The notes beneath the pieces are model-generated. The model saw only the letters and a list, made by a program, of their open reading frames with translations. It had not been told where the DNA came from and did no database searches. From Candidatus Nanobsidianus stetteri (GTDB lineage Archaea > Nanobdellota > Nanobdellia > Nanobdellales > Nanobdellaceae), in NCBI RefSeq assembly GCF_003086415.1, contig NZ_QEFP02000016.1, forward strand, positions 160 to 32,159: 32,000 nucleotides of DNA, read 5' to 3'. Made by a program: the position numbers and the translations under genes. How positions within the stretch are numbered: position 1 is the first letter of the stretch; the number at the start of each line of letters is the position of its first letter. This document shows positions 1 through 32,000 of the stretch, piece after piece.

Positions 1-1
1 T

Positions 2-295
2 ATAAAAATAGGATTTGATATTAAATATTATCCAGAATTGGAAGAAGAATGGTTGTACAGAGAAATAAGAAGAAGATTGCAAGACATAAGAAAAGAAAAC
101 AAATTAAGAAAAGGTCAGAAGGCAAATATAGAAATATACGCTGATGAAAAGCTATTAAATATAATAAAAAAATATAAGGATACCCTAGAAAAGGATACCG
201 ACACCATAATAATAATAAAGGACTCTAATGACGGTCTAAATAATGTAGAAAGAATATATGAAATGAGCATATTTTATAGGCTAAATATTTTATAA
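2..295 (+). CDS. 5'-truncated ORF entering from the left edge; the C-terminal fragment resembles the end of a class I aminoacyl-tRNA synthetase (IleRS-like)
   Basis: The frame of the 38..295 track ORF stays open back to base 2 (IKIGFDIKYYPE...), so the TTG at 38 is probably not the true start. The segment PELEEEWLYREIRRRLQDIRKENKL resembles the EL..EG.aRE..r.iQ..RK motif near IleRS C-termini. That resemblance is recalled from memory and was not searched. Confidence 0.4.
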   Translation: MKIGFDIKYYPELEEEWLYREIRRRLQDIRKENKLRKGQKANIEIYADEKLLNIIKKYKDTLEKDTDTIIIIKDSNDGLNNVERIYEMSIFYRLNIL

Positions 296-318
296 GTTTT
301 TATTAAATTTATTAAAAA

Positions 319-912
319 ATGGTTACATGGGAGATTTCCAATGCTGTGGTTACTATATATTTTAATGTGAAGTTACCATTAGACAAAATTGCAAATCTAA
401 TTCCTTATGCTCAATATGATCCAGAAACATTTCCTGGATTAATTATACCACTAAAAGAGGGTGGAAGTAAAGAAGAAAATGTTAAAGCATTAGTATTTAA
501 CAGCGGAACAATAAATATATCTGGAATAAAAAGATTAGAAGATATAGAATACGTCGCAGAAAAATTAAGAGAATTATTTAAACAGATTGATATAGAACTT
601 CCAAAAAATTATAAAATAAAGGTACAGAATATTGTTGTAAATGGAAAATTCGATTATGATAATATAGATATAGTAAGATTGGCAGATGAGATACCAGATT
701 CCCAATACAATCCAGAAGCTTTTCCAGCTGTTACTGTTGTATTTGATGTATCAGAAAATTATAGAGTAAAATTTAATGTATTTAAAAATGGAAAATTTGT
801 ATGTCCTGGATTGAAAGGTGAATTTAATAGTTTTGATGAGATTAAAAAACACGTAGATTATGTATTGAATTCATTCCAGGAAAAAGTAATAAAAAAATAT
901 GTAAAAAAATAG
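319..912 (+). CDS. tbp: TATA-box binding protein (TBP)
   Basis: The 197-aa product has two internal repeats. Each carries the TBP signature Y(D/N)PE(T/A)FP (AQYDPETFPGLII and SQYNPEAFPAVTV) followed by a F.sGk...G-type segment (VFNSGTINISG / VFKNGKFVCPG). Confidence 0.9.
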   Translation: MVTWEISNAVVTIYFNVKLPLDKIANLIPYAQYDPETFPGLIIPLKEGGSKEENVKALVFNSGTINISGIKRLEDIEYVAEKLRELFKQIDIELPKNYKIKVQNIVVNGKFDYDNIDIVRLADEIPDSQYNPEAFPAVTVVFDVSENYRVKFNVFKNGKFVCPGLKGEFNSFDEIKKHVDYVLNSFQEKVIKKYVKK

Positions 913-942
913 CTTATAAATATATTTCATTATAATAGAACT

Positions 943-1560
943 ATGACGGAATCATCTGGAACAACAATTGTTGCAATAAAATTTAAGGACGGAGTATTAA
1001 TTGCATCTGATAAACAGGCAACAGCAGGAATGATGGTATATCATAAAAAAGTACAAAAATTACATCAAATTACTGATAATATATTGATGGGTGCTGCGGG
1101 TTTGGTTGGTGATATTCAAGCTTTAGTAAAAATATTACAAGCAAATTTAAAATTAAAGTATTTAAGATCAAAAAATGAACCAACTGCAGAAGAAGCTGCG
1201 AATTTTCTATCAACATTAATGAACTATTATAAATGGTTCCCATTCTTTACAGAAGTTATAATTGTTGGAAAAGATAATGATGATTACAATATATATGAAA
1301 TAGATGAGGCTGGAGGATTAGAAAAATTTGATAACTTTGTATCTACAGGTTCTGGAATGATGTTTGCTTTAGGTGTATTAGAAACAGAATATAAAGAAAA
1401 TATGGATGAAGAAGAAGCAAAAGAATTAGCAAAGAAAGCAATATTAGCTGCTATAAAAAGGGATTTGGGATCTGGATATGGTATTGAAATATGGACATTA
1501 ACAAAGGAAGGATTGAAAAAAGAACTTTATGAAGTAAAGGAAGAATTACAGAAAAAATAA
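943..1560 (+). CDS. psmB: Proteasome beta subunit
   Basis: A short propeptide (MTESSG) precedes the catalytic Thr motif TTIVAIKFKDGVLIASD. The size (205 aa) and the GSG motif (STGSGMMFALG) are typical of the Ntn-hydrolase beta subunit. Confidence 0.9.
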   Translation: MTESSGTTIVAIKFKDGVLIASDKQATAGMMVYHKKVQKLHQITDNILMGAAGLVGDIQALVKILQANLKLKYLRSKNEPTAEEAANFLSTLMNYYKWFPFFTEVIIVGKDNDDYNIYEIDEAGGLEKFDNFVSTGSGMMFALGVLETEYKENMDEEEAKELAKKAILAAIKRDLGSGYGIEIWTLTKEGLKKELYEVKEELQKK

Positions 1561-1605
1561 TTTTTTAAATTTTATAATCAATTATAAAAGGTATTTACAT
1601 TATTT

Positions 1606-3459
1606 ATGATGAATATTAAGGAAGAATTATTAAAGGAATTCCAATCAAAGGATATAAATAGGATAATATTTGAAGGCCCAAAGATAGTTATATATGTAAA
1701 TAATGTAGATCTATTTATAAAAGGAATTGAGATAGGAAAAAATCTGGCACAGAAGTATAAAAAAAGGATTGAAATAAGGGTAAATCCAAAATTATTAAAA
1801 GGAGAAGAATATATTAAGGAAAAAGCAAAAGAAATATTAAATGGAATAAAAATAAAAGATATATATCTTGAAAAACATAGATCTACATTATATATTGAGA
1901 CATATGAACCTGAAAAAATTGATTTAAATTTAATTAACAAATTAAGAGAAGAAACATTATGTAATATTATAATACAGAGAGCACCATTAAAATCTTCAAA
2001 AATAATAAATGTTATTAGAGCATATTTACACAAAAATTCTTTATATAAATCTGAATTTTTAAATAAGGTTGGAGAAAAAATATTGGAAAGAAAACCACAG
2101 AGATTAGATCATTATAGAATTGTCTTTTTAGGTGCTGGAAGAGAGGTTGGAAGATCTTCATTTTTATTACAAACAAAAGAAAGTAATATTTTATTAGATT
2201 GTGGTCTAGGTGCGGGAAATTATTCAGAAGATAGATATCCAATATTAAATATTCCTGAATTTGATATACAAAATCTAGATGCTGTAATCATTTCACATGC
2301 CCATTTAGATCACGTTGGATTTATCCCATATTTATTTAGAATTGGATGGAGGGGTCCTGTATATTTAACAGAACCAACAAGAGATATCGCAGCTTTGGTT
2401 TTATTAGATTATTTAAAAGTAAGTAATAAACAAAGTAAAAATCCAATATTTACATCAAAAGAAATTAAATTATTTTTAAAACATTCTATTACATTAAATT
2501 ATTCTGAAGTAACTGATATAACTGGTGATATAAAAATATCATTACACAATGCAAATCATATAATAGGATCTTCAATGGTTCATATTAATATTGAAGGAAA
2601 ACATAATGTATTATATACCGGAGATTATAGATTTAATAAAATGCCCTTATTAGAAAGACCAAATACAATATATCAAAGATTGGAAACATTAATAATTGAA
2701 AGTACATATGGTGGATTTAATGACAAACACCCATCAAGAGAAGAAACTGAAGCATTATTTATTCATGATATAAAGGAAACAATTGAAAAGGGTGGAAAAG
2801 TATTAATACCAGTATTGGCAGTTGGAAGGGGGCAGGATGTTTTATTAACATTACTAAATGCAATTGAAAATAAAATATTACCAGAAGTAAATATATATTT
2901 AGAGGGAATTGTATGGGAAACATCAATGATTCACACAGCATATCCTGAATTTTTAAGTAAAGAAATTAGAGAAAAGATAGAATCTGGAAAAAATCCATTT
3001 GAAAGAGAAAATGTAATAAGGGCAAGTAAAAAGGAAAGAGAACAAATTATAACATCAAAAGAACCTTCAATAATAATTGCAACATCTGGTATGATGCAGG
3101 GTGGTCCTATATTAGATTATTTTAGTTATGCTGCAGAAGATGAAAAGAATTTATTAGCTTTTGTTTCATATCAAGCACAAGGTACTTTAGGTAGAACAAT
3201 ATTGGATGGACAAAGGGAAATTGTATTGAATGATAGAAAAATAAATATAAAAATGAAGGTAAATAAATATGAAGGTTTTTCTGGTCATGCAGATCACTTT
3301 GAATCAATATCTTTTATTAAATATTTAAGACCAAAACCAAAACAGGTTATTACAATACATGGAGAAATACCAAAACCATATGAACTAGCATCAAAAATAT
3401 ATAGAAAATTTGGAATATATTCTTATGCACCAAAGAATGGTGATATAATTAGATTATAA
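1606..3459 (+). CDS. aCPSF1-type RNase (N-terminal KH domains plus metallo-beta-lactamase/beta-CASP)
   Basis: The 617-aa product has the MBL motif ISHAHLDHVGFIPYL, a downstream beta-CASP region (ESTYGG...) and a C-terminal GFSGHADH motif. An N-terminal region of about 170 aa matches the KH-domain architecture of archaeal CPSF1. Confidence 0.88.
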   Translation: MMNIKEELLKEFQSKDINRIIFEGPKIVIYVNNVDLFIKGIEIGKNLAQKYKKRIEIRVNPKLLKGEEYIKEKAKEILNGIKIKDIYLEKHRSTLYIETYEPEKIDLNLINKLREETLCNIIIQRAPLKSSKIINVIRAYLHKNSLYKSEFLNKVGEKILERKPQRLDHYRIVFLGAGREVGRSSFLLQTKESNILLDCGLGAGNYSEDRYPILNIPEFDIQNLDAVIISHAHLDHVGFIPYLFRIGWRGPVYLTEPTRDIAALVLLDYLKVSNKQSKNPIFTSKEIKLFLKHSITLNYSEVTDITGDIKISLHNANHIIGSSMVHINIEGKHNVLYTGDYRFNKMPLLERPNTIYQRLETLIIESTYGGFNDKHPSREETEALFIHDIKETIEKGGKVLIPVLAVGRGQDVLLTLLNAIENKILPEVNIYLEGIVWETSMIHTAYPEFLSKEIREKIESGKNPFERENVIRASKKEREQIITSKEPSIIIATSGMMQGGPILDYFSYAAEDEKNLLAFVSYQAQGTLGRTILDGQREIVLNDRKINIKMKVNKYEGFSGHADHFESISFIKYLRPKPKQVITIHGEIPKPYELASKIYRKFGIYSYAPKNGDIIRL

Positions 3460-3481
3460 AATTTTTTTAAAAGAAAAATAA

Positions 3482-4090
3482 ATGATTAAAAAATATAGAT
3501 ATATTGCAATTGAGGGAATTGACGGTTCTGGAAAAACAACAATTGCAAATTTGTTATATAATGAATTATCTAAAAGATATGATAAGATAATATTAGTGAA
3601 AGAACCATATGATAATGATTTATCCAAAAAAATAAAAGAAATAATTTTAAAAGAACATGAAAAAAATTTAGATTATGGATATTTATTAGCATTATTATTT
3701 ACTGCTGATAGAAGTATAAAAAACATTGATTTAAAGAAATATTTAAATGATGATTATATTGTTATTTCTGATAGAAGTATTTATTCCACATTTTCTTATC
3801 AAATTTTATATGAAGGAATAGATATTGAATGGTTAAAATGTGTATCAAAATATATAATTAGACCAGATATTACTTTTATATTAGATGTTGATCCAAAAAT
3901 TGCGGTAGAAAGAGTAAATTCAAGGGGTAAAAATATTACAAGTTATGAAAATATTGAATTTTTGAGAAAAGTAAGGGAAAATTTCTTAAAATTAAAGGAA
4001 ATATTTCCAGAAGATAATATAATTTATATTGATGGAGAAGAAAAACCTGAAGAAATATTGAAAAAAATATTAAGTATAATAGAAAAATAA
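3482..4090 (+). CDS. tmk: Thymidylate kinase
   Basis: The P-loop IAIEGIDGSGKTT sits at the N-terminus, followed by a DR(S/Y) motif (ADRSIKN / SDRSIYS). Length is about 200 aa. Confidence 0.85.
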   Translation: MIKKYRYIAIEGIDGSGKTTIANLLYNELSKRYDKIILVKEPYDNDLSKKIKEIILKEHEKNLDYGYLLALLFTADRSIKNIDLKKYLNDDYIVISDRSIYSTFSYQILYEGIDIEWLKCVSKYIIRPDITFILDVDPKIAVERVNSRGKNITSYENIEFLRKVRENFLKLKEIFPEDNIIYIDGEEKPEEILKKILSIIEK

Positions 4091-4112
4091 TAAATTTTTA
4101 ATAGCTTTATTA

Positions 4113-5093
4113 CTATTCATTTCTATCAGAAAACATTTTGCTTATTTCTTTTTCCATCTGCTCTTCTAAATGCTCTTTTAAATCATATCTTAGCTTCAAT
4201 GTTTTTTCACTCAATATAGTATTAAGATCTTCAGGAATTTTTTCTTTTTTAAAGATGTATGTGTTACGATCCATAATATACTTTTCTTTTATAATATGCT
4301 TTTCATCTTCCTTAATTTCTTTTTTTATAAAATACTCTGTATTCAACCATATTACATCCTGTTCAGTTTTACCTTCCATTTTAATACACTTCATTCCTGC
4401 AGAATCTTGATAACTATATATAAGTGAATGTAGCATATTTATATATGTATTCCTTCTACCCTCAAGGACCTCCCTAATATCGACTCCACATAATTCAATC
4501 TTAAGGTCACCAGTTGACATATTGTATTCTATGTCTATTTCTTTTATTTCACCGACGTCTTTTACATCCAATTCTCCATCTAAAAGCCAAATAGCAAGAG
4601 GTAACATTACATTCATTTTTGATAATTTTCTTAAATCATATAAGCCAGTCTTTTGAATTTCATACCTACTTGTCATCATTGCTATAACACTATACTCTCT
4701 TCCTACTGAGGCTCTTCTCCTAGCTAATTTTAATTCTAATTTATTATCTTTAATAATTGCTACACCTCCATAACCATATATAACGCCTACAACTCCTTTA
4801 AACGCGTCTCCTCTTACTGTTAGTATTGGTATTTTTGAAGTTGAAATTCCCTCCAAATACATAATGGTTTCTCCAGTTTCTTTTACTGAAACTTTTTTAG
4901 GTGGTATCACAAACCCATCCATTATATAGCGTGTCACTGCGTCTGATAAATACTCTACAAATTTCTTAAGATATTCTATCCTTTCTTCTCCTAAACTACC
5001 TGCCAACTGTAATATATCATCCTCCTGTAATATTTCCTCAAGTCCGCCTTTATGCCCTCCTTGAAATTTTTGTTGTATGTTATCTGATATCAT
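4113..5093 (-). CDS. Hypothetical protein with no family recognised
   Basis: A long 326-aa ORF with non-repetitive composition in its N-terminal two thirds and a K/E-rich tail. Sampled lines give about 30-38% GC in the 5' two thirds, above the local background. No motif I can name. Confidence 0.6.
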   Translation of the reverse strand: MISDNIQQKFQGGHKGGLEEILQEDDILQLAGSLGEERIEYLKKFVEYLSDAVTRYIMDGFVIPPKKVSVKETGETIMYLEGISTSKIPILTVRGDAFKGVVGVIYGYGGVAIIKDNKLELKLARRRASVGREYSVIAMMTSRYEIQKTGLYDLRKLSKMNVMLPLAIWLLDGELDVKDVGEIKEIDIEYNMSTGDLKIELCGVDIREVLEGRRNTYINMLHSLIYSYQDSAGMKCIKMEGKTEQDVIWLNTEYFIKKEIKEDEKHIIKEKYIMDRNTYIFKKEKIPEDLNTILSEKTLKLRYDLKEHLEEQMEKEISKMFSDRNE

Positions 5094-5328
5094 AATATTT
5101 TTGTGTATAAAAATTTTATAAAGGTCGCGATCTTCGTTATATCTTGGTAATAAATTCTTATCACATAATTATTATTTGTTTAGTATACTGTCCATAAAAA
5201 TATTTAAATAAAATTATAAACATGGAGTTAATGGAGCAAAAAGCATTGCCTTTCAGTATAAGAGGACTTTCGGTTTCCTTCTTAACCTTAGCAAACATAT
5301 TATTTGCATCAAACTACTTAATCTCACT

Positions 5329-5955
5329 ATGATGAAACTAGTCATTACCCTGTCGGTGAGGAGTCTAAAAGATATAAAATTAGTTTCTGCTCTAGATTCT
5401 GATCTAGTAGAGCTCAGACTGGACTACCTGAGGAGACCAGAAGACTTCGACCCATCCTTAATCGATGATATAAAGGATAGAGTTATTGTAACTGTAAGAG
5501 ATCCCAGTGAAGGGGGAATCAAGGAGGTGGATGAAGATTGGAAGGCTTCACTTTACAAGAAACTTCATGACATGGGGGTGCTTTACGATGTAGAAGCCAG
5601 GTTCTTGAGGAAGAGAAAAGATATCCCATTCGAAGGGAAAATAGTATCTGCTCATTTCTTCGACAGAGTTCCTAGTATAAAGGAAGTGGAGGAAATCTTC
5701 AAGAGTTTCGAGGAGGCCTGGATAAAGAAACTGGCAGTGACCGCAAGAGAAGGTTACAAAGAACTTCTAGCTCACTTCGCCAGAAAAGGTTTCGCTATCA
5801 TGCCCATGGGATCGGACCCAATTGAAAGGATAGCCTTCGCTATACTAGGATCAGAACTTATTTATGCAAGCCTCGATAAGGGTTTAGAAACAGCCCCAGG
5901 GCAAATGAGTTACAAAAAGGTTAAAGAAATCTTGTCCTGTCTAGGACTACGCTAA
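5329..5955 (+). CDS. aroD: Type I 3-dehydroquinate dehydratase
   Basis: The 208-aa product shows AroD-type landmarks: LVELRLDYL, VTVRDPSEGG, IVSAHFF, KLAVTA, MPMGS...RIAF and APGQMS. Sampled lines are 37-50% GC, about twice the surrounding genome. Confidence 0.75.
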   Translation: MMKLVITLSVRSLKDIKLVSALDSDLVELRLDYLRRPEDFDPSLIDDIKDRVIVTVRDPSEGGIKEVDEDWKASLYKKLHDMGVLYDVEARFLRKRKDIPFEGKIVSAHFFDRVPSIKEVEEIFKSFEEAWIKKLAVTAREGYKELLAHFARKGFAIMPMGSDPIERIAFAILGSELIYASLDKGLETAPGQMSYKKVKEILSCLGLR

Positions 5956-6196
5956 CACCTAAGATCTTGAAGAACTCTCATTCTTCAGGGGTAAGAAAAG
6001 AATCGTAATTCCCGAAATTTCCATTAAAATATTTTCTAAATTGAAAGAAGGAATTATAACTTTTATAACTTGTAAAGTTTGCCTTTATTTCACCTTAAGT
6101 ATATGGTAAGACTCAATTTTACTTAAGGTGGCTTTATGACTAATTCCTATAGAGTTCAAAGTTAAAACAGAAAAATTTTTTAGATATAGAAGAAAA

Positions 6197-6715
6197 ATGA
6201 AATATATGGATACAGACATCGTAAAAAAGAGAGCAAGAATAATCATACCAGTTTTAGTATTTATGGTCTTTCTATCTTTTATTTCTGCCATTCCTTTTAT
6301 AGCACTAGGAAATACAGTATTAAGTGTAATATCTATTTTAATAGGTATATTCCTAATTTATGAAATAAAAAGAATAAAATCAATAATACCTCCAGAACCT
6401 GCAGATATTCTATCAGTTGGAAAATATGGAATTCTATCAACAATATACTGGTATAACAAAAGTGGAGTATGGAAAAACAATAAGATGATTTTCACATGGA
6501 GTGACATAAGTGATGTATTTATAATCAGGACATGGACTGAAACTGGTAGATCAACACGTACTATTTTATCTACTACGGGAGAATTTCTTACATATACATT
6601 TGGCCTAGTTAGATTTATAATGAAAAATGGAGAATATATTGATATAGATAGAGTTGTAGACCCGGAAACAGTGGTTTCCTTTATAAAAAAGATGTATCTA
6701 AAATCTAACTTTTAG
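6197..6715 (+). CDS. Membrane protein with two N-terminal TM helices and a soluble C-terminal domain (possibly bacterial-PH-like)
   Basis: Two hydrophobic helices (IIIPVLVFMVFLSFISAIPFIALG; VLSVISILIGIFLIYEI) are followed by a domain of about 100 aa. The 2-TM plus small beta-rich domain layout resembles bPH_2/YdbT-type proteins, but this is a weak call. Confidence 0.55.
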   Translation: MKYMDTDIVKKRARIIIPVLVFMVFLSFISAIPFIALGNTVLSVISILIGIFLIYEIKRIKSIIPPEPADILSVGKYGILSTIYWYNKSGVWKNNKMIFTWSDISDVFIIRTWTETGRSTRTILSTTGEFLTYTFGLVRFIMKNGEYIDIDRVVDPETVVSFIKKMYLKSNF

Positions 6716-6750
6716 TAGATTTTACAATCTTATTTATTTTAATATATTTA

Positions 6751-7245
6751 TCAATGAATAAATAATCCATAAAAATTAATTATTGAACTGAAAAAATAGT
6801 AAAAAACAAAAGACAAAATTATAGTAAATATTGCATCTGATAACCAATGTTTTAAAGTAATAATTCTTAATATTGGAGTTATCAATAATAATATATTTCC
6901 GGTTATTATGAAAGATAAGATTGCAATAATAGTATGTTCGCTTGGGAAAGAATGATTCTCATAAACTAATACTGCAAATCTTTTGTCAAAGAAATAATAG
7001 GGTCTTTTTCTATTAAATATTAATTTTAACAAATAAGTTATTGTAGTAGATATAATAAAAAGAAAAATATAACTAAAATTTATAAAAAATAATATATATG
7101 AAATGAAAGATATATTTATTAAATATGATATTGCATCAATTGTATAAACAATATCTAATCTATCCATTAATTTTTTATAAAAAAATTCAGATATTTTATA
7201 ATCAATCATAAACATTTTATTAAATAATATTTGGCCATTTATCAT
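6751..7245 (-). CDS. PAP2-superfamily phosphatase (lipid phosphate / polyprenyl-diphosphate phosphatase type)
   Basis: The three PAP2 motifs are present: KLIFNRKRPY (KxxxxxxRP), SFPSEHT (PSGH-like) and KHWLSDAIF (H...D). The protein is multi-TM. The true start may be one of the downstream Met codons. Confidence 0.75.
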   Translation of the reverse strand: MINGQILFNKMFMIDYKISEFFYKKLMDRLDIVYTIDAISYLINISFISYILFFINFSYIFLFIISTTITYLLKLIFNRKRPYYFFDKRFAVLVYENHSFPSEHTIIAILSFIITGNILLLITPILRIITLKHWLSDAIFTIILSFVFYYFFSSIINFYGLFIH

Positions 7246-7349
7246 AAAACTTCTATATGAATTGAAATTTTTTAATATTCTTTATTATGATTGTATTTCA
7301 ATAAGAATTTGAACATAATAAAGATTCATGCTTTATAAGCATCATCTAT

Positions 7350-7453
7350 ATTTAAAATTTATAAATTTCAAAGTAGTATATATAAGGCACATAAGATTCA
7401 AATTTTGAAAAAGGTCTAATTATATACTACTTTGAAATTTATAAATTTTAAAT
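7350..7453. repeat. Perfect 33-bp inverted repeat (arms 7350-7382 and 7421-7453) around a 38-bp spacer
   Basis: The left arm atttaaaatttataaatttcaaagtagtatata is the exact reverse complement of the right arm tatatactactttgaaatttataaattttaaat. Each arm contains the 14-bp palindrome aaatttataaattt. The spacer contains a small dyad, ttcaaa-t-tttgaa. Confidence 0.9.
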
Positions 7454-7613
7454 TAGTTAAATATATAAGACTTTTTATATTCAATTTATAAGGATTTGCT
7501 TATATTAATAAGAAACATTTATATTAGTATTTACCTATGAAAAACTAAATTCCAAGGATGGAACAACTATTCAGAGATTATATTACACTTTTTATATATT
7601 CAAAATAGGATAC

Positions 7614-7662
7614 TTATTATACCAAATTTTTATAAAAATGGTATAGTTACTATACCAAATAT
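7614..7662. repeat. 49-bp direct repeat, copy A (downstream of the AAA+ ATPase gene)
   Basis: ttattataccaaatttttataaaaatggtatagttactataccaaatat is identical base for base to 9050-9098. Confidence 0.95.
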
Positions 7663-7776
7663 ATTATAAATGATTAGAAAAAGATTAAGTAAAAATACCC
7701 GGTTGCCTGTTCTTCTAAAAAAATAATGCAAATTATAATTATCTTAAAGGCAAAATACAAAAGTTATAGAAAATTT

Positions 7777-9042
7777 TTACCTATTTAATAACCATTTCCA
7801 TAAAGGTATTAATTTTATTTCTTTATTATCTTCAATTATTTTATCTTCTAAATCCCATGTAATAATTTTTAGATTATTACAATTTAATAAATTGGATGCT
7901 TTAATTAATGATCTTATTTCTCTTCTATCTATTTCATCTAAATTATTTATATAAGAAACCTGAATTAATTCTTTTATTATATCATTTTCTTTTATTAGAA
8001 AATCTACTTCATGTTGTTGGTAATCTTTAAAATAATATATTTCAATTAAAGGATCATTATTAACTAATCTTAACAAATCTAAATAAACTATATTTTCCAT
8101 CCTTTTTCCTATATCATATTTACCAAACAAATTTGCAAAAGAGACATCGCATAGATAAACTTTTCTTGGCCATCTTTTTCTTTCAAAAAATTTGTCAGAA
8201 TATTTTTCTATAAAAAATATAGACATTGTATCCTGTATTTTATCCATGTATGAAAATATGGTATTTTTTGTATTTATATTAAGCTGATTTTCTATGAATC
8301 TTTTTATTCTATTTATGCTTATTTCATTAGAAAAGTTCTGCATTAAATATTCAAAAATAATTCTTGCAACATTAAGACTTTTGATTTTCCCCCTTTCTAT
8401 GAAATCTTTATAAAAAATTGTTTCATAATATTCTTTAATTATTCTTTCTTTATCTTCTATGAAAATTACTTCCGGATATCCTCCAAATTTTATATATTCT
8501 CTTAAATATTCTTTTATCTTTTCTATATCACTTATACTCAATATTTTAGAAACTTTTATCCTTGTTTTTAAAAATTCCCTGAAAGAAAATGGTAATAAAA
8601 TATAGTATATTGTTCTACCCCTTAATTCGGTTAATAATTCTTTTGGTAATAATCTTGAAGAAGAACCTGTTAAATATATATTGTACCCTCTATCAATTAA
8701 TGTTCTTACCAATTTATTCCAATTTTCTAAATTTTGTATTTCATCTAAAAATATTGTATTTATTTTTACATTATATTTGGATTCGTATAAAGATATTATA
8801 TTTAAAATTTCTTCTGGCTTAATATTTGAGAATTCTATGCTTTCAAAATTAATATATATTGAATTATCCTTATTTGATAAATATTTATTTAATAATAAAT
8901 ATGTTTTTCCAGATCTCCTAGGACCAACAATAGATATAGCTTTATTTTCTATATTTTTTATATTTAATTCTCTTTCAATATAATTTATTTTTCTTTCTCT
9001 TATTCTTTCGAAATATTCTACTATAAGACTTTCATTATACAT
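7777..9042 (-). CDS. AAA+ ATPase of the COG1373 type (ATPase domain plus DUF4143-like C-terminal region), paralog 1
   Basis: Walker A is VGPRRSGKTYLL and Walker B is TIFLDEIQ, with a C-terminal HEVDFLI motif typical of the restriction-endonuclease-like tail in this family. I place the start at Met-21 of the track ORF (ATG at 9042). The first 20 track codons are encoded by the 49-bp repeat that contains the TATA box. Confidence 0.8.
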   Translation of the reverse strand: MYNESLIVEYFERIRERKINYIERELNIKNIENKAISIVGPRRSGKTYLLLNKYLSNKDNSIYINFESIEFSNIKPEEILNIISLYESKYNVKINTIFLDEIQNLENWNKLVRTLIDRGYNIYLTGSSSRLLPKELLTELRGRTIYYILLPFSFREFLKTRIKVSKILSISDIEKIKEYLREYIKFGGYPEVIFIEDKERIIKEYYETIFYKDFIERGKIKSLNVARIIFEYLMQNFSNEISINRIKRFIENQLNINTKNTIFSYMDKIQDTMSIFFIEKYSDKFFERKRWPRKVYLCDVSFANLFGKYDIGKRMENIVYLDLLRLVNNDPLIEIYYFKDYQQHEVDFLIKENDIIKELIQVSYINNLDEIDRREIRSLIKASNLLNCNNLKIITWDLEDKIIEDNKEIKLIPLWKWLLNR

Positions 9043-9049
9043 GTCATTA

Positions 9050-9098
9050 TTATTATACCAAATTTTTATAAAAATGGTATAGTTACTATACCAAATAT
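9050..9098 (-). promoter_or_regulatory. 49-bp direct repeat, copy B; the promoter/operator region of AAA+ ATPase paralog 1
   Basis: The palindromic TATA element atttttataaaaat (9062-9075) is centred about 25 nt upstream of the ATG at 9042, which implies a leaderless mRNA. It is flanked by TATACCA (9054-9060), TGGTATA (9075-9081) and TATACCA (9087-9093). Confidence 0.6.
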
Positions 9099-9165
9099 TC
9101 AAGATTTTGTTTCATATATAAAACAATATCTACAGATTTTGTTTCATGAATTATACAAAATTCAA

Positions 9166-9576
9166 TCATAGTTCCAAAATTTTTATATTGTATTTTTTAG
9201 CTATTTTTTTCAAATCTTCATCGTAAGTAATAAATGGACAATTCAATCTTTTAACAATTGATAATAAAATAAAATCATTTAAATTACTCTTACTTAATTT
9301 TTTATTATTTTCCTTTATCATCTTTAAAGCTTCCTTAACATCTTTAATTTTTATGCTTTCTATTTCAAATAATTCTAAGTTATTTATTACTCTATAAATG
9401 GTATCAATATCATATATATATTCTATTAAAATCCCTAGAAATTAATAAATAACTACTTCTGGCAATATAATATCATAACTAGTCAATATGTTGATATTTT
9501 TCTGATGGTCTTCATAATCTTCAAATGTGGCTCTAACTAAAACATTTGTATCAATAACTATTCTTTCTTTTTCCAT
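9166..9576 (-). pseudogene. vapC: PIN-domain VapC toxin interrupted by a single in-frame TAA
   Basis: The minus-strand frame reads MEKERIVIDTNVLVRATFED...ILPEVVIY*FLGILIEYIYDID...NDFILLSIVKRLNCPFITYDEDLKKIAKKY. The PIN acidic positions are present (D in IVIDTN, E in PEVV, D in NDF, D in TYDED). The stop is codon 45 (9442-9444). The start overlaps the vapB stop by 19 nt. The ORF track misses it because it is split. Confidence 0.75.
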
Positions 9577-9821
9577 CTTTTTATTTCTGGATATTCTTCT
9601 TCAACAATATCTTTATCATATTTTTCTATAGCTTTATTTATATCTTCTTGAGTTAATTTTTTACCTAATCTTAATTTCACCCATTCTATTGGTTTAATAA
9701 TTATAGCATTATTTTTTTCATCTTCTTCTACTATTAAATATTGACCCTCTTTTATATTTAATTTTTTCCTAATTTTTGCTGGTATAGTTATTTGATAATT
9801 TCTAGTAACTTTTACTTTCAT
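9558..9821 (-). CDS. vapB: AbrB/SpoVT-family antitoxin (VapB-like)
   Basis: The N-terminal swapped-hairpin signature is KVTRNYQITIPAKIRKKLNIKEGQYL. At 87 aa it lies directly upstream of, and overlaps, the PIN frame. Confidence 0.8.
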   Translation of the reverse strand: MKVKVTRNYQITIPAKIRKKLNIKEGQYLIVEEDEKNNAIIIKPIEWVKLRLGKKLTQEDINKAIEKYDKDIVEEEYPEIKRWKKKE

Positions 9822-9958
9822 ACTATATTAATATATACTCTTGCCTATAAATTTTATATTAATACAATATTCTCTTTATTTATCTATTTCAACTTAAATT
9901 AATTGTAATAATTTGATTTTTTAAAATATTTAAAAATAAATAATTGGCAAACTAAAAA

Positions 9959-10360
9959 TTACATTCTAAATTGACCTCCCTGACCCCCCTGATAATTTGG
10001 ATATCCTGGATATTGTTGTTGTGGCATGCCCTGTCTCATCATTTGTTGTCTACCATAATTTCTCGCTATTTCATTTAAATCCCTTTGGACTAAATATGGC
10101 ATAATTATTCCTACAAGCAAGAATAGTATAAAGTATATTACTGCATTATCTTTTTTAGTAACATAAGCCCATCCTTCTGTATATCTATATAGCCAATATA
10201 TATTTACTATTGGTATAAAATATAGTATAAACGACGGTATATTTGCGCCCAATTCATTCAATTCATTTTTTGTCTTATACATCCAATATAAAAAGTATAT
10301 CCCTAATGTTACAAAACCTAATATATAAACAAGAAGTATATTTCTTTCCTTTAGCGCCAT
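9959..10360 (-). CDS. Small membrane protein, DUF4234-like, with a Q/G/P/Y-rich C-terminal tail
   Basis: LGFVTLGIYFLYWMYKTKNELNELG matches the GIY..yW.y....el signature I associate with DUF4234. There are 3-4 TM helices. The tail is RQQMMRQGMPQQQYPGYPNYQGGQGGQFRM. Confidence 0.6.
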   Translation of the reverse strand: MALKERNILLVYILGFVTLGIYFLYWMYKTKNELNELGANIPSFILYFIPIVNIYWLYRYTEGWAYVTKKDNAVIYFILFLLVGIIMPYLVQRDLNEIARNYGRQQMMRQGMPQQQYPGYPNYQGGQGGQFRM

Positions 10361-10398
10361 TTAATTTTATTTTCTACTATTATTTATAAATCTTTTTT

Positions 10399-12177
10399 CT
10401 AATTGTTTTTATATTTTTTTATATTTAAATAATCTTTAATAAAATTATACAACTCTTCACCAATCTTTTTCTCATTTTCCTTCATAACTTTAGACAAATC
10501 TTTTATTATTTCAATATTTTCTTCAATTATTTTTTCCTTTAAACTTATATCTGGTTTGCTTTCTAATTTTTCCAAATTTTCTTCCATTTTTCTTGTAAAG
10601 TTTATATCTAAAATATCTGGATAATATCTCTCAAATATTTCAACAATTTTTTTACCCAATTCGGTGATTTTTATTGATTTACCTTCTACGTATTTTCTCT
10701 TAAATAATATTTCAACAATATCCGCCCTTGTGCTTTTTGTTCCTAGATTCAATTCTTCCATTTTTTTAACTAGGGATGCTTTATTATATCTTGCTGGTGG
10801 TTTTGTTTTTTTCTTTGATATATAAACCTTATCTATAAACAATTTTTCTCCTACATTAAATTTTAAAGAAACAAAATTATCCTTATATTTTTCCCAATAA
10901 ATATCCAACCATCCCTTATATTTTATATCATAATAATCATAAACAAAATTTTCTTTTGTAATAACATTTATTTTATATATAATTGCAGGATCATAAAATG
11001 TAGCAATAAATCTCCTAACTACCAAATCATAAATTAATTTTTCCTTATATTCTAAATATTCTGGAATATTTCCTGTAGGATGTATTGCTGGATGTACATC
11101 ATCCTTAGATCCATTGTTTGGTTTTAAAATTTGTTTTTCCAATAAAAGAACAATATATTTCTTATAAGAATTTATTAATGATAAATTTGATAATATTTCT
11201 TTAAAGTTAATTGTTTCTGGTAATCTTTGGGAAGATGTTCTTGGATAAGATACATAACCCTTTTCATATAAAGATTGTAAAATATCTAAAGTTCTTTTTG
11301 GACTAATTTTATAATATTTATATGCATCCATCTGTATATCTGTTAAATTATATGGATGTGGAGGGTTTATTTTTTCCTCTTTTTTATCTACATTACTAAT
11401 AATTAAGTATTTTCCCAAATTATTTTTTATTTTGTTTGCTTCATCTTTATCCTTTATTTTATCTTTTATATATGAAAATTTCAACTTTTTATCATCCTTT
11501 ATAACCAAAGCTTCAACTTTATAATATTCTTCTGGTTTAAAATTTTCAATTTCTTTTTCTCTATTAAATACTAACATTAATGTTGGACCCTGGACCCTTC
11601 CAATGCTCAAAACAAATTTTCTAGTATAATAAAATAAAGACTTTGTTAATGCTCTAGATAAATTTATACCATACAACCAATCAATTATATGCCTTGTCTC
11701 TCCAGCATATATATATCCAAAATTTAAACTTTCTTTCCTATTATTAAAAGCTCTTACAATATCTTTATATGTTATTGCAGAAAATATCATTCTATCTGCA
11801 TTTTCTTTATTTAATACATATCTTAAAATGTTATAACCTATTAATTCTCCTTCTATATCATAATCTGTTGCGATTATTATATTATTTTCATTTTTAAATT
11901 TACTGAACATTTCAATATAATATTTCTTTGCAATAATTCTATCTTCAAAATATGATGGAACCCATCTATAATTGAATGTTGGATATTCATATTTTTTATC
12001 TAAATCTGATAATGTAAATAAATGACCAATTGAAGGGACAACGTATACATTTTTTCCTTCCAAATTAAAATAATAATAATATATATTTTTTGAAAATTTT
12101 ATTTTTTTATACTTATTATTTGATAAAAATGATGAAATTTTTCTAGCTACAGAAGGTTTTTCCGCAATTATTAGCAT
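10399..12177 (-). CDS. topA: Type IA DNA topoisomerase (Topo III-like, no C-terminal zinc fingers)
   Basis: The Toprim domain starts at residue 2 (LIIAEKPSVARKI), with DYDIEGE as the acidic Toprim motif and the active-site Tyr in GYVSYPRTSSQRL. Length is 592 aa. Confidence 0.85.
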   Translation of the reverse strand: MLIIAEKPSVARKISSFLSNNKYKKIKFSKNIYYYYFNLEGKNVYVVPSIGHLFTLSDLDKKYEYPTFNYRWVPSYFEDRIIAKKYYIEMFSKFKNENNIIIATDYDIEGELIGYNILRYVLNKENADRMIFSAITYKDIVRAFNNRKESLNFGYIYAGETRHIIDWLYGINLSRALTKSLFYYTRKFVLSIGRVQGPTLMLVFNREKEIENFKPEEYYKVEALVIKDDKKLKFSYIKDKIKDKDEANKIKNNLGKYLIISNVDKKEEKINPPHPYNLTDIQMDAYKYYKISPKRTLDILQSLYEKGYVSYPRTSSQRLPETINFKEILSNLSLINSYKKYIVLLLEKQILKPNNGSKDDVHPAIHPTGNIPEYLEYKEKLIYDLVVRRFIATFYDPAIIYKINVITKENFVYDYYDIKYKGWLDIYWEKYKDNFVSLKFNVGEKLFIDKVYISKKKTKPPARYNKASLVKKMEELNLGTKSTRADIVEILFKRKYVEGKSIKITELGKKIVEIFERYYPDILDINFTRKMEENLEKLESKPDISLKEKIIEENIEIIKDLSKVMKENEKKIGEELYNFIKDYLNIKKYKNN

Positions 12178-13256
12178 TAATTATATTTCTTAAATAATTC
12201 TATATAATTTTCGCATATTTTCTTTTTAATATTATTTCCATCATAACAAATACCAAATCCTCCCCCATGTTCCTTTCCCCATTCATTTACAATATCTCCA
12301 AATGTCCAAATAAATACTGGAATATCTGAAGAAATCTTTTTTGTATATTTTATTGTCTCTTCAATATATTTATATCTGGTTTTTTCTTCTTCATAATTTT
12401 TAGCATATAGACCTGTTTCTGTTATCCAAATATTATCAACTCCAGATAATTTTTTATAATGAAATATTACATTCTGAATATCTTTTGGATTATATGCATT
12501 TATTATCCTTAGTAATTTACTTCCAAGATAATTTTTTCCATACAAATTAAATCCAAAAGTTCCATAATAATTTATGTCTAATACATTATAATAATTCCTC
12601 AATTTTTTAATTTGATTTTCAAAAGATTTTAGCAAATTATTAAGTGTTATTCCTATATTTTCTGAATAAAGAGAATAAACATTAAAATGTATTATCTTTT
12701 CTCTTTTGAATTCATCGTAAATATATCCTTGTATTTCTTCTACATTTTCTAAAAATCTATTTAGATAAAAAATTCCACTTGGATTTATTAGAACATTCAT
12801 AAAATAAGTATTTATTGGCTCATTTACAGGACATATATGTTTTACATAGCCAAATATTTCTTTTACATTTTCTATATGATTTATAAAATACTTAAGAAAA
12901 TCTTTATCAAAAATACTTACCCAATTTCTCGGATATGTAAAATGTAATAATACCAAAAGTACATCAATTCCCTGATCTTTATATCTTTCTAATAAATATA
13001 AAATATTTTTTAATTTATTTTTATCTATTTTTCCATCTGAATTTTCTACATATGATGATAAATAAGATAGTCTAACATTTTTTACATTATATTGTAATGT
13101 TGAAAGTTCTATTAATTTATCTAAATCTGATTTATTATCTAAATTTATATTATTTCTTCTATTATCTAAAAATCTATATTTTTTATAGAATATATCATTC
13201 TCTATATTTGATTCTCTAGCAACCTGAACTAAGCTATAGGATATACCTATAGTCAT
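12177..13256 (-). CDS. Clan GH-A glycoside hydrolase, short GH1-like
   Basis: The acid/base motif is VNEPINTY and the nucleophile motif is IWITETG. LLHFTYPRNW and FIWTFGDIVNEWGKEHGGGFGI mirror the GH1 blocks (tLyHwD.P.wl; WSl.DnfEW..Gy..rfG). At 359 aa it is shorter than typical GH1 enzymes. Confidence 0.6.
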   Translation of the reverse strand: MTIGISYSLVQVARESNIENDIFYKKYRFLDNRRNNINLDNKSDLDKLIELSTLQYNVKNVRLSYLSSYVENSDGKIDKNKLKNILYLLERYKDQGIDVLLVLLHFTYPRNWVSIFDKDFLKYFINHIENVKEIFGYVKHICPVNEPINTYFMNVLINPSGIFYLNRFLENVEEIQGYIYDEFKREKIIHFNVYSLYSENIGITLNNLLKSFENQIKKLRNYYNVLDINYYGTFGFNLYGKNYLGSKLLRIINAYNPKDIQNVIFHYKKLSGVDNIWITETGLYAKNYEEEKTRYKYIEETIKYTKKISSDIPVFIWTFGDIVNEWGKEHGGGFGICYDGNNIKKKICENYIELFKKYN

Positions 13257-13362
13257 TGATATATATTATTTTTACTACTTATATATGATACCAAATATTT
13301 ATTATAAATTTCATATTTCCGACTTATTTATTCCTATATTTATCAATGTAGTCATTATATAA

Positions 13363-15090
13363 ATGAAAAGGCTATATTACTATATAATATTATTCTTATC
13401 ATCTGTTATAGTTCCCGAAATACCTTTTCTTATATTATTAGTGAATACTCAATATATAAGTATTCAATATTTTTTAATATCTTCAATTCCAATCATTATA
13501 GCATTTATTTTATTGTCATATTTATTTAGAGATTCAATTACAAGAGATCCGAATCCAATGGGTGTTTTTTACTATATATCTAAATTATCTAAATATTTAT
13601 TACCAATCTTTGGATTCTTTTATTACTTATCAATAATATCTTTTATTTCTTCCGAATTACTATTGATAAATAATTATTTCGAAATTATAAATCCATTTTT
13701 ATTCTTAATACCATATATATTAATATTTAATTTTATATTACTTAATCTATTTAACATAGATATTGAAAGTAAAATACAGGAAATTATTTCATATACTTCT
13801 ATTATATCTCTTATCATTTTAATTTTGCTTTTTATATTTCCAATAAATATGAATATTCAATACAATTCGATAAATCCATTTTTATTTACAATAGAATATA
13901 ATATAACAATATTTTCTGGTCTAGATATATTTACATACTATTCTAATTATTCAAACAATAGAAAAACTGGAAACGCTACTTTTTATGGGACAATACTTCT
14001 ATCAATAATTTCTATATTATTATATGTAAGTCTGTTAAATATTAAAACAGAAAATATTAGCAATATAATTATTTTAATATTTTTACCAATTAGTATATAT
14101 TCTACATATATATGGTTTTATACTGCAAATAAAATATTGGAAAATATATCAGAAAATAAATTATTACCATATTTCTTTAGAATAAAAAATAATAGGGATT
14201 CTCCAATTTTTAATATATTTCTATCCTCTTTTATTATTTTAACCTTCTTGTTTTTAAATAATTTTAATTATTTATTATCTTTTTTCTCATCCTTTACAAT
14301 TATTATATACGTACTATATATAATGTCTTATATAAAGATTAAAGTGGAGGGAAAAAATTTACATAAATGGAGATTGATAAAAATATTTATTGCTGTTTTT
14401 TCAATGACTGCTTTATCTTACCTTTTATTATATGATTTTCTAAGTGATATATATTCAATTATACTATCTTTTTCAATATCTATTATTATACTAATATTAA
14501 CATTATATATAACGTGGAAGAAAAATACAAAAATTATAAAATTCTACTTTTCTAAATTATATTTTATCCCATATTTAATTAGAAAAGTAAGATATAAAGA
14601 AGACATAAAAATAGTTGAATATTATGTAAAAGATGGATATAAAATATTAGATTTTGGCCCTTTTCTTGGGGATATATCCATAAATATAGCAAAAAAATAT
14701 AATGTAAAAGTTTATGCCCTAGATATATCTCAAAAAATTGTAAGAAAATTACAAAAAAGAACAAAAAATATGAAAAATTTCTTTGTATATATTGCAAAAA
14801 AAGATGAAATTCCAAAAATCTTCTATAATAACATTGATTTAATACTTATATATGAAACATTAAAATTCATTATAGATAAACATAAATTTGTAAAAAATAT
14901 ATATAGAACATTGAAAAATAATGGGTATTTAATATCAATAACTTATGCAAGCTTTCTAGAAATAAAAGATATAGAAGATGAAATTAAAAAAATCAGAGAA
15001 TTACTTGAATACCATAATATAAAGACTTTCTTAATAAAATCTCATAAAAGATTGTATACTAAATATATATTAATAGGTAAGAAAATTTAA
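13363..15090 (+). CDS. Fusion protein: polytopic APC-like permease domain plus a C-terminal class I SAM-methyltransferase-like domain
   Basis: The first roughly 390 aa are highly hydrophobic with many TM segments and APC-like blocks (NRKTGNATFYGTIL; KLLPYFFRIKNNRDSPIFNIF). The C-terminal roughly 170 aa have a methyltransferase layout: ILDFGPFLGDISINIAKKYNVKVYALDIS as motif I plus the acidic post-I residue, then LILIYETLKFI and NGYLIS. Confidence 0.6.
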   Translation: MKRLYYYIILFLSSVIVPEIPFLILLVNTQYISIQYFLISSIPIIIAFILLSYLFRDSITRDPNPMGVFYYISKLSKYLLPIFGFFYYLSIISFISSELLLINNYFEIINPFLFLIPYILIFNFILLNLFNIDIESKIQEIISYTSIISLIILILLFIFPINMNIQYNSINPFLFTIEYNITIFSGLDIFTYYSNYSNNRKTGNATFYGTILLSIISILLYVSLLNIKTENISNIIILIFLPISIYSTYIWFYTANKILENISENKLLPYFFRIKNNRDSPIFNIFLSSFIILTFLFLNNFNYLLSFFSSFTIIIYVLYIMSYIKIKVEGKNLHKWRLIKIFIAVFSMTALSYLLLYDFLSDIYSIILSFSISIIILILTLYITWKKNTKIIKFYFSKLYFIPYLIRKVRYKEDIKIVEYYVKDGYKILDFGPFLGDISINIAKKYNVKVYALDISQKIVRKLQKRTKNMKNFFVYIAKKDEIPKIFYNNIDLILIYETLKFIIDKHKFVKNIYRTLKNNGYLISITYASFLEIKDIEDEIKKIRELLEYHNIKTFLIKSHKRLYTKYILIGKKI

Positions 15091-15094
15091 TATA

Positions 15095-16105
15095 ATGATA
15101 AATTATTTCGAATTAAAGAAATGGTATAATGATAATGCTGAAAAAATAAATAATTCAATAGTAAAAAATATATATAATATTGAAGATGGAGTTGTTTTTG
15201 AATTATATAAGCCTGGTTTGGAAAATAGATTTTTATATATAATCCCGGGAAAAATTATTTTTCTATATAATGTTAAAGAAAGGGAAGAAATAAATAATTT
15301 TACACTAAAATTAAGGAAAGATTTTAATGAAACAAAAATAAATATTGAAATTGATAATAGTGATAAAATTATAATAATAAAAAATAATGAAAAAAAGTTA
15401 TATGTAGAGCTTTTTCCAAATGGGTTGTTAATTGTAACTGATTATAATGATATAATTTTATATGCAAACCAATATAAGAACTTTGGAGTAAGAAAGATAT
15501 TTAGAAATGAAAAATATACAAAACCACCAGGTTCCGTAAATATTATAAATAATATAAATGAATTTTTTGAAAAGGTAAATAATACAAATAAAAAGGATGT
15601 TGTAAGATTTTTAGCAGTAGATTTATCTTTGGGAGGAAAATATTCTGAATATATAGTAAAAAAAGCAAATATTGAAAAAAATAAAAGTCCAAAAGAATTA
15701 AATAAAGAAGAAATAGAAAAAATATATAATATTTATAATGAAATAGTAAACTTAAAGATATTAATAGATGAAAGTGGAAATATTATTGGGGATATTAATA
15801 AATATTTCATAAATCTTTATTTAAATAGTAGGGAAAATAAAAGGATAAGAAAATTAAATGAAGAAAAAGAAAAAATAAAAAGAATAATTGAGGAACAGAA
15901 AAGGTATTTGGAAGAAATTAATAAGGAAATTAATAAATTAGAGAAAATTGGTGAATTTTTAAACATATATTCATGGATATTCAAAGACTATGATGAAAAT
16001 AGTATAATAAAAAATTTTAGAGAACTTAATATTAATATAGATATTAAAAGGGATAATAAATATTTAATTGTTAATATAGATGATAAATATTTAGAGAATA
16101 AATAA
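15095..16105 (+). CDS. NFACT-N / RqcH (FbpA-like) N-terminal half only
   Basis: The N-terminus (YFELKKWYNDNAEKINNSIVKNIYNIEDGVVFELYKPG...RFLYIIPG) fits NFACT-N. This is followed by an HhH-like segment (VVRFLAVDLSLGGKYSEYIVKKANI) and the start of a coiled coil (RIRKLNEEKEKIKRIIEEQKRYLEEINKEINKLEK). The ORF ends at 336 aa without an NFACT-R part. Confidence 0.65.
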   Translation: MINYFELKKWYNDNAEKINNSIVKNIYNIEDGVVFELYKPGLENRFLYIIPGKIIFLYNVKEREEINNFTLKLRKDFNETKINIEIDNSDKIIIIKNNEKKLYVELFPNGLLIVTDYNDIILYANQYKNFGVRKIFRNEKYTKPPGSVNIINNINEFFEKVNNTNKKDVVRFLAVDLSLGGKYSEYIVKKANIEKNKSPKELNKEEIEKIYNIYNEIVNLKILIDESGNIIGDINKYFINLYLNSRENKRIRKLNEEKEKIKRIIEEQKRYLEEINKEINKLEKIGEFLNIYSWIFKDYDENSIIKNFRELNINIDIKRDNKYLIVNIDDKYLENK

Positions 16106-16198
16106 ATTCTTTTTTCTTTTATTTTTTATAAAATTTCTTCTTTTAAAATTTATATATTTACCCAATAAATATATAAATTTTTTCGGTAAGAATTATTA

Positions 16199-16354
16199 AT
16201 GGCAGAACAATATATGGCATACTGCGTCAGATGTAAGAAAAAGGTACCAGTACAGAATCCACAAAAGATTACATTAAAGAATGGAAGAACAGCAATAAAG
16301 GGAACATGTCCATATTGTAAGGGAACAGTATACGTATTTGTTAAGTCTGAATAG
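16199..16354 (+). CDS. Small zinc-ribbon protein (51 aa), absent from the ORF track
   Basis: Translation is MAEQYMAYCVRCKKKVPVQNPQKITLKNGRTAIKGTCPYCKGTVYVFVKSE. It has two CxxC pairs (CVRC, CPYC), a layout I associate with the DUF5679 type. GC is visibly higher than in the flanks. A T-rich/TATA-like region lies upstream at 16106-16198. Confidence 0.7.
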   Translation: MAEQYMAYCVRCKKKVPVQNPQKITLKNGRTAIKGTCPYCKGTVYVFVKSE

Positions 16355-16355
16355 G

Positions 16356-18113
16356 TTATTCAAAATATATTCCTTTTTGTTTTTGTATAAGATCTAATCT
16401 ACTATTTTGTTTATTAATTCTTGGTCTTTTTGTTTCTTCATCAGTTCTCATTGTTATATTTAATTGTTTTAAAAATATATTTAATCCTTCCTTATTTTCA
16501 TATATACCTAAAGCTTTTCCATATTTACCAGGTTCTCCTATAAATACTAAAATCCTATCAGAAATCCAGTTCAAAAATATTAAATCATGATCTACAACTA
16601 GACAAGCTTTTCCCCTAATTTTTATTATATCTCTTATAAATTTTGATAAAACCAATCTTTGTTCTATATCTAAATTTGCAAATGGTTCATCTATTAAATA
16701 TAAATCTGCATCTTTTATCAATGTACCAAATGTATATACTGCCTGTAATTCTCCTCCAGATAGTGTATTAACCTCTCTATCTAATAAATCAGAAATATTT
16801 AACATTGATAAATATTCTTTATAATCTTCCTTATATTTTTCATTAAAACTTTTCAAAAATTGATCTACAGTTATATTATAATTGGAAAAATCGTAAAATT
16901 GTGGTTTATATGATATTGTTATATTCTTTGATATATTTCCCTCATATTTTATTTCTCCAGCTAAGGCTTTTACAAAAGTACTTTTTCCAACCCCATTTCT
17001 TCCCAATACCCCTATTATTTCATTTTCCCTTATATATCCAGGATTTACTTCAAGTTTAAAGTTATCTAAATTTACTATGACATTTTCCCATTCAACAATC
17101 TTTTTTCCAAATTTTACATCAGTATAACTTTTTACATCCAACCTTATCGGTTTGTCCCTTATCTTTAAATTTTCTCTCTTTATAAATCCATTCAAATAAT
17201 CATTTATACCTTCTTTTGCTCCAACAGGATATGAAAAAGCACCATATGCCTTTTGTATACCATAAACAACATGTATTATATCAGAAATTGAATCTAAAAA
17301 TAATAAATCATGATCTATTATTAATATCGTATCTTTTTCCTTTATTTCATTTAAATTATTTAATATTCTCAATCTTTCATATATATCTAAATAATTTGTA
17401 ACTTCATCAATTAACAATAAATTATGTTCCTTATATACTGAAAATATATATAATACTTTCTGAAATTCTCCTCCAGATAGATCTCCAATTTTTCTATCCA
17501 ATATATTTTCTATTTCAAATTTCTTTGATATTTCATCTAAATTATTTATAACTTTTGATAATAATTCTCTAACTGTTTTATCCTTTAACATATTTTTTAT
17601 TTGAGTAATATTTTGAGGTTTATATGAAATTATTACTTTATTACTGTATAATTTTTCAAAATATGATTGAAGTTCTGTACCTCTAAATTCTTTTATAATT
17701 TCTTTATCATCATATTTTTTACTAAAATCACCAAAATTTGGCTTTAATAAACCAGCTATTATATTTATTGCTGTACTTTTTCCCATTCCATTTCTTCCAA
17801 TTATTCCAATAACTTTTCCTTCCTTAATTATTGGTAATCTATACAATCTAAATGTATTTGGACCATATTGAAATACGGGTCTTTCATCAGGTTCTTTTGT
17901 TAAATTTATAATAATTATTGCATTAAATGGACATTTTTTTACACATATTCCACATCCAATACATAAAGACTCATCGATAGATGGTTTTTTATCTTGTAAA
18001 ATATTAAATATTTTTAAATTATTTTTTTGAACAGGACATACTTTCATACACATATAATCACATTTTTCAGGAGCCTTACATCTATCCCTATCAATTACAG
18101 CGATTCTTTTCAT
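16356..18113 (-). CDS. abce1: ABCE1 (RNase L inhibitor / ribosome recycling ATPase)
   Basis: The N-terminal 4Fe-4S domain has CDYMCMKVCP and CIGCGICVKKCPF. Two ABC cassettes follow (GRNGMGKST / LSGGEFQ; GRNGVGKST / LSGGELQ). Confidence 0.92.
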   Translation of the reverse strand: MKRIAVIDRDRCKAPEKCDYMCMKVCPVQKNNLKIFNILQDKKPSIDESLCIGCGICVKKCPFNAIIIINLTKEPDERPVFQYGPNTFRLYRLPIIKEGKVIGIIGRNGMGKSTAINIIAGLLKPNFGDFSKKYDDKEIIKEFRGTELQSYFEKLYSNKVIISYKPQNITQIKNMLKDKTVRELLSKVINNLDEISKKFEIENILDRKIGDLSGGEFQKVLYIFSVYKEHNLLLIDEVTNYLDIYERLRILNNLNEIKEKDTILIIDHDLLFLDSISDIIHVVYGIQKAYGAFSYPVGAKEGINDYLNGFIKRENLKIRDKPIRLDVKSYTDVKFGKKIVEWENVIVNLDNFKLEVNPGYIRENEIIGVLGRNGVGKSTFVKALAGEIKYEGNISKNITISYKPQFYDFSNYNITVDQFLKSFNEKYKEDYKEYLSMLNISDLLDREVNTLSGGELQAVYTFGTLIKDADLYLIDEPFANLDIEQRLVLSKFIRDIIKIRGKACLVVDHDLIFLNWISDRILVFIGEPGKYGKALGIYENKEGLNIFLKQLNITMRTDEETKRPRINKQNSRLDLIQKQKGIYFE

Positions 18114-19912
18114 ACTAATTTAAATTCTATTTTACTTTTATTATTTATGGCTTCTAATATTTCTTTTCCTATCTCAGAATTTAGATCCAAAACAATTTTT
18201 CCCTTTTTATTTATCTTAAATTTTCCAATTAATTCCCCATTTATATATAGTTCTACTTCTCTTTTTCTAAATAAATTATTAAACATTATTGTAAGATAAT
18301 CTTTGGATATTTCATAATCAAAATTTATAATTTCATTTAATTTTTCAGCATTTTTTATTTCAATTCTTAAATTATATTTATCCCTTATACTCATTAAATA
18401 TCTTTTTTCATTCCTAATAAATTTTCTTTTAAGTTCTTTTGGAATATAAAATATTATCCTATCATCCAAAACTTCTAAATAAATATTATTATATTTTCTT
18501 TTATATTCTATATTTAATAGATCTTCTAAAAATCTTTGAATTCCAGATTTTAGTCTATATTTTTTAATTGGAACAACCATTATCTCTTCTCCAAAAGTAT
18601 ATATTTCATATTCTAAATCGTTTGTTAGAAAATCTCTTACTTCAACAACAGGTCTTGCCAAATCTTCTTCCTTTAAACCATGTGGAATTTTAACAGTTAG
18701 ATTTAAATAATATACCTTTTCTATTTGTCCTTTATTTATATATATTATTGTATCAATTATTTGAGGAATCAAACCAAGTTCAGTCCTTGATAATAACCTA
18801 TGAACAATATCTATTGGCCTTTCAGCATGCGCGACACCAATCATTCCAATCCCTGCTAGTCTTAAATCTATATATAATTTAAAGTCTCTAGTATCTCTCA
18901 TTTCATCAAATATTACATAATCTGGTCTTGATAATAATAATATATTATGTATTTCCTCATCCGTAGAATAATTTTTTGAATATTGAACAATATCTGGAGA
19001 TAATATTAAATCTCTTGGAGATTCCACAGTTTTAACAATCTTTTTCATACTTAAATAATATTCTGCTAAAGCTTGAGCAAATGTTGTTTTTCCAGAACCA
19101 GGTTTTCCAACAATTATAATTCCCTCGGATTTTTCTTTTAATCTTTCAAGTATTCTTTCATTCAAATTATAATCTTCTATCCTTAATATTTTTGATGGTT
19201 TAACAATTGTTATTTCATATGCGTCAGATAATGGTGGTTTCACAATTACAATTCTAAAAATTCCTAACTGAATAATTAAACTATTTTTTCTTTCTTCTTC
19301 TATAAATGAATCCCTTCTATTTCTAGCAATATATATTATTTTATCAATTAAATCTTCCATATCTTTATTTCCATATACTTTATCTACTTCTTCCAAATAC
19401 CATTCTCCAGGTTTTCCCCTTTTTCTTTTTACTTTTGTATTTTCAATAATATGAACAGATATTGTATCATCAGTAAATAGATCTAAAAAAGGTGGATTTT
19501 CCGTTGAAACATCCTCCTTTTCAATTAATAAACAATCAACATTATATACTTTAGCAGTTTCATATAATATCTTATCAGATGTTAATAATGTAGATCCTGT
19601 ATCTCTTGCAATTTTAATAATTAAGTAATCTATATATCCATGCTTTGCCAATTTTATTTGTTCTAATGTTGGCTTTTCACCTAATATTGTTACTTTATAA
19701 TTATATTTTTCTGACAATTCTCTAATTTTTTGCAATTCCTTTAAACCAATCAATCCTTTTTCAAGACCTTTGTTTGCCTGTGCTTGTAATTCATCAATTA
19801 CTGGTACAGGTATTATTACTTCATTAAAAGAAATACTATTATTTAATAAAGATTTTGATATATATTCATCAATCACTACTGATGTATCTAATGTTATTTT
19901 ATTTAATTTCAT
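18110..19912 (-). CDS. PIN-domain / PilT-like ATPase / KH-domain protein (COG1855 type)
   Basis: The N-terminal PIN motif is ITLDTSVVID, Walker A is GKPGSGKTTF and Walker B is VIFDEMRD, with a long C-terminal region. The start overlaps the rpo11 stop and the stop overlaps the ABCE1 start. Confidence 0.8.
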   Translation of the reverse strand: MKLNKITLDTSVVIDEYISKSLLNNSISFNEVIIPVPVIDELQAQANKGLEKGLIGLKELQKIRELSEKYNYKVTILGEKPTLEQIKLAKHGYIDYLIIKIARDTGSTLLTSDKILYETAKVYNVDCLLIEKEDVSTENPPFLDLFTDDTISVHIIENTKVKRKRGKPGEWYLEEVDKVYGNKDMEDLIDKIIYIARNRRDSFIEEERKNSLIIQLGIFRIVIVKPPLSDAYEITIVKPSKILRIEDYNLNERILERLKEKSEGIIIVGKPGSGKTTFAQALAEYYLSMKKIVKTVESPRDLILSPDIVQYSKNYSTDEEIHNILLLSRPDYVIFDEMRDTRDFKLYIDLRLAGIGMIGVAHAERPIDIVHRLLSRTELGLIPQIIDTIIYINKGQIEKVYYLNLTVKIPHGLKEEDLARPVVEVRDFLTNDLEYEIYTFGEEIMVVPIKKYRLKSGIQRFLEDLLNIEYKRKYNNIYLEVLDDRIIFYIPKELKRKFIRNEKRYLMSIRDKYNLRIEIKNAEKLNEIINFDYEISKDYLTIMFNNLFRKREVELYINGELIGKFKINKKGKIVLDLNSEIGKEILEAINNKSKIEFKLV

Positions 19913-20180
19913 TAATTATTTTATTATATTCTTTCTCAAAACTATTTAACCTATCTAGAGCCCTCTTTATTGCATCTATTAATACTTCCCTTGGTTTTCT
20001 CTTTCCATCAGTCTTTATATATAAATAAATATCTTTTATTAATGGGTGATTTTCCTTCCAGGCAGCAATTATTACATTTGGATCTTTATCTAACTCTTCC
20101 TTTAATAACATAGATATTGTTGCCTTATCATTTTCAAATATTATTTCCATTTCTGTTTCACTTTCCTTATTTATTTTCAT
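19899..20180 (-). CDS. rpoL: RNA polymerase subunit Rpo11 (RpoL)
   Basis: The 93-aa product has IFENDKATISMLLKEELDKDPNVIIAAWKENHPL...IKTDG..KPREVLIDAIKRAL, which matches the RpoL/Rpb11 dimerisation-fold pattern (l..eL...p.V.fA.Y...HPl). Confidence 0.75.
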   Translation of the reverse strand: MKINKESETEMEIIFENDKATISMLLKEELDKDPNVIIAAWKENHPLIKDIYLYIKTDGKRKPREVLIDAIKRALDRLNSFEKEYNKIINEIK

Positions 20181-20203
20181 TTCTATTATATTATATAAAT
20201 ATT

Positions 20204-21856
20204 TTATATAACTTTATCTCTTAACTTTCTTATTTCAAAATTAAATAAATTAACACCCAAAACCTCTCCATTTTTTATATTTCTCAAAAATAAAATACCT
20301 GGTTCTGGTTTATGACCTAATTCTCTTTGATATGGAGTTATATCTTGAAAAGTAGATGAATTAATTAGATCTATTCCTCTATATTCATCATAAGATGCTC
20401 TGTGTATGTGACCTGTATGAAAAAAATCTGGTACAATTTCTATTACAGATGGATCATCATTTATATATGGAACATATGGATTTGATCCATGAGATGGGAA
20501 TATTAATCTTAACATTAACATAAACTTCATTAATTCTCCAGGTTTTTCATATCCTCCCTTTTCTCTTAAAAAAGAAATATTTGATACTAACCAATCTAAA
20601 ACATATCCATGATATAATAACCCAATAATTGAATTATGTATTTTTACATATGATGGATTTGACAAATAATAAATATTCTTCATTGAATAAGATTCCCTTA
20701 ACAATGATCTTGGTAATTCTGGTTGTGGTTCTGCTAACCTTGGAATATCGTGATTTCCTGGTACAATAATTGTCTTTATACTTTCAGGTATTTTTAATAT
20801 ATAATCTTCAAAACTTTTATATTGGTCTTCATATGTTTTTAAAACCAATTCCTCTTTTTGTTCTGGATAAACACCAACTCCATCTACTACATCTCCTATA
20901 ATTATAATATAACCAATCTTTCTTGCAATTTCATCTATTTTTTCATTTCCTGTTTTTCCATTTACAAATTTTAAAAACCTGTCAAATAGTTCATAAAATG
21001 TATACTTATTCCCTACCTGCCAATCACCGGTGAATAATATATATACATCATCTTCTCCAAATGTTTTTGGTTTTCTTACAGGAACATTTGGTAATATTAT
21101 ATTATTTGCAAAAAACATTTTATTTTTATATGTACCAACTAAACCAATAACAGAATCTAATGGTATATCTTTAACTATTTTAAAATCTATATTTTCATTA
21201 TCTTTACTCACAAAAGCTTTTATAATATTATTTCCATCTTCTATAATAAAAGTTATTCCCTTTTCGGTTATTTTTTTATCATATACCAATCCAACAATTG
21301 CAACCTCCTCATTTTCAGGTATCTTATCTAAAGGATATATATTCCTCATTTCAGAATGTTCCCTTAATATTTTCTTTATCTTATTTAATCTTTGTTTATA
21401 ATATGATATCCAGGATATTATATCAGGCTTATTTTTTTGTATTTCAAACCTTTTCAGAATATTTATTTCTTTTGTTTCCTTCATTTCCTTTACCGATAAT
21501 TCAATTTCTTCTCCAATATGTTTTTTTGTACTTTCTATAAGAACAACATTATTACTTTCTTTTTCTATATTTTGTTTATTTTCCTTTATATTAAAGAAAT
21601 CTTTTATATTTATTTTATTTTGTTTTTTATTTACATTATTTTCTTTCTTTTCAACATTTTCTTTATTATTATTAATATTTTTTCCAATTATTCTATTAAT
21701 AAATTCTTCATCTATTATTTTTATATTATTTTTTATTGCTTCTTTAAATATAATATCTAAATCTTCCTCTTTTAAAGAATCTAAAAGATCAGCTACTTTT
21801 TTTAAAGGTATTATACCATTTTCCAATAATAAATTTATGAAATCCTCTTTTTTCAT
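20204..21856 (-). CDS. DNA polymerase D (Pol II) small subunit DP1
   Basis: The C-terminal calcineurin/Mre11-type phosphoesterase blocks are ILFTGDWQVG, IIIGDVVDG, VPGNHD and HTGHIHR. These follow an OB-like region and a low-complexity N/K/E-rich linker, giving the typical DP1 architecture. Confidence 0.88.
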   Translation of the reverse strand: MKKEDFINLLLENGIIPLKKVADLLDSLKEEDLDIIFKEAIKNNIKIIDEEFINRIIGKNINNNKENVEKKENNVNKKQNKINIKDFFNIKENKQNIEKESNNVVLIESTKKHIGEEIELSVKEMKETKEINILKRFEIQKNKPDIISWISYYKQRLNKIKKILREHSEMRNIYPLDKIPENEEVAIVGLVYDKKITEKGITFIIEDGNNIIKAFVSKDNENIDFKIVKDIPLDSVIGLVGTYKNKMFFANNIILPNVPVRKPKTFGEDDVYILFTGDWQVGNKYTFYELFDRFLKFVNGKTGNEKIDEIARKIGYIIIIGDVVDGVGVYPEQKEELVLKTYEDQYKSFEDYILKIPESIKTIIVPGNHDIPRLAEPQPELPRSLLRESYSMKNIYYLSNPSYVKIHNSIIGLLYHGYVLDWLVSNISFLREKGGYEKPGELMKFMLMLRLIFPSHGSNPYVPYINDDPSVIEIVPDFFHTGHIHRASYDEYRGIDLINSSTFQDITPYQRELGHKPEPGILFLRNIKNGEVLGVNLFNFEIRKLRDKVI

Positions 21857-23085
21857 ATATCTTTTTTTATTTTTTCATATATTTTTTTAAGGTTATCAAC
21901 ATCGGATATTATCTTTAATACTTTGTTTACACCCCTTTTTCCATTAGATATTATTTTTGATTCAATTAATTCTCCAAATATACTCTCTATTTTCTTTAAA
22001 TTTTTATATACTACCGTTTTATCTAGAATAGATATTCCAAAGTTATTGGATAAATTTACGTATTCTTCATAAAGATTGTTAAATGTTACAAAATCTTCGC
22101 TTTTTATTTGTTCTTTTATTAAAGCCAATAATATTAATTTTTGTGTTTTATTTAGAGTACTTATTATAGATTCTAATATATTTAAATCAACGCTAGAAAA
22201 GGCCTCATCTATATCTTCTCTATCTATTTTTTCCTTATTTTTATTATATGCAATTGTTGCTGATAATCTTAATACATTTATTGCGATTCTTGCATCTCCA
22301 GAAAATTCTTTAGAAACTTTTGCAGATATATAATTTATATCTTCTTCAGATATTGAACCTGGCTTTAGAGCTTTTATAGCTCTATCTTTTAGAATTTCTC
22401 TAAGTTCATAATAATTATATGGAGAAAACTTTACCTGAATTATTGATGAAAATGATGATTTTACTCTTTGATCTAATTGAGATATAAAGGAAGGAGAATT
22501 AGAAATGAGTATTAATCTTATTCTATTTAAAAAGTTTATATCATAATTTCTTAATAGTAAATATAATATTTCTGTATTTTCAGATTTTCTAAATATGGTA
22601 TCTACCTCATCTAATATTATTATTAGCTTATAATCATTATTAATTATAAATTTATATATATTTTCGTATATATCATTCTTTCTAAATCCACTTTTTATAT
22701 TTATATTTGCTAATTCTTCGTATATTCTCTTAAATATATAATAATCTACATCATCTGATAATATTTGTTTACAATTTATATATGCAACCTTCACTTTTAA
22801 TTTATTTTTTGCTGAATAAAATGATATACCTTTATTTAAATATCTAGCTATTAATGTTTTTCCAGTACCTGTAGTTCCATATAAAAATAAGTTACTTCCA
22901 GTGTTTCTATTTAAAAATAAGTTTATATTTGATAATATAATTTCTTTTTCTTTATCTCTAAATTTTATTTCGTATGGAATAAAATCTTCTTCAAAATATC
23001 TTCCATCTACAATAAGGTTTTTATTTTTGTTTGATATTTTTTCAAAATCTGCCAAAAAATAATCTATTATTGAATTTGTCATCAT
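21853..23085 (-). CDS. cdc6: Orc1/Cdc6 replication initiator
   Basis: Walker A is LYGTTGTGKTL and Walker B is IIILDEVD, followed by the sensor/ISM region and a C-terminal winged-helix-sized domain. The 4-nt overlap with the DP1 start is the cdc6-DP1 linkage known from Pyrococcus-type origins. Confidence 0.9.
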   Translation of the reverse strand: MMTNSIIDYFLADFEKISNKNKNLIVDGRYFEEDFIPYEIKFRDKEKEIILSNINLFLNRNTGSNLFLYGTTGTGKTLIARYLNKGISFYSAKNKLKVKVAYINCKQILSDDVDYYIFKRIYEELANINIKSGFRKNDIYENIYKFIINNDYKLIIILDEVDTIFRKSENTEILYLLLRNYDINFLNRIRLILISNSPSFISQLDQRVKSSFSSIIQVKFSPYNYYELREILKDRAIKALKPGSISEEDINYISAKVSKEFSGDARIAINVLRLSATIAYNKNKEKIDREDIDEAFSSVDLNILESIISTLNKTQKLILLALIKEQIKSEDFVTFNNLYEEYVNLSNNFGISILDKTVVYKNLKKIESIFGELIESKIISNGKRGVNKVLKIISDVDNLKKIYEKIKKDI

Positions 23086-23409
23086 AATATCTTATTTTAT
23101 AAAAAATTTTATAAAACATTTTTGCAATCGATTTAAAAACATCAAAACATCCTTTTTATCCCTTAAAATAATAAGTTTTCAATTGATTTTTAAAAAATCG
23201 TCCCTAAATTTTTTCCATAATTGATTTTTCCTTCTAAATATATCTATATGTTTCCTGTTTAAAAATATTGCTTATCAAAAGGTTTATAAAAGATATTTAT
23301 AAATTTTTTGGTACACCAATGTCAAAATGTAAGTCTGTTATATTATATTTGCCAACCTTTTATATACTACTAATTAGTAATTAATTGTTTTATTTGCTCT
23401 TATCCAAAA
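23086..23409. other. Candidate replication origin / cdc6 upstream control region
   Basis: This is a 324-bp non-coding gap, where most gaps in this window are under 50 bp. It lies directly upstream of orc1/cdc6. It holds three direct copies of AAT(C/T)GATTT at 23126-23134, 23181-23189 and 23219-23227, the first two inside short palindromes (aatcgatt, tcaattga), plus A/T tracts. Confidence 0.4.
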
Positions 23410-24426
23410 TTATCCTAATATATTTTGAAGACGGTGTTCCCTATAATTTTTTAAAATTTTCTTTAACCTTTCTTCATCAATATCTTTCTCTATTATATTA
23501 GATTTTTCCTCATGAAACTTTTCAACAATAATAAAATTTTTTAGTTCTTTAAATTCATCTACAACATAGAATTTTGGAAAAATATTTTTAGCTTCTATAA
23601 AGTTTTCTTTTTTTACGAAGAATTTCACATCTTTACTTTTATAATATGTAATATATTCCTCTTTAAATTCATCTATAAATATTCTATTATAATAAATTTT
23701 ATTCAAATATAAAAAAGAAATTTTTGGTATAATATTATCATCATTTTTTAATCTTTCAGTTAAAATCTTAGATAAAATATTATAATCATTTAACAATTCA
23801 ATATATTTTTTGTTTAATTCTTCTATTATTTTTTCATTTTCTTCTTTATCTTTTTTATTCTTTACAATAACTTTTATTATTTCAATATCTCCTTTATCTC
23901 TTTTTATTTTCTTTCTTTTCTTCTTTTCTTTTATTTCTTTTTCCTTTTCTCTTAAATTATTTTTTACTGCTACAGCTTCTACTTTTCTATTTTTTAATAT
24001 ATATTTTAATATTTTGATGTATTCATCTTGATTTTCAGAAACTCTCTTAGCCTTTTCAAATATTTCCTTTAACTTTTTTAATGCTTCTATTGCAGATATA
24101 TATGCGTCAAATTCATGATTATTTTCAAATATTTTCTTTAAATTATCATCCTTATAGTATTTATTTTTTATTTCTAAACTAATATCTTCCTTTGGACTAT
24201 ATATACCAATATTTAGTTTTGATGCTATATCTAATATTGTTTTTGGTATTTCTTTTTTATCTGTAGCAATAAGTACAACATACTTTAAATCACTTATATA
24301 TTTAATAATATCTTCATTTTGTATATTTTTTCCACTTAATTTATCAACTATATTTACATTATCATCTATAACAACTAATCCCAAATTTGTACCTGGATCT
24401 ATCCCAACAATTAGGGATTTTAGCAT
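23410..24426 (-). CDS. DUF460 / COG2433-type predicted RNase H-fold (RuvC/YqgF-like) nuclease with a central K/E coiled coil
   Basis: The N-terminus IVGIDPGTNLGLVVID is a RuvC/YqgF-like first-strand Asp motif. It is followed by LIATDK and a highly charged central region (KEKEIKEKKKRKKIKRDKGD). Confidence 0.65.
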   Translation of the reverse strand: MLKSLIVGIDPGTNLGLVVIDDNVNIVDKLSGKNIQNEDIIKYISDLKYVVLIATDKKEIPKTILDIASKLNIGIYSPKEDISLEIKNKYYKDDNLKKIFENNHEFDAYISAIEALKKLKEIFEKAKRVSENQDEYIKILKYILKNRKVEAVAVKNNLREKEKEIKEKKKRKKIKRDKGDIEIIKVIVKNKKDKEENEKIIEELNKKYIELLNDYNILSKILTERLKNDDNIIPKISFLYLNKIYYNRIFIDEFKEEYITYYKSKDVKFFVKKENFIEAKNIFPKFYVVDEFKELKNFIIVEKFHEEKSNIIEKDIDEERLKKILKNYREHRLQNILG

Positions 24427-24498
24427 TATTATAATTATTTTAATTTTTTCCTTAAAAATCTATATTCCTTTTAAATCTTACTAATATATTATTAATAA

Positions 24499-24861
24499 AT
24501 GCCAAATGACTGGTCATATTTAGTAGAATTACAAAAAAATAAACCAGGTACTTTGACAAAGATACTTAAAAATAATGCACCAAAATATGTAAAAGAAGAA
24601 GTTAGAAGATTAATCAAAGAAGGTAAGATTAAAAATATACAAGAATTAGTACAAAAAGCAGTAAGTGAAAATAAGAGTTTAATAAAAGTATTAGAAGAAT
24701 ATGGAATTAAAAATAAGGAAAGAAAATTTGGAAAGGGAAGTATAAGATGTATAATATGTGGTTCTCATGATAGAGTTATTAGAAGATATAAAATACATAT
24801 ATGTGGAAGATGTTTTAGAGAAATGGCAAAAGAATTAGGATTTAAAGTTATGGGAGAATAA
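24499..24861 (+). CDS. rps14: Ribosomal protein uS14 (zinc type) with a roughly 65-aa N-terminal extension
   Basis: The C-terminal 55 aa, KERKFGKGSIRCIICGSHDRVIRRYKIHICGRCFREMAKELGFKVMGE, are canonical archaeal S14 with CxxC...CxxC. No ATG, GTG or TTG lies between the annotated start and the S14 core. Confidence 0.85.
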   Translation: MPNDWSYLVELQKNKPGTLTKILKNNAPKYVKEEVRRLIKEGKIKNIQELVQKAVSENKSLIKVLEEYGIKNKERKFGKGSIRCIICGSHDRVIRRYKIHICGRCFREMAKELGFKVMGE

Positions 24862-25235
24862 TGGTAGATATAATTAATGATTTCTTCTCTCACGCTACAA
24901 ATTGTATAAATGTTGGAAAAAGAGAGGTAGAATTTAATTATTATAATAAATTATTATTGAATATTTTAGAAAAATTAAAAGAATATAAATTTGTTGAAGA
25001 ATATAAAACAGAAGGAAAAAAGATAATTGCTAGATTTTCTGAATACTTTAATTTTGGAAAAGCAATTCATCCAAGATATCCTGTATCATATAAAGAATTA
25101 GAAAAGTATGAAAAAAGATATTTACCTGCAAGTGGTTTTGGAATATTATTAGTATCTACTAATAAAGGAATTAAAACAAATGAAGAATGTAAAAGGGAAA
25201 AAATAGGGGGTGTTTTAGTTGCTGTAGTTTATTAA
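24861..25235 (+). CDS. rps8: Ribosomal protein uS8
   Basis: The 124-aa product shows the S8 pattern: [52 protein letters not shown]. Its ATG overlaps the S14 stop. Confidence 0.88.
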   Translation: MVDIINDFFSHATNCINVGKREVEFNYYNKLLLNILEKLKEYKFVEEYKTEGKKIIARFSEYFNFGKAIHPRYPVSYKELEKYEKRYLPASGFGILLVSTNKGIKTNEECKREKIGGVLVAVVY

Positions 25236-25483
25236 AGCTTTTTAAGATATTCTTCTAATTTTTCTCTTAATTCCTTATTATTTAATATAGACTCTATTTC
25301 AGATAATTTTCCTTCTATAGATAATAATTTTCTATATAATATACCTAAAGCAATCCACATTTGTACTTTCGATGGATTATCAGAATTTTCATATACATCT
25401 TTATATTTTTTTGTCTCTTCTATTAATGATTTTACAAAATCTCTAAATACGGGATCTAAACTATCCTTCCAATCAGAGGCCAT
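25232..25483 (-). CDS. Hypothetical small helical protein (83 aa)
   Basis: The ORF sits directly downstream of uL18, overlapping it by 11 nt, in the position where uS5 would follow in a canonical archaeal operon. No motif recognised. Confidence 0.5.
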
Positions 25484-26069
25484 ATTCTTTTAATATTTTA
25501 TTTTTAACCTCTTCAAAATGCTCTACTATTTTTTCAGGTTCTAATCCAACTTTTAAATATCTTGAAAATTGTTTATTATATTTTTCAGGATCTTTTTCTT
25601 TTAACATTAATGCATAATTTTTTATGTGTTCGCCCTTTATTCTATCTTCAGAAGGTAAAATTTCCTCGTTATATGGAATTTTTAATCCAGCATCAATTGC
25701 ACCTTTTAGTGTTGCGTATAATGAATTTCCCTTTGTAGATCTATATCTTCCAATATCTAATATTGCTTCTTCAATTCCTCTTTTCTTTGCTTCTAAACCT
25801 GTTAGTAAACCAACTAAATATGCTGTTGGTAAATTTCCTCTGTGACCTTTCCATCCATATTTCTTTTCTAATATTTTTGAATGTATTGTTAATAATGTTT
25901 TATCTCCTTTTTCATCATATAATGTTATTTGTGCTAATATGTTGTTTAAAAATCTTCTAACGACTAATCTTGGCTTCTTTGATTTTAATAACCTTAATCT
26001 CTTCTTATAGTCTGTAATATTTTCTCTTCTTCTTCTAAATTTTACTATGTAAGTAGGACCTGTAGCCAT
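25473..26069 (-). CDS. rpl18: Ribosomal protein uL18 (L5e/L18P)
   Basis: The sequence reads [37 protein letters not shown]...ILAQI... and [29 protein letters not shown], typical of archaeal L18. Confidence 0.88.
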
Positions 26070-26144
26070 TAAAGATATTTTTATAAGTAATTTTTTAAAT
26101 TTAATTTAATTTAAATTTTAAATTCTTTTTATATTTGAGATAAA

Positions 26145-27668
26145 TTATAATATTAAGAATAATTCCTTTGGCATATATAATATATTATCTCTAAATTCTA
26201 ATTCATAATCTCCAATAATAATTCCGTATTCAGCATTATATCTTTTCATACTATTTCTTACTTGTTTCTCTGCATTTTTATCTTTTCCATATTTAACCTC
26301 TATAGGTATTATTTTATTTTCAAAGGTCTTTATTAAAAAATCTGCACTATTTTTATTAGGATCATAAAAAACATTTATGTTTGACATATTATGAGTTATT
26401 TGTATTTTATATAATGTTGAAGCTATGTATTCTTCAAATAAGAATCCTATATCACTTTCTTTAAATGTTCCTAAATAATCTTTTATCATAAATCTTATTG
26501 TTGGTGTTATAAAATAACGTTTCCAAGTTTTTCTGCTTATTTTTTCTTCACTTCCCAATGGTTTAATAGAAAATATTAAAGAAGACATTTCTAAATATTC
26601 TAAAATATTCTGTACATTTTCTTTACTTATGTTCAAACTATTTGAAATATTTTCTATGCTTGTTTTTTCTGAGCCTGCCAAATAATTTATAATTTTTATA
26701 GTATCTTTTATACTAGAAGATTTAATGTTATTTATTGTGGGGATATCTAAATAAGCAATTTTTTTAATTGTCTCCAATAACAAATCTTCAGAATCTTTTT
26801 TATATAATGCTGTAAATGGAAAACCTCCGAATTTTAGGAAATCTTCAATTTCAAAAGAATGTAATTTTATTTTTTTATATATCTCTATAATTTCGTTATT
26901 AGTAAAAAATTCGCTAGTAAATTTAGGAATAAGCGAATCATCTTTCAATAAGTTTAGTATTTTTTCCTTAAGTATTTTAGTTTTATAATATTTATCAATC
27001 TTTTTTGATATTTTTAAATATTCAATAAAGTTTAAAGGAAATAAATACTCTTTTTTGGCTCTTCTAGCTAAATCTGCAGTAGTTTCTTTTTCTAATTCTA
27101 ATGCAGAGGAACCTGTAGCAATTATAAATATACTTGGATACCCATCATAAATAACCTTTAATGTTAAAGCCCAATTTGGATCATGATTTACCTCATCTAA
27201 TAATAAAAATACTGGTTCTTCAGAAATTGCTAAATCTTCAAATAAGATTTTAGATTCATAAACTTCTATACTAGATCTTAAATCGTAATTAAGACTTTTT
27301 AAGTCATCTACAGATATAAACAATACCCTTTCTCTAGGTATATTCTTTTCTTTAATTAGGTATAAATATGTTTGATACAATAATGTTGTTTTGCCAGTCC
27401 CTCTTAATCCAGGTATGATAATTAATCTATCAATCTTAGTATTTTTTTCAAGAAAATTATTTATATGGTTTTTTATTCTGGAAAAGATGTGTCTTTTTGG
27501 AAGTGGTTTATTATTCTCATCTGTAGTATATCTTAAGGCTAACTTTTCTGTATATTGTATTCTTCTTTCTAGGTAGGTTTTTAGTATGTCAATATCCATG
27601 ATATTATAATAACATTTAATATTATAAGTTTTATCATTTGTCGTAATTCTTAGTATTAATACATCCAT
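26145..27668 (-). CDS. AAA+ ATPase of the COG1373 type, paralog 2
   Basis: Walker A is PGLRGTGKTTLL and Walker B is FLLLDEVN, with C-terminal SADFLI...PIEVKYG restriction-endonuclease-like motifs. An alternative start at Met-24 (ATG at 27599; MDIDILKTYLERR) aligns better with paralog 1. Confidence 0.8.
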   Translation of the reverse strand: MDVLILRITTNDKTYNIKCYYNIMDIDILKTYLERRIQYTEKLALRYTTDENNKPLPKRHIFSRIKNHINNFLEKNTKIDRLIIIPGLRGTGKTTLLYQTYLYLIKEKNIPRERVLFISVDDLKSLNYDLRSSIEVYESKILFEDLAISEEPVFLLLDEVNHDPNWALTLKVIYDGYPSIFIIATGSSALELEKETTADLARRAKKEYLFPLNFIEYLKISKKIDKYYKTKILKEKILNLLKDDSLIPKFTSEFFTNNEIIEIYKKIKLHSFEIEDFLKFGGFPFTALYKKDSEDLLLETIKKIAYLDIPTINNIKSSSIKDTIKIINYLAGSEKTSIENISNSLNISKENVQNILEYLEMSSLIFSIKPLGSEEKISRKTWKRYFITPTIRFMIKDYLGTFKESDIGFLFEEYIASTLYKIQITHNMSNINVFYDPNKNSADFLIKTFENKIIPIEVKYGKDKNAEKQVRNSMKRYNAEYGIIIGDYELEFRDNILYMPKELFLIL

Positions 27669-27718
27669 AATAATATATTAGTTTTTAGTATTTATATATT
27701 TTATTTTTTCATAATAGT

Positions 27719-27734
27719 TGGTATATTAATACCA
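27719..27734. promoter_or_regulatory. Palindrome TGGTAT-ATTA-ATACCA upstream of AAA+ ATPase paralog 2
   Basis: tggtatattaatacca is a 6+4+6 dyad. It uses the same half-site (TGGTAT/ATACCA) as the dyads inside the 49-bp repeats at paralog 1. Confidence 0.45.
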
Positions 27735-27803
27735 TGTTTGTATCCTAAAAATTAGGATGAAAAATATAAATTATTATTGTACCAAATTGTGCGATAAAGA
27801 AAT

Positions 27804-30374
27804 TTATATTATCTTATTTAAGTTCTTTAGACTCCTTTTATCTAAATCCTTCAATATTATTTGATACAAATTATCATTTTCATCAATAAAAAGAATCTTA
27901 TCTTCAAAAATAAAAAGATTTTCTGGAGATGTTATTTTTATTTCTAATTCTTTATTATTTATAATAGTATTTAATATTATTGTTTCGCCTTCAACATCTA
28001 TTTTTCTTATTTTTTCTATTTTATATATTATAGAATTATATCTAATTGCATTTTCTAATATTTTTCTAGAATTTTCATCCAAAATTGTATAATCTTCTAA
28101 TAAAAATATTTCATTGAAATTATCATCATAAAATCCTACAAATTTTGGATTTGATATTGGGAATAATAATTTTGGCATAAGATTCTCATATTTTTTACCA
28201 TTATATACAACATTTACTCTACTAGGTCTATTAGTTGGTTCTATTATTACATTTTTATCTTTTATTATATTTAAATTAATTATTTCCGATTCTTTATTAA
28301 CTTTTTCAATTTTTTCTAAATTTTCTATTTGATTTTTAAATAATTCATAGAACTTTCCCTTTTTATTTATTAATTCCTCTAGTTTTCCTTCTTCTACAAT
28401 TTTTCCATCTTCTATAACAATAATTCTATCCATATTTAACATTTCTGATAAATTATGTGAAATATATATTAAAGTTTTATCTTTTGATATATTTAATATA
28501 GCGGAAAAAATATTTTCTCTACTTTTAGCATCAATATTTGATGTTAATTCATCAAATATAAATATATCAGGATTTCTTATTATATTTCTTGCAATTGCTA
28601 TTTTTTGTTTTTGTCCGCCAGATAATTTTGTTCCTTCTTCTCCTGCTGGAGTATCATATGCAAAAGGTAATTTAATTATATCATCATGTATATTTACAAT
28701 TTTGCAAACTTTAATTATTTCTATTTCATTTACATTTGGATTTCCATAAGATATATTATATCTAATAGTATTATCAAAGATTTCTGGATTTTGAGATAAA
28801 TAAGAAATCCTTTCTCTAAGATATTTTGAATCTATATCCTTTATATTTGTATTTCCAATCAGTATTTCTCCATCATTTACGTCATAAAATCTTAATAATA
28901 ATTTTGCAATTGTTGTTTTTCCAGCTCCGTTTTTTCCGACAATTGCAACTTTTTCTTTTGGTTTTATTGTAAAAGAAATATTTTTTAATACAGGGAAACC
29001 TGGTTCATATTCAAAAGTAACATTAACAAATTTTATTTCATCAACAATATTTGGTTTTAAAGCATTCTCTTTATTTAATATTTTTGGTTTTTCTTCTAAT
29101 AATTCTAGTATTCTTTCAGCAGAAATCAAAGTGCTTGGCAAGTCTCTAAAAAACCTTTCATATGTTGTATAGAGTGGGCTATAAATATATGAAGTATAAG
29201 ATATAAAAGCAACCAATATACCTAACTTAATTAGATTATTAATTACAAAAGTTCCACCAAAATACCATATAAATACGGTAGTTAAATCCATTATAAAAGA
29301 TATCAAGTCTGCTCTTATTATGAAAAATTTTACTAATTTGGTATCTATGAAATACCAATCGTTTATTGTGTTTTTTGTTTTTTCATATTCTTCTCTTTCC
29401 TTTGAGAATAACTTAATACTATAAAAATTCCTAAGAATATTAACTAACTTCGTAAAGATATCTACTGACTTTATTGTTGCTTTTTTGCCAACTGTTCTTG
29501 CTTTTCTTTCATAAATTATAAAAAGAGCAAATGCAACTATTGTTGTAATTATAACAGGTATTGCTAAAAAGGGCAATAATAGAAAGAGTATAATAATTGT
29601 TCCAATAATCATTAAAGTATCTATAATTATAGAGGGCAGATCATATGCAATAAAATAATTTATTCTTCCTATATCGGATTGATATCTAGATATTAATCTA
29701 GAAGGAGAATATTTTTCTACAAAAGAAATATCATTGAAAATTATATGTTCTAATAATAATTCTCTTAGTTCTTTTATAATTTTTATCTGTGTAATGTTCA
29801 TTAAAAAATCTCCTATTAGATATAAAAATCTATAGCTAATATAAGACATTAGCATTAAGAAAATTATTGTAAGAAATACTTGCTGCGATGGGGTTTTTGA
29901 TATAAGAACTTTATTTATTAGTAAAGCTGTTAAATAAGGAGGAATTAGACTTATTATAGTACCTATAATAAAGATAATAATAACTAAAGTAAGTTCTTTC
30001 TTATATTTTTTAATAATTTGCATTAAAAATCCATATATTTCTTTTTTAGATCTTTTCCTTTCTTCTTCTTTTTCAATTATTTCTGTTTTTACTTTTAAAT
30101 TAAATTCATCTACAATTTTCCGTATATTATCTGCTTTTTTCTTTGTAAAATATGCAACTTCAAAAACTTTTCCATCTTTATCTATTGCAATTAATTTACA
30201 TATACTAATTCCATATTCTATATTTAGTTTTTCTACATTATCAATTTCTAATATTTTGTTTTTATTATCATCATATACAGAAATTTTATCATCTAAAATT
30301 TCAATAGTTTCTTCAGTAAAATTAAGATTTCTATCAAGATCCGTTTTAAATATTGCTTTAAAATGATCTGTCAT
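27804..30374 (-). CDS. ABC exporter half-transporter (TMD plus NBD) with an extra N-terminal soluble domain and a C-terminal DUF1854-like domain
   Basis: A six-TM ABC exporter-type region is followed by Walker A GKNGAGKTT, signature LSGGQKQKIAIAR and Walker B IFIFDELTS. An N-terminal domain of about 115 aa precedes the TMD. The C-terminal roughly 165 aa (LLFPISNPKFVGFYDDNFNEIFLLEDYTILDENSRKIL...LFIDENDNLYQI..DLDKRSLKNL) match my recollection of DUF1854. Confidence 0.75.
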   Translation of the reverse strand: MTDHFKAIFKTDLDRNLNFTEETIEILDDKISVYDDNKNKILEIDNVEKLNIEYGISICKLIAIDKDGKVFEVAYFTKKKADNIRKIVDEFNLKVKTEIIEKEEERKRSKKEIYGFLMQIIKKYKKELTLVIIIFIIGTIISLIPPYLTALLINKVLISKTPSQQVFLTIIFLMLMSYISYRFLYLIGDFLMNITQIKIIKELRELLLEHIIFNDISFVEKYSPSRLISRYQSDIGRINYFIAYDLPSIIIDTLMIIGTIIILFLLLPFLAIPVIITTIVAFALFIIYERKARTVGKKATIKSVDIFTKLVNILRNFYSIKLFSKEREEYEKTKNTINDWYFIDTKLVKFFIIRADLISFIMDLTTVFIWYFGGTFVINNLIKLGILVAFISYTSYIYSPLYTTYERFFRDLPSTLISAERILELLEEKPKILNKENALKPNIVDEIKFVNVTFEYEPGFPVLKNISFTIKPKEKVAIVGKNGAGKTTIAKLLLRFYDVNDGEILIGNTNIKDIDSKYLRERISYLSQNPEIFDNTIRYNISYGNPNVNEIEIIKVCKIVNIHDDIIKLPFAYDTPAGEEGTKLSGGQKQKIAIARNIIRNPDIFIFDELTSNIDAKSRENIFSAILNISKDKTLIYISHNLSEMLNMDRIIVIEDGKIVEEGKLEELINKKGKFYELFKNQIENLEKIEKVNKESEIINLNIIKDKNVIIEPTNRPSRVNVVYNGKKYENLMPKLLFPISNPKFVGFYDDNFNEIFLLEDYTILDENSRKILENAIRYNSIIYKIEKIRKIDVEGETIILNTIINNKELEIKITSPENLFIFEDKILFIDENDNLYQIILKDLDKRSLKNLNKII

Positions 30375-30485
30375 AAAATATAAATAATTGTAAATTTACT
30401 AAAGTTTTTAATAAAATAGTTTAGACATCTCAAAACAATATATATATTATAAGCTTTTATGAATTGAAAAAATATCTATAAATTT

Positions 30486-30644
30486 ATGTTTAAAGGATGG
30501 AAAACGTTAAGAGAAGAAATTAAAAGAAAAGAAAAAGAGAAAAGATTGAAAGCAATAAGAAGGTTAGGAGAATTATTGGAGAAGACAGGTGCTACTCCTG
30601 AAGAAACTATAAAAATAATAAGGGAAATTAGGGAAGAAAATTAA
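30486..30644 (+). CDS. Possible small basic helical protein (52 aa)
   Basis: Translation is MFKGWKTLREEIKRKEKEKRLKAIRRLGELLEKTGATPEETIKIIREIREEN, below the track cutoff. Only the ORF and its position in an otherwise empty gap support it. Confidence 0.3.
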   Translation: MFKGWKTLREEIKRKEKEKRLKAIRRLGELLEKTGATPEETIKIIREIREEN

Positions 30645-30718
30645 AATGAAAATTTAGTCTTTATTCTGAAAATACAGGTTTATTAAAATATTAGAAGATG
30701 CAATTTAAAAATTAAATC

Positions 30719-30802
30719 CGCCGCGGGTGGGATTTGAACCCACGCCCCCTTTCGGGGATATGGTCTCCAGCCATACCCCTTGGTCCGCTCGGGCACCGCG
30801 GC
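30719..30802 (-). tRNA. tRNA-Ser (anticodon GGA), class II with a long variable arm; no encoded CCA
   Basis: The minus strand reads GCCGCGG-TG-CCC..GGG-G-TATGG-CTGGAGA-CCATA-TCCCCGAAAGGGGGC-GTGGG-TTCAAAT-CCCAC-CCGCGGC-G. All four stems are Watson-Crick, the anticodon loop is CT-GGA-GA, the variable stem is CCCC/GGGG and the T-loop is TTCAAAT. Confidence 0.93.
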
Positions 30803-30804
30803 AT

Positions 30805-30870
30805 AAATGTCCCCCGCCCATCGTTACCAATACTCATCTTTTCATATTGGTTCGTCTAAGCGGGGATACA
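30805..30870 (-). ncRNA. Single-hairpin archaeal H/ACA box guide sRNA (predicted de novo)
   Basis: Minus-strand elements, 5' to 3':
- Lower stem UCCCCGC (30866-30860) pairs with GCGGGGG (30817-30811).
- The internal pocket is UUAGACGA (30859-30852) opposite AACGAUGG (30825-30818).
- Upper stem ACCAAUA (30851-30845) pairs with UAUUGGU (30832-30826).
- The apical loop UGAAAAGAUGAG forms a K-loop with U.G plus tandem sheared G.A/A.G pairs.
- ACA lies at 30810-30808, 15 nt from the base of the upper stem.
The element is a GC-rich island in AT-rich DNA. Confidence 0.75.
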
Positions 30871-30902
30871 TATTTAATATAATTTAATATAAAAATATTT
30901 TT

Positions 30903-31835
30903 ATGTTAACAAGAAATTTATTAGAAAAGGTAAGTCAAAAAATAAATCAAATAAAAAAAGATGAAGAAAATAATAAAGAAGAAAAAATTAATATTGGAAA
31001 ATTAAATTTTGATAATTTTGAAGTAAAAGAAAAGAAAAAATATGGATTTATAGATTCTTCTCATGTAAATGGAATTGTTGGACCTTATAGTTATATATAT
31101 TCTAGGGCAGTGATTGTTTCTGACGATATATATGAAATTATAGAAGATATAGAATTTTTTGAAACATCTTTTATAAGATCAATTAATAATGAAAATTTTG
31201 ATATTCAAGATATTTCAGAACTACTATCAAAAAATTTAGAATATAAATTGGCAAGAAAATATTCTGATAGATATATATTTATAGATGGATCAATAATATC
31301 AGATTCTATATTATATTCAAAATTTTTAGATAATTTTTATAATGAAAATATTGAAAATAGGAGAAAAGAATTTTTAGAAAATTTTGAGTATTTAATAAAT
31401 AATGGAAATTTATTGGCAGTTGCAAAAAGAATATTAAATTTAGATATAATAAAGCCAGGTAGATCTGATTTATTAACATTGATGAAAGTTTTTCCATCAG
31501 AAATATTTTATACAGATATTAATGAAAAACAATTAAAGGAATTTTTAAGTTCAAAAATTCCAAACTGTTCTTTTTGTAACAAAAAAATATATATAATATA
31601 TTTTAGGGCAAGATATAATGATCATATATATAGATTAGAAGGAATGGAAAAAGTTGAAAAAGAAAAGTTTAAAGAAATAATAAAAGAGGTTATTTATGAT
31701 CAAAAATCATATCCAAGAGGATTAAAAATGGCTCATAATTTATGTAAAATAACAAATAAAGAAAAATTATTGTTAGAAAGTTATATTAAAAAAATTTTAG
31801 GATTTGAAAAAACTGTTGGTTGGGAAACTCATTAG
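30903..31835 (+). CDS. nurA: NurA-family 5'-3' nuclease
   Basis: The first Asp motif is YGFIDSSH, the second is YIFIDGSIISD, and the C-terminal SYPRGLKMAHNLCKIT matches the gYP..L..AH..a.i block of NurA. Length is 310 aa. Confidence 0.7.
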   Translation: MLTRNLLEKVSQKINQIKKDEENNKEEKINIGKLNFDNFEVKEKKKYGFIDSSHVNGIVGPYSYIYSRAVIVSDDIYEIIEDIEFFETSFIRSINNENFDIQDISELLSKNLEYKLARKYSDRYIFIDGSIISDSILYSKFLDNFYNENIENRRKEFLENFEYLINNGNLLAVAKRILNLDIIKPGRSDLLTLMKVFPSEIFYTDINEKQLKEFLSSKIPNCSFCNKKIYIIYFRARYNDHIYRLEGMEKVEKEKFKEIIKEVIYDQKSYPRGLKMAHNLCKITNKEKLLLESYIKKILGFEKTVGWETH

Positions 31836-31908
31836 GGTCCGGGGCGGGATTCGAACCCGCGATCTTCAGGTCCACAGCCTGACGCCTTACCACTAGGCTA
31901 CCCGGACC
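31836..31908 (-). tRNA. tRNA-His (anticodon GUG) with genomically encoded G-1; no encoded CCA
   Basis: The minus strand reads G(-1)-GTCCGGG-TA-GCCT-AGTGGTA-AGGC-G-TCAGG-CTGTGGA-CCTGA-AGATC-GCGGG-TTCGAAT-CCCGC-CCCGGAC-C. All stems are perfect. The extra 5' G lies opposite the discriminator C. The 3' end abuts the nurA stop codon (31833-31835). Confidence 0.93.
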
Positions 31909-32000
31909 ATAAAAGACCATTATCATTTATATTTTTAACTAATATAAATTGAAGGCATTACATCATTAGGTGGTAATGATCTTAATAAAACCCAATATAA

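Follow-up and report, generated by a model that had tools for sequence, protein, structure and literature searches.

A conserved H/ACA-type guide RNA hairpin joined to tRNA-Ser in Nanopusillus/Nanobsidianus relatives, with predicted co-transcription and a shared processing cut

In this study, we analyzed a 32-kb window (the whole stretch of DNA under analysis) of a heat-loving nanoarchaeon in which an H/ACA-type guide sRNA hairpin lies immediately upstream of tRNA-Ser(GGA) on the minus strand, and we propose that the two are probably made as a single precursor from a promoter upstream of the hairpin, with an RNase P cut at +1 of the tRNA. Because neither a promoter nor a terminator was found between hairpin and tRNA, a single cut at the tRNA 5' end would most likely finish both RNAs. 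In this model we infer where transcription starts, that it reads through into the tRNA, which nuclease makes the cut and that the hairpin acts as a guide, and RNase P is taken from the literature on Nst1.

The tRNA-Ser(GGA) gene (30719..30802, minus strand), which carries no encoded CCA, was identified by ARAGORN and by Rfam (RF00005, 54.6 bits). Read on the minus strand, the junction runs ...GGGGG-ACA-UUUAU-G, in which the ACA box occupies 30810-30808, the spacer UUUAU 30807-30803 and the G at 30802 is +1 of the tRNA. The original prediction that UUUAU alone separates the ACA box from tRNA-Ser matches these letters. The ACA box directly follows the lower stem of the hairpin in 13/13 orthologues, and the spacer would serve both as the 3' tail of the sRNA and as the -5 to -1 leader of the tRNA. 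No oligo-T or other terminator was present in the 5-nt spacer, or in the 1-5 nt spacers of orthologues, and such spacers are too short to hold one. On the other side of the tRNA, reading the sequence revealed a T5 run 7 nt past the 3' end (30707..30711, minus strand). Since archaeal RNA polymerase terminates at oligo-T, this run was taken as the candidate terminator.

The window is 91-96% identical in DNA sequence to Nanopusillus/Nanobsidianus genomes, and comparison with relatives revealed that the fusion is widespread among them. In 8 of the 9 species-level genomes that bear the hairpin, and in one more distant MAG (JBMFJL / L254), tRNA-Ser was found 1-5 nt past the ACA box; the Nst1 contig (L011) carries an identical H/ACA-UUUAU-tRNA-Ser unit at ~95% identity. 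This recurrence with the same anatomy indicates that the arrangement is not a product of chance. Other relatives provide natural controls. First, in Nanobdella a 4-kb gene (1320-aa ORF) lies between hairpin and tRNA-Ser, and the unlinked tRNA-Ser is preceded by a TTTAAATT box of its own at -32..-25. Second, two distant lineages, L255 and L256, have the hairpin with no adjacent tRNA, and the stand-alone copy in L255 ends in ACA-AA-T7, that is, with a T7 terminator 2 nt past the ACA box. Thus, both the split Nanobdella locus and the stand-alone hairpins support, at the level of sequence, co-transcription of hairpin and tRNA-Ser where they are fused.

The hairpin itself (30808..30866, minus strand; 59 nt including ACA) scored 89.3 bits in the covariance model and folded at -26.9 kcal/mol, with z = -5.2 against shuffled sequences. 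Its lower stem pairs UCCCCGC (30860..30866) with GCGGGGG (30811..30817), and its 6-bp upper stem pairs CCAAUA (30845..30850) with UAUUGG (30827..30832). Between the two stems lies the predicted pseudouridylation pocket, formed by the 5' strand UUAGACGAA (30851..30859) and the 3' strand UAACGAUGG (30818..30826), the latter with a conserved core ACGAUG. The upper stem is closed by a K-loop, U-GA-AAAGAU-GA-G (30833..30844), which by its sequence motif is a putative L7Ae site. With a lower stem of 7-9 bp, pocket strands of 7-9 nt and an upper stem of 6 bp, the hairpins have the layout described for archaeal H/ACA RNAs, in which a lower stem of at least 7 bp and an upper stem enclose a pocket with strands of 5-11 nt (PMC2377435). 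In Pyrococcus, the upper stem has 5-6 bp and the distance from ACA to the target position is 14-15 nt (PMC2377435); the 6-bp upper stem agrees with this, and here the distance from ACA to the upper stem at the pocket is 16 nt (15 in L256), which is 1 nt beyond the Pyrococcus range and equals the eukaryal value. The sole Rfam match for the hairpin was the last hairpin of HgcG (RF00064; 21.1 bits, E = 0.0023), and since this score falls below the gathering score of 77, we filed the hairpin as an H/ACA-type RNA of a non-Rfam family rather than as HgcG. Genes for Cbf5, Nop10, Gar1 and L7Ae were absent from the 32-kb window.

Pairing in the stems proved to be strictly conserved. In an alignment built with the covariance model, which leans to the model structure, all 156 of 156 stem cells (100%) were paired across the 13 orthologues adjoining the NurA gene, 5 of the 12 pairs showed compensatory changes on both sides, and 0/500 shuffles reached the observed values; in a MAFFT alignment the lower stems of Nanobdella and KM4331 had come out of register, which the covariance-model alignment corrected. 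Examples include C-G to U-A changes in the lower stem of YN1 and Nanobdella, and upper stems that read CCAAUG/CAUUGG, CCUUUA/UAAAGG or CCGGUG/CACCGG. The K-loop pattern N-GA...AUGA-N, capable of tandem G.A pairs, closes the 6-bp upper stem in 13/13 sequences and lines up with the GAUGA of HgcG. The unpaired pocket strands were even more conserved than the stems, and their changes were mostly A-to-G. The 5' strand was unchanged in Nanopusillus, YN1, KM4331-like genomes and Nanobdella and differed in L255 by A-to-G only, and the 3' strand had one A/G-variable position, seen in Nst1 and CON-C; the guides of relatives read UAUCGAAA in Nanobdella and UUCGAAGAA in L254. Because A-to-G changes in the pocket keep pairing to a target U, this is the pattern expected of a guide and not of a leader, and it is consistent with a fixed, U-containing target. 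Taken together, the hairpin is a conserved RNA and, in its predicted function, a single-hairpin archaeal H/ACA pseudouridylation guide.

The search for the target of the guide gave no positive result in the sequences covered. With flexible scoring, nothing rose above background in E. coli rrnH or on either strand of the window, and in 16S/23S from 80 archaeal loci no site was above background and none recurred at a homologous position; these loci were retrieved by a 16S anchor and none was Nanopusillaceae-like. A simple pattern search for the predicted target lacked specificity, giving 119 random matches in viral contigs alone. Known targets of related RNAs were also considered. The third hairpin of Pab40/HgcG resembles the present one in its lower stem, pocket, upper stem, GAUGA-type K motif and ACA, and motif 3 of Pab40 has been assigned to 23S U2016. 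However, the pocket sequences of Pab40/HgcG are unlike those of 30808-30866, so the target differs, and the idea of an orthologue of motif 3 with the same target site was dropped; moreover, Pab40 has three hairpins with no adjacent tRNA reported, whereas here one hairpin sits beside tRNA-Ser. The H/ACA targets of N. equitans were likewise not transferable, because the guide sequences differ.

The lack of an rRNA target in E. coli rrnH or the 80 archaeal loci, the Rfam score far below the gathering score and the 1-nt excess over the Pyrococcus distance would all suit a different role, in which the hairpin is merely a structured 5' leader of pre-tRNA-Ser that acts in processing or stability and is degraded after cleavage. 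We consider this very improbable. Nanobdella, L255 and L256 all retain this hairpin, its pocket sequences, K-loop and ACA included, at loci where no tRNA stands next to it, the L255 copy has a terminator of its own, and a leader would hardly be expected to show pocket strands more conserved than its stems, with mostly A-to-G changes.

With regard to the promoter, the best candidate for the H/ACA-tRNA unit is a putative TATA box, TTTTTATATT (tttttatatt), at 30886..30895 on the minus strand, which has the coordinates given in the original prediction and by our count lies 19 nt ahead of the hairpin's first base. Scoring was based on matches to TTTAWATA and on counts of A/T runs, as bacterial sigma-70 and hairpin-terminator models are uninformative for an archaeon. 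The best match of this candidate was 7/8, at -29..-22 from the first hairpin base, although such matches in DNA of 23% GC are weak evidence. A box equivalent to it was found at -36..-21 in 12/12 orthologous loci scored, with a G inside the box in two MAGs. Immediately upstream, an A-run (30896-30902, minus strand) might serve as a BRE. The spacing from the TATA candidate predicts a transcription start at G30869 or A30867 (30867..30869, minus strand), each of which follows a T. The NurA gene (30903..31835, plus strand; Pfam NurA, E = 1.2e-11) is divergent, and with 36 nt between its start codon and the hairpin, the promoters of the two would stand back to back; no record of this exact NurA protein was found. 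The linkage between H/ACA hairpin and NurA was kept in 13/13 loci.

By contrast with the region upstream of the hairpin, the sequence in front of the fused tRNA offers little that resembles a promoter. In the fused loci, the best TTTAWATA match at -40 to -16 of the tRNA was 4-5/8, as compared to 6-8/8 upstream of the hairpin and 6-7/8 for tRNA-His. For tRNA-Ser of the window, the best match at -40 to -16 was 4/8, and the longest A/T-only run at -40 to -18 was 4. The original prediction had held that a GC-rich stretch, GGUAACGAUGGGCGGGGG, fills -35 to -20 of the tRNA and that no TATA-like sequence is present there. The second part was correct, but the GC-rich stretch lies at about -26 to -9, and -35 to -20 is AUGAGUAUUGGUAACG, which runs from the 3' side of the K-loop through the upper stem into the beginning of the pocket.

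These observations bear on whether tRNA-Ser could instead be a separate transcription unit, with a promoter inside the H/ACA gene (e.g., in the K-loop region), a start at or near +1, and only incidental read-through from the hairpin. The tRNAs of N. equitans are leaderless, with box A 26 nt upstream (PMC3491384), and within the hairpin A/T-richer sequence is confined to the K-loop region, where RHS.bin.5 and RSNS12 have an A/T run of 6-7 nt. Even so, we regard two separate units as improbable. Unlike tRNAs of the N. equitans type, the fused tRNA-Ser is preceded by hairpin sequence from -40 to -16, where TATA matches are as low as given above. A promoter in the K-loop, which lies at about -46..-36, would place the start near -15 and leave a leader that still had to be removed. 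In addition, the distance from this region to +1 shifts by 4 nt among lineages with their 1-5 nt spacers, which misfits a fixed TATA-to-start spacing, and the K-loop is under constraint from the motif that it carries. Finally, with no terminator in the spacer, a polymerase making the sRNA must enter the tRNA anyway. Therefore, the original claim of one transcription unit, with a promoter upstream of the hairpin, none for the tRNA within it and a cut at +1 of the tRNA that also makes the sRNA 3' end, is well supported by comparative sequence.

Under the preferred model of co-transcription, the TATA box at 30886-30895 would direct the start of RNA synthesis, which would probably end at the T5 run at 30707-30711, giving hairpin and tRNA-Ser(GGA) in one precursor of ~150-160 nt. 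The two domains would fold independently, joined by single-stranded ACA-UUUAU; in the predicted fold of a 158-nt precursor (30712-30869), they indeed formed two independent domains with the linker ACAUUUAU (ACA-UUUAU) unpaired. RNase P would then cut between U(-1) and G(+1) of tRNA-Ser, at the 30803/30802 junction on the minus strand. This would yield the mature tRNA 5' end, and the sRNA would keep 5 nt beyond ACA (1-5 nt in the different lineages), an end that nearly matches that of a mature H/ACA RNA. Both the tRNA model and the precursor fold present the pre-tRNA as an RNase P substrate, with a canonical fold and a single-stranded 5' leader at the cut site. Across lineages the spacer reads UUUAU, CUUAU, ACAU, GAU or U, with U at -1 in 5/5 types. 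The single-stranded linker and the constant U at -1 speak for the earlier proposal that the cut at +1 also makes the sRNA 3' end, and the leader of about 70 nt proposed for tRNA-Ser comes to about 65-67 nt.

The identity of the nuclease rests on what has been reported for the clade. A short RNase P RNA as well as RPP21, RPP29 and RPP30 have been reported in Nst1, with an RNA of atypically small size and no Pop5 detected (PMC3655853; PMC4919917). No RNase P protein or RNA gene was present in the window, as judged from Pfam and NCBIfam searches on ORFs of at least 80 aa and from Rfam. Since Nst1, which carries the identical unit, is reported to encode RNase P, the enzyme is expected here as well, and the leader on tRNA-Ser thus poses no paradox. 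The significance originally attached to the leader, by analogy with an N. equitans-like lack of RNase P, is unsupported, given the 91-96% identity of the window to Nanopusillus/Nanobsidianus and the RNase P of Nst1.

On the other hand, with its short RNA and missing Pop5, the RNase P described for Nst1 seems degenerate, and in YN1 the cut site is just 1 nt from the ACA box, whose binding by aCBF5 could hinder RNase P. Hence one may ask whether hairpin and tRNA are co-transcribed but separated by another activity, such as the splicing endonuclease, a PIN-domain/beta-CASP nuclease, or exonucleolytic trimming from both sides. We regard this option as improbable. The pre-tRNA to be cut has a canonical form and conserves U at -1, RNase P is known as the universal enzyme of tRNA 5' cleavage and has reported genes in this clade, and the conserved sRNA would be lost to a 5'-to-3' exonuclease. 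With respect to the splicing endonuclease, a bulge-helix-bulge site at the junction is ruled out by the unpaired linker in the precursor fold.

If RNase P does make the cut, a further step suggests itself, which we put forward only tentatively: RNase P may be the obligatory 3'-end former of the H/ACA sRNP, physically coupling tRNA maturation to assembly of the guide RNP, and this role may lock in the reduced RNase P. Such a lock would follow in Nanopusillaceae from an essential, single-copy tRNA-Ser that lacks a promoter of its own; in N. equitans, by contrast, loss of RNase P was possible. The ACA box binds aCBF5, and in this reading it would sit 1-5 nt from the scissile bond. L7Ae is a component of both RNase P and H/ACA guide RNP complexes. 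In any case, the unit offers a concrete essential substrate for RNase P in a clade whose RNase P is reportedly reduced, and one on which activity is directly testable. Moreover, fused, split and stand-alone versions in one family represent a natural experiment on the loss and gain of promoters and terminators during fusion of RNA genes in shrinking genomes.

Comparison with known systems places the locus in a wider context. RNase P is known to make the 3' end of an upstream RNA by cutting at a downstream tRNA or tRNA-like fold, as in MALAT1-mascRNA, MEN-beta and mitochondrial tRNA punctuation. However, these systems are eukaryotic nuclear or organellar, their upstream RNAs are long ncRNAs, mRNAs and rRNAs rather than a guide sRNP, and the tRNA-like element of MALAT1 is non-functional as a tRNA, unlike tRNA-Ser here. 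N. equitans, which lacks RNase P and starts all its tRNAs at +1, belongs to the same phylum and has a similarly AT-rich genome with GC-rich RNA genes, and the TTTAAA box of the unlinked Nanobdella tRNA-Ser stands at an N. equitans-like distance. Nevertheless, a start at +1 is impossible for the fused tRNA-Ser, and the locus poses no challenge to N. equitans living without RNase P. The H/ACA RNA of N. equitans also differs, having two hairpins, other guide sequences and its own promoter and terminator (PMC3491384). The closest parallels are the known guide-RNA/tRNA units, in which, as proposed here, there is one promoter and a single cut by a tRNA end-processing enzyme gives an end of both RNAs (PMC3491384; PMC7994747; PMC4247193). 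In archaea and plants, such dicistrons are known only as tRNA followed by a C/D box guide, with RNase Z at the tRNA 3' end making the guide 5' end, and a limited literature search found no earlier report of an H/ACA guide followed by a tRNA. In the present locus the H/ACA guide comes first, and given this opposite order RNase P at the tRNA 5' end would at the same time form the 3' end of a guide RNP. Therefore, the H/ACA-tRNA-Ser unit is a variant of the known tRNA-linked guide-RNA units in a new arrangement.

The window is poor in G+C (23%), and its only strongly G+C-rich islands are the two tRNA genes and the stretch directly upstream of one of them, tRNA-Ser(GGA) (30719-30802, minus strand). 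Read 5' to 3' on the minus strand, the sequence before this tRNA was UAUCCCCGC-UUAGACGAA-CCAAUA-UGAAAAGAUGAG-UAUUGG-UAACGAUG-GGCGGGGG-ACA-UUUAU, followed by G(+1). The coordinates and the UUUAU spacer given in the original prediction were thus correct; its assignment of the bases at -35 to -20 of tRNA-Ser was off by about 9 nt, which left its argument unaffected. The upstream sequence folded into a hairpin (30808-30866, minus strand; -26.9 kcal/mol, z = -5.2 relative to shuffles) whose parts correspond to those of archaeal H/ACA guide RNAs. The lower stem is rich in G+C, the internal loop has 7-9 nt on each strand, the upper stem spans 6 bp, the two ends of the apical loop (U-GA...AU-GA-G) could pair as the tandem G.A of a K-loop, and an ACA stands immediately 3' of the lower stem. 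No Rfam family matched the hairpin at its gathering score. When thresholds were relaxed, the window hairpin aligned to the last one of HgcG/Pab40, an H/ACA RNA of Pyrococcus, with stems, GAUGA and ACA all in line; the score was 21.1 bits (E = 0.0023), whereas the family's gathering score is 77. We assign the hairpin to the H/ACA-type RNAs, in a family absent from Rfam.

Using an exact-pattern scan for the hairpin core with one genome per species, we found it in nine Nanobdellota genomes, and three further, more distant copies were present on contigs reached via NurA homologues; in every locus found, the hairpin lay upstream of NurA in divergent orientation. With a covariance model trained on the hairpin sequences, one copy was detected at each locus (67-90 bits). 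In the alignment, which was fitted to this model so that pairing counts are biased toward structure, all 156 of 156 stem cells formed standard pairs and 5 of the 12 pairs had changed on both sides, values reached by none of 500 shuffles; in slid registers the paired fraction fell to 35-55%. Compensatory changes were also evident in the raw sequences, with the upper stem occurring as CCAAUA/UAUUGG, CCAAUG/CAUUGG, CCUUUA/UAAAGG or CCGGUG/CACCGG and a lower-stem C-G replaced by U-A in YN1 and twice in Nanobdella aerobiophila. The hairpin represents a structured RNA that has been conserved.

Features expected of a guide were also observed. The unpaired pocket strands were better conserved than the stems, and the ACA and the K-loop signature showed no variation among copies. 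Pocket changes were mainly A to G (UUAGACGAA to UUGGACGAG; UAACGAUG to UAGCGAUG or UGACGAUG), a pattern that a guide keeping its pairing with target U residues would show. The length of the upper stem agrees with the H/ACA rules derived from Pyrococcus, and the distance between upper stem and ACA (16 nt; 15 nt in one lineage) is one above the 14-15 nt in those rules (PMC2377435). The putative guide is predicted to pair with 5'-CAUCGU(U)A-UN-(U)UCGUC(U)AA-3'; no target was found for it in E. coli rRNA, the window or 80 rRNA loci of other archaea. The guides of the MAG JBMFJL and of Nanobdella differ at positions where a changed target or tolerated mismatches would be needed.

tRNA-Ser begins 1-5 nt past the ACA in eight of the nine species-level genomes, and likewise in the more distant JBMFJL. 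The window, N. acidilobi, Nst1 and three MAGs share the spacer UUUAU; RHS.bin.5 has CUUAU, the KM4331-like genome ACAU, JBMFJL GAU and YN1 a single U. Each of the five types places a U at position -1 of tRNA-Ser. The fusion is missing from three lineages: Nanobdella and two distant loci with a stand-alone hairpin (L255 and L256). In Nanobdella, a 1320-aa ORF separates the hairpin from tRNA-Ser, which still adjoins L18 and is preceded by TTTAAATT at -32 to -25, where box A was reported to lie in the tRNA genes of N. equitans (PMC3491384). The L255 hairpin is followed by ACA-AA-TTTTTTT, an oligo-T terminator, and that of L256 by a T-rich tail. Judged from sequence, these signals indicate that the solo RNAs carry their own promoter (the unlinked tRNA) or terminator (the L255 hairpin), and that fused junctions have neither.

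Several other features of these loci were recorded. The Nanobdella ORF (L003 872-4834) has no Pfam domain and lies exactly where the other lineages have the 1-5 nt spacer; a TTTTATAT box of its own is found some 24 nt upstream of its ATG. The H/ACA-linked tRNA is Ser(GGA) in most lineages (30719-30802 in the window) and Ser(GCU) in JBMFJL (L254 2802-2886); the unlinked Nanobdella tRNA (L003 719-804) is Ser(GCU). The two tRNA bodies are near-identical and differ only in the anticodon arm, which could reflect an anticodon switch or an exchange of isoacceptor genes.

For promoters, we counted matches to TTTAWATA between -40 and -16 relative to the 5' end of each RNA; a bacterial-type promoter/terminator scan is not applicable to an archaeon. 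The best match was 4-5/8 for the fused tRNA-Ser (11 loci; 22-39% G+C at -40 to -18), whereas it reached 6-8/8 for the hairpin (at -36 to -21 in all 12 lineages scored), 6-7/8 for tRNA-His and 7/8 for the unlinked Nanobdella tRNA-Ser. TATA calls in DNA so A/T-rich are weak alone; the difference in score that separates fused from unfused genes carries more weight. The hairpin box scored in the window, TTTTTATA at -29 to -22, is the TATA candidate of the original prediction (30886-30895). In the MAGs RSNP5 and CON-C (L006 and L007), the proposed box is TTTTTGTATT, not TTTTTATATT; either its G is tolerated or the true box is a nearby A/T stretch. The NurA start codon lies only 36 nt from the hairpin, and therefore the divergent hairpin and NurA promoters must stand back to back. 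The K-loop, where the hairpin is richest in A/T, might alternatively hold an internal promoter for tRNA-Ser. However, it lies at about -46 to -36, which would place the start about 15 nt upstream of the tRNA and still require leader removal, and its distance to +1 differs by 4 nt across lineages, which is ill-suited to a TATA-defined start.

We favor a shared precursor of hairpin and tRNA-Ser. The polymerase would start about 1-3 nt upstream of the hairpin, could not terminate in a 1-5 nt spacer without oligo-T, and would read through tRNA-Ser as far as a run of five T (30707-30711). For the resulting precursor of 158 nt, two independent domains with unpaired ACAUUUAU between them were predicted; in this fold the junction cannot adopt the bulge-helix-bulge motif of splicing-endonuclease sites. 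A cut at the tRNA 5' end, presumably by RNase P, would free the tRNA, and 1-5 nt would remain on the sRNA beyond its ACA, a tail similar in length to that expected from termination in the L255 T7 run.

Such a dicistronic unit had been proposed originally together with a puzzle, as N. equitans, which has one H/ACA RNA with a promoter and terminator of its own, lacks RNase P and starts every tRNA at +1 (PMC3491384). The unit appears likely, given the conserved fusion and the absence of junction signals, but the puzzle is not real. NurA of the window has 89-95% identical relatives from hot-spring metagenomes and is 64% identical to that of Nanoarchaeota archaeon YN1 and 56% to that of Nanobdella aerobiophila, and at the DNA level the window shares 91-96% identity with Nanopusillus MAGs, Nanopusillus acidilobi and Nanobsidianus stetteri Nst1. 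Thus, the source is a terrestrial member of the Nanopusillaceae and no close relative of N. equitans. In Nst1, also a terrestrial nanoarchaeon, an unusually short RNase P RNA and three protein subunits were reported (PMC3655853), and a later survey listed RPP21, RPP29, RPP30 and L7Ae, with Pop5 not found (PMC4919917). Since the same hairpin-UUUAU-tRNA-Ser unit is present on the Nst1 contig APJZ01000002 (L011), an activity removing the 5' leader is expected to be available to the window organism, and the paradox dissolves. No RNase P genes were found within the 32-kb window.

The window also contains archaeal neighbor genes (NurA, PolD small subunit, Cdc6, TBP, FttA and ribosomal proteins S14, S8 and L18). 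Between L18 and tRNA-Ser, 26145-30374 (minus strand) encodes an AAA_14/DUF4143 ATPase and an ABC transporter with a DUF1854 tail; tRNA-Ser immediately adjoins L18 in YN1, the KM4331-like genome and JBMFJL, and the point at which Nanopusillus genomes diverge from the window is the 3' end of tRNA-Ser itself, near 30709. This segment is a variable island beside tRNA-Ser. A 52-aa lysine/glutamate-rich ORF (30486-30644, plus strand) without a family match lies within the 340 nt that separate tRNA-Ser from the start of the ABC transporter, in a stretch that did not align to Nst1. tRNA-His (31836-31907, minus strand) has an encoded G at -1, and its end directly abuts the NurA stop codon, a convergent arrangement with zero spacing (31835-31908) kept in all related loci; it has an A/T-only box at about -29 to -22, and its transcription might therefore begin at or near G-1. 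The type I 3-dehydroquinase gene aroD (5329-5955, plus strand; 38-55% G+C versus 23% for the genome) appears to have been acquired recently from a foreign source, by an organism of limited biosynthetic capacity. At 10399-13256 (minus strand), a 359-aa ORF without a Pfam match overlaps by one base a 592-aa ORF with Toprim and topoisomerase domains; split reverse gyrase is known from Nanoarchaeota, and the pair may represent one. Finally, a 336-aa ORF (15095-16105, plus strand) matches the ribosome-rescue protein RqcH in its N-terminal third only.

Known archaeal and plant dicistrons of tRNA and guide RNA have the order tRNA followed by C/D box RNA, and the guide 5' end is made by RNase Z (PMC3491384, PMC7994747, PMC4247193). 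The H/ACA-tRNA-Ser locus is a variation on these documented units, in which order, guide class and, presumably, nuclease (RNase P) are reversed. No report of an H/ACA-tRNA unit was found in the literature searched, and such units may exist elsewhere. RNase P makes the 3' end of the upstream noncoding RNA at the tRNA-like fold of MALAT1-mascRNA and upstream 3' ends at tRNAs in mitochondrial transcripts; in mechanism, these two systems would be the nearest parallels to the unit described here.

Follow-up and report, generated by a model that had tools for sequence, protein, structure and literature searches.

Published work describes what an archaeal box H/ACA guide RNA looks like. In the descriptor with which Muller et al. 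2008 (PMC2377435) searched for such RNAs, the lower helix has 7 bp or more and the upper helix 5 bp or more, the strands of the loop measure 5–11 nt, and an ACA flanks the lower helix. In the functional Pyrococcus motifs (Toffano-Nioche et al. 2015, PMC4652768), 10 layers make up the 'GA stem' between the pocket and the second G.A pair, and 14–15 nt separate the closing pair from the ACA. The sole H/ACA RNA described for the phylum Nanoarchaeota is that of N. equitans, an expressed sRNA of 159 nt that is encoded between NEQ389 and NEQ392 and has its own promoter and T-stretch terminator (Randau 2012, PMC3491384). N. equitans also encodes a COG0130 synthase, and terrestrial Nanoarchaeota have RNA-modification genes in common with N. 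equitans (PMC3655853). Some archaeal H/ACA guides have targets other than rRNA, such as sR115 of the Sulfolobales, which acts on U35 of tRNA-Tyr, and sR435 of S. islandicus, which acts on U38 of tRNA-Pro and on crRNAs.

Here we describe a hairpin encoded in a 32,000-nt stretch of DNA (the whole of the sequence analyzed, referred to below as the window). Judged by its sequence, the hairpin very probably represents an unannotated gene whose product, ~60–65 nt long, is a single-hairpin guide sRNA of the box H/ACA class from a thermophilic nanoarchaeon of the Nanopusillaceae/Nanobdella group. We favor this assignment because eight related lineages keep the shape of the hairpin through compensating mutations. 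That the window is archaeal follows from the genes it encodes, which include those for TBP, a proteasome subunit, FttA/aCPSF1, Orc1/Cdc6, the small subunit of PolD and a topoisomerase; it also contains the genes for ribosomal proteins S8, S14 and L18 and for NurA. The cbf5, nop10, gar1 and l7ae genes are absent from these 32 kb.

Structure of a GC-rich hairpin on the minus strand

The hairpin occupies positions 30866..30808 of the minus strand (59 nt) and folds with a minimum free energy (MFE) of −26.9 kcal/mol, as against −12.8 ± 2.7 kcal/mol for 200 dinucleotide shuffles, none of which was as stable (z = −5.18). It has a GC content of 49% in a window that is mostly 15–30% GC, within a genome of ~23% GC, which agrees with an initial annotation of this DNA that had singled out a GC-rich patch. 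The span given there, 30803-30870, contains the element but is slightly too wide: the element itself is 30808-30866, and 30807-30803 is a spacer. The accompanying claim that no ORF accounts for the patch holds, in that the sole ORF spanning the hairpin is a 51-aa frame on the plus strand (30727-30882) that runs antisense through the adjacent tRNA and is spurious.

Read 5′ to 3′ on the minus strand, the hairpin is UCCCCGCUU AGACGA ACCAAUAU GA AAAGAU GA GUAUUGGU AACGAU GGGCGGGGG ACA. The lower stem is formed by a 5′ strand at 30858..30866, which pairs with 30819-30811, and a 3′ strand at 30811..30819 that is supported by both folding and covariation. It includes the 7-bp helix recognized at the outset, UCCCCGC (30866-30860) with GCGGGGG (30817-30811), and is lengthened to 9 bp, according to folding and to the relatives, by two U.G pairs that are A-U in Nanobdella. 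The symmetric internal loop that the initial annotation drew as an 8x8 pocket is present, but the pocket is better drawn as ~6x6, because the outer UU/GG bases pair as U.G (U-A in Nanobdella). With the outer UU/GG paired, the hairpin therefore adopts the canonical '10/6/9' fold; and since these bases are part of the lower stem, the full 8 + 8 target that had been derived from the wider pocket is too long. The strands of the working pocket are AGACGA (30852..30857; the putative 5′ guide), which is an internal loop in 8/8 orthologs, and AACGAU (30820..30825; the putative 3′ guide), in which C-G-A is invariant.

Above the pocket, the 5′ strand of the upper stem (30844..30851) pairs with 30833-30826, the 3′ strand (30826..30833) again being supported by folding and covariation. 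The previously noted helix of ACCAAUA (30851-30845) with UAUUGGU (30832-30826) is found in the sequence, and the stem reaches 8 bp when the closing U.G is counted. At the apex (30834..30843), sheared G.A and A.G pairs between the GA at 30843-30842 and the GA at 30835-30834 enclose the 6-nt loop AAAGAU, so that the apical loop reads UGA-AAAGAU-GAG as had been reported. This loop is a predicted binding site for L7Ae. The ACA box (30808..30810), a presumptive anchor for Cbf5, is present in 8/8 orthologs and in the window lies, as first described, at 30810-30808, 15 nt past the upper stem.

Two further features of the fold bear on how it is read. U.G pairs occur at four positions, and because all four become C.A mismatches on the plus strand, the fold belongs to a minus-strand transcript. 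The MFE structure also draws C17-G49 and G18-C48 pairs across the pocket. This pairing is not conserved (C17 is replaced by A in lineages L005 and L046, with no compensation), and because it is not maintained we consider the pocket to be kept open. An open pocket with a near-invariant 3′ strand is as would be expected of guide sequence.

The dimensions of the hairpin fall within the published descriptor (PMC2377435), with a lower stem of 7–9 bp, a pocket of 6x6 to 8x8 and an upper stem of 8 bp, and likewise in the eight orthologs. Eight layers of upper stem together with the G.A and A.G pairs make a GA stem of 10 layers in 8/8 sequences, the eighth layer being A.A or U.U in Nanobdella and L004, and the ACA lies directly 3′ of the lower stem and 14–16 nt from the pocket-closing pair in 8/8 orthologs. 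By sequence, this combination of a 10-layer helix and a 14–16 nt ACA distance matches the published 'productive' geometry of archaeal H/ACA RNAs. Taken together, these findings support the initial reading of the element as an H/ACA sRNA: every defining structural feature that can be tested computationally is found here and is kept in eight lineages.

The closest structural counterparts are Pab91, Pab21 and Pf9 of Pyrococcus and Afu46 of Archaeoglobus, which likewise consist of a single hairpin with a lower stem of ~9 bp, a 3′ pocket strand of 5–6 nt, a 10-layer helix leading to the tandem G.A pairs of a K-turn or K-loop, and an ACA at 14–15 nt, that is, the '10/6/9' fold (PMC4652768). Unlike these RNAs, the hairpin has AT-richer stems and unrelated guides, shows no sequence homology to them, and is encoded head-to-tail with a tRNA gene. 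Neither AGACGA nor its complement occurs in the supplementary files of PMC4652768, and known Pyrococcus and Pyrobaculum guides have no guide strings in common with the hairpin. Searching the whole window against Rfam, at gathering thresholds and at E <= 1, returned only tRNAs and no family for the hairpin. The covariance-model search that had been proposed as a check on the annotation thus produced no family at threshold, although its best non-tRNA alignment, in a local search, was with an H/ACA family: hairpin 3 of HgcG/Pab40 (RF00064), at 21.1 bits against a gathering threshold of 77. The two have in common a CCCGC/GCGGG lower stem, a GAUGA beside the upper stem and an aligned ACA. Pab40 is, however, a Pyrococcus H/ACA RNA of three hairpins, in contrast to the one found here, and its pocket sequences are different; the match is a resemblance and not membership.

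The N. equitans H/ACA sRNA belongs to the same RNA class and comes from the same phylum, but it has two hairpins with internal K-turns where the present RNA has one hairpin with a K-loop, its pockets and guides differ, and its gene lies between those for tyrosyl-tRNA synthetase and a hypothetical protein and not beside NurA. With sequence, guides and synteny all different, we rejected homology between the two.

Conservation of the hairpin in eight lineages

For comparative analysis we set the window beside the NurA loci of seven further lineages, taken from YN1, Nanobdella aerobiophila, a Nanopusillaceae MAG, and JGI, ENA and Logan contigs. The same hairpin lies 34–54 nt upstream of NurA, pointing away from it, in all eight lineages, across which NurA identity ranges from 69% down to 37%. 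The relatives of NurA, which assign the window to the Nanoarchaeota, comprise metagenome sequences (89–97%), Nanoarchaeota archaeon YN1 (64%), Nanobdella aerobiophila (56%) and the Nanopusillaceae MAG (51%).

In a model-guided alignment of the eight related sequences, 95.7% of cells formed standard pairs, compared with 37–53% when the 3′ partners were slid by 1–3 columns. Five pairs were changed on both sides (11 cells in the eight sequences), and the covariation score was not equaled in any of 500 shuffles. Consistent with these results, RNAalifold recovered the same two stems and the open pocket from an independent MAFFT alignment, and a covariance model built from five of the sequences found the three held-out orthologs at E = 5e-16 to 7e-12. 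When run over 136 kb of nanoarchaeal DNA that included the rest of the window, the model detected one copy per locus and no other credible match.

Replacements in both stems are compensated. In the lower stem, a C-G pair is U-A in YN1 and G-C in L046, and in Nanobdella CCCCGC has become CCCUGUC with a matching 3′ strand (CCCUGUCUU/AAGACAGGG). The upper stem ACCAAUAU/GUAUUGGU has been wholly replaced with compensation in L044 (GCCUUUAU/AUAAAGGU) and again in L045 (GCCGGUGU/ACACCGGU), and in L004 an A-U pair of this stem is G-C. The apical GA...AUGA is invariant in 8/8 lineages around a loop of 5–6 nt; as read from the sequence, this arrangement is a K-loop. The distance from the upper stem to the ACA is 15 nt in six of the eight lineages, 14 nt in L045 and 16 nt in L004, the last owing to one extra C. 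The syntenic alignment that had been suggested as a check on the annotation therefore came out in its favor, with compensatory changes in both stems and with the ACA and GA/GA conserved in the eight lineages.

Within the pocket, the 5′ strand is AGACGA, GGACGA, GACGA, CGAAGA or GGUAGA, with G15, G18 and A19 invariant and positions 14, 16 and 17 variable. The 3′ strand, AACGAUGG, is identical in five lineages and takes the forms GACGAUGG in L044, ACGAUGG in L045 and AUCGA in Nanobdella.

Genomic setting of the hairpin

Directly downstream of the hairpin, on the same strand, is a gene for tRNA-Ser(GGA) (30719..30802; ARAGORN, and 54.6 bits with the Rfam tRNA model), separated from the ACA by the 5-nt spacer UUUAU (30803..30807). 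A tRNA-Ser follows the ACA in four lineages, after 5 nt in the window, 1 nt in YN1, 4 nt in L004 and 3 nt in L005, and L005 has the anticodon GCU, the other three GGA. Because the tRNA-Ser lies within 1–5 nt in these four lineages a shared precursor is likely, and in this genome the hairpin and tRNA-Ser(GGA) are probably co-transcribed. Nanobdella, L044, L045 and L046 have no tRNA downstream; there a T-rich tract follows the ACA. Since the hairpin is conserved in these lineages too, it is independent of the tRNA.

On the other side, the divergent NurA nuclease gene (30903..31835, plus strand; Pfam NurA, E = 1.2e-11) is a conserved syntenic anchor that lies outside the RNA, its start at 30903 on the opposite strand being 36 nt upstream of the hairpin. 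A TATA-like AT-rich box, UUUUUAUAUU (30886..30895, minus strand), can be read from the sequence ~25–30 nt upstream of the hairpin and is a possible promoter, in a region so AT-rich that the evidence for it is weak. In the sRNA and tRNA promoters of N. equitans, box A lies 26 nt upstream of the start site (PMC3491384).

The arrangement with tRNA-Ser resembles the dicistron of tRNA-Val and C/D sRNA8 in N. equitans (PMC3491384), in which a guide RNA and a tRNA are likewise adjacent on one strand, an adjacency that points to maturation by tRNA-processing enzymes. In that dicistron the tRNA comes first and the C/D RNA adjoins its RNase Z side, whereas the H/ACA RNA described here precedes the tRNA and adjoins its RNase P side. 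RNase P is present in terrestrial Nanoarchaeota but not in N. equitans (PMC3655853).

The position of tRNA-Ser, which in four lineages starts 1–5 nt past the hairpin, could instead mean that the hairpin is a structured 5′ leader or processing element of the tRNA-Ser precursor, or else a terminator or attenuator for neighboring genes. We regard this as very unlikely, and exclude a tRNA leader or terminator, because the hairpin is equally conserved where the tRNA is missing (Nanobdella, L044, L045 and L046) and because no gene ends upstream on the hairpin strand, NurA pointing away; nor does termination call for an internal loop that is conserved, for G.A pairs or for an ACA. The apical UGA...AUGA, which resembles a C′/D′ K-loop and which the initial annotation likened to a D′/C′ pair, might suggest a C/D methylation guide that has degenerated or another kind of K-turn RNA, and C/D sRNAs are abundant in Nanoarchaeota (PMC3491384), one of them adjoining NurA in L045. 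The ends of the hairpin, however, are a perfect GC stem and then an ACA. They lack the terminal RUGAUGA (C box) and CUGA (D box) that form the K-turn of a C/D RNA, whose guides of 10–12 nt lie upstream of D and D′; the hairpin aligned with none of the C/D families in Rfam, and a C/D pattern scan of the window found nothing at this position. Because the terminal C and D boxes are absent we exclude a C/D RNA, the least probable of the explanations considered here.

Guide strands and candidate targets

From the sequence features, which are themselves what is observed, we infer each step of how an H/ACA guide sRNA at this locus might work. The hairpin RNA would be transcribed away from NurA from its own AT-rich promoter, in this genome as one transcript with the downstream tRNA-Ser(GGA), and a cut by RNase P at the 5′ end of the tRNA would leave an sRNA whose 3′ end is the ACA plus a few nucleotides. 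L7Ae would bind the apical K-loop. The two pocket strands (5′ AGACGA and 3′ AACGAU) would pair with the flanks of one uridine in a stable RNA, and this uridine, ~15 nt from the ACA, would be placed in the active site of Cbf5 and converted to pseudouridine.

We searched the available rRNAs for such a site. There was no target in the E. coli rRNAs, where nothing scored above 8.5/12, and no convincing site in a set of nanoarchaeal 16S sequences found via the published FISH probe 515mcR2 (Nanopusillus acidilobi, Nanobsidianus stetteri Nst1 and three Nanopusillus MAGs), in which the best matches reached 7.5–8/12 and the best for the window's guide 7.5/12 (Nanopusillus and Nst1). The N. equitans 23S, read off an alignment in the supplementary material of PMC4644070, contained no site for the window's guide (best 7.0/12). 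Translating the N. equitans 23S gene and querying a protein database for spurious antisense ORFs led us to a complete 23S on an AT-rich nanoarchaeal contig with flanks of 29% GC (GCA_054017035.1, here L109), where the best match of the window's guide was 8.5/12 (P = 0.17). The same route gave two irrelevant 23S sequences (from a methanogen and from a genome of ~35% GC), a protein search for antisense ORFs over the candidate 23S site described below gave no matches, and IMG/VR held essentially no rRNA. Scanning the window itself was uninformative, the AT-rich coding sequence giving chance matches of up to 10.5/12.

One site in the L109 23S is matched by the guide of lineage L046, with 5 + 8 = 13 contiguous pairs around one uridine. 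The whole 5′ strand, UUGGUAGA, pairs with UCUACCGG of the rRNA, the 3′ strand ACGAU pairs with GUUGU, and U-A is left unpaired between the two helices. Shuffled guides reached 13 pairs in 0.7% of trials, which corresponds to P ~0.007 for the L046 guide, or ~0.03–0.04 allowing for the six guides tested. The uridine aligns with U2613 of E. coli, where the 3′ strand of helix 73 begins at its junction with the peptidyl-transferase central loop, close to the peptidyl-transferase center. The U-A at the site is conserved in E. coli, in seven aligned archaeal 23S sequences and in L109; the invariant guide bases A19, G18, G15, U13, U12, C48, G49 and A50 lie opposite conserved rRNA positions, and the variable guide bases 17, 16 and 14 lie opposite 2617, 2618 and 2620, positions that differ from one archaeon to another. 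In L045, the loss of one base beside the upper stem leaves the pairing register at this site unchanged. The window's guide makes only 5 + 2 contiguous pairs at the U2613 site of L109, and a 5′ guide of the window's type would need its own 23S to have G-U at 2617-2618 and U at 2620 (three differences). The target is most probably in 23S rRNA, and these patterns of pairing and variation make the uridine equivalent to E. coli U2613 a tentative candidate, though one of rather low probability.

Several other sites were set aside. The 3′ guide could be matched to the conserved 23S motif CUGUCGUU at the H75/H76 junction, but 35/35 metagenome matches to GCAGCCTGTCGTTTNTCKWC were protein-coding and look random, and the motif is also ruled out as a target by its next base, which is G in all archaeal 23S sequences examined. 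U2610 is matched by the Nanobdella guide at 10/12 (P = 0.012) and was put aside given that 6/8 guides place an A opposite the invariant G2608. At CCAUC.U.UAA of the GTPase center, each half of the guide resembles the site, but never both at once, and C would stand at its center. As sR115 and sR435 show that a target need not be rRNA, the tRNAs of this genome remain candidates. U35 of tRNA-Tyr and U54/U55 of the tRNA T-loop were rejected on inspection of the conserved flanking bases; unlike that of sR115, the pocket here does not suit the anticodon-loop context of tRNA-Tyr U35, as judged from the conserved C-U-G-U35.

The outcome of these searches bears on whether the RNA guides at all. A conserved K-loop hairpin might bind L7Ae, and perhaps Cbf5, and no longer guide pseudouridylation, acting as an orphan H/ACA-like chaperone, scaffold or regulator. 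Such an RNA would account for the lack of a convincing target in the rRNAs obtained (E. coli, related 16S, N. equitans 23S and L109 23S) and for a 5′ guide that differs at two or three positions between lineages, and it would have a precedent in S. islandicus sR666, a Cbf5-associated K-turn hairpin without a guide region. It would leave unexplained, however, a pocket that is held open with a nearly invariant 3′ strand, and the conservation of both the ACA distance and the 10-layer GA stem, whose sole use is to position the substrate uridine in Cbf5; and the rRNAs scanned came from organisms other than the host lineages. We therefore consider a non-guiding role improbable and retain the reading of the hairpin as a guide sRNA.

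A fuller proposal for this guide sRNA would be that the family directs pseudouridylation of the U2613 equivalent, that guide positions 14, 16, 17 and 47 co-evolve with rRNA positions 2620, 2618, 2617 and 2612, respectively, and that the RNA is matured by RNase P from a tRNA-Ser precursor; we offer this as speculative and think it rather unlikely to hold in full. To our knowledge, pseudouridine at the equivalent of U2613 has not been described in any organism, and the guide RNA–tRNA dicistrons reported to date, in N. equitans, all involve C/D RNAs.

Alongside the H/ACA RNA of N. equitans, the hairpin is very probably a second, non-homologous guide for the phylum, belonging to the terrestrial cultivable lineages (Nanobdella, Nanopusillus and YN1). 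As it falls outside every Rfam model, a new family could be founded on the alignment of the eight sequences. Tight linkage to NurA, together with the tRNA-Ser fusion seen in some lineages, makes the locus a simple case for studying guide maturation by tRNA-processing enzymes. If U2613 is the true target, the RNA would add a new modified position beside the peptidyl-transferase center and a clean example of guide–target co-evolution. The general picture of H/ACA biology is unchanged by these findings, which suggest that these extremely reduced symbionts still pay for RNA-guided pseudouridylation.

RNA genes flanking the hairpin and NurA

The tRNA to which the candidate box H/ACA guide hairpin is fused carries the anticodon GGA in the window (30719–30802), in YN1 and in L004, and the anticodon GCU in the Nanopusillaceae MAG L005 (about 3805–3887, minus strand), in each case at the same syntenic position. 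The L004 ortholog of the hairpin (3907–3966, minus strand) has one additional C in the 3′ strand of its lower stem (GCCGGGGG), which introduces a bulge and lengthens the ACA distance to 16 nt; this extra C could be a true variant or an assembly error.

In the window the stop codon of NurA, the gene divergent from the hairpin, is abutted, with zero spacer, by a tRNA-His(GUG) gene on the opposite strand (31836–31907, minus strand). In L045, the ENA lineage, which also carries the hairpin, a C/D box sRNA of textbook form (3914–3963, minus strand; AUGAUGA-CGUGGUCCUCAC-AUGA-AAA-AUGAAGA-GGUUGCGCCGCUG-CUGA) is located just downstream of NurA, and neither of its two guides matches Nanopusillus 16S rRNA.

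The public protein collection includes "proteins" of 180–330 aa whose sequences come from translating archaeal 23S rRNA genes on the antisense strand; they served as handles for fetching rRNA loci. These entries, among them P0023–P0054 and 4001–4870 (plus strand) of the AT-rich nanoarchaeal contig L109, are annotation artefacts.

The segment between L18 and tRNA-Ser

Between the gene for ribosomal protein L18 and that for tRNA-Ser the window contains a two-gene segment (26145–30374, minus strand) encoding an AAA_14/DUF4143 ATPase and an ABC transporter (856 aa) that carries a DUF1854 domain at its C terminus. Neither gene is found at the corresponding position in YN1, L004 or L005, where L18 is directly adjacent. 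The segment looks like a lineage-specific insertion. The window encodes a second AAA_14/DUF4143 ATPase at 7777–9102. Between the ABC transporter and tRNA-Ser there is also a small Lys/Glu-rich ORF of 52 aa (30486–30644, plus strand) that has no Pfam match and may be a genuine small protein or noise.

A repeat region and a GC-rich block

A perfect inverted repeat with 33-nt arms (7350–7382 and 7421–7453) and a 38-nt spacer, accompanied by additional direct and inverted repeats, sits within a gene-free stretch of 530 nt with a GC content of ~15%. This repeat region could be a replication origin, the end of a mobile element or a regulatory region. An ORF for a type I 3-dehydroquinate dehydratase (AroD; 5329–5955, plus strand) lies in a block of ~700 nt whose GC content is 40–49%, as against ~23% for the genome. 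The AroD block has the look of DNA gained recently by horizontal transfer, with the host archaeon as a possible donor.
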